The translations under genes were made by a program, and so were the position numbers. The notes under the pieces are model-generated. The model was not told where the DNA came from and searched no databases. It was given only the letters and a program-made list of their open reading frames with translations. From Candidatus Uhrbacteria bacterium (lineage in GTDB: Bacteria; Patescibacteriota; Patescibacteriia; UBA9934; GWF2-40-263): a stretch of DNA of 64,000 bases. The stretch lies in the NCBI GenBank assembly GCA_026395055.1, contig JAPLZK010000004.1:209432-273431 (forward strand). Direction: 5' to 3'. Positions 1 to 64,000 of this stretch are shown one piece after another (positions within the stretch are counted from its first letter, which is position 1; every line of letters begins with the position of its first letter).

Positions 1-178
1 CTTCAGGATTTATTTGACGTGCCTCGGATTTTCTTGCCATACAAAAAATTTTAAGGATGTTTGAATTGAGATAAAAATAACACAAAAATGCGTTTTTGTC
101 AATGAGACATTGACAAATTCTGATTTTATGATATCGTGTTTAGCCGACAAGCACAACGGCCAAGGAGTCCACAGTGTC

Positions 179-697
179 ATGAATCCCACGCAAACCACGA
201 GTGAAGATCATGCAGGAAGCAAGGCGCGACCTGTGACAAGTTTGTTTGGAGCGGATTCACGGATTCGTTCGGAGTGCTTGAATGCATTTCCTGCGTCGCC
301 GGAATTTGCGACGTATCTTGCAAAGCGCATTCTTGCGCTGAATGGATCGATCCTTGTCGCTCAACTGTTCATCAATCAATTCCGTATGTGTTTTCTGGAT
401 TCAACCATCGTGGTTTTACCGGAACACGTGATGCGACTTGGTGTAGATCAGAATCCGCATTGCGTGACGTCTGTGTTCACTGCCTTGCTCACGAACGAAT
501 TTCCCATCATACAGGCGCTCGCCCGACTCGAAATCAACCTGAAGGGTGATATCGAATCCGATGATGCGGTGCACTACACCCAACCAGAACATAAGGCGGT
601 CGACCTTGATCAGCTCGTTCCTTTGCAACACCTCTTCATTTGCGCCTCCGCTATGCTCGTCGGGATCACCATCGATCCACGCGTGCTGGCCGCGTAA
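179..697 (+). CDS. hypothetical protein (orphan, monocistronic)
   Basis: ATG at 179 preceded by AAGGAG; TTGACA at 110 with TGnTATCGT; followed by a hairpin and T-run. Confidence 0.7.
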   Translation: MNPTQTTSEDHAGSKARPVTSLFGADSRIRSECLNAFPASPEFATYLAKRILALNGSILVAQLFINQFRMCFLDSTIVVLPEHVMRLGVDQNPHCVTSVFTALLTNEFPIIQALARLEINLKGDIESDDAVHYTQPEHKAVDLDQLVPLQHLFICASAMLVGITIDPRVLAA

Positions 698-702
698 TCT
701 TC

Positions 703-728
703 AAGGACTCATTGCGGGTCTTTTTTTC
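703..728 (+). terminator. intrinsic terminator
   Basis: AAGGACTC-attgc-GGGTCTTT then T-run. Confidence 0.7.
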
Positions 729-803
729 TTTGTCGAATCATTGACAAAAAAGGCCTTTTGCCATATGATCACTTCGCCAATTTCGGCACAGAGGTACGGT
801 CAC

Positions 804-1643
804 ATGTCACAGCAAGCACAGCCCGGCAAGCAGTCGCCGGAAGACAAAGCCAAAGCGGCTCTGGATACTTTTCTCGACCATCCGTTCTGGAGGGAGCTTC
901 CACGGGCGGTTTCGAAAGGGTTCGATCGTGTTGATCAGTTTTTCGAGAAAGGTGAGTTCGACGAAATCCTTGCCGGTGGCGAGGCTTGTGCAGAGCTCAT
1001 TGCAAACGCGTCCCGTCACGTGATGGAGCGTGGACAGTTCGGCGAACCCGAGGCGGCGTTCCTTGCGGCGGCTCGCACGGAGTTCGGACAGAAAAAGAGT
1101 TTCCTCGCAACCACGATCAACTTCATGCAGGCTGTTGTCGGCTCTGTTGATCCGGATGACAAGAAGACTCCGAAGCAAGTGCAGGATCATTTGGATCTCA
1201 TGCGCTTCATCTACATCGCCGCGCGCGACAAGCCGGAACTCCTGGAGCTGCTGAATGACAGCCGCTACAAGAATCTGGATCCGTCCGTGTGCAACAATCC
1301 GAACCTGGACAAGCTCCTCGATGAGCTCGTGAAGAATGGGTGTGTCCATGCGTTGCAGGTGGGCGCGGTCAAGGCCATGCTGTCTCCGCTTCGTCGGAGC
1401 TGGACGGAAGATCGGTGTGCGGCCGCGAGCAAGGCATTTGCCGAGCAGCGCTACCTCCGTGATCAGACCCAGGTTCAGGCGCGGCAGTTCGTCGAAAAGT
1501 CGAGTCTGGAATACCCGAAGGTCGCCACAAAGCTTCTGACGGTTGCGCACGGTCTCCGCGTTGCCTACACAGAAGGTGCGGTCCTGCGCTTCGAAACCAT
1601 TTGCTACATGATGCTCAATGCCTGCAAGGGCGTCCACGCTTAA
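804..1643 (+). CDS. hypothetical helical protein (orphan, monocistronic)
   Basis: ATG at 804 after GAGGT; promoter TTGACA(741)-17-TATGAT(764); terminator at 1642-1670. Confidence 0.75.
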   Translation: MSQQAQPGKQSPEDKAKAALDTFLDHPFWRELPRAVSKGFDRVDQFFEKGEFDEILAGGEACAELIANASRHVMERGQFGEPEAAFLAAARTEFGQKKSFLATTINFMQAVVGSVDPDDKKTPKQVQDHLDLMRFIYIAARDKPELLELLNDSRYKNLDPSVCNNPNLDKLLDELVKNGCVHALQVGAVKAMLSPLRRSWTEDRCAAASKAFAEQRYLRDQTQVQARQFVEKSSLEYPKVATKLLTVAHGLRVAYTEGAVLRFETICYMMLNACKGVHA

Positions 1644-1724
1644 GACTCCTCACTCGAGGGTCTTTTTTTTATGAATCCCTTACCCCTTGCCCCTCGTCCC
1701 TTTTTCCAGTATTCTCGACTCGTT

Positions 1725-3119
1725 ATGCAAGAATCTCAACCAAAATTTCACCTCATTACTTACGGCTGCCAGATGAACAAAAATGACTCGGAGCGCATGG
1801 AGACATTGCTTCATGGGTTAGGATTTGTTTCAACAGATGCTCCGGTAGAAGCAGATTTGATTTTGATCAACACGTGTTCTGTTCGACAACAAGCAGAGGA
1901 TCGTGTGTTTGGAAAAGTGCACGAGTTCGAAGCATTGAAAGAAATAAATCCAAAGCTGATCCTCGGCATTACGGGCTGTATGGCTGGGCGTGATCGAGAC
2001 GGCGTGATTCGCAAAAAGATTCCTGCGGTGGATTTGTATTTTCCTACGGCCGATATGGGGCAGTTACCACGCTGGATCGGTGAACTTCGCCCTGAGCTTG
2101 TAAACAGCACAGATCTTGTAGAAGATTATTTAAAGATTAAACCAGAGCGCAATTCGCTGCGCCAAGCATTTGTTTCTATCCAAACGGGATGCAATAAGTT
2201 TTGTACGTATTGCGTTGTCCCATTTGCAAGAGGTCTCGAGAAGAACCGGTCCGTAAAAGATATTCTCGAGGAGATTACAGATCTCGCTGCGCATGGATGT
2301 GTGGAAGTGACACTACTCGGACAAACCGTGAATAGTTATCTTGCACCGGACGTTGAGAATTTCTCAGAAGGGAATCCGTATCAAAATCATTTTGCAAAAC
2401 TTCTTTGGGAAGTAAACCAGATTCCGGAAATTAAACGATTGCATTTCACGGCTCCACATCCGCTCCACATGACAGACGAGGTGATTGATGCAATGACACT
2501 GCCGGCACACGTGAACTTTATTCATCTTCCTGTGCAGGCGGGTGATAATGAAGTGCTCAGACGTATGAATCGTCGGTACACAATCGAACAGTTTAATGAC
2601 GTCGTATCTCGATTGCGCGCAAAAATTCCAAACCTCGCGATCGGAACAGATATCATTGTCGGATTTTCCGGCGAATCTCCAGAACAATTCCAAAAGACCG
2701 TCGACATGTATCGCGATCTTAAATTCGATATCGGTTATAATGCGCGTTATAGTGAACGCTCAGGCACCGCAGCAAAGCGTGCGTTTAAAGACGATGTGAC
2801 GCAAGAAGAAAAGAAACGTCGATGGAATGAATTACAGGCTGTGATGGAACACGTTGTCCATGAAAAAAACCAACAATATGTCGACGAGGTTGTAAGTGTG
2901 CTTGTCGAAAGACACGAGGCACCAAAGATTACAGATGAGATGCTCGCGATGCCAGAAAAGATTCAAGAGCTTCTCGCGGCACAACCCGGAATGTGTTTTG
3001 GAAATTCGCGTGAGATGAAGCTTGTAACGTTTGCAGGAGGAAAAGAATTGGTTGGGGAGATTGTGGATGTTAAAATAACAAAAGCAGAAACTTGGATTCT
3101 CGAAGGACAACAAACATGA
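1725..3119 (+). CDS. miaB: tRNA-2-methylthio-N6-dimethylallyladenosine synthase
   Basis: TYGCQMN, NTCSVR, radical SAM motif CNKFCTYC, C-terminal TRAM domain; adjacent to miaA. Confidence 0.95.
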   Translation: MQESQPKFHLITYGCQMNKNDSERMETLLHGLGFVSTDAPVEADLILINTCSVRQQAEDRVFGKVHEFEALKEINPKLILGITGCMAGRDRDGVIRKKIPAVDLYFPTADMGQLPRWIGELRPELVNSTDLVEDYLKIKPERNSLRQAFVSIQTGCNKFCTYCVVPFARGLEKNRSVKDILEEITDLAAHGCVEVTLLGQTVNSYLAPDVENFSEGNPYQNHFAKLLWEVNQIPEIKRLHFTAPHPLHMTDEVIDAMTLPAHVNFIHLPVQAGDNEVLRRMNRRYTIEQFNDVVSRLRAKIPNLAIGTDIIVGFSGESPEQFQKTVDMYRDLKFDIGYNARYSERSGTAAKRAFKDDVTQEEKKRRWNELQAVMEHVVHEKNQQYVDEVVSVLVERHEAPKITDEMLAMPEKIQELLAAQPGMCFGNSREMKLVTFAGGKELVGEIVDVKITKAETWILEGQQT

Positions 3120-4069
3120 AACCCAAACTTATCGCCATCGTTGGTCCAACTGCGAGCGGGAAAACCGCGCTTGGGATTGAGATTGCTAAATTGATTGGTG
3201 GAGAAGTGATTTCGGTTGATTCTCGCATGGTGTATCGAGGGATGAATGTTGGAACGGCGAAACCAGAGGGGGAGTGGAAGACGGAGGAAATTCAGATTGG
3301 CGGGCGAATTGATCAGTTGTTTGGTGCGCGCAAAGAATTTTTTGTTGAGGATGTTCCGCATTGGGGAATTGATCTTGTTGAACCAGATCAAGAATATTCT
3401 GTGGCAACGTTTAAAACGTATGCGGAAAAAAAGATTGCGGAGATTGTGAAACGTAAACATATACCAATTCTCGTTGGGGGAACCGGATTGTGGCTTTCGG
3501 CCGTCATCGATAATCTTGATCTGTCTTCGACACCTTCTGATGAAAAACTGCGAGCCGAGCTTGAAGAAAAATCTTTGGGAGATTTATTTCATGAATTCAA
3601 AAAATTAGATCCGGTTGGTGCGGAACAAATTGATCGCGAGAACAAGCGTCGTGTTGTTCGTGCGCTCGAGGTGACGCTGCTCACGGGTAAACCCTTTTCG
3701 CAATTACAAACGCGCGGCATCTCGAAATACGATGTGTTGCAGATTGGTATCGCTGTTGATCGAGAAACACTGAATGAACGCATCAATGATCGTGTAGACG
3801 AGATGATTGCAAAAGAACTCGTGACAGAAGTAAGATCGTTGAAAGAGAAGTTTGGTTGCACAATCGAATCCATGACAGGAATTGGTTACCGACAAGTCTG
3901 TGAGTTTCTTGAAGGACGCTCTTCGCTCAAGGACGCAATCGAAGAAATAAAAAAAGATTCACGGCATTATGCCAAGCGTCAGATGACGTGGTTTAAACGC
4001 GATGAAAGAATTCAGTGGGTGAAAAATGCAAAAGAAGCCATTGGATTCGTAGAAACATTTTTGCAATAA
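3116..4069 (+). CDS. miaA: tRNA dimethylallyltransferase
   Basis: GPTASGKT, DSRMVYRGMNVGTAKP, VGGTGL, YAKRQMTWF. Confidence 0.96.
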   Translation: MKPKLIAIVGPTASGKTALGIEIAKLIGGEVISVDSRMVYRGMNVGTAKPEGEWKTEEIQIGGRIDQLFGARKEFFVEDVPHWGIDLVEPDQEYSVATFKTYAEKKIAEIVKRKHIPILVGGTGLWLSAVIDNLDLSSTPSDEKLRAELEEKSLGDLFHEFKKLDPVGAEQIDRENKRRVVRALEVTLLTGKPFSQLQTRGISKYDVLQIGIAVDRETLNERINDRVDEMIAKELVTEVRSLKEKFGCTIESMTGIGYRQVCEFLEGRSSLKDAIEEIKKDSRHYAKRQMTWFKRDERIQWVKNAKEAIGFVETFLQ

Positions 4070-4081
4070 AAAAACCTCACT

Positions 4082-4969
4082 TCACGTTCGCAACGTTTGT
4101 GAGGAGGAGATGGGTCTTGGTCTTCCGTAGATCATGGGTGCAACGTGAACATGGTCACGTCTGTCCGTTTCTTTTCCTCTGTACAAGGCATCGTTTGCAC
4201 ACGTAAAGAGTTGATTGAACATGTCGTCGACACCATGATCCGGTTTGATGTACGCACTTGCGACACCGATTGTAACTGTTTGGGTGATCTGTGTTCCGTT
4301 TGGCACAAAACACGGTGTTCTCTGCATGGCGCTGCGAATGCGTTCTCCAATCATTTTCCCGTTTCCAAGAATTTGATGGATATGCGGAAGGGTGGCGCCT
4401 GTTTGAGATCGTGCGGTATCACTGTATGGCTGATCACGATCTCGTTGTGCGTGATCTGGTGTTGGGTTATTTGCAACCGCGACGATAATGAATTCTTCGC
4501 CGCCCCAGCGCACAAGGATATCGCCCAAGCGAACGGATTGTTTCATGATGTTCGCAAACCACTGCAAGACCTGATCGCCCGCGGGGTTCCCTCCGTGTTT
4601 TTTGTTGACCTGACTAAAGTGATCAAGATCAAGCATGAGAACAGAGACAACACCATCGAATCGAATGGTTTTCAGTCGACCTAGCATTTGTTCGATGGAG
4701 ACACGACCCGGTTGTTGTCGCAGAAGTTCTGTCAGGCCATCGAGCGTGGCTTGCTCGTGGATGGACATGAGGTAACTTCGACCAACGGTCGTTTGAAAGA
4801 ACTCTTCGAAGATGGCTTGTTCTCGATCAGACGGAATCAGATCTGTGTGATCCGATGTCCCATCAGGGAATTGAACAATGATTTCTCCGCGTTGACCGTA
4901 GCGAATAGACAGCTTTGGTGGATCTTCCACGAGCACCTCCGAACGAGTGAATGGCCATATGGGGTTCAT
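4082..4969 (-). CDS. GGDEF domain protein (diguanylate cyclase-like)
   Basis: DLDHF, GD, RxxD I-site (RLGD), RWGGEEF, TVTIGVA. Confidence 0.85.
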   Translation of the reverse strand: MNPIWPFTRSEVLVEDPPKLSIRYGQRGEIIVQFPDGTSDHTDLIPSDREQAIFEEFFQTTVGRSYLMSIHEQATLDGLTELLRQQPGRVSIEQMLGRLKTIRFDGVVSVLMLDLDHFSQVNKKHGGNPAGDQVLQWFANIMKQSVRLGDILVRWGGEEFIIVAVANNPTPDHAQRDRDQPYSDTARSQTGATLPHIHQILGNGKMIGERIRSAMQRTPCFVPNGTQITQTVTIGVASAYIKPDHGVDDMFNQLFTCANDALYRGKETDRRDHVHVAPMIYGRPRPISSSQTLRT

Positions 4970-5011
4970 ATGGACTCTGGATTAAACCAAAAAAATTGAA
5001 TTTTGTCAACC

Positions 5012-5038
5012 GTAAAACCGCCTTTTGGGCGGTTTTAC
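5012..5038. terminator. intrinsic terminator downstream of gatB
   Basis: GTAAAACCGCC-ttttg-GGCGGTTTTAC inverted repeat. Confidence 0.65.
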
Positions 5039-5046
5039 TTTTGTTT

Positions 5047-6555
5047 CTAGGATTTTAACTTCACAAGCAACATGTTTCTGCTGACTCCTGGATCTGCGGT
5101 TCCTTGGGTTTCTTTCATGACGAGTCCGACAAAGAAGGGGAGTAATTTTTCTTCTCCTGCTTGGTAACGGAGAACTTCTTCTTTGTGTCCTTCAAGGACG
5201 CGATCAACAACGTCTGCAAGTTCACCTGCATCTTGCATAGTACCGAGTTGCAAGTCTTCCATGAGATGTGTTGGAGATTTTCCGTCATCAAGCATGGCAT
5301 TTAAGACTTTGAGTCCCGCGGTTCCGTTTAATTTTGTGGTTGCAATGAGTGTAATGAATTCCGCAAAATAGTTTGGAGTGATTTTACAGGTGCGGATATC
5401 AATTCCGCGTTCCATCATGAGTCCGCCAAGTTTTGAGAGAAGCCAACCAGAGACGAGGCGTGCCATTTTTGGTTTCTCTGTTTCCCAATCAAGGTCGCCT
5501 TCCGTTGTGCTTAACCATTCTTGGAGTTCTGAGAATGTGTGTTCCGCGTAGTCTGCAAGGGTGGGGTCATCACACATTTGCGCGGCGTCAGATGGTTTCA
5601 GTCCGTATTCTTCTGCAAAACGTGCACGACGTGCGGCTGGAAGTTCCGGCATGATGAGTTTGAGTTCCTCTGCGAGATCTGTGAGATTTAGTGGTGGGAT
5701 GTCTGGTTCGGGGAAGTAACGGTAGTCTGCTGCGTCTTCTTTTGATCGTTGTGGCTCTGTGAATCCTTTGACGTCATTCCATCCGCGCGTTGTTGAAACA
5801 ATAACGGGCGTGCCGTCTTCCCAAAGTTTTGTTTGACGTTTGATTTCAAACTCGAGAGCACGTTCCACGTGTCTGAAGGAGTTCATGTTTTTAACTTCTG
5901 TTTTTGGATTGAAGCGTGCGCCAACAATTTGTCCGTCCGCATCAATTTCGCGAAGGGAAATGTTTGCGTCGCAACGCATGTTTCCTTTTTCCATGTCTGC
6001 GTTTGAGATGTCGAGGTAACGCGCAATGCGTTGGAGTTCATGCAAAAACGCTTTTGCTTCTTTTGCATTTGTGAAGTCTGGTTCCGTTACAATCTCGATG
6101 AGAGGCGTTCCGCCGCGATTAAAATCCACAAGCGTTTTTCCTTCTACACCGTGCGTGTTTTTTGCTGCGTCTTCTTCAAGGTGGGCTCGTGTGATTCCAA
6201 AGCGTACGAATGATCGTTCGGAATCTGGAATTTCAACTTCTAGGTATCCATCTGAGGCGATCGGTAAATCGAACTGTGAAATCTGATACGCCTTTGGAAG
6301 GTCTGGATAAAAATAGTTTTTACGATCGAATTTTGAGTGCGAGGCGATTTTACAGTTGAGGGCAAGACCCATCATGGTGCCGAAGCGAATGGCCTGTTCA
6401 TTTGGAACGGGGAGTGTTCCTGGATTTCCAAGACAAATAGCACACACGTTTGTGTTTGGAGACGCGCCAATGTCATGTGCGGGACACGCACAGAACATTT
6501 TGGATTTGGTTTTCAGCTGGAGGTGGATTTCAAGTCCAATCACGGGAATCAACAT
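5047..6555 (-). CDS. gatB: Asp/Glu-tRNA amidotransferase subunit B
   Basis: IGLEIHLQL, FDRKNYFYPDLPK, HLEEDAAK, EVKNMNSF, DYRYFPEPD. Confidence 0.98.
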   Translation of the reverse strand: MLIPVIGLEIHLQLKTKSKMFCACPAHDIGASPNTNVCAICLGNPGTLPVPNEQAIRFGTMMGLALNCKIASHSKFDRKNYFYPDLPKAYQISQFDLPIASDGYLEVEIPDSERSFVRFGITRAHLEEDAAKNTHGVEGKTLVDFNRGGTPLIEIVTEPDFTNAKEAKAFLHELQRIARYLDISNADMEKGNMRCDANISLREIDADGQIVGARFNPKTEVKNMNSFRHVERALEFEIKRQTKLWEDGTPVIVSTTRGWNDVKGFTEPQRSKEDAADYRYFPEPDIPPLNLTDLAEELKLIMPELPAARRARFAEEYGLKPSDAAQMCDDPTLADYAEHTFSELQEWLSTTEGDLDWETEKPKMARLVSGWLLSKLGGLMMERGIDIRTCKITPNYFAEFITLIATTKLNGTAGLKVLNAMLDDGKSPTHLMEDLQLGTMQDAGELADVVDRVLEGHKEEVLRYQAGEEKLLPFFVGLVMKETQGTADPGVSRNMLLVKLKS

Positions 6556-6558
6556 ATG

Positions 6559-7425
6559 TTATGTTTCATTGCGAGGAGTCATTGACGAAGCGATCTTTTC
6601 GCCCGTTTCGGGACTGACGGTTTCCTGTTTAACCAAAGGGCCTCGCGTTTCTCTTAGATGTTTATACAGGAGCGTCATGTACGTTGCAAGCAGAGGGATT
6701 GCAACGATTTCTACGATGGATTGTAAGAGATCAAGCCAAGCAGGGAGTTGATTTTGTGCGGCAATTTTTACAGGATCTACTCCAGCTGCCGCGCCGGAAA
6801 TGGAGATGATGAGCGCGACGATGACAGAATAAACAAATCCAATAAGGACAGGTCCTCCAACCAGACGATAAAGAACAGAGAAGAATCTTCCCTCAGAAAG
6901 TGATCGACTAAATTTAAGAGCTTCCATTCCGTGTTTACCATCCAGCACAGCAGACGTTTGGGCAAATGCAAACCAAATGATCGCAATGAATCCTGGAATG
7001 ATGAGAAGGATAAAACCGAGAAGGACGAGCAGAATGTGCAAGAGGAGAACGCGTGCTGTGGGTTGTAAAAGCGTTTTGGAATATTTTTTAAGCCCCATGG
7101 CATCAAACGGTTGTTTTTCTACAAGGGCGTTTACAATCAAAATCAAAATGATTCCAGTCCAGAAGGTGATCATGAATTCTGCAACAGAACACAGAAGATC
7201 AAGTGTGACGACGATAGGATTTTGTTCTGGAAAAAAACTTAAAACAAAATAACCGGCAAATGGAAGAAGAAGCCACGCTGTGTAACCAATCATCAGCCAA
7301 AAATTTGAGCGATACAATTGTAGGCTTAGGAAAACAAGATCGAGCGGAGAACGAAGCGGTGTCTTATTCCTGCCTGCCGGCAGGCTAGGCGCTTTGTTCG
7401 GTGAGGCTTTGGTAAAGGAGAACAT
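6559..7425 (-). CDS. multi-pass membrane protein, paralog of upstream gene; start uncertain
   Basis: About 6 TM segments; ALKFSRSLSEGRFFSV resembles ALKKSRTLTEGKFWSV of the neighbour. Confidence 0.75.
   Translation of the reverse strand: MFSFTKASPNKAPSLPAGRNKTPLRSPLDLVFLSLQLYRSNFWLMIGYTAWLLLPFAGYFVLSFFPEQNPIVVTLDLLCSVAEFMITFWTGIILILIVNALVEKQPFDAMGLKKYSKTLLQPTARVLLLHILLVLLGFILLIIPGFIAIIWFAFAQTSAVLDGKHGMEALKFSRSLSEGRFFSVLYRLVGGPVLIGFVYSVIVALIISISGAAAGVDPVKIAAQNQLPAWLDLLQSIVEIVAIPLLATYMTLLYKHLRETRGPLVKQETVSPETGEKIASSMTPRNET
7369..7389. repeat. short palindromic repeat CCTGCCTGCCGGCAGGC(T)AGG
   Basis: Near-perfect palindrome; second copy at 8305-8324. Confidence 0.75.
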
Positions 7426-8263
7426 CAGATAAGAAAATAAGTGGATTGAGAAAAATCGCAAGGAGCATTGGGAGGATGGACGCAGTGAGTTCGCCTATGC
7501 GTTGTTGAACATCTAAGTTTAATCCTGTTGCGTTGATGATAAACGTGTTCAAAACAAGATTGATGAGAAGGATGATGAGAGCACCAAACAAGACGAAAAC
7601 CAGTTTTGGCAAAACAATACGAGCAAGGACACTCCAGAATTTTCCTTCTGTAAGGGTTCGGCTCTTTTTAAGAGCCTCTTTGTTTTTTGCGCGATCCAAA
7701 ATGGCTGCATAGGGCGCCATCATGTAATAAAGCGTCCATTTGGAAGTAAGAATTACGCTCACAATGAGTCCGATGATCAAAAGTCCATTTGCGACTCCAA
7801 GAATCCATGCGTTTTGCATCCAAAATCCGACAGCACCAAGAAGGAGGGAAGGACCGAGAGTGATCACTTGTGCAAGAAGGAGCGTGAGTCCAACAAGAGC
7901 GGTCACCGCAAGAGCTGGGAAATAACGTCTTTTGGTTTCTCTCATGACACTTGTAATACTCATTTGTTCACCGCGCAAAACAGATTTTGCTCCAATGGCG
8001 AGGGAAACGAAAACCCAGAAGCCTAAGAGGGGAGAAAGAATGATGTTCGTGAATCCGTATAAGATAACCCCCGTCACTTCATTAAAGGAAAAATTGGTAT
8101 GATACGCAATAGCACCTGCATTTGGATAAAGCAGTGTTGCAACCGCATTCAGAATGGCAATAAGGATGAGCCAACCTGAGAGTTGTAAAAAGAACGGAAG
8201 AGAAGAGCGATATTTATTCCACGATTGGTCAATAAGATCGCCGATGGAAATGAGAGGTTTCAT
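7385..8263 (-). CDS. multi-pass membrane protein (GDPD membrane-domain-like)
   Basis: Hydrophobic 292 aa ORF, about 6 TM segments. Confidence 0.8.
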   Translation of the reverse strand: MKPLISIGDLIDQSWNKYRSSLPFFLQLSGWLILIAILNAVATLLYPNAGAIAYHTNFSFNEVTGVILYGFTNIILSPLLGFWVFVSLAIGAKSVLRGEQMSITSVMRETKRRYFPALAVTALVGLTLLLAQVITLGPSLLLGAVGFWMQNAWILGVANGLLIIGLIVSVILTSKWTLYYMMAPYAAILDRAKNKEALKKSRTLTEGKFWSVLARIVLPKLVFVLFGALIILLINLVLNTFIINATGLNLDVQQRIGELTASILPMLLAIFLNPLIFLSDVLLYQSLTEQSA

Positions 8264-8304
8264 AGTACGAACATTATAGCAGGGGCGAGGGGTAAGGGGC
8301 TAGG

Positions 8305-8324
8305 CTTGCCTGCCGGCAGGCAGG
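8305..8324. repeat. short palindromic repeat CTTGCCTGCCGGCAGGCAGG
   Basis: Palindrome just after the dut stop; matches the 7369 copy. Confidence 0.75.
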
Positions 8325-8326
8325 GA

Positions 8327-8764
8327 TTAGTGGCCGGTTGATCCAAAACCACCACGATCTGGTTTCTCGAGCATCTCAACAACGTTAAACGATGCTTTGA
8401 TGATTGGCATGATCATGCCTTGTGCTAGACGATCTCCTTTTGTGACGGTTACGGGGGTGTTTGTGAAATTGATGAGTTGCAGGAGAATTTCGTCATTTGG
8501 CCCACAATAGTCTTCATCAACAATTCCAATACCTTGAACAACCGTAAGGCCGAACTTTTTTGGGAGGGATGAACGAGCCGCTACGACGAGAACGTGGTTT
8601 TGCGGTGTGCAGATAACCAAACCCGTTCGAAGCCGAACGATCTCGCCCGGCGCAATTGTTGCGTTTTCGATGGTTGAGAGATCAAACGCACATGAACCGG
8701 GTGTTTTGTATTCTGGCAAGATGCCGTCAGGATGACATAGAAAGATGTCCACAGGGATGTTCAT
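8327..8764 (-). CDS. dut: trimeric dUTPase
   Basis: All five motifs: AFDL, RSS, GIVDEDYCG, GDRLAQ, RGGFGSTG. Confidence 0.93.
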   Translation of the reverse strand: MNIPVDIFLCHPDGILPEYKTPGSCAFDLSTIENATIAPGEIVRLRTGLVICTPQNHVLVVAARSSLPKKFGLTVVQGIGIVDEDYCGPNDEILLQLINFTNTPVTVTKGDRLAQGMIMPIIKASFNVVEMLEKPDRGGFGSTGH

Positions 8765-8829
8765 ATGCGCCTATTCTATCAAATTATGCCGATGGCAACA
8801 TCCTCCTCAGTTTGATAGCATGGGGAAAT

Positions 8830-9696
8830 ATGAAAGCGTATCTTGACCTTGTGAATAAGATTCTGGACACAGGAATCGTGAAACCGACCCGTACGGGTAC
8901 GGATACCGTTGCGATTGCTGGCGCCATGTTTGAACATGATATGCGGGACGGATTCCCCATGCTTACAACAAAGAAAGTTCCGTTGCGATTGCCGGCCATT
9001 GAACTCGAATTTTTTTTGAATGGAAAAACAGATAAGGCTTGGCTCCAAGAACGCAATAGTCATATTTGGGACGAATGGTGCGCGCCGCATATTGTTCCGT
9101 ATGGCCACGATGCGGAGACAAAGGCTCGCATGCGCGAAGAGCGTGAACTTGGCCCCATCTACGGATTTCAATGGCGACACTTCGGTGCGGATTACGTCGA
9201 TCATCAAACGGATTATTCCGGACAAGGTGTTGATCAAATTGCAAAGCTTGTTGAAACATTGAAACGAGATCCGCATGATCGACGCATGATTGTGAGTGCA
9301 TGGAATCCGGCAGCGCTTCATCAGATGGCGTTACCTCCTTGCTATTACGGATTTCAGGTCACGGTTTTGAACGGACGAGTGAATGTGCTCTGGAGTCAGC
9401 GATCGGTTGATGTTGCACTCGGTTTGCCGTTCGACATTGTTGCACATGGACTTTTGCTGCATCTCCTCGCAAAGGAATCAGGACTGAAAGAAGGAAGGCT
9501 CGTCGGATTTTTGGGAGATGCGCATGTGTACACGAATCACATCGACGGACTAAGACAACAACTTTCTCGAGAGCCTGCGACATTACCACAGATTCGAACC
9601 GAGAATTTTACATCGATCTTTGATTGGAAACATACGGATACGACCGTCAAGGATTACAATCCGCATCCAAGTATTAAATTTGAGATTGCGATATGA
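8830..9696 (+). CDS. thyA: thymidylate synthase family protein with dCMP-type specificity residues
   Basis: RTGT, HIWDEW, GPIYGFQWR, RRMIVSAWN, LPPC(Y), QRSVD, GLPF(D), HVYTNH. Confidence 0.92.
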   Translation: MKAYLDLVNKILDTGIVKPTRTGTDTVAIAGAMFEHDMRDGFPMLTTKKVPLRLPAIELEFFLNGKTDKAWLQERNSHIWDEWCAPHIVPYGHDAETKARMREERELGPIYGFQWRHFGADYVDHQTDYSGQGVDQIAKLVETLKRDPHDRRMIVSAWNPAALHQMALPPCYYGFQVTVLNGRVNVLWSQRSVDVALGLPFDIVAHGLLLHLLAKESGLKEGRLVGFLGDAHVYTNHIDGLRQQLSREPATLPQIRTENFTSIFDWKHTDTTVKDYNPHPSIKFEIAI

Positions 9697-10196
9697 AGGT
9701 TGAACTTATTGCGGCGATGTCGCTCAACGGCAAAATTGCCGCGTCATCCGACCAGTCTTCACTTGAGTGGACCTCCAAAGAGGACACCAAGTTTTTTGTT
9801 GAAAAAACAAAAGAGTGTCGTGTCATGATTATGGGTCGAAAAACATTCGACACAATCGGTCGTGCATTGAAAGATCGATTGATTGTTGTGATGACATGCG
9901 ATCCTGAGAAACACGCGTTGATCGAAGGGGTTGAATATACGTGCGAGACGCCGCATCAGATTCTTAAGGATCTCGAATCACGAGGATATGCTTCGGTTGC
10001 GATTGCGGGTGGTGCGGGTGTTTACTCGATGTTCTTGAAAGAGAAGTTGGTTACGGATGTATTCCTCAGTATTGAACCGATTCTTTTTGGAAATGGAATT
10101 TCGCTTGCAGAATCGTTTGAAGATGTTAAGCTCAAGCTTGTTGAATCCAAACAGCTAGGAGAGCAAACCGTTCTCCTGCATTACGAGGTTGTATGA
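9693..10196 (+). CDS. folA: dihydrofolate reductase (DHFR/RibD-C fold)
   Basis: AAMSLNGKI, EDTKFF, IMGRKTF, IAGGAGVY; ATGA overlap with thyA. Confidence 0.85.
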   Translation: MKVELIAAMSLNGKIAASSDQSSLEWTSKEDTKFFVEKTKECRVMIMGRKTFDTIGRALKDRLIVVMTCDPEKHALIEGVEYTCETPHQILKDLESRGYASVAIAGGAGVYSMFLKEKLVTDVFLSIEPILFGNGISLAESFEDVKLKLVESKQLGEQTVLLHYEVV

Positions 10197-11095
10197 TCGA
10201 ATATCCTTATCTTCCACCAAATCGTGGATTCAAATTTGTTCCTTTGAATGATCCTCACATGATGGCCGCAGAAGTTGCTCGTCGCGAATGCGCGGGTGAT
10301 TCTCTCTGGCCGATTGGAATTGTTCTTGTTCGCGATGGTGAAATTCTCGCGCGTGCGGGAAACGGATTTAATCGGGGAAGTTCCTCGAAGCACATTTGCC
10401 CTCGCGTTGTTCTCGAATGTTCAAGCGGAACCGGTTACGATCTGTGCAAACTTCACGACTCGATCGGTCACGCAGAACCCATGCTCATGCAAGTTGCGGT
10501 TGACCAGGGAATCGATCCAATGGGGTGCGATGTCTACATGTTCGGTCACTGGTGGTGTTGCGAGCCGTGCTGGAAAGCCATGATCGATGCGGGAGTGAAA
10601 GATGTTTATGTTCTCGACGATGCTCACGAGAGATTCTCTCGTGAGAATGTGTTTGCCGAGACATTAACTTCGAGTGTTCGTTCAATTTTTTTCTCGCATG
10701 CATTCGATCAAACAAACCTCGCGGAGATGAAAGAACTCATTGGCACACTTGATGCGATGTGCGTTGAGCTTGGGTGTTCGACTACCATTCCATTTCGAGA
10801 TGGGCCTCTCGACGAACTCGCGCAAGAACACAACGAAGATGTGTTGTATCGATGGAGTGAACAACAGATTCCAATCTGTGACGTGCTCATCGCCGAAGTT
10901 TCCAATCCATCTCTTGGTGTTGGCGGTGAGATTGTTCTCGCCGAGAAGTTCGAGAAGCCTGTGATTCTTCTTTCAAAAAAGGGAATAAGGGTTTCTGAAT
11001 TTGTGACGGGGAATCCGGCGGTGGTGTACCATGTCGAGTATGAATCGATTATGGATGCGGTGAAGCAAGTGAGAAATGTGTTGAAGCAATTGTAA
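10193..11095 (+). CDS. dCMP deaminase-like domain fused to nucleoside 2-deoxyribosyltransferase/DNPH1-like domain
   Basis: HAE and CCEPC zinc motifs, CPR..SGTGYDLC; C-terminal DVLIAEVSNPSLGVGGE; ATGA overlap with folA. Confidence 0.85.
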   Translation: MIEYPYLPPNRGFKFVPLNDPHMMAAEVARRECAGDSLWPIGIVLVRDGEILARAGNGFNRGSSSKHICPRVVLECSSGTGYDLCKLHDSIGHAEPMLMQVAVDQGIDPMGCDVYMFGHWWCCEPCWKAMIDAGVKDVYVLDDAHERFSRENVFAETLTSSVRSIFFSHAFDQTNLAEMKELIGTLDAMCVELGCSTTIPFRDGPLDELAQEHNEDVLYRWSEQQIPICDVLIAEVSNPSLGVGGEIVLAEKFEKPVILLSKKGIRVSEFVTGNPAVVYHVEYESIMDAVKQVRNVLKQL

Positions 11096-11098
11096 ACG

Positions 11099-11126
11099 AA
11101 AACGACCCATGCGGGGTCGTTTTTTT
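11099..11126 (+). terminator. terminator of thyA-folA-deaminase operon
   Basis: AAAACGACCC-atgcg-GGGTCGTTTT plus T-run. Confidence 0.75.
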
Positions 11127-11204
11127 CTTATGTATGTTGTTGACAATTAGGAATGGTGATGATACATCAGGTTAATCATGAGCGGCAAAAATCGGAGGTG
11201 TGCC

Positions 11205-11549
11205 ATGGCAAGTTCTGCAGATACATTGTGTCCCAAATGTCAGAAAGTCATGAAACTCGTCAAGGAAGATATTCATCTTGATCCCAGCTTTTGCCCGGAG
11301 ATCACGCACGGATTCACGCTGAAGGAAACGCCAACTCTGAAATGCGATGATTGCGATCTGTGGTTTCACACTCCAGATGTTTACGAGAGGCTTTTGAAAG
11401 TCTCTTGCGATCCGGAGGATGTGCAAGCGATGTTGAAAATGCATGAGAACGAATTGCTGATTTTGTTCCGTCGTTTTCCGGAACCCGCAAAGACGAATCG
11501 TTGTCTAACGTGCGGCACAATCATACAAGAAGCAACGCCCTCTCTCTAA
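11205..11549 (+). CDS. small Cys-rich (three CxxC) hypothetical protein
   Basis: GGAGGT SD, TTGACA at 11140, CPKC/CDDC/CLTC, terminator at 11550-11572. Confidence 0.7.
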   Translation: MASSADTLCPKCQKVMKLVKEDIHLDPSFCPEITHGFTLKETPTLKCDDCDLWFHTPDVYERLLKVSCDPEDVQAMLKMHENELLILFRRFPEPAKTNRCLTCGTIIQEATPSL

Positions 11550-11570
11550 CATCCGCACGTGGATGTTTTT

Positions 11571-13166
11571 TTATTTCAATATCTTCGCCTTCCTCAACAC
11601 CTCCCTCGGCGTATCCTTATATGGATGCAGTTTCCCCAGCGCCTTCAATGCCTGTTCCTTCGTAATAAATCCAACCGTGACTTCGCGCGCGAGTCTCGTA
11701 CTGTCCGGATGAAACCCAAGCAGGCGCTTTGCCATGCGCTCGGTGGATCGTGCAAACAGACAGGAGTTCGAATTCGATTCAATAAAATCTTCGCCGACGG
11801 GTGGTGTCCATCCAATTTTTTTCAACATCGCTTTTGTTTCTCGACTGGTTCGTTGTAACAGAAACGGAAGATGAAACACATACACAGCCGGTTTGTTTTT
11901 ATACGGTTGTAATTTTCTGACACCTGAAACTTTATATTCTTTTCCCGATTGCGCCGCACTCAAGTTTGTCCACTCGTTGATTCCAAGAACGATCGCGCGT
12001 GCACCGCGTTTCAGTGTCTCGTCATAATATGCGCGAATCACCATGCGACGACAAAGCTGGCAGGTGCGCACGAAGATTGGTGAATGTTTACACTTCACGG
12101 AATAATGTTTGCGTCCTTCTGCGTACGCTTTTTGAAACGCAAGCTTTGTCTCGAGTGTGAAGGGTTTCTCGTAAAGTGCGACGGTCTTCTCGTACGAAGC
12201 GTGATCGATTGGTCGAATGTAAGAGCGAATGTCGATCTCCTCGTGCGGAGTCTCGAGTAGCTTCGCCATTTCTTTTGATCGCGGCATAGTCGTGCGTGGA
12301 AGATATCCAAGATTGAATGTGACGGCGAGGGGATTGAATCCCATTTGTTTGATCGAAAGCAATGTGGCTGTGCTGTCTTTGCCGCCCGAGAGTCCGACGA
12401 GAATGTCGTGGTCATTCGATCCGGTACCGATGAAGGATTCAAGAAACTCGAGTTCTTCTTGCAAATGTGTTGGGTCGAAATGTGTTTGATAGGTATCGCA
12501 AATATGACAGAGGCCATTTTTCATGAACCGAATTGCGGGATTGCGCGCGGTGTTCACACAGTGTGTACACATTTGGTTCCATTGCTTAATGGTGTCTTCA
12601 ATGAGCTTGGCTGATCGATCTATACTCATTGTAGTTGTGTCGATTACAAGATTCGCGATCTTCTCAATTTGTTTTGTTTGATAAAGCACTTGTTCTTTTT
12701 TGAGTTCATCGACGGCTTGTTGTTTTGTATATCCGCGAGATTTCATTAAGCGACGAATGGCCGTTTGGTCGTCGACTTTGAGATAGACAACGAAGTCGTT
12801 ATGCAATCGACAATACTTTGCGTTGTCGATTCCGCGCAATCCACTAAAGACAAGCGTGGGTTGTTTTGAGTTCTCGAGAAATAACTCATGCAGAGCGCGT
12901 GCAATAAAGTCCGCACCATATTTCAATCGCAAGCGATCAAACATGTTCATGGCGTCTTCGCGAGATGCAAATGATTTGCGTTTCGAGAGTTGTCTCAGTT
13001 GTTCGATTAGCGTTTCCTCGTTCGGTAATTTCTTAACATGCGCAGCGATGGGGAATACGACCGCAGTCGAGGCTTCGATCACGCGCGCATGTAATCGCTC
13101 GGCAATGTTTTGTGCGAGTGTGGATTTTCCACTTCCAGGTTGTCCGAAGAGGGCGATGCGAATCAT
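11571..13166 (-). CDS. P-loop nucleotide kinase fused to PP-loop adenine-nucleotide alpha-hydrolase (amidotransferase-like)
   Basis: GQPGSGKST; CTHC..GLCHIC zinc region; LSGGKDS PP-loop; CQLC. Confidence 0.85.
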   Translation of the reverse strand: MIRIALFGQPGSGKSTLAQNIAERLHARVIEASTAVVFPIAAHVKKLPNEETLIEQLRQLSKRKSFASREDAMNMFDRLRLKYGADFIARALHELFLENSKQPTLVFSGLRGIDNAKYCRLHNDFVVYLKVDDQTAIRRLMKSRGYTKQQAVDELKKEQVLYQTKQIEKIANLVIDTTTMSIDRSAKLIEDTIKQWNQMCTHCVNTARNPAIRFMKNGLCHICDTYQTHFDPTHLQEELEFLESFIGTGSNDHDILVGLSGGKDSTATLLSIKQMGFNPLAVTFNLGYLPRTTMPRSKEMAKLLETPHEEIDIRSYIRPIDHASYEKTVALYEKPFTLETKLAFQKAYAEGRKHYSVKCKHSPIFVRTCQLCRRMVIRAYYDETLKRGARAIVLGINEWTNLSAAQSGKEYKVSGVRKLQPYKNKPAVYVFHLPFLLQRTSRETKAMLKKIGWTPPVGEDFIESNSNSCLFARSTERMAKRLLGFHPDSTRLAREVTVGFITKEQALKALGKLHPYKDTPREVLRKAKILK

Positions 13167-13226
13167 AAGTAGTTTTTAAGATATCATGAATGAAAAAAGA
13201 AAACGACCCAAAGCGGGTCGTTTTTT

Positions 13227-13883
13227 TTACAGTTTATATTTATTTTTCATTTCCCCAAGCGTTCCTTTAACAAGGTGTTGTCTCTCCTCATCCTTATCGA
13301 GCTTGTACGCCCCTGAATCAATGTTCGTATACTTTGCAGCACTCACGCCGTGGAGGTTTGCTTCTTCGATCGACAGCGACGACGCGAGTTCTTCGAAAAT
13401 CACCTGACACACACGTTCACCTGGGTACACACGAATAACTTGGTTGCCCGCTTCGTTTTTCATGGGAAAAATCAGATGGCCTTTGTAGCCGTTGTCGATA
13501 ATTCCGGAGAGGGAGAGATCAATCCCTCTTCGATTGGTCGATGTACGAGGAAACAGAATCGCCATCAGGTTTGGCGCATTGATCTCGACTGATTCAAGTG
13601 AAGTACCGATCACGAATTCGTTTGGGAGGAGCTCAAAAAATTGTCCGGGTTTCAAAATAACTTCTTCGAACTGTTCGCGATGACGTTCAACATCATCGAT
13701 AGAAATGTTAATGGCGCGTCGACCCGATTCATCAATCACCCAGTTTTTGGGAATCAGAAATTTATAGCCAAGTCGAAGATCAATGGCATGTGGTTGTAAT
13801 TGGAATGCATCAATCTCGGGATCAAAGGTGATTTCATGTTTCTCGATAGCAACCAGAATTTCGTGTTTTGTTAATACAGACAT
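13227..13883 (-). CDS. dCTP deaminase/dUTPase-fold protein lacking the deaminase Glu
   Basis: QLQPHAIDLRLG, RTSTNRRG, IDNGYKG, GERVCQ, C-terminal KY. Confidence 0.8.
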   Translation of the reverse strand: MSVLTKHEILVAIEKHEITFDPEIDAFQLQPHAIDLRLGYKFLIPKNWVIDESGRRAINISIDDVERHREQFEEVILKPGQFFELLPNEFVIGTSLESVEINAPNLMAILFPRTSTNRRGIDLSLSGIIDNGYKGHLIFPMKNEAGNQVIRVYPGERVCQVIFEELASSLSIEEANLHGVSAAKYTNIDSGAYKLDKDEERQHLVKGTLGEMKNKYKL

Positions 13884-13973
13884 AAATCAGAGAATAGACG
13901 AGGTCTTTAGACCCCATATGTAGACAAAGGGTATCCTGGCGGTCATAAAAAGAAAAGAGCATCCGAGTGGATG

Positions 13974-14147
13974 CTAGCTGGGGACAGAATCTTCTGCTTT
14001 GGGTTTTGGAACACAACGACGTTCGAGATGCTTCAGGCGTTCTGTTGCGAGATAGGCTTCTCGACGCGCTTTGAGATCGCGCAATACTTCGGGAATGATA
14101 TCGCGAATATGTATGGGGCCACGACCACGTTCCGATTTATCCGCCAT
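13974..14147 (-). CDS. 57 aa small protein (below the ORF track cutoff)
   Basis: MADKSERGRGPIHIRDIIPEVLRDLKARREAYLATERLKHLERRCVPKPKAEDSVPS; AGGAG SD; terminator at about 13947-13975. Confidence 0.6.
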   Translation of the reverse strand: MADKSERGRGPIHIRDIIPEVLRDLKARREAYLATERLKHLERRCVPKPKAEDSVPS

Positions 14148-14162
14148 GAGACTCCTGTGGTT

Positions 14163-14198
14163 CCCCCGCCTTCACAAGGAGGGGGTTAGGGGGTGGTC
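14163..14198 (-). repeat. REP-like hairpin repeat, copy 1
   Basis: GACCACCCCCTAACCCCCTCCTTGTGAAGGCGGGGG, similar to the copies at 37721 and 62454; overlaps the tmk stop. Confidence 0.75.
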
Positions 14199-14911
14199 AG
14201 TAGTTCTGAGATGAGTGCTACGGCGTTTGCTTGCGACTCTTCCAGTGTTTTGCTTGTATCTAATGTGTGAATCTTTGTTCCGTGTGACTCGAACAGCTCG
14301 CGAAACCAAGGTTCGCGATAACGTGCGTCTACACGACGCGCGAGTTCAACGTCCGCAAACACACCTGCTGCGCCTTGAGATGCAGGACGCAATCGAATGC
14401 GATCCACAACGCGTTCAACAGGTGTTGAAGTCAGAATGAGGTGATGAGGTGCGTGTTCAAGAGCGAGTTTGTTTCCCGGAAGATTCAAAATCTGCTCGAG
14501 TGACAAGCTGTATGGCTGGATTGGCTGATAAATGATCGACGTTGAAACGCCACGATCTTGCACGACGGTCTTACCCGCCTTGAGAGCGGGAAGAATCAAT
14601 CGGAGATACATGATTTGGCGATCAAGGGCGAATGCGTGTGCGAGCTCTTCACCCCCATACGGATGTTCCGTTTGCGACATTTCCTCTCGGAGTGCTGCAC
14701 CAATCCATTGTCGAGTAGGTTCAAACACAAAGTACACATCGAAATCCGCGATCTCTGCGAAGGTTGGTGGACGTTCACCTTTCCAGTCTTGTAAACGGAA
14801 ACAGCGCAAGCCTTTGGCTTGTAGCGTGTTGAACATTGCTTGAATGACGGTGGTTTTGCCACTGCCAACAATGCCGTCGATGAGAATGAAGTTGCCGGTG
14901 TTCATCAGCAT
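14186..14911 (-). CDS. tmk: thymidylate kinase family
   Basis: DGIVGSGKTT, EPT, FALDR, QDRGVSTSIIYQ. Confidence 0.85.
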   Translation of the reverse strand: MLMNTGNFILIDGIVGSGKTTVIQAMFNTLQAKGLRCFRLQDWKGERPPTFAEIADFDVYFVFEPTRQWIGAALREEMSQTEHPYGGEELAHAFALDRQIMYLRLILPALKAGKTVVQDRGVSTSIIYQPIQPYSLSLEQILNLPGNKLALEHAPHHLILTSTPVERVVDRIRLRPASQGAAGVFADVELARRVDARYREPWFRELFESHGTKIHTLDTSKTLEESQANAVALISELLTTP

Positions 14912-14986
14912 AGGCCTTGTGTGCATGACGCACGACAAAAGTGTACAAAACAAAAAACATCCGCGCAAGGCGGATGTTTTTTGTTT

Positions 14987-15667
14987 TTATGCTTGAATTT
15001 TGATGCTTGGTCCTACAGACGATGCAATCACCGCATGGCGAATGAAAATCCCTTTTGAAGAGGATGGTTTCATTTTGCGGATTGTGTCGATAAGGACGAG
15101 CAAGTTTTCTTTGAGTTGTTGTTCTGTGAATGAAGCGCGACCAAAGATTTGGTGAACGTTTCCTGTTGGATCGTTCTTAAAGCTTTGCTTTCCCGCTTTT
15201 TGTTCTGCGATCATTTTTGTAACGTTTTGGCTCACGGTATCTGTCTTTGGGTTTGGCATCATTCCGCGAGGCCCAAGGATACGAGCGAGTTTTGCAATCT
15301 TTGGCATCATAGCCGGTGTTGCAACCGCGACGTCAAAATCCAATTTTCCAGATGCGGCGATTTCGTTGACGAGTTCTTCTCCTCCAACGATGTCTGCACC
15401 CGCAGCTTTTGCTTCTGCTTCTTTTTCTGCTTCAACGAAGGCGATCACTTTCTTTGACTTTCCAACTCCGTGTGGAAGGGAAATCGTTCCGCGAATTTGT
15501 TGATCAGACTTTGAAGCGTCGATTCCGAGCTTTACGTGAAGTTCTACAGATTCGTCGTACTTTGCGGTTGCAGTCTTTTTGATGAGGCTAACCGCTTCGT
15601 CGAGTGTGTAGGACTTTGATTTTTCAATAAGGCTTTTTGCCGCTTCGAATCGTTTGCTGTTTGGCAT
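14987..15667 (-). CDS. rplA: 50S ribosomal protein L1
   Basis: DESVELHVKLG, LGPRGMMPNPK. Confidence 0.98.
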   Translation of the reverse strand: MPNSKRFEAAKSLIEKSKSYTLDEAVSLIKKTATAKYDESVELHVKLGIDASKSDQQIRGTISLPHGVGKSKKVIAFVEAEKEAEAKAAGADIVGGEELVNEIAASGKLDFDVAVATPAMMPKIAKLARILGPRGMMPNPKTDTVSQNVTKMIAEQKAGKQSFKNDPTGNVHQIFGRASFTEQQLKENLLVLIDTIRKMKPSSSKGIFIRHAVIASSVGPSIKIQA

Positions 15668-15677
15668 AATAGTTTGT

Positions 15678-15708
15678 GTGGTACAAGCGATCGTGAACGA
15701 TCTCCCAC
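15678..15708 (-). promoter_or_regulatory. probable L1-binding autoregulatory mRNA element
   Basis: GUGGGAG-AUCGuucaCGAU-CGCUUGUACCAC just upstream of the rplA start; GGGAG internal-loop hairpin typical of L1 sites. Confidence 0.7.
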
Positions 15709-15720
15709 GAGGGGTTAAAT

Positions 15721-15800
15721 AAATCCGAAATGAGGAAAATCCGAAATCCGAAAACGTTTTTCTGGTTTTCGAATTTCGTCATTCGATATTCGATTTTTTT
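15721..15800. repeat. imperfect heptamer repeats in inverted arrangement
   Basis: AAATCCG units facing TTCGAAT/TTCGATA units. Confidence 0.6.
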
Positions 15801-15801
15801 G

Positions 15802-16224
15802 TTACTTTACATCCACACCCATTTGGCGGCATGTTCCTTCAATGATTTTCATTGCAGCCTCAACGTCTGTTGTGTTCAAGTCAGGCATCTTTTTGATGGC
15901 GACTTCCTTCAACTGAGCACGGGTAATGGTTGCGACTTTGTCTGTGAGTGGCTTTCCAGATCCAGACTTGATGCCCGCAATCTTTTTGATGAGTTCTGAA
16001 GCAGGAGCAATTTTTGTGATGAAGGTAAACGAACGATCATCATAAACGTTGATCACAACTGGAACGACTTCACCGCGACGGTCTTGTGTTGCGTCATTGA
16101 ATTGTTTGACGAATTCTCCGATAGGCAACCCGTGTTGACCGAGCGCTGGACCGACTGGGGGAGCTGGTGTTGCTGCGCCTCCTTGGATTTGCAACTTCAC
16201 TTGGGTTACGAGTTTCTTTGCCAT
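15802..16224 (-). CDS. rplK: 50S ribosomal protein L11
   Basis: [15 protein letters not shown]. Confidence 0.98.
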
Positions 16225-16293
16225 AGTATTGTTTTTACTGGATTCCCGAGATCATCGAGCGACCAGACTATGAATTAGTGGCGGAATAATAGC

Positions 16294-16839
16294 CTAAACC
16301 TTCTTAACTTGCAAGAAATCGAGCTCAACCGGGGTTTCGCGACCAAAGAGGGAAACGAGAACCTTGATTTTGCCGCGTTCTGCGTCAATTTCGCTTGCTT
16401 TTCCTTCTTGTCCCTTAAATGGGCCATCCGTGATTTGAACCGTAGAACCAACTTCGATATCAAGCTTGAGTTCTGGCTCGGCAACGCCCATACGCTTCTG
16501 AAGCGCATCAATTTCTTCTTGTTGGATTGGGGTAGGGGTTGTTCCGGTTCCAATGAATCCGGTCACGTTTGGGGTGTTTCGCACCACGTACCAAGAGTCG
16601 TCAGATACGATCATCTCGACAAGCACATATCCAGGAAAGATCTTTTCTTCTGTGGTTTTACGTTTTCCGTTTTTGATTTTTACTTTTAATTCTTTTGGAA
16701 CAAGAACGTGAAAGATTTTGTCTGTCATGTCCATGGTCTCAATACGTTGGTTCAAGTTTTGAGCCACGTTTTCTTCGTATCCAGAGTATGTATGGATGGC
16801 GTACCATCGACGACCCTGGTTTGCTATTTGCTTTGCCAT
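16294..16839 (-). CDS. nusG: transcription factor NusG
   Basis: WYAIHTYSGYE, FPGYVLVEM, KOW motif, FGRETPVELDF. Confidence 0.98.
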   Translation of the reverse strand: MAKQIANQGRRWYAIHTYSGYEENVAQNLNQRIETMDMTDKIFHVLVPKELKVKIKNGKRKTTEEKIFPGYVLVEMIVSDDSWYVVRNTPNVTGFIGTGTTPTPIQQEEIDALQKRMGVAEPELKLDIEVGSTVQITDGPFKGQEGKASEIDAERGKIKVLVSLFGRETPVELDFLQVKKV

Positions 16840-16856
16840 AAAAAAAGAACGTTAAA

Positions 16857-17084
16857 TTATTTTTTAAGTGCAACAAGTTTTTGAACTCCGAGGGCAAGCA
16901 CCCAGTCGAGTCCGGCAAAGAAAAAGGCGAGGACAACACAAAGGGTAATCACGATCAGTGAGTACTTAAATGTGTCTTGCTTGGAAGGCCAGGTGATTTT
17001 ACGAACCTCTTCTGCGGATTCGCGGAAGTATTGTAAAAGCCAAGTTACGGGGTTTTTCTTGGTGTGTACGTGTGCATCAGACAT
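16857..17084 (-). CDS. secE: preprotein translocase SecE
   Basis: EVRKITWPS plus one TM; upstream of nusG. Confidence 0.93.
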   Translation of the reverse strand: MSDAHVHTKKNPVTWLLQYFRESAEEVRKITWPSKQDTFKYSLIVITLCVVLAFFFAGLDWVLALGVQKLVALKK

Positions 17085-17192
17085 ATTTTGGGTTTTTTAA
17101 AATGGCCTCGAAGGGCCATTGATGAGAAGACTATACAGACTCTTCTGGGTTTCGTCAAATCAAAACACCCGAGGAGTCTCGGGTGTTTATTT

Positions 17193-19286
<2,094 letters not shown>

Positions 19287-19357
19287 TCAGGTGAGTTGAT
19301 GGGAAAAGGATAACATGTTTTGGAAAGAGGGGGAATACGCGTTATACTGTATGCACT

Positions 19358-20266
19358 ATGCCAGACTCAAACAACAACATTCTTTTACAAGAAGAAAAAC
19401 AAGACTCCAAATTGTATCGTCGAACGCTGTGGTGGGTTGAGCATCGCGAACAGTTGGGAAAAATTGGAATCATCCTTCTGATTATTTTAGATGCATGTCT
19501 TGTGTTGTTTGTTGCATGGAGTTTGGTGGATGCCTTTTTGATTAGTTCAGGAAGTGAACAACGATCCGTTGTTGATTCTGTTGCGTTGAATCAAGATGAC
19601 CTGCATGCATACACGGCCGCTCGTGCAGCAACACCACTTGCTGTTTCAGATGTACAGGTTTTTGGTTCAACAAATAACAAATACGATTTTTATACACAAC
19701 TTGAAAATCCAAATGCAGACTGGTGGGCAGAGTTTGATTATCAATTTGTGTTTGATGGGGGATCTACGGTAGTAAAACAAGGATTTATTTTGCCGGGAAG
19801 CAAAAAGCCTGTTGCGGAACTCGCGTTTTCTTCTACGGCAGGAATCGTAAATGTACAATTTCAATTTCAGAAAATTTCTTGGCACAGACTTGATCACCAT
19901 GTTATTTCTGATTATACAAAGTGGTCACAGGATCGTTTGGGTCTAGAAATTTTAAACCCAACCGTTGTGCAAGACGCTACCGGACCGTTTCGGACAACGT
20001 TTACCGTTCGTAATCACACGGCTTACAGTTATTACAATCCAACGTTTTATCTGTTATTAAAACGTGGATCTGCTGTGATCGCGGTAAATAAAACCACCAT
20101 GCAATCGCTTGCTCCAGGAGAAGTACAGGATGTTGTTGTGAACTGGTTTGGTTCTGTCCCTTCTGCAAGTCAGGTTGATATTATCCCAGACTTGAATTTA
20201 TTCGATCCAATGCTTTATAAGCCACTTGTTGGCTCACCAACCATTGATACAAGATCTCTTCCTTAG
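19358..20266 (+). CDS. membrane-anchored hypothetical protein (beta-rich external domains)
   Basis: 302 aa ORF with an N-terminal TM; in operon with rodA. Confidence 0.75.
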   Translation: MPDSNNNILLQEEKQDSKLYRRTLWWVEHREQLGKIGIILLIILDACLVLFVAWSLVDAFLISSGSEQRSVVDSVALNQDDLHAYTAARAATPLAVSDVQVFGSTNNKYDFYTQLENPNADWWAEFDYQFVFDGGSTVVKQGFILPGSKKPVAELAFSSTAGIVNVQFQFQKISWHRLDHHVISDYTKWSQDRLGLEILNPTVVQDATGPFRTTFTVRNHTAYSYYNPTFYLLLKRGSAVIAVNKTTMQSLAPGEVQDVVVNWFGSVPSASQVDIIPDLNLFDPMLYKPLVGSPTIDTRSLP

Positions 20267-20271
20267 GGTTT

Positions 20272-21408
20272 ATGTTTTCTATCGCACGAACGGTTCGGGA
20301 ATTGGCAGCACGTTTGCGATCTATGGATTGGGTCCTCTTTTTTTCCGTGCTCGTTTTATTGTTTCTTGGGATGGCTGCCATTTACTCGGTGGATTTATCT
20401 CGAGACGCAACCGACCTTACGAACGTGAAAAAACAATGTTTTGCATTATTGCTCGCGTGCATCATTGCTCTGTTTGTAAGCTATTCGAATTATCAATTTC
20501 TAGAACATTATCGCGTCTGGATGTATGTTGCGGGAATTATTTTATTGATTGGCGTTTTGTTTTTGGGGCACACGATTCGCGGAGCGCGTGGTTGGTACGT
20601 GGTCGGTTCGTTTAGTTTTCAGCCGGTTGAGTTTATGAAAGCGGCAACAATTGTGATGCTTGCGAGTTATTTCAGTCGACGCGCGCGCAGATATTTTGGG
20701 TGGAAAGAATTTTTTGAAAGTTTCGCCATCGTTTTTTTTCCTGTGATTGTCGTCATGTTTCAACCGGACTTTGGTTCCGCGGTGGTGCTTATGGGAATTT
20801 GGTTTATCCTTGCGCTGTTTGCCGGAATGCCTATGAAGACACTGTTCATGTTGATTCTGAGTGGAATTGTTTTGTTCACGATCGCTTGGTTTGGATTGTT
20901 CGCACCATATCAAAAAGCGCGTATTGCAACATTCGTGAATCCAACAGCGGATCCACTCGGTCAAGGCTATAACGTAGCGCAAGCCGTGATTGCAATTGGT
21001 GCGGGTGGTTGGTTTGGTCGTGGACTTGGGTTTGGAACGCAGAGTCAATTGAAATTTTTGCCAGAAAGTCAGACGGACTTTATTTTTGCGGTGATTGCCG
21101 AAGAGCTTGGATTTTTTGGAGTGACTCTTTTGCTGGGTGCTTTCTCGTTGTTGTTTCTGCGTGTCTCGAGGCTGGTTCGACTTTCTCGTGATAACTTCAC
21201 AACCTATCTCTTGCTCGGAATTGTTGCTCTCATGTTCCTCCAAGTACTCATCAATATGGGAATGAACCTTGGTGTTTTTCCTGTGACGGGTATTGGTTTA
21301 CCGTTTGTGAGTTATGGAGGGAGTTCTCTTATCTTATTTTTGTTTTATATAGGCATCATTCAAAGTATTGCGATTCGAACCGTTCGTGTGACGTATCAGT
21401 CCTTTTAA
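20272..21408 (+). CDS. rodA: SEDS peptidoglycan polymerase RodA/FtsW
   Basis: FQPVEFMK, QPDFG, FLPESQTDF, LPFVSYGGSS. Confidence 0.92.
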   Translation: MFSIARTVRELAARLRSMDWVLFFSVLVLLFLGMAAIYSVDLSRDATDLTNVKKQCFALLLACIIALFVSYSNYQFLEHYRVWMYVAGIILLIGVLFLGHTIRGARGWYVVGSFSFQPVEFMKAATIVMLASYFSRRARRYFGWKEFFESFAIVFFPVIVVMFQPDFGSAVVLMGIWFILALFAGMPMKTLFMLILSGIVLFTIAWFGLFAPYQKARIATFVNPTADPLGQGYNVAQAVIAIGAGGWFGRGLGFGTQSQLKFLPESQTDFIFAVIAEELGFFGVTLLLGAFSLLFLRVSRLVRLSRDNFTTYLLLGIVALMFLQVLINMGMNLGVFPVTGIGLPFVSYGGSSLILFLFYIGIIQSIAIRTVRVTYQSF

Positions 21409-21467
21409 TTTGAATTGATGAGAAAACATGATATTGTTGAGCCATAAATGGTTGCGCTTTCTTTTCT

Positions 21468-21866
21468 ATGTCTACTCCAAATAAAACAGATAAAACAACT
21501 CAGGGTTTGCGCCTTGTTTCGTATTGTCCCGTTTGTGAAATTCGCTCCAAATCCATGAACGCTCGCACGCTAGCAGCGCAGGGCGAAACAAAACTCATGC
21601 ACATCCAGTGTCACAAATGCCAAAACGCGTTTCTCGCGCTCGTGCTCGTAAATCAGGTTGGGGCAAGTTCCGTCGGGCTCCTCACGGATCTTGCGTATGA
21701 TGATGTTGTTCGTTTTCGCTCGCACGCGGATGTAAGTGTAAATGATGTGATTGGTATTCATGAGCAGTTGGAACAAGGGTTGTTTCCTGTCACATTTGAG
21801 AAACCTCGAAAAACGGCTGTGAAGAAGGTGTTGGTAAAGAAAGCACGAAAAAAACTTGGAAAATAA
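21468..21866 (+). CDS. hypothetical zinc-ribbon protein
   Basis: CPVC and CHKC; basic C-terminal tail. Confidence 0.7.
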   Translation: MSTPNKTDKTTQGLRLVSYCPVCEIRSKSMNARTLAAQGETKLMHIQCHKCQNAFLALVLVNQVGASSVGLLTDLAYDDVVRFRSHADVSVNDVIGIHEQLEQGLFPVTFEKPRKTAVKKVLVKKARKKLGK

Positions 21867-21926
21867 AAATCCCCACGGAAACGAAATCCAGTGGGGATTT
21901 TTGTTTGCGTGAGGGGAGAGGGAGAA

Positions 21927-22328
21927 TCACTTCTTTTTTTGAGAAGCGAGGCAGCAGCCGGTGGTGCGGATTTTTGGAATCTTGCACTGCGTTTCACTTT
22001 CCGGCGTTTCGAGCGCGCAGAAGTAGTGTTGGCACGTATCGGCCACATGTGCGAAGGTTTCGCCTTTGTCGCCTTGCAAGAATTCGATGACGTGGTAGCC
22101 CTTGAGACGACTCACATCGGAGCCACTGGTCACCACTTGCGTTTGGCCTTGATAGGTCCATTCGCAGGTGTAGTCCGCATGGGCTGGAGCAACACATCGT
22201 TCGACCGCGTGGGTTTCATGGCGAACTTCGTTGTTCGTCATGGGCGTGGTCTGGACGTTGTTCGAAGTGGTCGACGAGCAGCCGAAGCCGAGAATGGCCA
22301 CAAGGGCGAAAAAGATTGATCGAACCAT
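21927..22328 (-). CDS. Cys-rich putative lipoprotein (orphan)
   Basis: GGAGG SD, lipobox-like LGFGC, many Cys. Confidence 0.65.
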   Translation of the reverse strand: MVRSIFFALVAILGFGCSSTTSNNVQTTPMTNNEVRHETHAVERCVAPAHADYTCEWTYQGQTQVVTSGSDVSRLKGYHVIEFLQGDKGETFAHVADTCQHYFCALETPESETQCKIPKIRTTGCCLASQKKK

Positions 22329-22459
22329 GAAGGAACCTCCAATTGCCAAGTGATACGCTATTTCACCGAGAACTCCTCGGCGGACAGTGCATCATTCACT
22401 CCAAATTAGCAGGGTTGACTTTTTTTCGCAGATTCCGCACAATACGGCCATATTTCATT

Positions 22460-22572
22460 AGAAGAGGCTATAGAAGCGTTAGAGGCAGTAAAGGCAATAA
22501 AGGCCGAACGGAAACGTGAAAGAAAATACGTTTTTAGAAGCCTTTATCGCATTTATCGCCTTTATAGCCTTC
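22460..22572. repeat. imperfect 9-mer repeats in inverted arrangement upstream of rplY
   Basis: AGGCAATAA-like units facing TTTATCGCC-like units. Confidence 0.55.
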
Positions 22573-22594
22573 CACCCGCCCATAATTTTCCCCT

Positions 22595-23269
22595 ATGTCC
22601 ACATTTACCCTCGCGGCAGATAACCGAACACTCGTTGGTCGCAAAACCCTCAAGCTTCGTGAAGCAGGCAAAGTTCCTGCCGTTGTTTACGGTTCTGGAA
22701 CAGAACCAAAAATGATCACGGTTGATCGCAATCAATTCGTAAAGACTTACAAAGATGCTGGTGAAAGTACCATCGTCGAGCTCGCTGTAAACGGCGGAAG
22801 CCCACTTCACGTTTTGATCCAAGACTTTCAATTGGATCCATTGCGTGACGAAGTTACCCACATCGATTTCCGCTCTGTCGACATGACAAAGGAAATTGAA
22901 GCAGAAGTGGAACTCGAGTTCGTTGGAGAATCAATGGCCGTGAAAGCTCTTGGAGGAACATTCGTTCCATCAAAAGATTCTGTATTGGTTCGTTGTTTGC
23001 CTGCAAAACTTGTTCGTAAGCTTACAATCGACATTTCCATTCTTAAATCGTTTGATGACGTGATCCGTATCTCAGACATCGCGATTCCGGAAGGAATGAC
23101 CATTGAAGACGATGCAAACACAACACTTGCAGCGGTACAAGCTCCACGTTCTGAGGCAGAAATGGCTGACTTGGATAAAGTTCTTGAACTGGATGTCACC
23201 GCCGTTGAAGTAGAAAAGAAAGCAAAAGAAGATGCAGATGCTGCGGCAGCTGCAGAAGCAAAAAAATAA
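22595..23269 (+). CDS. rplY: 50S ribosomal protein L25/Ctc
   Basis: LREAGKVPAVVYG, HIDF, Ctc C-terminal domain. Confidence 0.95.
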   Translation: MSTFTLAADNRTLVGRKTLKLREAGKVPAVVYGSGTEPKMITVDRNQFVKTYKDAGESTIVELAVNGGSPLHVLIQDFQLDPLRDEVTHIDFRSVDMTKEIEAEVELEFVGESMAVKALGGTFVPSKDSVLVRCLPAKLVRKLTIDISILKSFDDVIRISDIAIPEGMTIEDDANTTLAAVQAPRSEAEMADLDKVLELDVTAVEVEKKAKEDADAAAAAEAKK

Positions 23270-23294
23270 TCGTTTAACATGTATGGGGGAGAAC

Positions 23295-24371
23295 ATGTTT
23301 CAAAAATTAAAACACAAGTACGCTCACGCACGTGCGAGCCAGAAAAAAATCTGGCTCCTGACTTGCGTCGGGATCGTACTTGTGTTTTTGATTGTGATGA
23401 CTGCGTTGTTTGTTGTTCGATCACACAACAAACCAACATCGAGTGTCTCGTCTGTGCCAGAGTCGGGTGCCACACAAGTTCGCGACCCTCTTACAGGCAT
23501 GTTTGTTGATCAGGTGCATGCGAACCAACAAGTGTATGGCGTCATGATCGATGAACATGTGGACGCTCGTCCACAAAGCGGAATCGACCAGGCATTCTTG
23601 GTTATCGAAGCGCCGGTCGAAGCGGGGATTCCACGCCTGCTCGCCTTTTTCTCACAAGACGAAAAGGTTGATAAGATCGGACCAATCCGATCTGCTCGCC
23701 CTTACTATGTTGATTGGGCTCTTGAGTTTGGTGCGCTTTACACACACGTTGGTGGTTCAAACGAAGCACTCGACAAAATCACAACTGGGGCCACGTTTGA
23801 CTTGAATCAATTTTGGCATGATCCGCAATTTTGGCGATCGACAGATCGAGATGCACCACATAACGTCTATACTTCGACCGATCGACTTGGGGCTTACGTG
23901 AAAGCAAAACAGGATGCCGGTCGACCAGCGCCACTTTATGGTGTGTGGAAATTTAAAACGACAAAACCTGAAGAGGTTTTTCCATCACGATTTACCATTA
24001 GCTATACAAATCCAGATTATGTGTTTTCTTGGGGGTACGATGTTGCACAAAAAACATATGTTCGATTGTTTGATGACCAGATCATGAAAACAAAAGAGGG
24101 AAATGAAATTCATGCCGATAATGTGGCGGTCGTTATCACAGATGTTGCGGTGATTGATACGTATGGCAGAAAATCCGTTCGCACAACAGGGCAGGGGACA
24201 GCATATGTCTTTCAGGATGGAACAAAGACAGAAGCGATTTGGAAAAAACCCACCGCATCTGAACGCCTGAGATTTTTTAACAAGGATGGAACAGAAATGG
24301 AAATGAATCCAGGCCACACCTGGATTGAGGTGATCGGAGATGAATCGCAATTGAATCATCTTGAGCCATAA
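23295..24371 (+). CDS. DUF3048 (YerB-like) membrane-anchored protein
   Basis: ARPQSG, VEAGIPR, IGPIRSAR, APHNVY. Confidence 0.85.
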   Translation: MFQKLKHKYAHARASQKKIWLLTCVGIVLVFLIVMTALFVVRSHNKPTSSVSSVPESGATQVRDPLTGMFVDQVHANQQVYGVMIDEHVDARPQSGIDQAFLVIEAPVEAGIPRLLAFFSQDEKVDKIGPIRSARPYYVDWALEFGALYTHVGGSNEALDKITTGATFDLNQFWHDPQFWRSTDRDAPHNVYTSTDRLGAYVKAKQDAGRPAPLYGVWKFKTTKPEEVFPSRFTISYTNPDYVFSWGYDVAQKTYVRLFDDQIMKTKEGNEIHADNVAVVITDVAVIDTYGRKSVRTTGQGTAYVFQDGTKTEAIWKKPTASERLRFFNKDGTEMEMNPGHTWIEVIGDESQLNHLEP

Positions 24372-24402
24372 GAAAACCGTCACTCAAATGCGAGTGACGG
24401 TT

Positions 24403-25311
24403 TTATATTTCTGCGATTACAATGCGGTCATTTTTTTGCAGGTCTTTTTCTGTTCGTGTAACAGCTTCTGGAAAATAATGTTTAATGAGCTTCACAGACC
24501 GATCTGTTTGATCGGGATCGATTTCGATGAAGACGAATATATTTCTAGGCAGAATCTCCCGATGTTTTTTAAATTGTCGAAATAAGTCCCAGTAGGCATC
24601 TAGGCCATCCACACCCGCCACAAGCGCGCGTACGGGTTCAAAACGGACATCTGGATCAAGGATATCCATTTGTGCTGTGGTGAGATAGGGGAGGTTTGCG
24701 CAGACGATGAGGTCTTTGAATGGATAGACAGATGAAATATTTGGATTGCCGGATGCACGGATGGTTTGAAAGAGATTGATGAGTGGTTCAAGAAGTGAGC
24801 CGTGTTGAAAGTCAATGTGCTCTTCGACCTCGAATGTTTGTGCGTTTCGTTTTGCGGTGATTAACGCGGATTGGTCGATATCAACTGCAAGGACGGGGGT
24901 TTGAGTTTCTGCAGCAAGCGTTACAGCGATCGCTCCAGATCCTGTTCCGATATCCACAAAGAGTGTTTTATCTCGGTCACATGTCGAGAATACATCGAGT
25001 GCTTGTTCAATCATGACTTCTGTTGCAGGGCGAGGAATCAAGACGGAGGGATCCACAAAGAAGTCACGGCCGTAGAATCCTTTTTTGTTTATAAGGTATG
25101 CAACAGGTTCGTGTTTGAGTCGACGGTCCACCAGAATGAAGAACTTTTCTTCTTGATGTGGCTTGAGGTCATCTGCAATGTGTCCAAACAGCCATGATTT
25201 TGGGACCTCTAAAACAGACGCGAGCAAGAGTTCTGCGTCCAGCATGGGAGATTCGATCCCTACTTTCTTTAACTTATTGTTGGCCCATTGAAGCGCCTCA
25301 AGGATTGTCAT
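24403..25311 (-). CDS. prmC: release factor glutamine methyltransferase
   Basis: EPVAY, VLIPRPATE, DIGTGSG, NLPY. Confidence 0.93.
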   Translation of the reverse strand: MTILEALQWANNKLKKVGIESPMLDAELLLASVLEVPKSWLFGHIADDLKPHQEEKFFILVDRRLKHEPVAYLINKKGFYGRDFFVDPSVLIPRPATEVMIEQALDVFSTCDRDKTLFVDIGTGSGAIAVTLAAETQTPVLAVDIDQSALITAKRNAQTFEVEEHIDFQHGSLLEPLINLFQTIRASGNPNISSVYPFKDLIVCANLPYLTTAQMDILDPDVRFEPVRALVAGVDGLDAYWDLFRQFKKHREILPRNIFVFIEIDPDQTDRSVKLIKHYFPEAVTRTEKDLQKNDRIVIAEI

Positions 25312-25345
25312 GCGTTCTACAGTATGGTATTTTCGGAATTTTTAC

Positions 25346-25373
25346 AAAAAGAAAGAGACCCGCAAGGAGTCTC
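25346..25373 (-). terminator. terminator of the candidate ncRNA
   Basis: GAGACTCC-ttgc-GGGTCTC followed by TTTCTTTTT on the minus strand. Confidence 0.75.
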
Positions 25374-26060
25374 GAGAAGAGAGGGGTGAAAAAGATTCCT
25401 GCGAATCCGAAGGGTTCCTGTTTTGGCGAGGTGTTGTCTTGATCGACTGAATGTTTTTTGAGGACGTCCAGTTGGTGACCGAGATGTTGACTTCGTTACT
25501 AGCAGAGAACCCTTCGGAACGCAACTTGATGTCATTGTTCTTTTGAGGGAACGGCACCAAGAAAGTGGTTAGACGAGCAAGCTCATCGTTTTGTTTTAGC
25601 GAGTTTTCAGGTTCGCTTTAACAGAGTTCGCACGATCGCGGTTCAAGTCTTGCGACTTTGGCTTGAGCATTCCATATCTTGCGACTGGGTTTTGCTTGGC
25701 GTGAACGTTGAAAGGGAACTGTTCCACTTTGGATACGATGGTAATTTTGAACATTCGTTCGGCGACAGTACTTGACCGTCATCTACGAATTGAGCTTGCA
25801 CTCTGTCCAATTTCTCACCGGGTCACCAAGCTGTAGCTGGTTCAAGTTGGTCCGGAGACCTATACGTACGCTTTCGCACACGTAGACTGGGAGTTGTCTC
25901 TCCCGATTCGTTGACCGAAGTCATTGAATCACTTGTTTGGTCATTGAAGACCCATGCAACGAGCGAGCTCGCTTGCACGTGAGAGTAATCTCTCAAGATT
26001 CGCACGACCGAAGCCGTTTGAATCGCCAGGCGTTTGTTCTTGCGAACGTCAGCTGAAGGT
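25346..26060 (-). ncRNA. candidate large structured non-coding RNA (about 710 nt), family unassigned
   Basis: No credible ORF; own promoter and terminator; several UUCG/GNRA/CUUG hairpins; 8-12 bp long-range complementarities. Confidence 0.7.
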
Positions 26061-26066
26061 TTTGAA

Positions 26067-26112
26067 ATAATATACGAATAAAATACGAGCGTCAAATGGT
26101 ATCTGTGGATAA
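26067..26112 (-). promoter_or_regulatory. sigma70 promoter TTGACG-17-TATTAT with an upstream DnaA box
   Basis: -35 at 26095-26090, -10 at 26072-26067, TTATCCACA at 26112-26104. Confidence 0.7.
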
Positions 26113-26135
26113 CTCATCGTCTAATCTAAATTAAC

Positions 26136-26175
26136 ATAAAATAAATCACTCGAATGATCGAGTGATTTATTTTAT
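26136..26175. terminator. 18 bp perfect inverted repeat, probable terminator of the prfA operon
   Basis: ATAAAATAAATCACTCGA-atga-TCGAGTGATTTATTTTAT. Confidence 0.7.
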
Positions 26176-26187
26176 CCGCGCAATTTT

Positions 26188-26862
26188 TTAAGAAATATTT
26201 TTTGTTTTTACGAACTCGAGTTCTTCCGGAGTTCCAATTGGATACCATTCATCTGTCAGAACGACATCGATGGGATTTTTTTCGGATCTGGTGGCGAGTG
26301 TTTGGGGTAAACCGTATTCTTCATGGACACTCCCTTCAATTTTGACGGGCTCAATCTCAAAATATGTTTGATCGAGCACATATGCACCGCAAACACGATA
26401 GCTTTTTGAGCTTGTTGACTCGACGAGACCAATAAATTTTCCATTTGCGTCGAGTTTCCCGCCGTTCATGAGATGCATCTCGGTCGGACAGAGCATGATC
26501 GAGGTGTTGTGAATCAACATCTCGTCGAGAGCCTCTTGAGAATACAAATCATCACCGTTCACGACAAGGAATCGATCGTGCAATCGATTACGGAGCAATA
26601 TCATTGCTCCGCCTGTGCCGTCGAGCGGGTCTTGTGTGACATATCGAACAGGAATGTTTCGATATTCATTGCCTATCTTCGCTTTAATTTGATCGCCTAA
26701 ATAATTCACGACAATAAAAATCTCATCGATTGCTCTTGGAAGCGCGTCGAGTGTGTGTTCAATCAGAGTTTTGTCTCCAATCGGAATAAGTGCTTTTGGC
26801 GTTGTGAGTGTGAATGGTCTGAGACGTGTTCCAAGACCAGCCGCAAGAATAACGGCCTGCAT
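26188..26862 (-). CDS. sugar-phosphate nucleotidyltransferase
   Basis: ILAAGLGTRLRPFTLTTPK, GTGGA, VNGDD. Confidence 0.9.
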   Translation of the reverse strand: MQAVILAAGLGTRLRPFTLTTPKALIPIGDKTLIEHTLDALPRAIDEIFIVVNYLGDQIKAKIGNEYRNIPVRYVTQDPLDGTGGAMILLRNRLHDRFLVVNGDDLYSQEALDEMLIHNTSIMLCPTEMHLMNGGKLDANGKFIGLVESTSSKSYRVCGAYVLDQTYFEIEPVKIEGSVHEEYGLPQTLATRSEKNPIDVVLTDEWYPIGTPEELEFVKTKNIS

Positions 26863-26863
26863 A

Positions 26864-27967
26864 TTAGTCTTCGTCTTCTTCATCTGTATCAGAAACAGGG
26901 GCTTCTCCAAGCAAAGAACGGATTTCTGCTTGCTTGAGATCCTCGACAAGGGTACCAAGTCCTCCGTTCATGATGCCTGGAATGTTGTGATAGTTTTTGT
27001 GGATGCGGTGATCTGTCACACGATCCTGTGGAAAATTGTAGGTGCGAATTTTTTCCGAACGATCTCCGGTTCCAATCATTCCACGACGAGATTCTTCGCG
27101 TTCTTTACGTTGACGTTCTTGTTCTTGTTCGTACAGACGCGCACGCATGATGGACATGGCACGCTCTTTGTTTTGTTTTTGGGAACGTTCGTCTTGGCAG
27201 TAAACAATAAGTCCGGTCGGAATGTGCATGATACGAATGGCAGAATACGTTGTGTTCACGCTCTGTCCACCCGCTCCGGTTGAAGTTGTTGCTTCAATTC
27301 GAAGATCTTTCAGGTCGATTTCAAAATCAACCTCTTCCAATTCTGGAAGAACGGCAACGGTTGCGGTTGAAGTATGGACGCGTCCTTGTTTTTCTGTTTC
27401 TGGTACGCGTTGAACACGATGAACTCCACTTTCAAACTTTAATTGGCTATAAACATTTTGGCCTTTCATCCCAAAAACAACTTCTTTAAATCCACCGATT
27501 TCGTTTCTACTTGCGGAAATGTGTTCAATTTTCCAGCGTTGTGTTTCTGCATACATGGTGTACATGCGCATAAGCTCTCCGGCAAAGATGGCAGATTCGT
27601 CTCCTCCTGCACCTGCACGAATTTCAACAATGACATCTTTTGCATCCATTGGATCTTGAGGAAGAAGGGCGACGAGAAGTTTTTTCTCAAGAATTGGCAC
27701 GGATGCTTCCAATAATTCAACTTCTTCTTGCATGAACGCTTTCATGTCTGCGTCGTCTGATTCTTCAAGTGCGTGTTTTGCACTTTCCAGATTTTTGAGA
27801 GCTGCTTCAAACTCTGTTCCGATTCCCATCAATTCTTTCATGCGCGCATACGCACTTCCGACTTCTTTCATGAGTTTTGGGCTCGAAAGAACCTCGGTGT
27901 CCCCGAGTCTTGTTTCGAGTTTGTGAAATTCATCACGTTTAAGTTTGAATTGGGTGAGGAGATCCAT
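26864..27967 (-). CDS. prfA: peptide chain release factor 1
   Basis: [14 protein letters not shown] (PxT), GGQ, RTYNFPQ. Confidence 0.97.
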
Positions 27968-28043
27968 AGGAGATATATTATCGAAGCAATAGTAACACAA
28001 AAGCGTCTTCCAGGAACGGAGAGACGCTTTGTGAATTCAAAAG

Positions 28044-28349
28044 CTAAATCTTTGTTTTTCCTGCAACACCAGATTTTTCTTCTTTCTCTTTTTTGATGGC
28101 TGCACGCTTTTCTTTTTTCACTTTCTTTCCCGTTGTGACTTTCTCAACCTTTTGTGAAGCGCGTTCTGTAAACTTTTCTACGCGACGAGCTGTGTCCATC
28201 ATCTTTTGCTTACCTGTGTAGAATGGGTGACATGCTGCGCAGGATTCCACGGCAATCTCTTCTTTGGTAGATCCAATTTTATAAATGGCACCACAAGAAC
28301 AGGTGATGGTCGCGGCTGGGAAATAATCTGGGTGAATTTCTTTTTTCAT
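28044..28349 (-). CDS. rpmE: 50S ribosomal protein L31, zinc-binding type with Lys-rich extension
   Basis: MKKEIHPDY, CSCG, CAACHPFYTG. Confidence 0.95.
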   Translation of the reverse strand: MKKEIHPDYFPAATITCSCGAIYKIGSTKEEIAVESCAACHPFYTGKQKMMDTARRVEKFTERASQKVEKVTTGKKVKKEKRAAIKKEKEEKSGVAGKTKI

Positions 28350-28508
28350 AGAGTGATGGGTACCCACAAGGGGCACCTCTGCAAATGTGGCGGACACTTG
28401 TATATGCCCGTAATTAGATGGCGGGAGTGTAGCAGGAGGGTGAGAAATGGTCAAGGAAAGGCCTGAAAAGCGTGAAAAGATAATAAAAAAACAGATCGAT
28501 TCGATCTG

Positions 28509-29510
28509 TTAGGCGTAGGTATGCATGAGTTGTGCACCCAGGGTTTTGAGGTAATCCCGGCCATAGGGTCCGTTTTCGAGCTTGTCGAACAGGACTTGGG
28601 GCAGATCATTTGGCATACGTGTGGAGGCGATGCCAAGAGCAATTGAGGCAACGGAATCTGTATCACCTCCGAATTGGATGGCTCCTCGAAGCACTTCCGA
28701 CAAGGTCGAACTGTGCGTAAGAAGATCGAAAACGGCGTGAACTGTGTTCGTTGCTGGGGATTTGACGGGGCCATGCCAACGACGATGAAGATTCATCTGA
28801 TGCAACAAGATTGTGTTTGGCAGATGAATTTCCAGAAAATCCTGAAGACGATCAAAGGGATCGTCTCGGTAAAGGGCGAAGTGACTCATGAGAGCCACGG
28901 CTTGTGCGCTGAAGATTCCAATGGGGGTGTCGTGTGTCGTGCTTGCCTGAACGGTTGCAACTTCAAGGAGGGTTTTTGTGTCTTTGATGACACCGAGTGG
29001 AACGGCGCGCATGCACGCTCCATTCTTCTCTGAAGCCGGTTTGATCCGGTCCATGAATTCAATCCCCAATTTTGTCGTTTCAAGAAAAGCTTGGAATCCA
29101 CGTGCATATCCATCGCGAACATTGCGATGAAAGACGCGTGTCCATGCATCCGCAAAATCGAGTTTGGTTGCGTGGAGTTGGCCGTATTCAGGTGTAGCGA
29201 GCACTTCCGCAACACCAATCGACATCTGTGTGTCGTCTGTGTACATCCCGGGCTTCAACTTGTGATGTGTTGGGTGTTGATAGTATCTGTCGAGACGAAG
29301 TGTGTTCGCAATCAGTTGCGCATATACGCGCGGATCGATGTATTCTGTTGCGGCTGCAACTGCGTCGCCGATTGCAATGAACAAAAGCATGTTATCGTTT
29401 CTGTGTTGCATTTCCGTCTCCAAATCCTCGAGGTTCTTGAGCGAGGACAGGGAATCATAGGGTTTTTGCGCGATATCGTCAAGGATTCCTTGACGATTGG
29501 GTTTGGTCAT
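28509..29510 (-). CDS. ADP-ribosylglycohydrolase family protein
   Basis: GDA, YTDDTQM, NGACMR, TH, GGDTDSVASIA. Confidence 0.9.
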   Translation of the reverse strand: MTKPNRQGILDDIAQKPYDSLSSLKNLEDLETEMQHRNDNMLLFIAIGDAVAAATEYIDPRVYAQLIANTLRLDRYYQHPTHHKLKPGMYTDDTQMSIGVAEVLATPEYGQLHATKLDFADAWTRVFHRNVRDGYARGFQAFLETTKLGIEFMDRIKPASEKNGACMRAVPLGVIKDTKTLLEVATVQASTTHDTPIGIFSAQAVALMSHFALYRDDPFDRLQDFLEIHLPNTILLHQMNLHRRWHGPVKSPATNTVHAVFDLLTHSSTLSEVLRGAIQFGGDTDSVASIALGIASTRMPNDLPQVLFDKLENGPYGRDYLKTLGAQLMHTYA

Positions 29511-29557
29511 GCTAAAAACCTGCGTTGTCGATTGGTGACAACGTGTGAGGAAAGGTC

Positions 29558-29875
29558 ATGTATCGTTTCGTCCTTTTGATTCTTTGCCTTGCATCATTGA
29601 TTTCGTGCGAACGAGTAACTTCTTCGTTGCCGTGTGTTGCAGGTACACAAGAGACGGTTCCGGGTGTCTGTGATGATGGGCACGGCATTGCGTATTTCCT
29701 GTTTCAAGACACTTCAAGAGCGGTCTCGGATGAAGAAAATCTGCCGAAGCTGATTGCGTATCGCAGGGCCTGGCAGGACAAGTTTCCCAGTAAAGAAATT
29801 TTTTCCACGAACATCACGTCCTACGACCATCATGTGGATTCCTGCATCATCTGGTATCGCGAGCGACAGCACTGA
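29558..29875 (+). CDS. putative lipoprotein (orphan)
   Basis: Signal peptide ending LISC; SD; terminator at about 29888-29913. Confidence 0.6.
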   Translation: MYRFVLLILCLASLISCERVTSSLPCVAGTQETVPGVCDDGHGIAYFLFQDTSRAVSDEENLPKLIAYRRAWQDKFPSKEIFSTNITSYDHHVDSCIIWYRERQH

Positions 29876-29997
29876 CGTCCGCACCTAACAATCTCTCCCG
29901 AGGTTGTTTTTTTGTTCCTCTCTTCGAGAACCTGAGGAATCCTCAGAGCCTCGAAGGCTGGTTTCTTTTGTCTTCCTTTGTTAATCTCTGTTTACGT

Positions 29998-31035
29998 ATG
30001 TCCACTCCCATTTCTCAATTTTCTTACGAACTTCCGAAAGAGCTGATCGCACAACACTCTGTTGAGCCACGTGATTCTTCGAAGTTGATGTTGCTCGATC
30101 GAACTACGGGCGAGATTCAACACAAACATTTTTACGATATTGTCGATGAACTCGTCGCCGGGGATGTTTTGGTTTTCAATGACACAAAAGTTTTTCGCGC
30201 GCGCATGATGGGGACCTGTCGCGAACTGGACGTCGAGGCGTTTTTGTTGCGATGTGTCTCGAGTGCAACGCATTCTGTTTGGCAAGCATTACTCCGTCCC
30301 GGAAAGAAAATTTCCGTTGGTGATGTAATTGTGATCGATGATCTCGAGGTTGTTGTGCGAGAGAAACAGGAAGACGGCGTCGCGCTCCTTGAATTTCCCC
30401 TCGACGAAGCTTCTATCCTCTCATTTACCGATACGCACGGATCAATCCCTATTCCGCCATACGTTAACGAAGTGCCAGATGATGCAAATAAATATCAAAC
30501 GGTTTACGCGCGAGAGGTTGGGTCTGTTGCCGCGCCAACAGCGGGATTTCATTTTACAAATGAGTTGCTCGAAAAAATAAAAGCAAAAGGAGTTGAGCTT
30601 GCATTCGTTACGCTGCATGTCGGCATCGGAACGTTTCGACCTGTGCAAACGGAGACAATCGAGGAGCACATCATGCACGCCGAGTTTGTTACGATTTCGA
30701 AAGAGACTTCGGAAACAATTCGTTTGGCAAAAGAAGAGGGGCGACGCGTGATTGCGGTTGGAACAACAACCGTGCGTAGTCTTGAAGGTGTGGCGTTATT
30801 GTTTGGCGGAAAACTTCCAGAAGAATTTTCTGGTGACGTGAATATGTTTATCAAGCCAGGATTTGAATTTAAAGTGATCGATGCGCTCATCACAAATTTT
30901 CATTTACCAAAGTCGACACTTCTTGTATTGGTTTCCGCATTCGCGGGTCGAGAATCTGTTTTGCATGCATACGAAGAAGCGGTTCGCGAGAAGTATCGAT
31001 TCTTTTCGTTTGGGGACGCGATGTTTATCACGTAG
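29998..31035 (+). CDS. queA: SAM:tRNA ribosyltransferase-isomerase
   Basis: YQTVYA, GSVAAPTAGFHF, TLHVGIGTF, TNFHLPKSTL, YRFFSFGDAM. Confidence 0.97.
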   Translation: MSTPISQFSYELPKELIAQHSVEPRDSSKLMLLDRTTGEIQHKHFYDIVDELVAGDVLVFNDTKVFRARMMGTCRELDVEAFLLRCVSSATHSVWQALLRPGKKISVGDVIVIDDLEVVVREKQEDGVALLEFPLDEASILSFTDTHGSIPIPPYVNEVPDDANKYQTVYAREVGSVAAPTAGFHFTNELLEKIKAKGVELAFVTLHVGIGTFRPVQTETIEEHIMHAEFVTISKETSETIRLAKEEGRRVIAVGTTTVRSLEGVALLFGGKLPEEFSGDVNMFIKPGFEFKVIDALITNFHLPKSTLLVLVSAFAGRESVLHAYEEAVREKYRFFSFGDAMFIT

Positions 31036-31095
31036 CTCGCGAGCGACGTGATTTATTCGCAACAAATAAAAAAACAGAGCGTGTGCTCTGCAGAG

Positions 31096-31626
31096 TTACT
31101 TCATTTCCTCGCGTTTGATTTTATCGATGAGCGGCTCTTCTTCGATGCGAATCCGGAATCCATTTTCGATTTGAATATCACACGTGGTGTGATGTGGACG
31201 AACGACTTTTTCGAAGCGAACACTGCAGATTTTGAGACAGCCAAGCAGGTTTTCTGTTCCGGTGAGCGGGTTCCCTTTTATGGTGCGAAGAAGAGGATAG
31301 ATCTCAATATGATCGAATCCACTCATCTGACTACCATCTGGTTTTTGGTCGGAGAGTTCCAAGAACCAAATTTTTCCAAACACGGTCAGAATCGGTTGTG
31401 GTAGTTTGATGATAGCAATGAGACGATCCGAGATTGTGGATTGAAAGAGATAGGGGCTGGCCGTCTCAAAAAGGCGACGCAGATGCTCAAACTCTTCATG
31501 CGAACCGCACTTGTAGCAGATATGATCTGCACGAACCAAGGGTTCAAGCGGTTGGATTGACGACCTGTTAAAGGCCTCTGTGAGCGGCAATGCACCTTCG
31601 TAAAATGCTTCTATGGTTGCAAACAT
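31096..31626 (-). CDS. VOC/YecM-like protein
   Basis: ADHICYKC, LELSDQK, GFDHIE; GAGGGAGG SD. Confidence 0.7.
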   Translation of the reverse strand: MFATIEAFYEGALPLTEAFNRSSIQPLEPLVRADHICYKCGSHEEFEHLRRLFETASPYLFQSTISDRLIAIIKLPQPILTVFGKIWFLELSDQKPDGSQMSGFDHIEIYPLLRTIKGNPLTGTENLLGCLKICSVRFEKVVRPHHTTCDIQIENGFRIRIEEEPLIDKIKREEMK

Positions 31627-31763
31627 GGATCCTCCCTCAAAAAGAACGAATGTATCTGCATCCTCACATAAAATAATGAGGATGTCGATCTTATGGTGTG
31701 ATGAATTGCTCACATGTCTATTCTCCCGTATACTTTTTTAGCTAATTGTTAACAATAGAAACT

Positions 31764-32363
31764 ATGTCTATCAAACTTTACGGTCCACGCGGCGGTTCTG
31801 CTCTTCGCCCACACTGGACATTGCATGAACTCGGAATCGCGTATGAAGCTGTTGCGGTTGATTTTAAAGCAGGGGAACATAAGTCTCCCGCATTTCTTGC
31901 GATGAATCCAGCGGGGCAAGTGCCTGTAATTGAAGTGGATGGATTTTATCTTGCGGAGTCTATTGCGATTGCGCAGTACCTTGCAGAAAAATTTAATCCA
32001 GCGCTTTTTGGAACGCCAGAACAAAAAGCAAAAGGATTACAATGGGCGCTTTGGATTATGTTGAATGTGCAAGCGGGAGGACTTTCTAAAATGGCCATGC
32101 CAAAATTTACGGGCGTTGCAGATGACGAAGGGGTTGAGGCGGGTCGTGCGCATGTTGCAAAGCATTTGCCAATTTTAGAAACGTATCTTGGTGCACATGA
32201 GTATCTTGCGGGAGATGTGTTTACCATTTCTGATATCGATGGTGTTGTGACATTTGGATACAACGCATGGGCAGGATTTGACATGACTCCATTTCCAAAC
32301 GTTCTTGCTTGGATTGCGCGTTGTGAAGATCGTCCAGCGTTTAAGGCAGCGAAGGGGGAATAA
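31764..32363 (+). CDS. glutathione S-transferase family protein
   Basis: NPAGQVP, ESIAI, YLAGDVFTISD. Confidence 0.9.
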   Translation: MSIKLYGPRGGSALRPHWTLHELGIAYEAVAVDFKAGEHKSPAFLAMNPAGQVPVIEVDGFYLAESIAIAQYLAEKFNPALFGTPEQKAKGLQWALWIMLNVQAGGLSKMAMPKFTGVADDEGVEAGRAHVAKHLPILETYLGAHEYLAGDVFTISDIDGVVTFGYNAWAGFDMTPFPNVLAWIARCEDRPAFKAAKGE

Positions 32364-32406
32364 TATCGAAAGACGAATATCGAAATTCGAAAACGAACTT
32401 TAACCT

Positions 32407-33138
32407 ATGTCGATCGCGCTCTCGATAAACAATTTAGAAAAAACATACGCGACCGGAACGAAAGCGTTGAAAGGTGTTTCGTTTAATGTCGAGGAAGGCG
32501 AACTGTTCGCCCTTCTTGGCGCAAACGGCGCGGGAAAGACAACACTCATCGGAATTCTCACGGGGCTCGTAAAGAAAACGGGTGGCACCGCGACGGTGTT
32601 TGGAATCGATCTCGACAAAGAACCGGAAAAAGTTCGAAGTATGATTGGGGTTGTTCCGCAGGAATTTAATTTTTCCATTTGGGAGAAAGTAATCGATATC
32701 GTTGTGGATGCCGCAGGGTATTATGGCATTCCAAAAAAGATTGCGACGCCGCGCGCAGAACAAATTTTAAAAGAACTTGGACTTTGGGAAAAACGCAATG
32801 CAACGTCTCGAACACTGTCTGGTGGAATGAAACGTCGTTTGCTTATTGCACGCGCTCTCGTTCATCAACCAAAGTTATTGCTTCTCGACGAGCCATCCGC
32901 AGGAGTAGATGTTGAGTTGCGTCGCGAGATGTGGTTGTTTGTTCAAAAATTAAACGCAGAGGGCACGACGATCATTCTGACAACGCACTATCTCGAGGAA
33001 GCTGAGCGCTTATGTAAGAACGTCGTACTTATCAAAGAAGGAGTGATTGCAGAGCAGGGAAATATTAAAGAGCTCATGGCAAAAACCGGCGCGCAATCGC
33101 TTGAAGATTTTTATTTGTCTGTAAACAAACGCGTATGA
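32407..33138 (+). CDS. ABC transporter ATP-binding protein (YadG-like)
   Basis: GANGAGKT, LSGGMKRR, LLDEP. Confidence 0.93.
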   Translation: MSIALSINNLEKTYATGTKALKGVSFNVEEGELFALLGANGAGKTTLIGILTGLVKKTGGTATVFGIDLDKEPEKVRSMIGVVPQEFNFSIWEKVIDIVVDAAGYYGIPKKIATPRAEQILKELGLWEKRNATSRTLSGGMKRRLLIARALVHQPKLLLLDEPSAGVDVELRREMWLFVQKLNAEGTTIILTTHYLEEAERLCKNVVLIKEGVIAEQGNIKELMAKTGAQSLEDFYLSVNKRV

Positions 33139-33905
33139 CACGTGCCGATATCGTAGGAATCCAAACCATCACACGAAAAGAAACGCATCGAATCTTTCGT
33201 ATTTGGATTCAGACCATTTTGCCGTCCGTCATGACGCAGACGCTCTACTTTATTATTTTTGGTGGACTCATTGGTTCACGTCTCGGCAATGTTGGTGGCA
33301 CGAGCTACATTGCGTTTCTCGTCCCAGGACTCGTCATGATGTCCGCGATCACAAACTCGTTCTCAAACGTGGTGAGTTCGTTCTTTGGGGCAAAGTTTCA
33401 GAAGTCGATCGAGGAAATTCTCGTGTCTCCAATGAAACCATGGGCCATGCTCACAGGATATTTGAGTGGGGGAGTTGTGCGTGGAGTCGTTGTTGGGTTC
33501 GCGGTGTTTCTTGTGTCTGCATTCTTTACGCCAATGCACATTGCACATCCATTTTCGTTTTTCTATTTTCTTCTCATCACGTGCGTGATTTTTTCCGCCT
33601 TTGGATTCTTTAACGGAATGTTCGCAAAGAAGTTTGATGACGTCGGACTTATTCCAACGTTCGTTCTGACACCACTCACATATCTCGGTGGAGTTTTTTA
33701 TAGCATCACGCTTCTTCCGCCTTTTTGGCGAACCGTGAGTTATGCAAACCCCATCGTCTACATGATCGATGGATTCCGTTATGGATTCTCTGACATCTCG
33801 AGTGCGCCTGTGCTTACAAACGCGATCATTCTGCTTCTTGTTGCGGCTGTTGCGATTGCAATTGATTTGCATTTGCTAAAGAAAGGATTCGGGTTGAGAT
33901 CATAA
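33135..33905 (+). CDS. ABC-2 permease (YadH-like)
   Basis: RIWIQTILP, PLTYLGGVFYS, NPIVYMIDGFRYG. Confidence 0.92.
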   Translation: MTRADIVGIQTITRKETHRIFRIWIQTILPSVMTQTLYFIIFGGLIGSRLGNVGGTSYIAFLVPGLVMMSAITNSFSNVVSSFFGAKFQKSIEEILVSPMKPWAMLTGYLSGGVVRGVVVGFAVFLVSAFFTPMHIAHPFSFFYFLLITCVIFSAFGFFNGMFAKKFDDVGLIPTFVLTPLTYLGGVFYSITLLPPFWRTVSYANPIVYMIDGFRYGFSDISSAPVLTNAIILLLVAAVAIAIDLHLLKKGFGLRS

Positions 33906-33909
33906 TTAT

Positions 33910-34785
33910 ATGCGCATCGCTATCATCACAGGCGGAGAAACGGGAGAACGTGAAGTCTCGATCAACTCCGCAAAAAATGTTGCGAGTGCAATTGGATTTG
34001 CAACACATGAAACGTTTGTGTTCCCGGAAGATCAATCGAAGTTTATCGAGAGCGCATCGACATTCGATCTTGTGATTCCCATGATCCACGGAAAAGGAGC
34101 GGAAGACGGTGCGGTTCAGCAATTATGCGAAGCGCTCGGTCTTCCGTTTTTGTTTTCGCCGATTGATGCGCATAAGATCGGTATCGATAAAGTTCTGACA
34201 AAAGAATTTGTTGATCGAGCGGGAATCAAAACCGCGAAACGCTTCTCGAGAAGTAGTGCGGTGTTTCCTGTTTTTGTGAAACCACGTTTCGGTGGTTCGT
34301 CCGTTCATACTTCGAGGATCGAGAGTGCGGATGCGCTCGAGATATTTCTCGAGAACGTATCCGAAGAGATGATGATTGAAGAAGCGGTGAGTGGTCGAGA
34401 GTTTACGGTCGGTGTTGTCGAACAGAATCCCGGAGATCCAGAAGCTCTCCCTGTTGTTCAGATTGTGTCGCAGAACAAGTTCTTTGACTATGAAAGTAAA
34501 TATAATGCCGATCATCTCGCAAGCGAGATTTGTCCGGCACGAATTGATCGGGCGCTTTCGAGACAGTTGCAAGATGCGGCGATCGCCGCACATACATTGA
34601 TTGGCGCATCGCACATTTCTCGTTCAGATTTTATTGTGACCGATGCGGGAGAGATTTATTTTCTCGAGATCAACACGATTCCGGGGCTAACGAATTCGTC
34701 GCTTGTGCCAAAGATGTTGAACACAGCGAACATTTCTTTTCAGAGACTTCTCGAGAAATGGTGTCGTGATGCGTGTGCGACATAG
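33910..34785 (+). CDS. ddl: D-alanine--D-alanine ligase
   Basis: GGETGEREVS, HGKGAEDG, GSS, FDYESKY, EINTIPG. Confidence 0.93.
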   Translation: MRIAIITGGETGEREVSINSAKNVASAIGFATHETFVFPEDQSKFIESASTFDLVIPMIHGKGAEDGAVQQLCEALGLPFLFSPIDAHKIGIDKVLTKEFVDRAGIKTAKRFSRSSAVFPVFVKPRFGGSSVHTSRIESADALEIFLENVSEEMMIEEAVSGREFTVGVVEQNPGDPEALPVVQIVSQNKFFDYESKYNADHLASEICPARIDRALSRQLQDAAIAAHTLIGASHISRSDFIVTDAGEIYFLEINTIPGLTNSSLVPKMLNTANISFQRLLEKWCRDACAT

Positions 34786-34862
34786 ACAATGTCTTGACTT
34801 GTTTCGTTTTGTGCGATAGGTTCTTCTGTTCATTCAAAGGCGTGGTGCCTGAGGAGGTGAAC

Positions 34863-35231
34863 ATGTTTGCCGTACGTTCTGCAATCGGATTCCTTGTGAT
34901 CGTTTTTGGGTGGTACGAAATGGCGAAGTACTCCCATGCCGCGAACTATTGGGAGCACATTTATCCAATTCTGTTGCACCTGGTCTTCGGATTCGGAATT
35001 CTGCTCGCGGTCGGTACGCGGGTCAAGATGCCCAAGTGGTTCAATGCACTGTCTTGGATCTGCGGCTTGAGCACGGTCGTCTGGGGGTTCTTCTGCGCAA
35101 ACAAGTTTTTTGATATCAACGAATCGCCCCATTATTTGGATGCATTCGGCATGTTGTTCATTTTGGTCACGGTTGGCTTGTTCTTTACGGCGGCTGACAA
35201 GGTCATTCAGACCATCAAAGAAAGCAACTGA
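34863..35231 (+). CDS. 4-TM hypothetical membrane protein (orphan)
   Basis: GGAGGTGA SD; terminator at about 35237-35261. Confidence 0.7.
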   Translation: MFAVRSAIGFLVIVFGWYEMAKYSHAANYWEHIYPILLHLVFGFGILLAVGTRVKMPKWFNALSWICGLSTVVWGFFCANKFFDINESPHYLDAFGMLFILVTVGLFFTAADKVIQTIKESN

Positions 35232-35389
35232 CACCTATCACCGATTTTCGGTGATTTTTTCTTTTAAAACCCATCTGTCCATTGACAAAAACCCATTTTT
35301 TTATTATATTCATATCTTGCTTTGTGCAGGTCGACGAATGTCGAAAGTGTTTCAACAGCCAACAATGTTCATCAAAAGCGAGGAATGTC

Positions 35390-36136
35390 ATGGATTTCGT
35401 ACAGATTCTTCAGCAAGTGCTTCCGGAACATGCCGGTAAGGTCAAGAATGTGAAAGGTCTCGAGGGTGTTACGCTCAAAAATGGTCAGTTCGTAATTATT
35501 TTTGGGGACAAGAGTCTTGTGACGCGTATGGGGATGCCGGTCACCGAAGGTGGTGTTCCGATCCAGACTCAGAGATATGAGTTTCAGCATGAGACAGGCA
35601 ATTGCTCAAAAGAAGGAGTTCTGTTCGTCGCCGATTCGCCCATGGCCATTCAATGTGAGATCTATACCATGGGCTATGATGGGTCTCATCGAATCGTTGT
35701 GGCACATCGTTATTGCGATGATGTGTTGCAACACGAGTTTGATCCGCAATTCGAAACGAACGGCACGAAAGAATTTCATGGTTCGAGATGGGTTCGGTGG
35801 ACTGAGATCATGCGAGCTCTTGATCTCAAATCATTCAAAACAATCGCAATTCACCACAATTTTTTGTCAGGCATGGCCCTTTTATGGAAAGAGGGAACGC
35901 TATGGGAAGAAGAGGTTTGGGATTACGAACACGAGCTCGTTCTTCAAGCTGGTGTTTCACAGTTTGGTCCAGAGGAGGGCTGGCTCTCCAATCTGCCACG
36001 CGAGAGTGATCCCCCAGAAGAAATCACAGAGTTTTTCGAACAACTTTGGGTTTTCGATGAAGAATTGGTTGTGCTCCAAGCGCTCACCCGATTCGGAGTC
36101 TCGGGTCCTTTGCCAATAGAACAAAAGGCGGCTTAA
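35390..36136 (+). CDS. acidic hypothetical protein (orphan)
   Basis: TTGACA(35282)-17-TATATT; GAGGA SD; terminator at about 36146-36178. Confidence 0.7.
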   Translation: MDFVQILQQVLPEHAGKVKNVKGLEGVTLKNGQFVIIFGDKSLVTRMGMPVTEGGVPIQTQRYEFQHETGNCSKEGVLFVADSPMAIQCEIYTMGYDGSHRIVVAHRYCDDVLQHEFDPQFETNGTKEFHGSRWVRWTEIMRALDLKSFKTIAIHHNFLSGMALLWKEGTLWEEEVWDYEHELVLQAGVSQFGPEEGWLSNLPRESDPPEEITEFFEQLWVFDEELVVLQALTRFGVSGPLPIEQKAA

Positions 36137-36198
36137 GGCCACTTCGCCCTTATCGATCTCTTCGATGAGGGCTTTTTTCATCCCAAAACCCAGAATTC

Positions 36199-36328
36199 TT
36201 GACGTATCCTCACAATTTCCTTATACTCCCGACATAATTTATAACATCAGATGGGTTAAACATTTACGGATCCTCCCCCAAGACTGGCTTGCGGGCCTGT
36301 GAATTGTCCATCGACGAACAAAAGGAAT
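36199..36328 (+). promoter_or_regulatory. rpsB promoter and structured leader
   Basis: TTGACG-17-TATACT at 36199-36227; leader can pair GATGG/CCATC and TTTACGG/CTGTGAA. Confidence 0.6.
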
Positions 36329-37090
36329 ATGCCAAAAATGCCAAATTTGGTCGAAATGCTCCAAGCGGGAATGCATTACGGCCACGGTGCCTCACACTGG
36401 CACCCAAAAATGGGACCGTTTATTTACGCGGAAAAGAGCGGAATTCACATTATTGACCTTGAAAAAACACAAGTTCAATTGGAAGCTGCGCTTAATACTT
36501 TGAAGGAAATTGCATCTCGTGGGGGTGTTATTCTCTTTGTTGGAACAAAAGTTCAAGCAAAAGGAATCGTTCAAAAGTATGCGGAAGCGTGCGGAATGCC
36601 ATTCGTAACAGAACGATGGTTAGGTGGAACCCTTACAAACTTTCAACAATTGAAAGAAACGTTGAAGCGTTTGAAAATGTTGAAAGATCAGCGTGAAAAG
36701 GGAGAACTCAAAAAATACACAAAGAAAGAACAATTGTTGCTTTCTCGTGAAATTGAAGAAATGGAAGTGAAGATTGGTGGAATCCAACACATCACAAAAG
36801 TTCCAGACGCGATTTTCGTCATCGACGTGCGTAACGAAAAGACGGCTGTGAAGGAAGCGCAAGTAACACACACAAAAGTAATTGCTGTGTGTGATACAAA
36901 CGTCAATCCAAAAGGAGTAGACGCAATCATTCCAGCAAACGATGACGCGGTGAAGTCTATCGAACTCGTTTGTAAGCTTGCGTGTGAAGCGGTGAAAGAA
37001 GGAAAAGCAAACATGGCAAAAATTGTTGCAGACAAAGCTGCAGCAGACAAAGCATCCGTAAAGGAAGTTACAACAGAAGCGGGTGCTTAG
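36329..37090 (+). CDS. rpsB: 30S ribosomal protein S2
   Basis: AGMHYGH, RWLGGTLTN, IPANDDA. Confidence 0.98.
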   Translation: MPKMPNLVEMLQAGMHYGHGASHWHPKMGPFIYAEKSGIHIIDLEKTQVQLEAALNTLKEIASRGGVILFVGTKVQAKGIVQKYAEACGMPFVTERWLGGTLTNFQQLKETLKRLKMLKDQREKGELKKYTKKEQLLLSREIEEMEVKIGGIQHITKVPDAIFVIDVRNEKTAVKEAQVTHTKVIAVCDTNVNPKGVDAIIPANDDAVKSIELVCKLACEAVKEGKANMAKIVADKAAADKASVKEVTTEAGA

Positions 37091-37129
37091 TTTTTCGAAC
37101 GAACAATCCAAATACTAAACACCAAGATT

Positions 37130-37717
37130 ATGTCCATTACAGCGAGCCAAGTTGCCGAGCTTCGAGAAAAAACCGGAGCCGGACTCATGGATGCAAAACG
37201 CGCCCTTGAAGAAACAGGGGGAGACATGGAAAAAGCAGCTGAGGATCTTCGTAAGAAGGGAATCGCAAAGGCGGGAAAGAAATCTGATCGCGAAACACAT
37301 GAAGGTCGTGTGCATGCGTACATTCACTCAAATGCAAAGCTTGGGGCAATGGTTCAAGTGCTTTGTGAAACAGATTTCGTTGCGCGTACAGAAGCGTTTA
37401 TTGATTTGTGTAACGATATTGCCATTCACGTCAGTGCAATGGATCCAATGTATCTTACGCGTGCGGATGTTCCGGCTGACGTTGTTGCAAAGGAGCAAGA
37501 ACTTACGCGTGGAGAACTTGCAGCACAAAACAAACCAGCAGACGTGATTGAAAAAATCATGGAAGGAAAGATGAATAAGTTTTTTGGAGAAAATGTTCTG
37601 ATGGAACAAGCCTTCATTAAAGATGATTCAAAAACCGTGGAAGAATTTTTGAAGGAAAAGATGTCTGTTCTCGGTGAGAACATGCAAATCAAACATTTTG
37701 CACGATTTAGTTTCTAA
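37130..37717 (+). CDS. tsf: elongation factor Ts (short form)
   Basis: LREKTGAGLMDAK, CETDFVA. Confidence 0.97.
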   Translation: MSITASQVAELREKTGAGLMDAKRALEETGGDMEKAAEDLRKKGIAKAGKKSDRETHEGRVHAYIHSNAKLGAMVQVLCETDFVARTEAFIDLCNDIAIHVSAMDPMYLTRADVPADVVAKEQELTRGELAAQNKPADVIEKIMEGKMNKFFGENVLMEQAFIKDDSKTVEEFLKEKMSVLGENMQIKHFARFSF

Positions 37718-37720
37718 AAC

Positions 37721-37755
37721 GACCACCCCCAACCCCTCCTTGTAAAGGAGGGGAG
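37721..37755 (+). repeat. REP-like hairpin repeat, copy 2
   Basis: GACCACCCCCAACCCCTCCTTGTAAAGGAGGGGAG; 34/35 identical to 62454-62488. Confidence 0.85.
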
Positions 37756-37885
37756 AAAAACCCGGCTCACACAAGTGGCCGGGTTTTTGATTTTTTGTAA
37801 AAAATGTTAAACTATTCCGGACTTATCCACTGCTCCCCTAACGTTGGGGTGGGCGGCGAGATCTTTATTCTTCATTGATTTTTTT

Positions 37886-38896
37886 ATGCTTCGAGTTGCT
37901 ATTAACGGGTTTGGTCGTATTGGCCGCGTGGCTCTTCGTGCGGCTTATGAACGTAAGGATCTTGAAATCGTTGCCATTAATGACCTTACAGAGCCTGCAA
38001 CGCTCGCACATTTGTTGAAGTATGATTCCACCTTTCGTGTTTGGGCGCATGATGTAAAGGCTGGAAAGGATCATCTTGTGATCGATGGTGTAAAAATTCC
38101 CGTGCTTACGGCAATGGATCCTGCAACCCTTCCCTGGAAAGATTTGAAGGTAGATGTGGTTATTGAATCCACGGGACGTTTCACAAAGAAGGAAGATGCA
38201 GGGAAGCACATTACTGCTGGAGCAAAGCGCGTTGTTATTTCGGCACCGTCTGAGGATGCACCAACGTACTTGATGGGCGTGAATCACAAACTTTGTAAAA
38301 AAACAGATACGGTTGTGAATAATGCGTCGTGTACCACAAACTCTGTTGGACCTGCTGTGCAAATCATGACAGAGACACTCGGAGTAAAGAAAGCCATGCT
38401 TACAACCATCCACTCCGTCACCATGGAACAGAATCTTGTGGATGGACTTCCACCAAAGATGCACCCTGACCTTCGTCGTGCTCGTTCTGCGCTTATCAAC
38501 ATCGTTCCAACTTCAACGGGTGCCGCAAAAGCAACGACAGAAGTTGTGACTTCGCTTAAGAATAAGTTTGATGGTATTGCAATTCGTGTTCCATCCATCG
38601 ACGTTTCACTTACAGACTTCACCTTCGTCGTTGGAAAGAAGACCACAAAAGAAGAAGTAAACAAAATCTTTAAAGATGCGGCCAAGTCTCCTCGCTGGAA
38701 AGGAATCTTGGGAGTCACAGAAGAACCACTTGTTTCCACGGACTTTATTCAGACTCCATTTGGTTCCGTTGTTGATCTTCAAATGACACGCGTTGTTGAT
38801 GGGGATCTGGTAAAAGTTCTTGCGTGGTATGACAACGAATGGGGATACACACAGCGTCTCCTCGACCTTGTTCAATACGTTGGAAAACTAAAATAG
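37886..38896 (+). CDS. gap: glyceraldehyde-3-phosphate dehydrogenase
   Basis: INGFGRIGR, NASCTTN, WYDNEWGY. Confidence 0.97.
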   Translation: MLRVAINGFGRIGRVALRAAYERKDLEIVAINDLTEPATLAHLLKYDSTFRVWAHDVKAGKDHLVIDGVKIPVLTAMDPATLPWKDLKVDVVIESTGRFTKKEDAGKHITAGAKRVVISAPSEDAPTYLMGVNHKLCKKTDTVVNNASCTTNSVGPAVQIMTETLGVKKAMLTTIHSVTMEQNLVDGLPPKMHPDLRRARSALINIVPTSTGAAKATTEVVTSLKNKFDGIAIRVPSIDVSLTDFTFVVGKKTTKEEVNKIFKDAAKSPRWKGILGVTEEPLVSTDFIQTPFGSVVDLQMTRVVDGDLVKVLAWYDNEWGYTQRLLDLVQYVGKLK

Positions 38897-38900
38897 TTTT

Positions 38901-39398
38901 ATGAAAACATCGTCGTTTGATCGTCTCGCCCACGCAACCGATGCGAAAGGATTTATTGTCTTTTGTATTTTGTTGCGTTTTGGTATGGCAATTTTGTTGA
39001 TCTATGCCGCATGGGCCAAGATTACAACTCCAGATTGGAGTGCGGCAGGATACTTAAGGTTTGCAAGCGGTCCGTTTGCACATTGGTTTCAGTCCATGGC
39101 GGGAAATGCGATTGTTGATCATCTTGTGATGTATGGTGAACTCCTCATCGGACTTGCGTTTTTATTTGGGTGCTTTATAAAGCCTGCGGCATTTTTTAAT
39201 ATCATCCTTATGATGTTATTTTATGTTTCTGGATGGGTGATGAATACAGCACACGGTCCCGTGAATGATCATGTTATTTTCATGCTTGTTTCTGGATTGT
39301 TTTTATTTGGAGAATTTGGTCATTGGTACGGATTGGATTATTGGATCGCGCGAACAAAATTTGTTCAGTCCAAACCTTGGCTTTTGCAACTCTTTTAG
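38901..39398 (+). CDS. DoxX family membrane protein
   Basis: WSAAGYL, GELLIG, YGLD; 4 TM. Confidence 0.75.
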   Translation: MKTSSFDRLAHATDAKGFIVFCILLRFGMAILLIYAAWAKITTPDWSAAGYLRFASGPFAHWFQSMAGNAIVDHLVMYGELLIGLAFLFGCFIKPAAFFNIILMMLFYVSGWVMNTAHGPVNDHVIFMLVSGLFLFGEFGHWYGLDYWIARTKFVQSKPWLLQLF

Positions 39399-39409
39399 AT
39401 TCTGGATGT

Positions 39410-40597
39410 ATGAAATTGCGCAAACTTAAATCAGACGCAGATTTGGCGGGGAAGCGCGTCTTGATTCGTATTGATGGAAATGTTCCCATCAAAAAAGGAA
39501 AAGCTGTGGACGGCCCACACGGACGCATTACGCGTTCTGCAGTTGATATTGATTGGTTGTCACAACGTGGAGCGAAAGTGATCGTTCTTTCTCATCTTGG
39601 ACGACCAGATGGAAAGCGCGTTGCTTCATGTTCATTGAAGCCAATCGCGAAACGTCTGAGTGGACTGTTGAAATGTCGTATTACTCTAAGTAAAGACATT
39701 GTAGGTCCAAAAGTTGTGAAGCGCATTGAGAACATGAAAAACGGAGATGTGTTGCTTCTCGAAAATTTGCGATTCGATGCGCGCGAAGAATCGAACGCCC
39801 CTTCGTTTGCACAGGCGCTCGCTTCGCTTGGAGATATTTATGTGAATGATGCGTTTGCGGTTTCACATCGCGCGCACGCTTCTGTGGACGCGATTGTGTC
39901 CGATCTTCCATCTTACGCGGGACCATTGCTCGCAAACGAGATCACGGTGCTTTCAAAGCTTGATAAAGGAATGAAGCACCCGTTTGTTCTTGTAATGGGT
40001 GGACTCAAAATTGAAACAAAACTTCCCGTCATTGAACGTTTCCTTGGTTCCGCAGAAAAAATTCTGATCGGTGGTGCACTTGCAACAACGTTTCTTGTTG
40101 CGCAAGGATATGCCGTAGGAAAATCTGTGTATGATGTGGACGGAGTGAAAGAAGCAAAAGCACTCCTTGCAAAAGCAAAAGACAAACTTGTTTTACCGGT
40201 AGATGTAATTGTTTCAAGTTCCGTGCGAAAAGATGCACAGACACGTTGTGTGACCGTTGATAAGGTAAAGGCAAGCGATCGTATTGTAGATTTAGGAAAG
40301 AAAACCGTTGCGCATTTTGAAGATGAACTTGAACACGCAAAAACCGTTGTGTGGAATGGTCCTCTTGGCATGACAGAGATTCCAAAGTTTTGTTCTGGCA
40401 CACTCGCGGTTGCAAAAGCGATTGCAGAACGTACGGGGTCGGCCACAACGATTGTTGGAGGAGGAGATACCGTTCCTGTTTTGGAAGCTGCACATCTTGC
40501 AGATAAATTCACGCTTCTTTCCACGGGTGGCGGAGCTCTTCTTGAATTTTTGGGAGGAAAGACACTGCCAGGATTAGAGGTGTTGGAATCTGAATAA
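39410..40597 (+). CDS. pgk: phosphoglycerate kinase
   Basis: SHLGRP, LENLRF, WNGPLG, GGGDT, STGGGA. Confidence 0.96.
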   Translation: MKLRKLKSDADLAGKRVLIRIDGNVPIKKGKAVDGPHGRITRSAVDIDWLSQRGAKVIVLSHLGRPDGKRVASCSLKPIAKRLSGLLKCRITLSKDIVGPKVVKRIENMKNGDVLLLENLRFDAREESNAPSFAQALASLGDIYVNDAFAVSHRAHASVDAIVSDLPSYAGPLLANEITVLSKLDKGMKHPFVLVMGGLKIETKLPVIERFLGSAEKILIGGALATTFLVAQGYAVGKSVYDVDGVKEAKALLAKAKDKLVLPVDVIVSSSVRKDAQTRCVTVDKVKASDRIVDLGKKTVAHFEDELEHAKTVVWNGPLGMTEIPKFCSGTLAVAKAIAERTGSATTIVGGGDTVPVLEAAHLADKFTLLSTGGGALLEFLGGKTLPGLEVLESE

Positions 40598-40609
40598 CTC
40601 TTTTTTTCT

Positions 40610-40867
40610 ATGTCTGATAAAGAAACAAAAATTTCCTTGCATATTGAATTACTTGAACAAGCGCAGTCGCTCATGACCGCGGGTTTTGCGCTCGTTGCTG
40701 CCCTTGCGTGGAATACAGCCATTCAAGATCTTTTTAAACTTTTGTTTCCGGATCAGAGTTCTCTCATTGCAAAATTTCTGTACGCCCTGTTGATTACGCT
40801 TATCATGATTGTTGTGACACGACGTTTAGGAAAAACGATCTCTGCTTTGAAATCAAAAATTAAGTAA
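40610..40867 (+). CDS. small 2-TM protein (DUF5654-like)
   Basis: GFALVAALAWNTAI motif. Confidence 0.75.
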   Translation: MSDKETKISLHIELLEQAQSLMTAGFALVAALAWNTAIQDLFKLLFPDQSSLIAKFLYALLITLIMIVVTRRLGKTISALKSKIK

Positions 40868-40887
40868 CAATCCCCATTCCATTTTTT

Positions 40888-42147
40888 ATGTCCTACAAAA
40901 TCGAATCCATTCATGCGCACGAGATTCTTGATTCACGTGGAAATCCAACGGTAAATGTCACGGTGCTTCTTGAAGATGGAACAAGTGGATCCGCGTCTGT
41001 CCCAAGCGGGGCATCAACAGGAATTCATGAAGCGCTTGAATTGCGTGATGGAGACATGAAGCGTTATGGAGGACAGGGGGTGTTGAAGGCCGTAAAGAAT
41101 GTAAATGGTCCTATTGCAAAGGTGCTGATTGGAATGGACGTTACGGATCAGCGCAAACTAGATGTAACCATGATTGCGCTTGACGGAACACCAAACAAAT
41201 CGAAACTTGGAGCAAACGCGATTCTTGGTGTCTCGCTTGCGTGTGCACACGCAGCGGCACGTGCAAAGAAAATGCCGCTGTACGCATACCTTCGATTGGC
41301 ATTCGATTTGCCCTACAAAAATTACCGCATGCCAATTCCAACCATGAACGTGTTGAATGGGGGGGCACACGCAGGATGGATTTTGGATTTTCAAGAGTTC
41401 ATGATTGTTCCAACCCAAAAGAAATTCAAAGAACGTGTGCGTTGTGGGGCAGAAATTTTTCACGCCCTTGGCGGACTCTTGAAGAAAAAAGGCTTTTCAA
41501 CATTGAAAGGAGATGAGGGTGGGTACGCAGTTCCATTTAAGAAGAACGAAGATGCCTTTGTGGCGATCATGCAAGCAATCAAACTTGCAGGGTACAAAGC
41601 AGGCAAAGAAGTTTTTCTTGCAATGGATCCAGCTGTCTCTGAACTTTTTGATAAAAAAACAAATCGTTACAAACTTCGTGTCGACAAGAAGTCGAATACT
41701 TCAAAAGACATGATTGCGATGTGGACAAAGTGGCTCAAGAAGTATCCAATCATTTCTCTTGAAGATGGATTGGATCAAGATGATTGGGCTGGATGGACAG
41801 AGATGACCAAGCAACTTGGAAAGAAAACTGTTCTTGTTGGCGATGACTTCTTTGTCACAAATTCAAAACGTCTCGCACAAGGAATCGAAAAGAAAGCGGC
41901 GAACGCAATTCTAATCAAGCTGAACCAAATTGGTTCCTTGTCCGAGACGATCGACACAATCTTGCTCGCGCAACAATACGGCTACAAAGTTTCCGTTTCA
42001 CACCGCTCTGGAGAAACGGCAGACACAACGCTTGCGGATCTTGCGGTTGCGGTGAATGCGGACTATATCAAGACGGGATCCTTGTCGCGCTCTGAGAGGC
42101 TCGAAAAATATAATCGTGTGATGGAGATTGAAGAAGAGGTCTCGTAA
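40888..42147 (+). CDS. eno: enolase
   Basis: DSRGNPT, VPSGASTG, GDEGG, SHRSGET. Confidence 0.98.
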   Translation: MSYKIESIHAHEILDSRGNPTVNVTVLLEDGTSGSASVPSGASTGIHEALELRDGDMKRYGGQGVLKAVKNVNGPIAKVLIGMDVTDQRKLDVTMIALDGTPNKSKLGANAILGVSLACAHAAARAKKMPLYAYLRLAFDLPYKNYRMPIPTMNVLNGGAHAGWILDFQEFMIVPTQKKFKERVRCGAEIFHALGGLLKKKGFSTLKGDEGGYAVPFKKNEDAFVAIMQAIKLAGYKAGKEVFLAMDPAVSELFDKKTNRYKLRVDKKSNTSKDMIAMWTKWLKKYPIISLEDGLDQDDWAGWTEMTKQLGKKTVLVGDDFFVTNSKRLAQGIEKKAANAILIKLNQIGSLSETIDTILLAQQYGYKVSVSHRSGETADTTLADLAVAVNADYIKTGSLSRSERLEKYNRVMEIEEEVS

Positions 42148-42151
42148 TGCT

Positions 42152-42694
42152 ATGGATGTTGAACGCCGCGAAACCCCACAATCGTTTGAAGTCACGGAAG
42201 CATCTGTGCAAGACGCAGAACGTCTTGCACAGATTCAGGCCGAGTCTTGGATCGCAACGTATCCAAATGCGGAGATTCGTCTCACAGAAGAAGATGTGCG
42301 AAAAAAATTTGAGAATGCGGAAAAAAGAATTGCACGCTGGCGCGAACGTCTAGAGAAGCCAGCCGAACGTGCACAGGTGTTTGTCATTAAAGAGGGGAAG
42401 CGTGTGGTTGGTTATTGTGCGGTCGAGAAAGGCGAAACCGAAAATCATGTAGATGCGCTTTATCTTGATCCGTCGTTTCGCGGAAAGCATGCGGGTTCAA
42501 CGGTTTTTCGCGAATCTCTTGCGTGGTTAGGCGAGAATAAACCGGTTGCTCTGGAGGTTGCTTCCTACAATGATCGTGCAATTGATTTTTATAAACGATT
42601 TGGATTCGAAGACATTGGTGATGGAGAACCTATTCTGGTCATCGACGATAAATTTTTGCCCATCACCAACATGTGTCGACCGTCAAAACAATAA
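42152..42694 (+). CDS. GNAT acetyltransferase
   Basis: LYLDPSFRGKHAG, NDRAIDFYKRFGF. Confidence 0.88.
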   Translation: MDVERRETPQSFEVTEASVQDAERLAQIQAESWIATYPNAEIRLTEEDVRKKFENAEKRIARWRERLEKPAERAQVFVIKEGKRVVGYCAVEKGETENHVDALYLDPSFRGKHAGSTVFRESLAWLGENKPVALEVASYNDRAIDFYKRFGFEDIGDGEPILVIDDKFLPITNMCRPSKQ

Positions 42695-42702
42695 TTGTCT
42701 CT

Positions 42703-44283
42703 ATGTCCGATCAAATAAAAAAACCAACCGTTCTCATGATTCTCGATGGGTTTGGTGTTGCGCCCGCGTCGGATGGAAATCCCATCATGAGTGCAAACAT
42801 GCCGAATTTTAATAAGTATATTCGCATGTATCCAACTATGACCCTCAAAGCTTCCGGTGAGGAAGTTGGTTTGTCGTGGGGGGAAATGGGAAATTCGGAA
42901 GTGGGTCACCTCGCAATCGGTGCGGGTCGTGTTTACTATCAACTTTTTCCGCGCATCAACCGCGATATTTTGGCGGGAGATTTTTTTCAAAAAAAAGAAT
43001 TACTTGATGCGGTAGATCACGTAAAAAAATTCAAAAGCAAATTGCATCTCATTGGCCAAATTAGTCCAGGAGGGATTCATGCCATGGACGAACACTGTTA
43101 TGCACTTCTCGAATTTGCAAAGAAGCAAGGAATTTCGGATGTGTACGTTCAAGCGATCGTGGATGGTCGTGATACCATTTACAATGCGGGAATTGATTTC
43201 ATTACAAATTTGCAAAACAAAATAAAAGAGATCGGCGTTGGAAAGATCGCGTCCATGAGTGGTCGTTATTTTGCGATGGATCGCGATAATCGCTGGGATC
43301 GTGTTGAGAAGGCATACAACGCAATGGTCCTCGGACAAGGTGAAATGGCAACCGATCCGATTGAAGCGCTGAAGGCTTCGTATCAAAAAGAGGTGTACGA
43401 CGAGCAGTTCGTTCCAACGGTTATCGCCGAGAACGGGAAGCCTATCGCAACGGTTGGCGAAAATGATGCGGTCATCTTTTTCAATTTTCGTCCGGATCGC
43501 ATGCGTGAACTGACAAAAGCATTTGTGATGCCAACGTTCGATTCGTTTGCGCGTACACATGTTGAAAATCTACTTGTTGTTACGATGGCCGAATACGAAT
43601 CCGGCTTGCCTGTTGAGGTCGTGTATCCTCCTGAGAAAATCGAGCAGTGTCTTGCACAAGTTTTTTCTGAGAGAGGGATGACACAGTTGCATATTGCGGA
43701 AACAGAAAAGTATGCGCACGTTACGTTCTTTTTGAATGGAACGCGTGAAGAACCATTTCCCGGAGAGGACAGACAAATTGTTCCGTCTCCAAAAGTTGCG
43801 TCGTATGATCTTGCGCCTGAGATGAGTGCGCGTGAGGTGACGGATCGTGTGGTGAAAGCGATTCAGTCAAACGCGTATGACTTCATTGCCATGAACTTTG
43901 CGAATCCGGATATGGTTGCGCATACGGGGATTATTGATGCAACGCGTAAAGCGGTTGAGTGTATTGATGAATGTGTTGGGAAGATTGTAGACGCTGCGCT
44001 TTCCCGTGATGGATTTGTTTTTATGACGGCGGATCATGGAAATGCAGAGGAGTTGAAAAACTTGCGTACAGGAGAAATGGATAAAGAACACGCAACAAAC
44101 CCGGTTCCATTTTTAATCATCGGAAAACCATTCGAAGGTCAACCAAGTATCGCGGGTGAAGTACCGGATGGAGATTTGTCTCTCATGTCGCCCGTTGGAA
44201 TGCTCGCCGACGTTGCGCCAACCATTCTTGCTGTGCTCGGAATTCCACAACCAGAGTTGATGACAGGGCAGCCGCTCGTTTAA
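42703..44283 (+). CDS. gpmI: 2,3-BPG-independent phosphoglycerate mutase
   Basis: MGNSEVGH, GRYFAMDRD, AETEKYAHVTFF, TADHGNAE. Confidence 0.97.
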   Translation: MSDQIKKPTVLMILDGFGVAPASDGNPIMSANMPNFNKYIRMYPTMTLKASGEEVGLSWGEMGNSEVGHLAIGAGRVYYQLFPRINRDILAGDFFQKKELLDAVDHVKKFKSKLHLIGQISPGGIHAMDEHCYALLEFAKKQGISDVYVQAIVDGRDTIYNAGIDFITNLQNKIKEIGVGKIASMSGRYFAMDRDNRWDRVEKAYNAMVLGQGEMATDPIEALKASYQKEVYDEQFVPTVIAENGKPIATVGENDAVIFFNFRPDRMRELTKAFVMPTFDSFARTHVENLLVVTMAEYESGLPVEVVYPPEKIEQCLAQVFSERGMTQLHIAETEKYAHVTFFLNGTREEPFPGEDRQIVPSPKVASYDLAPEMSAREVTDRVVKAIQSNAYDFIAMNFANPDMVAHTGIIDATRKAVECIDECVGKIVDAALSRDGFVFMTADHGNAEELKNLRTGEMDKEHATNPVPFLIIGKPFEGQPSIAGEVPDGDLSLMSPVGMLADVAPTILAVLGIPQPELMTGQPLV

Positions 44284-44286
44284 CGT

Positions 44287-44991
44287 ATGTCCGATATTGT
44301 CTCAACTCTAAAAATCCTGAAACGTCGTTTTCCAAATCCGGGTGCGATGGAACTTGGGAGTCCGTATCAGAATCTTGTGGGGGTAATGTTGTCGGCTCGG
44401 ACGCGAGATGAGCAGGTGTTGAAACTCATGCCAGGTTTTTGGAACGCGTTTCCGACAGTCGAGAAACTCGCGAAGGCAACAACGACGCAGATTGAATCTA
44501 AGATCAATACGATTGGCATGTATCGCCAGAAGGCGAAGAATCTAAAAAAGATGGCAATAGATGTCGTTTCGAATTTTGGTGGAAAGATTCCTTCGACCAT
44601 GGAAGACCTTGTGTCTCTCGCAGGGGTTGGTCGAAAGACGGCGAGTGTTGTGCTCGTATGTTCCTTCGATAAGACCGCGATCGCGGTGGATACACATGTC
44701 TTTCGTGTGACGAACCGACTTGGTTGGATCAAATCGAAGACCGTTGAAGATGCGGAGAAAAAGCTTCTCGAGATGGTTCCATCGAAGTATCATCAAACCG
44801 TGAATCGCGTATTCGTGAAACTTGGTCGATACATTTGTATTCGAAGTCCGCGTTGCTGGGCATGTCCCGTTCGAGAGCAATGCGCATTTAACAAAAAGAA
44901 TTTGGTGGCGCCAAAGAATGCGAACGAAATTCTGGAAGACATGGATCGACGAGAAAAGATTCTTGAGACATTAAGAGAAAACGCTACATGA
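44287..44991 (+). CDS. nth: endonuclease III
   Basis: HhH LAGVGRKTA, AVDTH, C-terminal 4-Cys motif. Confidence 0.9.
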   Translation: MSDIVSTLKILKRRFPNPGAMELGSPYQNLVGVMLSARTRDEQVLKLMPGFWNAFPTVEKLAKATTTQIESKINTIGMYRQKAKNLKKMAIDVVSNFGGKIPSTMEDLVSLAGVGRKTASVVLVCSFDKTAIAVDTHVFRVTNRLGWIKSKTVEDAEKKLLEMVPSKYHQTVNRVFVKLGRYICIRSPRCWACPVREQCAFNKKNLVAPKNANEILEDMDRREKILETLRENAT

Positions 44992-45560
44992 AAAATCTCG
45001 ACAAACAGATTTCAAAATGGGTTTATGACCGAGCACATGTGTCGCCTGTTTTGACGCTCCTCGCAAAATTCGGAGCAACGTATGCGATTGGACTCATGGT
45101 TCTTGTCGCCATGTTGTTTCTGTGGCAATCATCTTACGCAAGTGCAAATCCAATGGATTCCATTCAGCCGTTTCTCACAACGATCGGTCTTTCATGGGTG
45201 ATTACGCTTGCGCTACAGTTTATTGTTCGACGTCGTCGTCCATTTGAGTGTGCGATCTATGAAGCAAAGGTAAAGATGTTTTGTAAGACACCGTCGTTTC
45301 CCTCGGCGCATGCAACGATTACGTTTGCGACGGCTTCGTATTTCTTCAATCATTTTTTGTTTGGATATTTTGATCGTGCGTTTTTGTTTGCCGCAATCTT
45401 CTTTTTTCTTGTTGCGATCTGGGTTGCGCTTTCTCGTGTCGCGGTTGGGGTTCATTATGTTTCGGACATTCTTGTGGGGGCGTTGATTGGATTGCTTACA
45501 CCCTGGTTGTTTGTTCTCTTGCTGGTTCTGAGTTGTACATTTACGACAAATTGTATTTAA
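44988..45560 (+). CDS. PAP2 family phosphatase (undecaprenyl-PP phosphatase-like)
   Basis: RRRP, SFPSAH, SRVAVGVHYVSD. Confidence 0.88.
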   Translation: MKNLDKQISKWVYDRAHVSPVLTLLAKFGATYAIGLMVLVAMLFLWQSSYASANPMDSIQPFLTTIGLSWVITLALQFIVRRRRPFECAIYEAKVKMFCKTPSFPSAHATITFATASYFFNHFLFGYFDRAFLFAAIFFFLVAIWVALSRVAVGVHYVSDILVGALIGLLTPWLFVLLLVLSCTFTTNCI

Positions 45561-45577
45561 AAACGCGTAGCCAATGC

Positions 45578-45615
45578 GTCATCTTTCGATTTCGCTTCGC
45601 TTCACGCAAGATGAC
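45578..45615. repeat. REP-like imperfect hairpin
   Basis: GTCATCTT..TTCGCTTCGCTTC..AAGATGAC; single copy in window. Confidence 0.4.
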
Positions 45616-45624
45616 ACATACACT

Positions 45625-46113
45625 ATGTCCACACCAAAAATTGTTACCGTCTCCGGCGGATTCGACCCCATTCACATTGGCCACGTCCGTATGATTCGCG
45701 AAGCGCGTGCGCTTGGCGACGAGCTTGTGGTGATTTTGAATAATGACAAGTGGCTCATGCGTAAGAAAGGATTTGTGTTTATGCCGGAGGAAGAGCGAAA
45801 AGAAATCATTGAAGCGCTTGAGGGGGTCTCGAGAGTTGTTCTTACGAAGCATGTCGAGAACGATGCGGATACGAGTGTCTGCGAGGCGCTTCGAGAAATT
45901 CATCCGGATATCTTTGCAAACGGCGGTGATCGATTTGCAGATAATATTCCGGAAGCTGTGCTCGCTCGTGAACTCAACATCGAATGTGTATTCGGTGTTG
46001 GGCGAGGAGGAAAGGTTCAGTCGAGTTCATGGTTGACGGCGAAGGATCGCGATACGAAGATCTGTTTTTGTGGATCTGGTCTCGCATATGGAGCTTGTCA
46101 TGGAAATAAATAA
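45625..46113 (+). CDS. cytidylyl/adenylyltransferase (HIGH) with C-terminal SEC-C-like motif
   Basis: GGFDPIHIGH, ANGGDR, SSS; CFCGSGLAYGACHG. Confidence 0.85.
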   Translation: MSTPKIVTVSGGFDPIHIGHVRMIREARALGDELVVILNNDKWLMRKKGFVFMPEEERKEIIEALEGVSRVVLTKHVENDADTSVCEALREIHPDIFANGGDRFADNIPEAVLARELNIECVFGVGRGGKVQSSSWLTAKDRDTKICFCGSGLAYGACHGNK

Positions 46114-46119
46114 AAACCT

Positions 46120-47046
46120 ATGAAGAGAAAATTGTTTTTCGTGTTTGTTTTGTTTCTTGTGATCGTCGTTGTGATCGGCGGAAGTTTTGTGCACGATGTG
46201 TTTTTGATTTCGCCGAAGTCGGATGCGAAGCCGGTGGAGGTTGTTGTGACAGAAGGGGATTCTGTAAATGCTATTGATGTGCATTTAGAAAAAGCGGGTC
46301 TTGTATCACACCCTCTCTTCTTCAAATGGTTCGTCGAATTTACGCATACACAAACCAAGCTTCAGGCTGGAACGTTTTTTCTCACCCCTGGAACTTCGAT
46401 CGCCTCATTGGTTCTCCTTTTATCAAACGTCCAAAATGCCGAAGTGCAAGTGACGATCCCTGAGGGATTCACAAACGATCAGATTAAAGCAAAACTCGTC
46501 GAAGCATTTTCCAAGTTCGATACAATAGAATGGGACAAACAAGCCAGCTCTCTCGAAGGATCTCTTTTTCCAGACACGTATCGGTTCGCGAAGAATGCGA
46601 GCGTAAAAGAGATTGTGGAGAAGATGCGTTCCACGCTTGATCGACGATTGGTGGAAAACAACATTGATTTCTTGAATTGCGACATGTATCAACCTTCCAT
46701 GGGCTCTGTTAGTCCAACGCGATGTGATCTTCATGGCACGCTTGTCCTTGCATCTCTTATCGAGAAAGAAGTGCAGACACCAGAAGACATGAGACATGTT
46801 GCAGGAATATTTTTGAATCGTCTTGCGATCGGGATGCCGCTTCAGACGGACACGTCGAGCTATACGTATAAGAACAAAGGCCTGCCACCATCGCCAATCA
46901 ATAATCCTGGGATGAATGCGATTCTTGCCGTGCTTCATCCAGCACAAACAAAAGATTTATATTTCATCACGCTTCCGAATCATACAACCGTTTACGCGCA
47001 AACGTTTGCAGAGCATATCAAAAATCAACAAACCTATTTGAAGTAA
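46120..47046 (+). CDS. mltG: endolytic transglycosylase (shortened)
   Basis: TIPEG, EGSLFPDTY, ASLIEKE, GLPPSPINNPG. Confidence 0.9.
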   Translation: MKRKLFFVFVLFLVIVVVIGGSFVHDVFLISPKSDAKPVEVVVTEGDSVNAIDVHLEKAGLVSHPLFFKWFVEFTHTQTKLQAGTFFLTPGTSIASLVLLLSNVQNAEVQVTIPEGFTNDQIKAKLVEAFSKFDTIEWDKQASSLEGSLFPDTYRFAKNASVKEIVEKMRSTLDRRLVENNIDFLNCDMYQPSMGSVSPTRCDLHGTLVLASLIEKEVQTPEDMRHVAGIFLNRLAIGMPLQTDTSSYTYKNKGLPPSPINNPGMNAILAVLHPAQTKDLYFITLPNHTTVYAQTFAEHIKNQQTYLK

Positions 47047-47081
47047 AGAAAAACCCTCGAGAGGTTCGAGGGGGAGGAGAG

Positions 47082-47318
47082 TCACGGCGTGAGTGACACA
47101 AGGGGGGAAGGTGGACGAAGAAGTTTTCTGAGAGCAATGGACTCGATGTTTCGAATCTCCTGTTGGTCTACGCCAAACTGTGTGGCGATTTCTGCGTGAG
47201 AATAAATGGCTTGCTCTCCGACGCCGAATCGCATGCGGATGACTTTTTCTTCCCGCGGGCTTAGACGTGCCAAGACCCTGCGCAAGGCTTCGATCGCACG
47301 ATCGTTATACTCTGGCAT
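47082..47318 (-). CDS. stand-alone sigma70 region-4 domain protein
   Basis: LSPREEKVIRMRFG and IRNIESIALRKL match RpoD region 4; AGAGGT SD. Confidence 0.8.
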   Translation of the reverse strand: MPEYNDRAIEALRRVLARLSPREEKVIRMRFGVGEQAIYSHAEIATQFGVDQQEIRNIESIALRKLLRPPSPLVSLTP

Positions 47319-47367
47319 GGTTTACCTCTTTTTCGTTCGTTTGTTGCGTCTTCTACAACAGAACCCC

Positions 47368-47433
47368 AGTTCACCAAAAAAAAGCCGTATCGTCAAGCAA
47401 ACCATTGACAAACACGGCTTTTTTTGATACCTT
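47368..47433. promoter_or_regulatory. back-to-back mirror-image promoters
   Basis: TTGACG (minus, 47396-47391) and TTGACA (plus, 47405-47410), each followed by ACGGCTTTTTTT; plus-strand TGnTACCTT. Confidence 0.6.
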
Positions 47434-47471
47434 CCGGCCACGACGTCCACAAAAACACAAGGAGGTGTTGT

Positions 47472-48776
47472 ATGTCGAAAGTGGGAAATGTCCAAGGGGA
47501 CAGGCAAGTTGTGTCCGAGCTCGATCTGCATAATCCGCAGTTCGAACGGCGGTCATTCGTTCTTCGGATGCGTGGGTCAAAGGAACAGGAACTCACCATG
47601 CGTTTGCAGGTGCTCGTTCCGCACTCGATGTATTTGGTTCTCGAAGATGGCTATGGCCTGAAGTCGGGGCAGGTGCTCGTGCGCAATTTGGAGATGATGC
47701 GTCGACTCGGTTGCGCAGATGCTCCCTATGACAAGCAGATGTTCGTGCGTTACGACAATTTATTTGATGCGTGTCGCGCAATGTCGCGGTTGAATCCGAC
47801 TTACAAGGCGGAGGAGATTCCGACGATTGAAGCGTGGCAACGTGACCTCGATGGTCTCATGGAACTTACGTGGTCGCTCGAAGTGAAGGATGTTCAGGGG
47901 CAAAACGAGTACAAGACGCGTGCGTTTCAGGCTGTTGCGCCTCACGTAAACGTGGTCAACGTTCATAAGGTAGCGGCGCGCGAGCAGCATGGTCGCGCAT
48001 CAAAGCTCGAGGATCGTTCTGGTCGATTCAATCCGCATCGGTTGCCGCTCATGTTGCTTTCTGTCGACGTCGCTCTTTGGAAGCGGATTCGCGAAGCGCG
48101 TGGTATCGGACACCGTATGGATTTCCGTGCGATGGTGCTCGAGTTGTACATTCATAAGCTCTCGGAGATGGTGGAGGTTACGCGACTCGATCTGGCTCAG
48201 AAGCTCCGCAAGAACGGAGTGTTCGGGTTCGGGCCGAATCGTACGCCGCGTAAGGTGAGTGAAGTTGCGAACCTGTTGTATGCGACGGAAAAGCATTTGC
48301 GTACGCTTACGGCACGTCCGTTCTCGCGTGTGTTTCGAAACGTGGCAAAGGATCTTTCGGAAGCAGCGTCGTTGATGGAAGATGGAGCCACGAATCGTGC
48401 GCCGTCGAAGACCGACGAAGCAAAGCTCTTGTATGTGCATCGCGCGTATCGTTCGCTCGTGCTTGTGCAGAAGCGCTATTTGATTCAGGAAGTCTTGACG
48501 ACCGTTGCGGCGATTCATCACCGCAAGGAAGTCTTGTCCGATGAAGCGATCCAGGTCGCGAAGGATGTCATCGAAGCGTTCCTTGCGGATACCGCAAAGG
48601 ATGAACCGTTCACGAATGAACCGTTCGAAAAGGATTTCCGTCGTCCAGTTTTGCCTCGCGTGCGTGAACATCTCGCAAAGGCTCTCGAGCACCTGAACCT
48701 TGTGCGCGCCGAACCGCTCGGTGAACATACCAAGCATGTGCGCACTGAGCTGAAGTCTGCCGTCGCTCCACTCTAG
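47472..48776 (+). CDS. large helical hypothetical protein (orphan)
   Basis: 434 aa ORF; AAGGAGGT SD; terminator at about 48783-48811. Confidence 0.75.
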   Translation: MSKVGNVQGDRQVVSELDLHNPQFERRSFVLRMRGSKEQELTMRLQVLVPHSMYLVLEDGYGLKSGQVLVRNLEMMRRLGCADAPYDKQMFVRYDNLFDACRAMSRLNPTYKAEEIPTIEAWQRDLDGLMELTWSLEVKDVQGQNEYKTRAFQAVAPHVNVVNVHKVAAREQHGRASKLEDRSGRFNPHRLPLMLLSVDVALWKRIREARGIGHRMDFRAMVLELYIHKLSEMVEVTRLDLAQKLRKNGVFGFGPNRTPRKVSEVANLLYATEKHLRTLTARPFSRVFRNVAKDLSEAASLMEDGATNRAPSKTDEAKLLYVHRAYRSLVLVQKRYLIQEVLTTVAAIHHRKEVLSDEAIQVAKDVIEAFLADTAKDEPFTNEPFEKDFRRPVLPRVREHLAKALEHLNLVRAEPLGEHTKHVRTELKSAVAPL

Positions 48777-48865
48777 ACACTCACGAATCTCTCATATGAG
48801 GTTCGTTTTTTATTATCCCCTCATGTCTTTTCCACCCCTCGTGCCTCTGTTACAATAGGCCTGTT

Positions 48866-50977
48866 ATGAAAGAAATTATCCTCAAGGATTCGGTTGCATT
48901 CGACTCAAACATTGATTATCGCAAGGAATTGAATGAAGAACAGCTCGCGGTCGTGGAAAACGGCGACGGGGCGTGTTTGGTATTGGCCGGAGCAGGATCG
49001 GGCAAAACACGAACGATTACCTATCGTGTTGCCTACCTTCTCGAACGTGGCGTCTCACCGCAGAATATTTTGTTGTTGACGTTCACGAACAAAGCATCAA
49101 AAGAAATGCTCGCGCGCGTCGAGCAACTTCTCGGCTCCTATCCAAAAGGATTGTGGGGTGGAACGTTTCACTCGGTCGCGAATCGCATTCTTCGCATGTA
49201 TGCGGACGCGATTGGCTTCACGCAAAACTTTACGATTCTCGATAGTGAAGATTCTGAGTCGCTCATCAAAACGATTTTAAAAGAATTGAATGTCGACACA
49301 AGTGAGCGCAGATTTCCATCTGCATCAAAACTCAACTCGATTCTAAGTTACGCACGCAATGCCGGTCGATCAGTGAAACAGATCGTCGAGGAAAAACATG
49401 AACACTTCTTCGATTTGATCCCAACCATTCAGCGTATCGGTGAAGTTTATGAATTGCGCAAACGACAAGCGGACGCCATGGACTTTGATGACTTGCTTAT
49501 TCGTCTTCGCGATCTTCTTGTCCAGAATCCCGTTGTGCGCGATCGCCTTGCCACGCAGTTTGAATATGTTCTTGTGGATGAGTATCAGGATACGAACGTG
49601 CTTCAGGCACAACTGATCGCCATGCTCGCAAGCGTGCATAAAAATATTCTTGTCGTGGGTGACGATGCGCAGTCTATCTATTCGTTTCGTGCCGCCGAAA
49701 TTAAAAATATTTTATCGTTTCCAGATCAGTATGGAAGTGCAAAGACGTTTAAGTTAGTAACAAACTATCGTTCCAGTCCGGAAATTCTCTCCATCGCAAA
49801 CGAGTCTATTCACAATAATCGCAATCAATTTAAAAAAGATTTAACGGCTGTTCGAGAAAGTGCAGAAAAACCACAGCTTATTCCTGCAGCAAACGCACAA
49901 CAAGAATCGCAATTTATTTCGCAGCAAATCATTACGTTGCGTGACGCAGGGACGCCTCTTCGCGAGATTGCTGTGCTTTTTCGCGCCGCCTTCCACTCGC
50001 AAGCATTGGAGTTCGAGCTGATGCGCAGAGATATTCCTTATGAATATCGTGGCGGACTCAAGTTTTTCGAGAGAGCACACGTGAAAGACATTGTGATGCA
50101 TTTACGCCTCAAGGCGAACTTAAAAGATGAAGTAGCATGGATGCGGGTACTCGGATTGCAGACCGGTATCGGACTTGTGACCGCACAGAAGATGATTCAA
50201 CAGATTCATGGATTTGAATCCCTCGAAGAACTTGTCGAACATCCCATTGGAAGCGGCGCACGCGCATCGGCCGGATGGAAAACGCTTTCGACAACATTAA
50301 AAAAATTTACAACGCAATCAACTCCCTCAGAGTTGATTCGTACGGTTGCATCGAGCGAGTATCGAGCTTATCTCGAAGCAGAATACCCAGACTTCAATGA
50401 TCGTTGTGAAGATATTGAGCAGTTTGCGGTTTTCGCCGAGCAGTACAAAGATCTCACAACATTTTTGACGGATGTTTCACTCACGGCGGATTACGGAATC
50501 ATGACAGAGGAAACACATGGCGATGAAGAGCGATTGATTCTCTCAACCATTCACCAGGCAAAAGGACTCGAGTGGGACGCGGTGTTCATTATGAGTCTTG
50601 TTGATGGAAAGTTTCCAAATGGACGTGCGCTTGAAGAACGAGACGGTCTTGAAGAAGAACGTCGTTTGTTCTATGTCGCAACAACCCGCGCAAGAAAATA
50701 TCTTTACTACACGTACCCGCTCGTCTCTGGAACCGAATCACTTTTGTTCAACCAGCCATCGATGTTCCTTCAAGAACTTGATCCTGCTATGATGGAAGAG
50801 GTGAAATTAAAACGCGAGGTCGCAAAAACAACTTCGTGGAACACAACCGAATGGGATTCCTCCACCTGGGATTCGTCCGACAGTGATGATGGCCCCGCGA
50901 TTGTTCTTGATGATTTGGGGGAAGAGGTAAAGAAGAAGGGAATAAAATCAAGCGGGAGTTTTTTGAGGGATGTCTAG
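48866..50977 (+). CDS. UvrD/PcrA-family SF1 helicase
   Basis: AGAGSGKT, DEYQD, GDDAQSIYSFR, STIHQAKGLE, EERRLFYVATTR. Confidence 0.95.
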   Translation: MKEIILKDSVAFDSNIDYRKELNEEQLAVVENGDGACLVLAGAGSGKTRTITYRVAYLLERGVSPQNILLLTFTNKASKEMLARVEQLLGSYPKGLWGGTFHSVANRILRMYADAIGFTQNFTILDSEDSESLIKTILKELNVDTSERRFPSASKLNSILSYARNAGRSVKQIVEEKHEHFFDLIPTIQRIGEVYELRKRQADAMDFDDLLIRLRDLLVQNPVVRDRLATQFEYVLVDEYQDTNVLQAQLIAMLASVHKNILVVGDDAQSIYSFRAAEIKNILSFPDQYGSAKTFKLVTNYRSSPEILSIANESIHNNRNQFKKDLTAVRESAEKPQLIPAANAQQESQFISQQIITLRDAGTPLREIAVLFRAAFHSQALEFELMRRDIPYEYRGGLKFFERAHVKDIVMHLRLKANLKDEVAWMRVLGLQTGIGLVTAQKMIQQIHGFESLEELVEHPIGSGARASAGWKTLSTTLKKFTTQSTPSELIRTVASSEYRAYLEAEYPDFNDRCEDIEQFAVFAEQYKDLTTFLTDVSLTADYGIMTEETHGDEERLILSTIHQAKGLEWDAVFIMSLVDGKFPNGRALEERDGLEEERRLFYVATTRARKYLYYTYPLVSGTESLLFNQPSMFLQELDPAMMEEVKLKREVAKTTSWNTTEWDSSTWDSSDSDDGPAIVLDDLGEEVKKKGIKSSGSFLRDV

Positions 50978-50994
50978 AATGTAAAATAAAATGT

Positions 50995-51420
50995 ATGGAA
51001 CAGAATATTCGTGTTGGTGCCGGAGCCATTGTGATAAAAGACGGAAAGACTCTTCTTGCAAAACGGAAAGGTTCGCATGCGAGTGGTTCATGGGGATCGT
51101 TTGGTGGGCATGTGGATTTTGGTGAACATCCAACAGAAACGGTGAAACGAGAGGCAATGGAAGAATTAGGAATCGAAATTGGGAATTTTAAATTCATGAC
51201 ATGCATGAGTTTTGTGAAAGATGGAAAACAGTATTTGGATGTTTCGTTTGTTGCAGAGCATCTTTCCGGAGAACCAACCATCTGTGAACCAGATAAAATT
51301 GAAGAAATTGGTTGGTACGCGCTTGATGATTTGCCAACTCCACTGTTTGAACCTGTACGTATTGTTCTTGAGGCGATGAAAACAGGACAGACGTATTTTG
51401 AAGGCGCAGGTAACGAATAA
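50995..51420 (+). CDS. NUDIX hydrolase
   Basis: GGHVDFGEHPTETVKREAMEELG. Confidence 0.9.
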   Translation: MEQNIRVGAGAIVIKDGKTLLAKRKGSHASGSWGSFGGHVDFGEHPTETVKREAMEELGIEIGNFKFMTCMSFVKDGKQYLDVSFVAEHLSGEPTICEPDKIEEIGWYALDDLPTPLFEPVRIVLEAMKTGQTYFEGAGNE

Positions 51421-51422
51421 AT

Positions 51423-52565
51423 ATGAACTACTCAGAACAATCCCTCATTGAGCATAAAAAATATCACGGTAAGCTTGAAATTACTTCGACGTTTCCTCTT
51501 GAAACGCGCGAGGATCTTTCGGTTGCATACACGCCAGGTGTTGCGGAACCATGCCGCGTGATCGCAAAAAATAAAGAGCTTGCGTACGATTACACCATTA
51601 AAGGCCGATCGGTTGCCGTCGTTACAGATGGATCTGCCGTACTCGGACTTGGCAACATTGGACCAGAAGCTGGATTGCCTGTGATGGAAGGCAAAGCGGT
51701 TTTGTTTAAGCGATTCGCAAACATCGATGCGTATCCAATTTGTCTTGCCACACAAAACGTGGACGAAATTGTTGCGACGGTGAAAAATATTGCGCCAGGA
51801 TTTGGTGGAATTAATCTCGAGGACATATCGGCACCGAACTGTTTTGAGGTTGAACGAAGATTAATTGAAGAACTCGATATTCCCGTCATGCATGATGATC
51901 AGCATGGAACAGCTGTGGTTGTTCTTGCAGGATTATTGAACGCGCTCAAATTGGCCGATAAAAAAATTGAAGATGTCCATGCGGTTATTTCAGGAGCAGG
52001 CGCGGCAGGGATGGGAATTATTTCTCTTCTCATGGAGGTTGGATTGAAACGTATCGACATGATTGACTCGAAAGGAATGATTGCCGAAGGGCGTGAAGGA
52101 ATGAATGTGTATAAAGATACGCTTGCGGCCAGAATCAATCCAGAAAAAAAGACAGGCTCGCTTGCGGATGCGCTCAAAGGTGCAGATATTTTTATTGGAG
52201 TCAGTCAACCAAACATTGTTTCGATCGAAATGATTCAATCCATGAATACAAAGCCCATTATGTTTGCGATGGCAAATCCGATTCCAGAAATTATGCCAGA
52301 CCTTGCAAAAGAAGCCGGTGCATTCATTGTCGCAACGGGACGATCCGATTTTCCGAATCAGGTAAATAACGTTCTCGCGTTTCCTGGATTGTTTAAAGGG
52401 ATGCTTGATGGTCGCATACGCAAATTTACTCCAGCGATGCGTATTGCGGCGGCTCGTGCGATTGCAGGAATGGTTCTTGAACCATCAACGGAGAAAATTT
52501 TACCAACACCATTTGAGCATGGAATTGCAGAAGCGGTTGCAAATGCTGTCCGATCATCTGTCTAG
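51423..52565 (+). CDS. NAD(P)-dependent malic enzyme (minimal type)
   Basis: AYTPGVA, PVMEGK, NLEDI, HDDQHGT, GRSDFPNQVNN. Confidence 0.95.
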   Translation: MNYSEQSLIEHKKYHGKLEITSTFPLETREDLSVAYTPGVAEPCRVIAKNKELAYDYTIKGRSVAVVTDGSAVLGLGNIGPEAGLPVMEGKAVLFKRFANIDAYPICLATQNVDEIVATVKNIAPGFGGINLEDISAPNCFEVERRLIEELDIPVMHDDQHGTAVVVLAGLLNALKLADKKIEDVHAVISGAGAAGMGIISLLMEVGLKRIDMIDSKGMIAEGREGMNVYKDTLAARINPEKKTGSLADALKGADIFIGVSQPNIVSIEMIQSMNTKPIMFAMANPIPEIMPDLAKEAGAFIVATGRSDFPNQVNNVLAFPGLFKGMLDGRIRKFTPAMRIAAARAIAGMVLEPSTEKILPTPFEHGIAEAVANAVRSSV

Positions 52566-52568
52566 TCT

Positions 52569-53138
52569 ATGAAATATCGTTCTTCGTACAAAGGGTTACA
52601 ACAACGTCGTCCACCAGCTTTTGCTCGGTCTGCGAGTAAAATAAACATTCGGATGTTTGCGGTGGTTGCTGGATTTATCTTGTTGTTTGCGGGATCTTTG
52701 TTTCTTTTTCGTAATACGAAACACGAGAAGCCAGCAATGGTGTCGAATACGGTTTCGACAACAGATACTGCGATGGTGATTCCGGCAACACTTTCAAACC
52801 CAGACGCAACGCTGCTTGGATTGTCAACACATAAACCTGTCGGAACAGCAACGCGGGCAATTGTGAACGGGCTTTTTCATATGAACATGAGCGCGACGCT
52901 TCCGGGGATTGATCGTGCATCACAATTTTATCAAGCCTGGATCGTGCGACCTGTTCCGTATGACTATGTGTCGGCCGGTGAGATGGTAACAAACGATCTT
53001 GGATCGTTTGTTCTCGACTGGAATGGATCAAGTGACAAGGATTATTCTGGATATACGGATTTGGTTATTACACTTCAGGCTCGAGGGGGCGATATAGATC
53101 CTCAAATACATGTTGTGGAAGGGGAGTTTGGGAAATAA
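52569..53138 (+). CDS. membrane-anchored hypothetical protein (RskA C-terminal-like)
   Basis: One TM; YQAW and LVITLQ..G pattern. Confidence 0.55.
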   Translation: MKYRSSYKGLQQRRPPAFARSASKINIRMFAVVAGFILLFAGSLFLFRNTKHEKPAMVSNTVSTTDTAMVIPATLSNPDATLLGLSTHKPVGTATRAIVNGLFHMNMSATLPGIDRASQFYQAWIVRPVPYDYVSAGEMVTNDLGSFVLDWNGSSDKDYSGYTDLVITLQARGGDIDPQIHVVEGEFGK

Positions 53139-53156
53139 TATTCTTATTTGAATGAT

Positions 53157-53420
53157 ATGTCAGAATTTCATGAAGGAATGTCTCTTGTTGAGCAGGCAAA
53201 AGATTGGTTGGCAATTGCGCAAGAGTTGGATGAACTTCAGAGAAAAGAAAATGATGGAAGAGGAGTCAGTTGTGTTAGAAATGCATTGACGTATTTGAAG
53301 ATGGGAGATATAGAATCTGCTCAAACCGTCTGTTCCACAGATTGGGATAAGATTCGGAACTATCCTGAACTTGCAAAAGCACTTGAGGAAAAATTAATGG
53401 GTAAAAAGATGGATGATTAA
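53157..53420 (+). CDS. hypothetical protein
   Basis: 87 aa ORF, co-directional with upstream genes. Confidence 0.6.
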   Translation: MSEFHEGMSLVEQAKDWLAIAQELDELQRKENDGRGVSCVRNALTYLKMGDIESAQTVCSTDWDKIRNYPELAKALEEKLMGKKMDD

Positions 53421-53425
53421 TGTTG

Positions 53426-54634
53426 TTACAGTTCATGGTCGTAGGCTAATCCGCTCGCTCGTTCCTGAAATACAATTGGCAAAAGAGAAGCGCGTGTCCA
53501 TGCGTCAGATCCGTAACGCGATTGAATTTTATCGAGTGCCGAAAGAACAGAAAGATGTTTCTGTTCTTTTTTAAATAAAGAGTTTGGAGCGGATGCGTGC
53601 GAGAGATGCGAGGTGCTGATACCAAGGAGGCGAACTGGTTTGCCTTTGTCGCGGACGATCTCGACCAAGCGCCAGGCGAGCTCGAATAACTGAAATCCAT
53701 CTGCGGTGGCTTCTTGAAACACATGTTGCTTGCTGTTGCTTGAAAAATCACCATAACGAACACAGATGGAGACCGCATTTGCAACAAACCCGTCTCTGCG
53801 CATGCGCCACGCCACTTTTTCGCACATGCCAAGCAAATAGCGCTGCATAAGCACAGGATCGAATGTGTCTTTTGGGAGTGTATAGGAATGTCCGATAGAT
53901 TTTGGATCTACTTCTTCTGAGGAAACTTCGAACGCTTCTCTACCATGCGCGGCTTCATGAAGCCAATAGCCGTATGAATCAAATTCGTCGACGAGTTCTT
54001 CTAAAGGGAACTCGCGAAGTTTTTTGAAATTCATGATGCCAAGATCGTTGAGTCGCGCGCCCATGCGTGAGCCGATGCCACAGAGGTCTGTCAGTTTTAT
54101 GGAATCAAGCCTTGTGATTGCGTCTTCTTCTCGGGTGAGGGTGATTCCGTTTGGTTTCACAAGATCGCTTGAGAGTTTTGCGAGAAGCTTATTTGGCGCA
54201 AGTCCGATGGATGCGGTGATCCATTCCCCACACTCCTCTTTGAGACGTTCTCGCAGTCGTTGTGCGAGACATACGGCACCAAACCAGTCTTTGGCTTGGT
54301 CGGTAATGTCGAGAAACGACTCATCTACACTGAATTCTTGGACGAGTGGAGTAAATTCAAAAAATAATTTGTTGAACCTGTGTGTAATCTCCGAGTACTT
54401 TTCAGGATCACCTGTGATTAAAATGAGACTCGGACAAATCTTTTTTGCTTCCCAGGTGGACATGGCGGTTTTGACACCAAGTTTTTTTGCCTCAATGGAT
54501 GCGGTTGCAACAATTGATCGTTCTGACCGTTTGCCCGTGATTCCGATTGGCTTCCCACGCAAAAACGGATTCGCTTGTTGTTCTACAGAAGCGAAGTAGC
54601 TATTCATGTCGATGTGGAGGATGATTTGAGACAT
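53426..54634 (-). CDS. dinB: Y-family DNA polymerase IV
   Basis: HIDMNSYFASVE, SVDESFLD, LAKLSSD..KPNG; catalytic acids intact. Confidence 0.93.
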   Translation of the reverse strand: MSQIILHIDMNSYFASVEQQANPFLRGKPIGITGKRSERSIVATASIEAKKLGVKTAMSTWEAKKICPSLILITGDPEKYSEITHRFNKLFFEFTPLVQEFSVDESFLDITDQAKDWFGAVCLAQRLRERLKEECGEWITASIGLAPNKLLAKLSSDLVKPNGITLTREEDAITRLDSIKLTDLCGIGSRMGARLNDLGIMNFKKLREFPLEELVDEFDSYGYWLHEAAHGREAFEVSSEEVDPKSIGHSYTLPKDTFDPVLMQRYLLGMCEKVAWRMRRDGFVANAVSICVRYGDFSSNSKQHVFQEATADGFQLFELAWRLVEIVRDKGKPVRLLGISTSHLSHASAPNSLFKKEQKHLSVLSALDKIQSRYGSDAWTRASLLPIVFQERASGLAYDHEL

Positions 54635-54669
54635 GGATCGAAACACGCCCAAAAAGGGCGTGTTTATGT

Positions 54670-54915
54670 TTATGAGCTATAGACTTCGACTAGGTGCCAC
54701 TCGAGGGTTTCGCTATCGAGTCTCAGTTTAAAATAATTCGCAATATCTGAGACAGAAAAGTAAAAGATTTTTTTCTGGCCTTCACGAGCGGTGTGAACAA
54801 GGTTCACGTTTTTGATGGAGTAGTTGCGATCGTTCCAGCGCATGTGGAGAGGGCGAACACGGCGATCTGCAAAGGTTGCGAGAACGTCTACGGAATCATG
54901 AAGAATGTTATGCAT
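54670..54915 (-). CDS. small beta-rich protein associated with dinB
   Basis: 81 aa ORF between lexA and dinB. Confidence 0.7.
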   Translation of the reverse strand: MHNILHDSVDVLATFADRRVRPLHMRWNDRNYSIKNVNLVHTAREGQKKIFYFSVSDIANYFKLRLDSETLEWHLVEVYSS

Positions 54916-55081
54916 AAAATTTTTTGTTTAAGTTTTTAAAAATATGGCGTCGTAAGATTTTTTTCATGCGCCGACCACTCACCGCGGCAAAAATGGATAA
55001 ACGTTTTTTTGGAGCAGGTTTATAACGACGTGCGATGGAAACATATGCGGGTTCACGATAGCCGAGGGCGTAAGTGGGCAT
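54908..55081 (-). CDS. 57 aa basic small protein (below the ORF track cutoff)
   Basis: MPTYALGYREPAYVSIARRYKPAPKKRLSIFAAVSGRRMKKILRRHIFKNLNKKFYA; stop overlaps the next start. Confidence 0.45.
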   Translation of the reverse strand: MPTYALGYREPAYVSIARRYKPAPKKRLSIFAAVSGRRMKKILRRHIFKNLNKKFYA

Positions 55082-55133
55082 AGGCGGGAGGGTTAGAAAG
55101 ATTGGAAGAATTTTGAAAGAAAAGAGAGGCGGT

Positions 55134-55418
55134 TTAAACAGGTGAGAGAAAATTCAGCTCATCCGCAAGTTCTAGGATTCTTTTTTGAAGAATAGATTCA
55201 GGATCCTGGATGTCCAATGTCTGAAGAACATCACAGAGCCCAATAAAGATATTTGCGATCCGTCTTTCAATCTCTTCCGTGTCTTTGTTTCTGATATAAG
55301 CGGTGGAAAGTTTGGTTGTTGCTTCATAAAGACCAAGAATCGCATCTCGAACATCGCGTTTGCCTTCTTCTTGGATGAGGATCTGACCAATTTGTAGGTT
55401 GAGTTCATTTAATGACAT
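55134..55418 (-). CDS. hypothetical helical protein
   Basis: 94 aa ORF downstream of lexA. Confidence 0.6.
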   Translation of the reverse strand: MSLNELNLQIGQILIQEEGKRDVRDAILGLYEATTKLSTAYIRNKDTEEIERRIANIFIGLCDVLQTLDIQDPESILQKRILELADELNFLSPV

Positions 55419-55492
55419 AGCTCGCGAGGTTATGGATTAAAATTTTGGCAACAAAAAACAAGCAGAGGAAAAGTGGTCGAGAATCAGCTGTG

Positions 55493-55513
55493 ACCCTTCG
55501 ACAAGCTCAGGGT
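55493..55513. repeat. REP-like element ACCCTTCGACAAGCTCAGGGT
   Basis: Short hairpin of a widespread REP-like type; single copy in window. Confidence 0.5.
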
Positions 55514-55529
55514 GTAATGCCTGCGGGCA

Positions 55530-56168
55530 TTACACGGGCTGGAATTTTCGAATCACGGCACGAACGACTCCTTGAATAATACAGTCTTGAACGTAAATAG
55601 GATCCATGGTTTTGTTTGCGGGTTGTAAGCGAATGCGGGATGGTTCACGGTAAAATCGTTTGAGGGTTGCAAAGGCATTGTCGAGAAGAGCAACGACGAC
55701 TTCGCCGTTGCGTGGAGATGGATTGCGCTCAATGACGACGAAGTCTCCGTCTAAAATTCCGTCTTCGATCATGGATTGGCCTTTGATTTTGAGAACGTAG
55801 GAGTTTGCACCGTCTAGGACAAAGCTTGCGGGGACGGCCATGGTTTCGTTGTCGTTGATGGCTTCTATAGGTTGTCCGGCGGCGATGAGTCCCATCATGG
55901 GCAAATTCACGACATCTGCGGAAAGTCGGAAGCCTCTGTGGATAGGTTCGGCTTGGGGGACGAGTTCAATGGATCTAGCTTCGCCTTCTTCTCCGATACG
56001 GATCATGCCTTTGTCTACAAGGCTTTGGATGTGTCCATGCACGGTTGCGGAAGAGGAGAGGCGAAAGTGTTCACCGATTTCCCGGTAGGACGGGGCGTAT
56101 CCGCAGTCATCAAGGTGTTTTTTGATGAATGCGAGAACTTCGTTCTGCTTTTTTGTTAAGTTACTCAT
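55530..56168 (-). CDS. lexA: SOS repressor LexA
   Basis: PSYREIG HTH, IAAG cleavage site, GQSM, TLKR. Confidence 0.96.
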   Translation of the reverse strand: MSNLTKKQNEVLAFIKKHLDDCGYAPSYREIGEHFRLSSSATVHGHIQSLVDKGMIRIGEEGEARSIELVPQAEPIHRGFRLSADVVNLPMMGLIAAGQPIEAINDNETMAVPASFVLDGANSYVLKIKGQSMIEDGILDGDFVVIERNPSPRNGEVVVALLDNAFATLKRFYREPSRIRLQPANKTMDPIYVQDCIIQGVVRAVIRKFQPV

Positions 56169-56206
56169 ACGTGTGTGGGGAAGTATTCCCGTTTGCGAAA
56201 TTTAAT

Positions 56207-56271
56207 CGTTCGCGTTATGTTCGTATTCTAAACCGAACAAAAAGCGAACGCAAGAAGGTGTATGTGGATAA
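56207..56271 (-). promoter_or_regulatory. lexA promoter with two GTTC-N7-GTTC boxes and a DnaA box
   Basis: GTTC-N7-GTTC at 56208-56222, GAAC-N7-GAAC at 56235-56249; TTGCGT-17-TAGAAT; TTATCCACA at 56271-56263. Confidence 0.75.
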
Positions 56272-56331
56272 GTCTGAATCGATAAGAAAGAGTTGGAGAT
56301 TGAGTCAAAATTTGTTACTCTGTGCGCACTT

Positions 56332-57384
56332 ATGAAAAAGACCGTTGAATCAACTCTGCAAGGTCAGTCAGATAAAGTCTGTGATCAAATCGCAGACGCT
56401 ATTGTAGATGAATACCTTCGTCGTGATCCTGAAGCGCGTGTAGATGTAAACGTGATGGGTTCTCACGGGATGGTTATGATTGGCGGAGAAGTAACATCCA
56501 CAGCAGATTTTGATGTTGGGGCTATTGCAAAAAAGGTTTATACCGAAATTGGATATACCGATGAAATAGAAGTCTTCACAAATATTGAAGAACAATCCCC
56601 AGAAATGAAACGTGCACTGCATGGATCACAAGATACGGTTGTCATAAACGGATACGCCACACATGAGACACGAGAGCGTCTCCCTCGTGGATTGGTTTTT
56701 GCGCACAACATCGCGCGCCGGATTGATGATCTGCGCAAAATGGATCCGTCGTTTTCTTGGTTACGACCTGATGGAAAAGTACAGATCATGACAGAAAAAG
56801 ATCAGGTTGTTGGTGTGACCATTCTTGCGTCACATCATTTGAATATAAAAGATCAGGAAGTAAAGACAGCCATTCTTGAACGTGTTGTCGTTCCTCTACT
56901 TGGTGAAGGGATTCAAATTTTTATTAATCCTATTGGGGTATTTACAGATGTTTGTTTTCGATCAGACTCTGGGGTGAGTGGGCACAAGACGCACGTAGAT
57001 ACGTACGGAGGACTCATTCCCCACGGTGACGCGGTTATGATTGGAAAAGATCCAAGACGTGTTGAACGCGCGGGGGCCTACATGGCGCGTGCGGCAGCAA
57101 AATATCTTGTGGATCAAGATTTAGTGCAATCGGCGATGGTGCAAGCGGTTTATACCCTTGGTCGGTCAGAGCCGATTCATCTTCATGTCGTTGGAATGGG
57201 GGAAAAATCCAGAGGATCAAAGATTGATTTTACAAATCTCATCAAACAGCAATTTGATTTTCGGTCTGAAGCGATCGTTGAGCGGCTGGGCTTACTTAAA
57301 CCCATCTATCAATCTGCAGCCGTCTACGGAAGTTTTGGAAGAGAAGGATTTCCTTGGGAGAGTCAGAAAGAAGATCTGACTTGA
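56332..57384 (+). CDS. metK: S-adenosylmethionine synthetase homologue with degenerate active-site motifs
   Basis: DKVCDQIAD, LRPDGK, DTYGG, GKDP, FGRE.FPWE; signature motifs altered. Confidence 0.8.
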   Translation: MKKTVESTLQGQSDKVCDQIADAIVDEYLRRDPEARVDVNVMGSHGMVMIGGEVTSTADFDVGAIAKKVYTEIGYTDEIEVFTNIEEQSPEMKRALHGSQDTVVINGYATHETRERLPRGLVFAHNIARRIDDLRKMDPSFSWLRPDGKVQIMTEKDQVVGVTILASHHLNIKDQEVKTAILERVVVPLLGEGIQIFINPIGVFTDVCFRSDSGVSGHKTHVDTYGGLIPHGDAVMIGKDPRRVERAGAYMARAAAKYLVDQDLVQSAMVQAVYTLGRSEPIHLHVVGMGEKSRGSKIDFTNLIKQQFDFRSEAIVERLGLLKPIYQSAAVYGSFGREGFPWESQKEDLT

Positions 57385-57414
57385 TGTGGCAACCTGTGTT
57401 AAAATACAGGAACT

Positions 57415-57882
57415 ATGGCACGGAGGATTCTTCAAACAAAAAAAGGAACGGAATCATTTTTGGTTCCTGTCTTGCTGTTCGTTTGTGCAGCAAGTTTTTT
57501 TGTTGTGTTTGCGCGTGCACCAGAGCATATTGTTGCCACGTCTTCAGATCGTGTCGTGAGCGCGGAAGGAGTTTCTCGCGAGGCAACAGCGGTTCAAATT
57601 TTGCGATTAACGAATGTAGAGCAATCCATTCCTCTTATGCGAGGCCCTGTTTATGAATTGTCTGTGAGAGGTGGCGGAGTTCTGACAGAAGCCGTGATTC
57701 AATATCGCATTCCCGCAAACATACGACCCTCGTCTTCAACTGTTTTAACACTCATCGCGTTTGATCCACAGTCACTGTCGTGGAAACCTATTCCAACGGT
57801 CATTGATGAAAAAAATACGGTTGCGCGCGCGCAAACTTCCGTTCAACAAACACTCATGATTGGTCTTGGTACAAAATTTTAA
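57415..57882 (+). CDS. exported hypothetical protein
   Basis: N-terminal TM or signal peptide. Confidence 0.65.
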   Translation: MARRILQTKKGTESFLVPVLLFVCAASFFVVFARAPEHIVATSSDRVVSAEGVSREATAVQILRLTNVEQSIPLMRGPVYELSVRGGGVLTEAVIQYRIPANIRPSSSTVLTLIAFDPQSLSWKPIPTVIDEKNTVARAQTSVQQTLMIGLGTKF

Positions 57883-57956
57883 AAGAGGTTTCCGTTTTCA
57901 AAAAAGTTTGTTATAATCTTTGCACAATTTAAGTTCTTTCTCTAAGGAGGAAATGT

Positions 57957-58400
57957 ATGGCAATCAAAAAAGCTGTTTCTACAAAAAAACCTGTAAAAAA
58001 AATGCGTGTTGAGCCACAGGTGGCAATTCCTGCGCTTGCATTTACTCCTTTTGTTGCAACAACAAAAAAGATTGGGGTGAAAAAAACGGTTGCAAAAAAA
58101 GGTGCGGCAAAAAAATCAACCAAGAAACCTGAGGTGATTGTTGTAGAAGAAGTCACCCTCGGTCCAACAGAATCTTTGAAACTTCCCATGGAAGTTTCAA
58201 AGGAATATGTTATTGTGCATCGTTGTACCAATTGTGAACATGTTCCATTTTCTATTACAAAACTTGTTACGCTCTTTTCTATTTTGATCATGCTTCTTTC
58301 TGTGTCTGTCTTGATTCAAGTGGGAACCATTGACCTCTCAAAATTAATTGCCTTTGTTTCGCCGGTTGCACAAGCGGCCTCTCATTTGGCGAATCGATAA
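57957..58400 (+). CDS. Lys-rich hypothetical protein with CxxC and C-terminal TM
   Basis: AAGGAGG SD; CTNC. Confidence 0.65.
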   Translation: MAIKKAVSTKKPVKKMRVEPQVAIPALAFTPFVATTKKIGVKKTVAKKGAAKKSTKKPEVIVVEEVTLGPTESLKLPMEVSKEYVIVHRCTNCEHVPFSITKLVTLFSILIMLLSVSVLIQVGTIDLSKLIAFVSPVAQAASHLANR

Positions 58401-58406
58401 TGTGTT

Positions 58407-59075
58407 ATGAAACGTCTTTCTCTTTTTTTGTCGCTCGCGTTACTCTTGCTCGTTGGATCTGGATGTGTTAAATCAAAGGATGCATCGTCTGATGTCACCT
58501 TTAATTATCCTGACCAAAAACCAGCAGAGCAAACAGCACCCGCACCAACAACACCTGGTGCCACAACGCCCACTTCTGCTCCTCTGGAAACAACCAAACC
58601 TATGACATGGACATTCCCTGGAAAACGTTCTGAGAAAGAAATCGCTCATAAACAAATTCGTCTCACAACAGACAAAGGAGACATTGTGTTCGAACTTTTT
58701 GCAGACACAGCCCCTCTCACGGTTTCAAACTTTGTGTATCTCACAGAAGGTGGGTACTACAACGGCCTTACCTTTCATCGTCGTGAAGAAGGATTCGTAA
58801 TCCAAGGAGGAGACCCAAGTGGAAACGGAACGGGTGGTCCTGGTTACAAGTTTGCAGACGAACTTGCAGATAAATACACCTACACGCGTGGAATTGTTGC
58901 TATGGCAAACGCAGGTCCTGCAACAAACGGTTCTCAATTTTTTATCATGCTCGCAGACGCTCCATTACCAAAAGCGTATTCCATCTTTGGAAAGGTGACG
59001 TCTGGAATGGACGTTGTGGATAAAATCAAAGTTGGAGACAAAATGACAAAAGTAACGGTTGAAGACAAAAAATAG
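58407..59075 (+). CDS. cyclophilin-type PPIase lipoprotein
   Basis: Lipobox GSGC; FHR, IQGGDP, NGSQFFI. Confidence 0.93.
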   Translation: MKRLSLFLSLALLLLVGSGCVKSKDASSDVTFNYPDQKPAEQTAPAPTTPGATTPTSAPLETTKPMTWTFPGKRSEKEIAHKQIRLTTDKGDIVFELFADTAPLTVSNFVYLTEGGYYNGLTFHRREEGFVIQGGDPSGNGTGGPGYKFADELADKYTYTRGIVAMANAGPATNGSQFFIMLADAPLPKAYSIFGKVTSGMDVVDKIKVGDKMTKVTVEDKK

Positions 59076-59142
59076 TATGTACATCCACTCCGCTTTGGCG
59101 GGGTGGATTTTTGTTTTTAGTAAAGTGCTATACTAGAGGCAT

Positions 59143-60408
59143 ATGTTCACGGTTTATCTTCCTTCCAGAAAATTCATGATCATCGCTGTTCTGTGCGTGG
59201 CGATTGTGAGTATTTTATTTGCCTCTATTCACATCGTTCGATCGAATCGGGCGCATGTCGTTCCCGTTGCTGCAACACCTGTTGTGACGGAAGTTCCTCC
59301 GGTACTAACGCCCGAGCCTCCGTCTACACCTCCACAAATTATTCGTGTCCCGTTGCCTCTTGAGGTGCGTGGAATTTATTGGACCGCGCTTACGGCTGCA
59401 ACAAAGCGCGGTGACGAGCTGATCGACTACATGCAAAAGACAGGGCTGAACGCGGTCGTCATTGATTTGAAAATGGATGACGGGGAATTAGCGTTTGCGC
59501 CACATGACAAAACGCTCGAACCATACGCCATGAAGAAACCTGCTATCAAAAATATTGATGGTCTCCTCGAAAAACTCGCGAATGATCACATCTATCGCAT
59601 CGCACGTATTCAAGTCATGAAAGACAATACGTTTACAGGGGAACATCCAGATTCTGGGATGAAGGTCGCTTCTGGAGGTCTGTGGCGCGATAAAACGGGT
59701 GCCGCATGGGTTGATCCTTCGGCGCCAGATGTTGCGTCGTATGCGCTTGCTCTTGCGCGTGAGGCATACGCGCGTGGATTTGATGAAGTGCAATTTGATT
59801 ATGTCCGTTTTGCTTCTGATGGAAAAATTTCCAGCATTACCTTTCCGTTTTATAACGGAACAGATTTGAAAGTAGACGTCATGAAACGATTTTTTGCTTC
59901 TGTCGGTGGGCCGCTTCGTAAAGAACATATTCCTGTTTCGTTTGATGTGTTCGGCCTTGTTTGTATGACAAATGATGGTCTTGGAATTGGTCAAAGACTA
60001 GACGGTGTCCTTGCGAGTGCAGATTTTGTGTCACCCATGGTGTACCCATCGCACTATGCACATGGGTTTCAGGGATTTCAGAATCCGGCAGATCATCCGT
60101 ATGACGTGATTAAGATTTCGCTTGATCATGCACTTGGATTGTTACTTCCTCCAAATATCGAGATAAGTTCCGTGAAGAATGCGGATGGTTCGGAGACAAC
60201 GTCAAAGAAAACAATTCCACCAACAAAAGAGGGGCTCGCTGCAGCAGCAAAACCACTTCGCCCATGGATTCAGGACTTCGATATCGGCGCGGTCTACACG
60301 GGCCCCATGATCGAAGCGGAAATAAAAGCGGTACGTGACGCAGGCGGATCCGGATTTCTTATTTGGAATGCAAGAAATGTTTATGAGCCGGCAAATTACG
60401 TGAAATAA
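59143..60408 (+). CDS. putative glycoside hydrolase (DUF4015-like), membrane-anchored
   Basis: GFDEVQFDYVRF, SPMVYPSHY, RPWIQDF. Confidence 0.85.
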   Translation: MFTVYLPSRKFMIIAVLCVAIVSILFASIHIVRSNRAHVVPVAATPVVTEVPPVLTPEPPSTPPQIIRVPLPLEVRGIYWTALTAATKRGDELIDYMQKTGLNAVVIDLKMDDGELAFAPHDKTLEPYAMKKPAIKNIDGLLEKLANDHIYRIARIQVMKDNTFTGEHPDSGMKVASGGLWRDKTGAAWVDPSAPDVASYALALAREAYARGFDEVQFDYVRFASDGKISSITFPFYNGTDLKVDVMKRFFASVGGPLRKEHIPVSFDVFGLVCMTNDGLGIGQRLDGVLASADFVSPMVYPSHYAHGFQGFQNPADHPYDVIKISLDHALGLLLPPNIEISSVKNADGSETTSKKTIPPTKEGLAAAAKPLRPWIQDFDIGAVYTGPMIEAEIKAVRDAGGSGFLIWNARNVYEPANYVK

Positions 60409-60427
60409 AAAAACCTGACCGTTTAGA

Positions 60428-60985
60428 TCAGGCGAGGCGCAGATTTCGGTTGTATCTCTTTCCAGTGCAAAACTCGTATTTTTCCCAGGTGGGACAATTT
60501 GGGTTGTTGCACATTTCAACGAACTTCTTTTCGACGTCGACGATGGCCCCGCATTCGCAGGTCCATGTTTTGTGTGCTTGGACACCGTGATAGGTGTCGA
60601 ATCCGCAATGTAGCTTGCGTTGTTCGCGTTCGATCCACCAGATAACGGCTGAGAATAAGTCTTCGAAGTCCTCGTCTTTTTTGAGGAGTTGAAGATCGAA
60701 TTCGTGTCGAATGAACAGATCTGAGTCTGCGAGGGCGGGATGTTTCCGCGAAGAGTCGAAGTCTAAACGCGTGATCTTTCTTTGCATCAGGCCAACGACG
60801 CATGGGCGCAGTTTGTTTGCGAGTCCGTGCGGAAGGCTGTCGAATGTGGTCGTGAGCGCTCTTGGGGTGTAAAAGTGCGCCCAGTCCTTGTCGTGGAGAT
60901 CAGGGACAATGACAAGACGCACAGAAGGCGGGGGTGGGGTATAAACGCGTTCTTCACCAAATTCTTCTGACGCATCTTCGGACAT
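60428..60985 (-). CDS. hypothetical protein with C-terminal zinc ribbon (orphan)
   Basis: GGAGGTGA SD; CECG..CNNPNC. Confidence 0.7.
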   Translation of the reverse strand: MSEDASEEFGEERVYTPPPPSVRLVIVPDLHDKDWAHFYTPRALTTTFDSLPHGLANKLRPCVVGLMQRKITRLDFDSSRKHPALADSDLFIRHEFDLQLLKKDEDFEDLFSAVIWWIEREQRKLHCGFDTYHGVQAHKTWTCECGAIVDVEKKFVEMCNNPNCPTWEKYEFCTGKRYNRNLRLA

Positions 60986-61052
60986 GTCACCTCCAAAGAA
61001 GAACCGTTTGCAGAGTAACAGATGCAGAAAAAAAATGGTATACTGGCACTAC

Positions 61053-62450
61053 ATGTTTCACAAAATTACCGAAAAAACCTTTTATCAGTACGTGAAGTGC
61101 CCACATTGGGTGTATTTTGATGTGCACGCAGATCGAAAACGTCCACATCATCCGCTCATGGAGCGACTTATTGATGACGGAATGATTGATGCTAGGCAGC
61201 GTGATGTTATTTCAGATCGTGAGGATGTCGCAGAAGTGATGGCAGAAGATCCAGATGAAGCGTTTAAACAAACGCTCGCATTTATGGCAGAAGGTCGCCA
61301 AACCATTTTTCATGGTGTGCTTGTTGATCGCCACTGGGTTGGACATCCAGATGTTCTTGAAAAGGTCGAGGGTGTCTCGCGATTAGGAAATCATTACTAT
61401 GTTGCTTGTGATATTAAGCGTTCACGCTATCTGCGCGATGAGTTTAAATTTCAAGGATGTTTTTACGCAGAACTTCTCTCGAAAATTCAAGAAGTAAAAC
61501 CGGTGAATGGATACGTGATCACTCCAGACAAAACGGTTTTGTCGTATCCGGTTGAAGAAATGGAAGCACAGTTTCATTTGAACTTGATGGAGATTGAAAA
61601 AATTATTGCAGGAATCAAGCCGGCACATTTTGTCACAACGGGGTGTAAACAATCACCTTGGTTTTCGGAATGTCGAACAGAATCGGAATCGTGCGATGAT
61701 TTGTCGCTTTTGAATCGTGTGTGGAGAGAAGAGGTTGTGGCACTTCACACATCAAATATCAATACGATCTCAGAACTTTCAAAACTTTCTTTGGCGGAAT
61801 TGGAACGTCGCGCGCCAAACGTGAGTGTTGCTCGATTGGAAATCATGCACGACCAAGCGATTGCGATTAAACAAGGGAAGCACTTCATCCGAAAATCCAT
61901 TGAACTTCCAAAAGCAGACATTGAACTTTACTTTGATATTGAAAGTGATCCACTTCGCGATTTTGATTATTTGTTTGGTGTGCTTAAGGTTGAAAACGGA
62001 AAAGAAAGTTTTCATCCATTCATGGCAGATTCCGCCGCACAAGAATCAAACATGTGGCTTGAGTTTTGTGATTTTATCGCACAGCATCTTGAAGCGCCTA
62101 TTTATCATTACGGCTATTTTGAACAAGAGGTTGTCAGACGATTTGCATCACGTTATGGAATTTCTGAGATCGTGCAAGAAGCGCTTGATCGTAATATGAT
62201 TGATCTCATCGAACTCATTCGACCGGCGATTATTTTTCCTCTCTCATTTTATTCGCTGAAAGATATTGCAAGTTATATTGGGTTTCACTGGCGTGCAGAC
62301 GATGCATCCGGCGCAAACTCTGTGATCTGGTTTGAGGAGTGGTTGTCCTCCAAGAGTCCAACAACTCTACAAAAGATTATGGAATATAACGAAGACGATG
62401 TTCTTGCAACGTGGAAATTAAAAGGTTGGCTTACTAAACACGCCAATTAA
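61053..62450 (+). CDS. TM0106-family RecB-like nuclease with RNase H-like domain
   Basis: PD..DIK, YFDIES, SYSLK-like FYSLK, YNEDDV. Confidence 0.85.
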   Translation: MFHKITEKTFYQYVKCPHWVYFDVHADRKRPHHPLMERLIDDGMIDARQRDVISDREDVAEVMAEDPDEAFKQTLAFMAEGRQTIFHGVLVDRHWVGHPDVLEKVEGVSRLGNHYYVACDIKRSRYLRDEFKFQGCFYAELLSKIQEVKPVNGYVITPDKTVLSYPVEEMEAQFHLNLMEIEKIIAGIKPAHFVTTGCKQSPWFSECRTESESCDDLSLLNRVWREEVVALHTSNINTISELSKLSLAELERRAPNVSVARLEIMHDQAIAIKQGKHFIRKSIELPKADIELYFDIESDPLRDFDYLFGVLKVENGKESFHPFMADSAAQESNMWLEFCDFIAQHLEAPIYHYGYFEQEVVRRFASRYGISEIVQEALDRNMIDLIELIRPAIIFPLSFYSLKDIASYIGFHWRADDASGANSVIWFEEWLSSKSPTTLQKIMEYNEDDVLATWKLKGWLTKHAN

Positions 62451-62453
62451 TGA

Positions 62454-62488
62454 GACCACCCCCAACCCCTCCTTTTAAAGGAGGGGAG
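62454..62488 (+). repeat. REP-like hairpin repeat, copy 3
   Basis: GACCACCCCCAACCCCTCCTTTTAAAGGAGGGGAG. Confidence 0.85.
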
Positions 62489-62498
62489 CTTGAATCCT

Positions 62499-63305
62499 AT
62501 GAAAAAAAGAGATTGGTTCATTGTTGCGATCATTGTTCTTCTTGCGATTGGAACATTTGTGTATTTCGACCGTGTGCAGATTTTGGAATTTGCGCGTGAA
62601 CAAAAACGAGAAGTTCTCCCAGAAGCAATGGGATACGAAGAGGTGGAAACAAAAACAATCCCTGTTTCAACAAAGCCAGCTGCAACAAAAACAACACAAC
62701 CGTCTGTGTCTGTAAAAAAGATTGCGGAAGAACTGAATCTTGCGGTTCCATTTACTTCGCAAGCCCCAACGGGAAATTGGGCAGAGCCATACCAAGATTC
62801 CTGTGAGGAAGCGTCTGTTCTTATGGCACACGAATATTACGCAGGAAACAAATCAAAGGTGATTGATCCTGTGTCCGCAGAAACGTCTTTGCAAGAAATT
62901 GTTGCTCTCGAGAATAAGCTCTTTGGGTATTATATTGATACAACGGCTGCACAGACGGCGCAATTTGCGGAAAAAGAATATGGATACGCAAAAAGTGAGC
63001 TTATTTTGAACCCAACCGTTATTCAAATCAAAGAATATTTGAATAAAGGGGAGCCTGTGCTTGTGCCGGCGGCTGCACAGTTGTTAAAAAATCCGTACTT
63101 CACCCCACCAGGACCTGTGTATCACATGCTTGTGATTCGAGGGTATACAAAAGACAATAAGTTTATTACGAATGATCCTGGAACGAAGCATGGAGAGGCG
63201 TATCTCTATTCGTTTGACACAATCTTAAACGCCATGCACGATTGGGACGCAAAAGATATTCTGAGCGGGAAAAAAGTCATTTTGATCTTGCATCCCAAAA
63301 AATAA
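62499..63305 (+). CDS. C39-like peptidase, membrane-anchored
   Basis: VPFTSQAP, CEEAS, HMLVIRGY, NDPG. Confidence 0.85.
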   Translation: MKKRDWFIVAIIVLLAIGTFVYFDRVQILEFAREQKREVLPEAMGYEEVETKTIPVSTKPAATKTTQPSVSVKKIAEELNLAVPFTSQAPTGNWAEPYQDSCEEASVLMAHEYYAGNKSKVIDPVSAETSLQEIVALENKLFGYYIDTTAAQTAQFAEKEYGYAKSELILNPTVIQIKEYLNKGEPVLVPAAAQLLKNPYFTPPGPVYHMLVIRGYTKDNKFITNDPGTKHGEAYLYSFDTILNAMHDWDAKDILSGKKVILILHPKK

Positions 63306-63307
63306 CT

Positions 63308-63781
63308 ATGGATTACATTCTTGGCGCAGCACTTGGTGGTCTTATCTCGTTTGCGTATTCCATTCCCGCAATCATTCTCGAGTTGATTGAGCGCGGTAAA
63401 TCAACCCTTGCGCCGCCTGTCATTACGGTCAAAACCATTTTCGGATATCCTATCAAAAAACAAGAAGCGTTTTCTGTTGGATTGTTGCTTCATCTTGTGA
63501 TTGGCATGTTGTTTGGATCGGTTTATGTGTTGTTCGTTGAGCGTGGATGGTTATTTGTTACACATCACGCCTATAAGTTTGATTCGTTCCTGGTTTATGG
63601 ATTTCTGAGTTGGATCTTTGTGAATCTCACAATTTATCCAGCGCTCCAAATGGGGTTGTTTGGTCGTCGTGAAGGAAAAGGGATTTGGCTTGAGACGCTC
63701 GTCTCCCATTTGCTGCTTGGGGTGACCATGGCTGGAATCGTCTTCTGGTTTCAACCGTTTTATTTTTCTGTGATCCGATAA
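63308..63781 (+). CDS. 4-TM membrane protein
   Basis: HLVIG and SHLLLG; hydrophobic. Confidence 0.7.
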   Translation: MDYILGAALGGLISFAYSIPAIILELIERGKSTLAPPVITVKTIFGYPIKKQEAFSVGLLLHLVIGMLFGSVYVLFVERGWLFVTHHAYKFDSFLVYGFLSWIFVNLTIYPALQMGLFGRREGKGIWLETLVSHLLLGVTMAGIVFWFQPFYFSVIR

Positions 63782-63783
63782 AC

Positions 63784-64000
63784 ATGGAACCTGTCATTTT
63801 ACACGTTGCGGATTATTTATCGCTTTTAAACGAAGTTCTCCATGATCGCGTTCCTTCGAACGAGATTCTGATTGAGGGAGAAGTTTCTGATTATCGCGTC
63901 GCCCAACAAAAGTGGGTGAGTTTTGATTTGAAAGATGAAAAGGCAGAGGCAGTCTTGAAATGTTTTGCCACAACATGGCAGATTACAACGCCTATCGAGG
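63784..64000 (+). CDS. xseA: exodeoxyribonuclease VII large subunit, 5' part (runs off the window)
   Basis: VADYLSLLN..IEGEVSDY..FDLKDE OB-fold N-terminus. Confidence 0.75.
   Translation, partial: MEPVILHVADYLSLLNEVLHDRVPSNEILIEGEVSDYRVAQQKWVSFDLKDEKAEAVLKCFATTWQITTPIE

Follow-up and report, generated by a model that had tools for sequence, protein, structure and literature searches.

We propose that the ThyA homolog encoded at positions 8,830 to 9,696 of the window methylates dCMP, and that thymidine nucleotides in this bacterium are made by methylation first and deamination of 5-methyl-dC second. Based on sequence comparisons, we give this reading a probability of roughly 0.7. The window is the whole stretch of DNA analyzed here, 64,000 nucleotides in length, and the genome holding it is referred to as G000. 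The first-pass annotation had already suggested a natural dCMP C5-methyltransferase, and this seems to be the best reading of the locus, backed by the sharing of one genomic slot by two types of enzyme, the co-occurrence of a particular deaminase, and repeated convergence. The genes concerned form a cluster between gatB and rplA:

8327..8764, minus strand: dUTPase, divergent from thyA
8830..9696, plus strand: member of the canonical 288-aa ThyA clade, carrying Tyr172, Asp202 and His206; intact ORF, PF00303 with E 1.8e-91; predicted dCMP C5-methyltransferase
9331..9345, plus strand: Leu168-Pro-Pro-Cys171-Tyr172, with the Leu143 equivalent kept, the catalytic Cys, and His147 replaced by Tyr
9397..9447, plus strand: Gln190-Arg-Ser192-Val-Asp194...Asp202...Ala205-His206, with the Ser167 and Asp169 equivalents kept, and Asn177 replaced by Asp, Ser180 by Ala and Tyr181 by His
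9693..10196, plus strand: DHFR-like protein (DHFR_1 / RibD_C) with an ORF that overlaps the stop of thyA; predicted to regenerate THF
10193..11095, plus strand: zinc deaminase (H93-x-E95, C123, C126) with a DNPH1/MilB-like domain; predicted 5-methyl-dC nucleotide deaminase
11571..13166, minus strand: nucleotide-kinase / PP-loop (WbuX/QueC-like) fusion, within the cluster
13227..13883, minus strand: dCTP-deaminase homolog, Pro140 at 13464-13466; predicted pyrophosphatase, dCTP to dCMP and/or 5mdCTP to 5mdCMP
14186..14911, minus strand: thymidylate kinase (Tmk)

Active-site residues of the window ThyA

The window ThyA is numbered with a constant offset of 25 relative to the E. coli enzyme. Applied to the key residues of E. 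coli ThyA listed in PMC13326640 (C146, Q165, D169, G173 and N177), this offset places Tyr172 at H147 and Asp202 at N177. The codons lie exactly where the first-pass annotation had put them, namely Cys171 (TGC) at 9340-9342, Tyr172 (TAT) at 9343-9345 and Asp202 (GAC) at 9433-9435. The catalytic machinery described there as intact is indeed so: the catalytic Cys, Arg, Glu58, His232 and Tyr234 are all kept, as are the equivalents of Leu143 (Leu168), Asp169 (Asp194), Ser167 (Ser192) and Arg126 (Arg151). The family profile, the catalytic Cys and the Arg that binds phosphate place the protein in the canonical ThyA fold and family, but it carries Tyr172 and Asp202 where canonical ThyA has His147 and Asn177. 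An AlphaFold model (pLDDT 94), which was built without ligand and confirms the fold only, matched thymidylate synthases best among PDB folds, with a TM of about 0.9.

Among 121 proteins comprising the query and its 120 best matches, 115 possess His and Asn at the two positions and six possess Tyr and Asp, while no mixed pair was found. A column scan revealed that His206, too, is a fixed change, which the first-pass annotation had not noted; 115/115 of the His/Asn relatives have Tyr181 there. Changes also lie close by at positions 204-205, among them Ala205 for Ser180, which likewise differs from 115/115. The window ThyA is 65-73% identical to the His/Asn enzymes.

Tyr and Asp are common to the ThyA sequences of four genomes of the same genus (L002-L005; 82-95% identical), and these same-genus genes use a different Asp codon, GAT. 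A dN/dS of 0.026-0.067 over 10 pairs of the same-genus Tyr/Asp genes indicates purifying selection. An assembly error or a private mutation, of which Asn/His in the reads and close homologs would have been the sign, is thus ruled out. Enzymes 93-95% identical to the window ThyA were also found in two records of Candidatus Uhrbacteria (L252 and L274), which identifies a lineage of Patescibacteria. Logan contigs of the runs X1 and X2 cover the stretch with no variant letter, albeit these runs are perhaps the source of the window DNA and not independent of it; the fragments that the run X3 contributed all lie outside the key codons.

The window ThyA is the sole ThyA in G000 (98% complete, 1.2 Mb), and a search of this genome for ThyX found none. 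A decayed, inactive ThyA in a cell salvaging thymidine from its host would agree with the thymidine kinase in the genome and with the change of at least three conserved active-site positions. We regard this as very improbable, as the low dN/dS, the retention of the catalytic residues and the independent recurrence of identical changes (see below) all argue against decay.

Predicted substrate and product

The first-pass annotation stated that changing the adjacent His further favours dCMP, a claim that has mutagenesis behind it; in the data used here the link is a correlation. Positions 177 and 147 rank as the two most tied to modified cytosine, and Asp177 is the published determinant for dCMP (PMC8670742). 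A non-acidic Leu143 points to a methyl product and Asp169 excludes the 5-hydroxy type (PMC13326640), while Ser167 and Arg126 point to a deoxyribose substrate (PMC5175136). The preference of the first-pass annotation for methylation over hydroxymethylation is therefore supported, but on the grounds of Leu143 and Asp169 rather than those given, since ordinary ThyA loci also have the DHFR from which it had been argued.

The shared Asp177 could also be read as a sign of another product, either 5-hydroxymethyl-dCMP or 5-hydroxy-dCMP, or of CMP as the substrate, as in MilA. The purpose would then be a modified base or some small molecule, and the DNPH1/MilB-like domain fused to the deaminase would release the base. 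Asp177 is indeed common to T4 gp42 and MilA, and a MilB/DNPH1-like domain does adjoin the deaminase. Nevertheless, the window enzyme has Leu168 at the position that is acidic in hydroxymethylases and MilA, Asp194 where 5-hydroxy synthases have Asn, and Ser192 and Arg151 where MilA has Ala and Lys. As the fused domain is also absent in four Tyr/Asp genomes, such a product seems highly unlikely, and a methylated deoxynucleotide remains our prediction.

Genes accompanying the Asp-type ThyA

We surveyed a class sample of 401 genomes, of which 216 had a PF00303 match. Twenty-three were of Asp type (22 with Pro147 and Asp177, hereafter Pro/Asp, plus G000) and 193 had other ThyA, the residues of which were read in 92 and were all His/Asn. 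Score cut-offs were placed at gaps in the score output (for the deaminase subfamily of the window, E below 1e-20, the next score being 5e-6), and no p-value is given for the class counts because kin are not independent. This special deaminase subfamily was found in 21/401 genomes, namely 19/23 of the Asp-type genomes, 0/193 of the others with ThyA, and two without ThyA (G417 and G384) that possess ThyX instead. The last two imply that the special deaminase is tied to Asp-type ThyA with exceptions and may accept dCMP. At 60 His/Asn loci, no special deaminase was found (0/60), whereas an ordinary-type deaminase was nearby in 26/60.

The window deaminase is a PF00383 zinc deaminase encoded in cis with an Asp177 ThyA, an arrangement expected of the 5mC-selective mSCD deaminases, and an Atlas search placed it in PF00383 clusters. 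A pairwise comparison with the PaMx74 deaminase found no significant likeness. Its selectivity for 5-methyl substrates is predicted from the gene context. As for the phosphorylation state of the substrate, the TS-linked deaminase B5 acts on 5mdCTP and not on 5mdCMP (bioRxiv 2024.12.05.627091).

The dCTP-deaminase (Dcd) homolog of the window belongs to a subfamily detected in 22 genomes of the class sample, 21/23 of the Asp type and 1/193 of the others. The single exception is G200, where it lies next to a His/Asn ThyA gene and the dCMP deaminase is of the ordinary kind. Pro140 of the window protein aligns with a Glu of the solved dCTP deaminases 2j4h, 4xjc and 2qxx; this site is Pro in 21/21 readable subfamily members and Glu in 7/7 readable distant ones. 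We take the lost residue to be the catalytic Glu of dCTP deaminase (E. coli Glu138). The gene at 13227-13883 lacks it, and we dropped the idea that the product deaminates 5mdCTP. The protein does keep the dUTPase-type Asp130, which suggests that it is likely a pyrophosphatase yielding dCMP.

G000 also encodes ribonucleotide reductase, GlyA, CTP synthase and thymidine kinase. Searches of the genome for uracil-DNA glycosylase (UDG), a C5 methyltransferase, the MazG family, a match to a PRA-PH query, a second zinc cytidine-type deaminase and a second Dcd found none of them. The window DHFR falls in the same subfamily as the DHFR beside Pro/Asp enzymes, and a second DHFR/RibD_C-like gene of G000 lies at G000:C3:143453-143998 on the minus strand.

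Several observations on these and adjoining genes are added here. The DNPH1/MilB-like domain fused to the window deaminase (10670-11095, plus strand) looks degenerate, with Phe in place of the Tyr of L023, and the four same-genus Tyr/Asp genomes lack it; it may clean up side products. G129 has a Pro/Asp ThyA but no zinc deaminase. Between its DHFR and Glu-less Dcd lies an amidohydrolase-family deaminase (L128:2145-3890) that carries the same DNPH1-like domain as a fusion, and is a candidate for a non-homologous 5-methylcytosine deaminase. G102 also has no zinc deaminase, and its Pro/Asp operon contains a second, very divergent ThyA-fold protein (L130:7366-8388; PF00303 E 5e-7). Tandem ThyX, two domains in one frame of 576-662 aa, was found in G001, G002, G384 and G417 (L336-L340). 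The kinase/PP-loop fusion of the window recurs in G057 and L356 (84%). Between miaA and gatB, at 4082-4969 on the minus strand, lies an ORF with a GGEEF motif, presumably encoding a diguanylate cyclase.

Phylogenetic position and convergence

With the trait columns removed from the alignment, the window clade (8 rows, support of 100) nested within the His/Asn enzymes and far from the Pro/Asp group. A single clade uniting the window and Pro/Asp enzymes was rejected with a p-AU of 0.012 (57 rows). Across 221 rows, at least nine changes between Asn and Asp are needed (FastTree). The window locus resembles the Xp12-type systems in Asp177, a residue other than His at 147 (Tyr here, Pro in PaMx74), Leu168, Asp194, and the linked zinc deaminase and DHFR, whereas common descent with the lineage of PaMx74 and the Pro/Asp enzymes is contradicted by the above p-AU. 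We predict that the window ThyA works like an Xp12-type enzyme while standing outside that lineage.

When metagenomes were scanned for the Tyr motif, three contigs were retrieved. One is window-like, and the two others (L357 and L358) encode a ThyA of 66% identity with Tyr147, Asp177 and His181, immediately preceded by the special deaminase. Altogether, the triple of Tyr147, Asp177 and His181 arose three times in the 288-aa ThyA clade (the window group, L357/L358, and P0101), and its single origin was rejected with a p-AU of 0.0009, or 0.001 without P0101 (36 rows). The P0101 enzyme (L273) is encoded with an ordinary-looking dCMP deaminase at its locus. Three further loci (L238, L246 and L253) represent a separate Pro/Asp conversion beside the special deaminase. 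GTDB was scanned with a motif that misses the Pro/Asp group as such, and 50 loci were retrieved; 34 encode real Asp-type ThyA, and 20 of those bear Patescibacteria-group names. All 54 viral motif matches were Asp-type ThyA.

The scans also brought up other combinations. Seven loci of a Patescibacteria group (L233, L262, L266, L270, L277, L279 and L280) encode a ThyA with His147 and Asp177 (PCH...PFD), adjoined in 6/7 by a distinct deaminase, and this is probably another independent conversion. Eight Pro/Asp ThyA sequences in Saccharibacteria- or Paceibacteria-labelled records (L237, L250, L254, L259, L264, L267, L278 and L281) have no deaminase nearby, and L267 also encodes a His/Asn ThyA; this set may thus serve another purpose, e.g., DNA modification or defence. 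Six records titled 'uncultured Gammaproteobacteria' (L238, L246, L251, L253, L265 and L268) are of Patescibacteria type in both ThyA and gene order, and their labels look wrong.

Two enzyme types in the same genomic slot

In the family, 66/73 genomes have a match to ThyA, with only four close matches besides G000. The residue pairs read at 30 family loci were Pro/Asp in 22, Tyr/Asp in five and His/Asn in three, and the three His/Asn genomes possess neither the special deaminase nor the Glu-less Dcd. The Pro/Asp enzyme (Pro147 and Asp177) is merely 26-30% identical to the window ThyA and of separate origin, yet it occupies the same slot, with the same partner genes and Asp177. G061, a Pro/Asp genome of the same genus, has the gene order of G000: dut on the reverse strand, thyA, DHFR and deaminase forward, then dcd and tmk reverse, and rplA. 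In G059, a Pro/Asp enzyme is at the same place as well.

In the tree of three flanking genes, from which G058 was dropped due to too few covered columns, the Tyr/Asp genome G062 grouped with the Pro/Asp genome G061 (support of 100/100). The Pro/Asp genome G059 grouped with the Tyr/Asp genomes G000, G057 and G063, again with a support of 100/100. Two changes of enzyme type are needed on this tree. The Tyr/Asp and Pro/Asp enzymes were thus exchanged more than once while their partners remained unchanged, which suggests that the two do the same job. When compared with phages, the Pro/Asp enzyme has PaMx74 among its best matches. The TS of this phage has Pro147, Asp177 and His181 and lies in a cassette of hydrolase, TS, dCMP deaminase and DHFR. 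PaMx74 and Xp12 are named as fully 5mC phages in bioRxiv 2024.12.05.627091.

Proposed pathway and its history

In the pathway we propose, the Glu-less Dcd homolog would cut dCTP to dCMP, and the window ThyA, with Tyr, Asp and His, would convert dCMP and CH2-THF into 5-methyl-dCMP and DHF; both steps are likely. DHF would be recycled by DHFR and GlyA. The zinc deaminase would likely turn 5-methyl-dCMP, or its di- or triphosphate, into the T nucleotide, which Tmk would carry on to dTDP. As for its history, a His/Asn ThyA may have been acquired by transfer, displaced the ancestral Pro/Asp gene in place, been re-tuned to the substrate supplied by the resident pathway, and later spread or been swapped again within the genus. 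Provided that the cytosine-first reading is true, it is highly probable that such re-tuning happened repeatedly. We regard it as fairly probable, somewhat less so than the reading of the window locus itself, that many Patescibacteria make T cytosine-first with no dUMP step and that this route is entrenched enough for incoming ordinary ThyA to have been re-tuned to dCMP repeatedly by the three substitutions; the boldest form of this proposal would place 5-methyl-dCTP in their chromosomes, too, and give these cells a modified base like that of phages.

Some observations speak against the cytosine-first reading. The dUTPase and ribonucleotide reductase are kept and dUMP may be available, the thymidine kinase allows T salvage, Tyr147 differs from the Pro of the Xp12 type, the special deaminase accompanies ThyX in G417 and G384, an ordinary dCMP deaminase occurs in G200 and an ordinary-looking one at P0101/L273, the window deaminase shows no significant likeness to that of PaMx74, and two of seven phage Asp enzymes made no 5mdC when assayed. 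The enzyme might still methylate dUMP, or use both substrates, if Tyr172 and His206 offset Asp202 and dUMP comes from dCMP through the deaminase in the usual way. In line with this are the backbone 65-73% identical to His/Asn enzymes, the retained dUTPase and reductase, the special deaminase in two ThyX genomes, and G200, where the cluster works alongside a His/Asn ThyA. We consider this unlikely for three reasons. The switch by Asn-to-Asp is published (PMC8670742), an unchanged substrate would leave no need for the triple to arise three times separately, and the special deaminase was seen at 0/60 His/Asn loci, against 26/60 for the ordinary type.

The cytosine-first route could be extended to the chromosome, in which 5mC would replace much or all of C as in Xp12, with the Glu-less Dcd draining dCTP. 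Each component of the module (pyrophosphatase, TS, deaminase and DHFR) has its counterpart in the Xp12/PaMx74 cassette, C5 DNA methyltransferase is absent from G000 and three same-clade Tyr/Asp genomes, no McrC was found in any genome examined, and the kinase/PP-loop fusion sits inside the window cluster. However, C5 DNA methyltransferases, which would be redundant in fully methylated DNA, are equally common in both groups of genomes (matches in 9/26 of Asp type, seven of full length, and in 10/26 of Asn type), which argues against a 5mC chromosome. McrC was found in 0/52 across both groups and does not discriminate, and the kinase fusion is missing at the G058, G062 and G063 loci. We thus hold a 5mC chromosome to be improbable, and prefer 5-methyl-dCMP as an intermediate on the way to T. 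Loss of UDG, examined as a sign of uracil-free metabolism, showed no difference between the groups (UDG count of 4/26 in Asp type versus 3/26 in Asn type).

Novelty and implications

In the textbook view, cells derive dTMP from dUMP (PMC5519681). Our literature search, which left most subscription papers uncovered, found no cellular or Patescibacteria dCMP methylase, and no earlier account of the in-place swap of a Pro/Asp enzyme by a canonical ThyA. Passages of PMC10733785, PMC12697855 and PMC5519681 had no bearing on a cellular case, and PMC11974145 deals with CPR folA, not with the specificity of ThyA. The first-pass annotation knew of no earlier description of such an enzyme in a CPR housekeeping context; we found no cellular case either, but the enzyme class and the route are already known from phages such as Xp12 (bioRxiv 2024.12.05.627091).

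If true, a large uncultured group would make T by a second cellular route, a housekeeping one via 5-methyl-dCMP, and the thyA and dcd annotations in Patescibacteria would be wrong. Tyr147, Asp177 and His181 would be a natural three-residue recipe for dCMP specificity that can be assayed directly. The window locus is the most testable case, as its ThyA shares about 70% identity with the ordinary enzyme and has the changes at few positions. Its partner, the zinc deaminase, may be selective for 5mC, and enzymes of this kind are under development for methylation sequencing. A 2024 preprint is reportedly concerned with a 5-methylcytosine-based dTTP route with Parcubacteria enzymes; if it exists, the swap and the convergence alone are the new part.

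Comparison with known systems

The closest known systems are the Xp12/PaMx74 cassette and the metavirome pairs of Asp177 TS and mSCD, which share with the window the ThyA fold, Asp177 and a residue other than His at 147. They also share a zinc deaminase linked to the TS, a DHFR and a candidate pyrophosphatase, PaMx74 further shares His181, and the proposed route, from dCMP to 5mdC and dT, is the same (bioRxiv 2024.12.05.627091 and PMC8670742). In assays of Asp177 phage enzymes, five of seven made 5mdC and two of seven made none (bioRxiv 2024.12.05.627091). In contrast to the phage cassettes, the window genes form a chromosomal housekeeping cluster of a cell near gatB and rplA, include a trimeric Dcd homolog instead of a PRA-PH hydrolase, and bear no sign that the product is destined for DNA. 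The window ThyA is 28% identical to the PaMx74 TS and of another lineage, and the deaminase is of another subfamily.

Canonical ThyA (PF00303, TIGR03284; the 288-aa clade of Patescibacteria, DPANN archaea and Treponema) shares with the window enzyme its fold, its level of sequence identity, Cys, Arg, and the equivalents of Ser167, Asp169, His207 and Tyr209, and differs in His147Tyr, Asn177Asp, Ser180Ala and Tyr181His, each against 115/115 relatives. T4 dCMP hydroxymethylase (gp42) has Asp at 177, as the first-pass annotation pointed out, and so do the 5-hydroxy-dCMP synthases and MilA, but Leu143, Asp169, Ser167 and Arg126 set the window enzyme apart from them as of methylating, deoxyribose type. 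The engineered E. coli N177D and L. casei N229D enzymes are also canonical backbones turned to dCMP by Asn-to-Asp (as cited in PMC8670742 and PMC13326640). Unlike these, the window enzyme is natural and carries two more recurring changes, Tyr147 and His181. To our knowledge, neither change has ever been tried in the engineered enzymes.

Follow-up and report, generated by a model that had tools for sequence, protein, structure and literature searches.

A large, modular structured RNA predicted upstream of prmC in one family of Patescibacteria

Introduction

Few bacterial RNAs are both large and structured, and those whose function is known are ribozymes or core machines. A gap without a credible coding sequence upstream of prmC in a genome of Candidatus Uhrbacteria raises the question whether another RNA of this kind is encoded there and, if so, what it might do. 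The gap lies within a 64,000-nt stretch of DNA (assembly GCA_026395055.1, contig JAPLZK010000004.1, positions 209,432 to 273,431 of the forward strand), which we call the window and whose own numbering is used throughout; its genome is referred to as G000. The original prediction, made from the letters of this DNA, had proposed a stand-alone structured RNA of the GOLLD/ROOL/OLE size class with crossing long-range helices. We here analyzed the locus, its close homologues and the corresponding slot across the family.

Results

A predicted RNA gene between a nucleotidyltransferase gene and prmC

The gap, previously put at about 875 bp, measures 876 nt between the stop codon of the NTP-transferase gene and prmC, and its longest reading frame comprises at most 96 codons. 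The proposed promoter-like sequence, TTGACG-17-TATTAT, occupies 26095-26067, and the two proposed terminators are present as terminator-like hairpins (26175-26136 and 25373-25355), all on the minus strand. The tetraloop hairpins named in the prediction were all found at their positions, as were its four perfect long-range complements, of which pairs 1, 2 and 4 cross. The predicted fold of the minus strand has a free energy of -227.9 kcal/mol and a z-score of -8.0, compared to a z-score of -4.0 for the plus strand. Among all 700-nt segments of the 1.2-Mb genome, the locus has the top tetraloop density (seven per segment, the maximum, counted with 4-bp stems). The motif TTATCCACA upstream of the promoter is presumably a DnaA-type box, being a perfect match to the consensus. 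The ends of the RNA were placed from the promoter, the terminator and one contig end, and the resulting features are listed in Table 1. It is very likely that positions 26060-25348 of the minus strand form a stand-alone structured RNA gene. The proposal of a large, structured non-coding RNA of the above size class is thus supported, and the RNA lies outside Rfam. What the original prediction had missed is the DnaA-type box, a tandem duplication of a four-hairpin module and the membership in a family locus that varies three-fold in length. Elsewhere in the window, an ADP-ribosylglycohydrolase gene is located directly upstream of rpmE (28509-29510, minus strand).

Table 1. Features of the predicted RNA gene and its flanks (window coordinates)
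Feature	Position	Strand	Remarks
Nucleotidyltransferase (PF00483), upstream flank	26188..26853	-	gene name from Pfam
Perfect 18-bp hairpin ending the upstream operon	26136..26175		not conserved in homologues
Candidate DnaA-type box, perfect, TTATCCACA	26104..26112	-	8 nt upstream of the -35 hexamer
Sigma-70-type promoter, TTGACG-17-TATTAT	26067..26095	-	relatives show the same layout
Predicted structured non-coding RNA, 713 nt	25348..26060	-	first letters are the conserved ACC; based on fold (z -8), homologues, covariation and run contigs
5' domain	25829..26054	-	closed by helix P1 (26054-26050 / 25833-25829); GNRA hairpin 26047-26036; 88% of cells paired
Four-hairpin module, copy 1	25939..26027	-	
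Four-hairpin module, copy 2 (tandem duplicate)	25849..25934	-	
P2/P3 multibranch domain with GAGY-GNRA-GCUC hairpin	25740..25819	-	
Core motif UCC-NNN-GURGA	25723..25733	-	5' strands of helix X (25733-25731) and helix Y (25729-25724); invariant in 5/5
Variable interior of helix Y	25569..25722	-	~94 nt deleted in G006 and G007
Helix Y 3' strand (25568-25563) and hairpin W (25561-25555 / 25531-25525)	25525..25568	-	
Z rod, 124-nt long helix domain	25400..25523	-	25523-25520/25403-25400; 25517-25507/25417-25407; includes the 12-bp pair
GGA, helix X 3' strand	25397..25399	-	
Pyrimidine-rich linker preceding the terminator	25374..25396	-	
Intrinsic-terminator-like hairpin and U tract	25344..25373	-	7/7 pairs kept in 5/5 homologues
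prmC, downstream flank	24403..25311	-	gene name from Pfam

Conserved structure in five close homologues

By blastn, the element was found in four of seven genomes of the same genus and in none of 93 others, in each case flanked by the same pair of genes. The resulting set of five sequences (G000 and four homologues) spans 544-757 nt, with the form of G006 being 544 nt long. All five start with ACC and retain the promoter with a perfect DnaA-type box, the terminator and, in the centre, a CCAAAGTGGAA block; the differences between them amount to whole modules. The four-hairpin module, for example, is present in two copies in G000 and G002 and in one copy in G004, G006 and G007. Insertions and deletions are not codon-sized, as multiples of three make up only 2 of 29, 1 of 9 and 2 of 16.

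A structure of 109 base pairs describes these sequences with 91.7% of the cells paired. The original prediction had named covariation among homologues as a check, and compensatory changes are indeed seen, with 15 of the 109 pairs being changed on both sides across the five homologues. None of 500 shuffles reached these values and slid controls showed 35-44% paired cells, controls that flatter the structure because it was derived from the same five sequences. Hairpin W is paired in 100% of the cells, and four of its pairs vary on one side and one on both sides.

The crossing long-range helices had been taken to imply pseudoknots, a reading that the homologues do not uphold. Only pair 4 (25507-25518/25406-25417, 12 bp) covaries across the five sequences, with 96.7% of the cells paired and three pairs changed on both sides. 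Pair 1 (25842-25849/25522-25529) is paired in 66.7% of the cells, its 5' arm is deleted in two of the five sequences and its 3' arm forms hairpin W, while pair 3 (25791-25799/25577-25585) reaches about 61% and has both arms within tetraloop hairpins; the arms of both pairs thus occupy local hairpins that are kept in the homologues. Pair 2 (25821-25829/25472-25480; 80.5% paired, no change on both sides) competes with P1 and with a helix inside the Z cap, and is a possible crossing helix. The numbers of perfect complements were also compared to those of shuffled sequences. Complements of at least 8 nt were observed six times versus 3.4 times (43 of 300 shuffles reach six), those of at least 9 nt three times versus 0.9 (23 of 300 reach three) and the 12-nt complement once versus 0.02 (6 of 300 reach one). 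Hence, only the 12-bp complement exceeds chance, and the other long-range complements mostly do not. No crossing helix with changes on both sides was upheld in the shallow alignment of the five homologues, and no kissing loop or pseudoknot with covariation was found.

A length-variable locus across the family

The DNA upstream of prmC was read in 61 genomes of the family (30 loci and 40 stretches, nine genomes being represented in both), and 69 of these 70 had a prmC match. In 42 of the 61 genomes, belonging to 16 genera, the slot holds a promoter-to-terminator unit of 519-1,722 nt, with 11 of the unit boundaries set by hand. The remaining 19 genomes comprise G021 (read in part), nine empty slots with gaps of at most 132 nt, one contig edge and eight unclassified cases, two of which are tetraloop-rich. 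The latter are the slots of G017 (L062, 1.7 kb) and G032 (L048, 1.6 kb), for which the promoter pattern set no bounds and which are rich in tetraloops on the RNA strand (ten cUUCGg in G017); both are probably further members of the family. None of 28 informative prfA loci of sister families, from 30 fetched of 40, holds such a gap.

The 42 RNAs fall into 18 groups by blastn, and most of them start with TTACCG or a near variant. A perfect DnaA-type box is located at most 110 nt upstream of 30 of the 42, compared to 3 of 276 promoter-like sites in G000. Together the RNAs carry 229 GNRA, 72 cUUCGg and 22 gCUUGc hairpins, versus 63, 3 and 2 on the opposite strand and 68, 1.3 and 0.9 in shuffled sequences. 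The distance between terminator and prmC ranges from about 20 to several hundred nt across the family, and in two genomes of genus g8 tRNA genes lie in between. These tRNA matches span 142 nt (L051:678-819) and 97 nt (L082:1993-2089), and the longer one may carry an insertion. Downstream of the terminator, 19 of the 42 have an extended -10-like motif, a count for which no background was computed.

A shared core and the Z rod

The motif UCC-NNN-GURGA is found in 13 of the 42 family RNAs versus 0.95 expected and is missing from the other 29. Its UCC can pair with the GGA that follows Z (helix X), and the rest of the motif with a downstream strand (helix Y). Since both helices are invariant in the five close homologues, these sequences are uninformative for X and Y. 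A fourth X pair forms in all seven motif-bearing RNAs that lie outside the subgroup of G000 and have a mapped Z end (U-A in three, C-G in four) and in only one of the five close homologues. The table of cores behind these comparisons was picked by hand. The equivalents of the core in g7 and g23, which possess G-C or A-U at the place of the fourth X pair, count less because they were chosen for pairing. In two g23 RNAs, helix Y encloses only 4-8 nt.

Z is a long helix domain that many members have near the 3' end and that ends in GG. In the 28 RNAs in which it was mapped it measures 87-173 nt (median 115.5), while the whole RNAs run from 519 to 1,237 nt, and its alignment contains a single invariant column. 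An unconstrained search with a descriptor of the core returned many chance solutions. A rough covariance model of Z (R1) was built from 24 sequences. Within the family it matches 17 of 62 genomes, compared to one of 83 in the rest of the order. The sole match outside the family sits inside an ORF that we take to be primase-like from a zinc-finger motif. Held-out matches in G021, whose genus is outside the training set, G043 and G002 all lie at the slot. The genome search with R1 missed genera g2, g4, g8, g12, g18, g25 and g27 as well as the training members G001 and G003, and the model found none among 149 genomes of the wider class besides G000, so that absence outside the family is weakly shown. 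Several lineages share the core (UCC-N-helix, a 3' rod of about 115 nt and GGA), and the core-bearing lineages probably constitute one homologous family. The 11-nt and IC3 tetraloop receptors, searched as patterns, were found in none of the 42 RNAs.

Divergence and loss

The RNA diverges quickly within its genus. RNase P RNA was found by blastn in six of the seven genomes, with core blocks of 86-94% identity in four of them, compared to four of seven for the giant RNA. The two RNA types of the genus track two clades of the neighbouring DUF3048 gene, which makes the variation look like fast vertical change. A swapping of types by recombination, as suggested by the PrmC tree, is not supported by the DUF3048 tree. 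In genus g16, the carriers G022 and G107 sit among genomes with an empty slot in which the C-terminal part of PrfA is 96-100% identical to that of carriers, and no copy of the RNA was detected elsewhere in five of five of these empty-slot genomes by blastn and pattern. The RNA thus appears to be dispensable, by repeated loss or by loss and regain. In G048 (L021), the upstream genes and the RNA are g5-like, and prmC and DUF3048 share 91% and 85% with G107 (g16-like), as would result from either recombination or an assembly junction right after the RNA.

Wider searches covered mobile elements and other genomes. No transposase, integrase or reverse transcriptase (RT) is present at the locus, and blastn against phage and plasmid collections gave no match. 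A 17-nt pattern had 26 matches in viral contigs, none of which extends past the seed. Scans of metagenomes and of genomes with PrmC, which led to 16 and 17 loci, mostly from genomes already included, yielded no new close homologue. The promoter-plus-start pattern had 55 matches in 53 of 401 class genomes versus about 30 control matches, and of 30 such loci read most run into ORFs. Elsewhere in the genome, no long stretch is complementary to the RNA, the best one spanning 15 nt (E 0.67).

Expression evidence

Part of the stretch is present in three sequencing runs, each from a different study; two of them are RNA libraries and one (X2) is labelled as probably DNA. Their contigs cover positions 25491-26060 and nothing of the NTP-transferase, prmC and DUF3048 genes, and on prfA only short foreign pieces were found. 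Run X1 contains a 255-nt piece that is 100% identical to the RNA; over 19.9 kb round the tmRNA of the genome it holds only short, partly matching pieces. One X2 contig ends 3 letters beyond 26060, the predicted start. Of the 12 changes in X2, one breaks a pair of the structure model and four form two double changes, and in the hairpin 25884-25863 all 8 of 8 preserve pairs or the GNRA loop. In X3, 5 of 17 changes break a pair. The data are unstranded contigs of depth 2-10 from runs chosen for holding the stretch, in which uncovered parts prove nothing alone, and they give a weak indication that the RNA is likely transcribed on its own and abundant.

Comparison with known RNA classes

The comparison to Rfam that had been suggested for this locus gave no match at the gathering score, and a cut-off relaxed to E 10 brought up nothing but sub-threshold noise. 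Neither the window nor the region nor any of 38 loci, of which 35 come from relatives and pattern matches, showed an Rfam family, apart from tRNAs in two relatives. That the RNA lacks hallmarks of RNase P, tmRNA and introns, as originally noted, was borne out.

ROOL is reported to equal 16S rRNA in abundance although it is non-essential, and both ROOL and GOLLD are reported to form RNA-only cages held by A-minor and kissing contacts (PMC12286853); three pseudoknots are assigned to ROOL (PMC5737381). The Uhrbacteria RNA resembles ROOL (RF03087) in its size class (ROOL averages 581 nt), its multistem junctions and its few invariant nucleotides, and the patchy loss observed here fits ROOL being abundant but non-essential where studied (PMC5737381, PMC12286853). 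It differs in having no RF03087 match, a model that also finds none in 14 control genomes, no pseudoknot supported in the shallow alignment of five homologues, a length of 519-1,722 nt and a promoter with a DnaA-type box. Unlike ROOL, it resides in a chromosomal single-copy slot upstream of prmC and not in prophages or tRNA islands. The prophage and tRNA setting of ROOL and GOLLD is missing, as the window contains no tRNA and no phage match, and a tRNA lies by the slot in two g8 loci only. With GOLLD (RF02032) it shares a large, ornate architecture with a variable 5' part and a more conserved 3' part, but it is not phage-linked, has a different core and is not matched by RF02032 at the locus; one hit of 15.7 bits lies on another contig.

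OLE RNA is conserved in sequence and lies beside oapA, the gene directly downstream. The RNA described here likewise is chromosomal, similar in size (OLE ~600 nt) and equipped with its own promoter and, presumably, an accessory role. It differs from OLE by lacking a match to RF01071, by its hypervariable sequence and by its neighbours, the NTP-transferase gene and prmC, the latter being found in the downstream position of oapA. The housekeeping RNAs 6S (RF00013) and SRP (RF01854), neither of which was found in this genome, offer a further comparison, and the Z rod has about the length of 4.5S RNA. The Uhrbacteria RNA is multibranched, three to ten times longer and not matched by either model. 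An identity with 6S RNA was rejected, as there is no similarity at E up to 10 and the fold is multibranched and not a rod with a central bubble. SRP RNA was discarded on the missing model match, and an Ffh M-domain was found in 0 of 5 family genomes.

RNase P RNA has its own gene at C3:60852-61406, and its CR-I motif occurs in 0 of 42 family RNAs. This RNase P RNA (L040:1501-2055) is itself 555 nt long, of which about 150 nt (query positions 193-353) form an insertion that varies among genomes of the genus. The gene of tmRNA lies on contig C2, with none in the window. Group I and II introns were rejected as the flanking genes are intact, Rfam gives no hit and the patterns for the P7 and domain V signatures occur in 2/42 and 0/42 family RNAs, with none in this RNA. 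A retron lacks the adjacent RT; RT genes are present in three of five carrier genomes on other contigs. In G000, the RT domain belongs to a 342-aa frame (C2:116773-117387) with counterparts in G002 and G004. A pattern for the 3' end of 16S rRNA was not found in the G000 assembly. The full-text literature searched showed no description of the RNA, a fragment of which could be among the 224 motifs of PMC5737381. We thus consider it likely that the locus represents a new class of large folded RNA, whose function is a prediction only.

Discussion

We favor the interpretation, with a probability of roughly 0.4, that the RNA is an abundant, dispensable self-folding scaffold or particle RNA, which would resemble ROOL and GOLLD in its working without being homologous to them. 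RNA polymerase would fire at about position 26060 and stop at about 25348, and binding of DnaA to the box, 8 nt ahead of the -35 hexamer, may tune the promoter to the replication state. The chain would fold round a four-way core, in which X closes Y, W and the Z rod of about 115 nt and which would carry the function. Tandem duplication may add peripheral hairpin modules and clean deletion may remove them, possibly because they point outward. GNRA loops and A-rich linkers could supply tertiary contacts and contacts between chains, and the RNA would probably assemble, like ROOL and GOLLD, into a particle that is compact or multimeric. Its role would be accessory, such as storage, protection or sequestration in a slow-growing symbiont. 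Against a scaffold speaks that no kissing loop, pseudoknot with covariation or tetraloop receptor was found, and a cage of fixed symmetry is difficult to reconcile with lengths that vary three-fold.

The main rival of the scaffold is a protein-binding regulator, in which the Z rod or the core serves as a decoy for RNA polymerase or another factor and replaces 6S, with DnaA tying it to replication. A 6S match is missing from all 141 genomes of the order, an absence that carries little weight as no more than 5 of 14 control genomes gave a match to the 6S model. The strong promoter and terminator of its own and a Z length that stays steady (87-173 nt) in RNAs of 519-1,237 nt would suit a decoy, but similarity to 6S is absent at E up to 10, Z shows by eye no conserved large central bubble, helix Y encloses no more than 4-8 nt in two g23 RNAs, and close relatives and sister families do without the RNA, so that we regard a decoy as rather unlikely. 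A divergence faster than that of RNase P RNA in the genus (blastn 4/7 vs 6/7) and slots that are empty beside carriers with 96-100% identical PrfA C-terminal parts would be expected of a nearly neutral passenger, a once-useful or selfish RNA under weak selection that accretes hairpins and is freely deleted. However, 16 genera retain the promoter, the box and the 5' start as well as the Z rod and the terminator, the genomes are gene-dense, compensatory changes are seen, and the locus lacks transposase, integrase, RT and any phage or plasmid match, which renders a passenger quite unlikely. RNase P and introns combine a small invariant core with variable peripheral parts, and the RNase P RNA of this very genome likewise has a large insertion (555 nt in total). 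A ribozyme or ligand-binding RNA with the UCC/GGA four-way core as active site is nevertheless improbable in our view, given the very few nucleotides invariant across the family (one Z column), signatures of group I, group II and RNase P that are absent or at chance, and RNase P and tmRNA genes that lie elsewhere.

The remaining explanations concern the position of the element. The DnaA-type box in 30 of 42 loci could mark a replication element, either a primer RNA or a DnaA-titration site, but this locus has a single box of 23 genome-wide and the GC skew runs straight through its contig and turns on contig C4 near 70 kb; a replication element is very improbable, and an oriC at the locus was rejected, with the cumulative GC skew minimum near C4:70,000 being the likely origin. 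A terminator ending about 35 nt before the start of prmC on the same strand is what a cis-acting leader or attenuator of prmC would show. This distance varies up to several hundred nt with intervening tRNA genes in two g8 genomes, 19 of 42 have the extended -10-like motif after the terminator (no background computed), and no antiterminator was seen, so that a leader is scarcely credible. The last explanation, a coding sequence in decay or a structure due to chance, can draw on nothing but short frames, the longest having 96 codons; it is refuted by the frame-blind indels, the covariation and the strand bias of the tetraloops and retains practically no probability.

The scaffold and the decoy may also meet in a more specific proposal, which we consider unlikely as a whole: a new class with a fixed four-way core, a rod of about 115 nt and up to 1.2 kb of tetraloop modules that differ in presence from species to species, acting as a size-tunable particle or an RNA-polymerase decoy under DnaA control, replacing 6S in one symbiotic family of Patescibacteria and having look-alikes at other loci in other orders. 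In any case, the RNA has been retained in genomes of 1 Mb in which neither 6S nor SRP RNA is seen, and it changes three-fold in length while promoter, start, core and terminator stay. Natural minimal forms (~520-570 nt) and natural knockouts in close relatives constitute a series for cryo-EM, and the family offers a way to ask how the duplication of modules enlarges an RNA architecture. Through the conserved DnaA-type box at its promoter, this non-coding RNA would be linked to the cell cycle of an uncultured symbiont.

Look-alike units at other loci

An ORF-free, tetraloop-rich unit of about 820 nt was observed at L153:690-1540 in G479, a genome from another order of the class. It lies between genes that we take to be glyA-like and folD-like, and possesses a DnaA-type box, a promoter, a TTACCG start and a terminator, making it a look-alike at another locus. 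It has no Rfam match, no R1 match and no blastn homologue in 60 family genomes. Shorter promoter-to-terminator units of about 250-300 nt, likewise starting with TTACCG and with no Rfam match at the gathering score, were found at L176 (G215), L177 (G295) and L171 (G272). These units, of which L176 and L177 are similar to each other, are candidate small RNAs.
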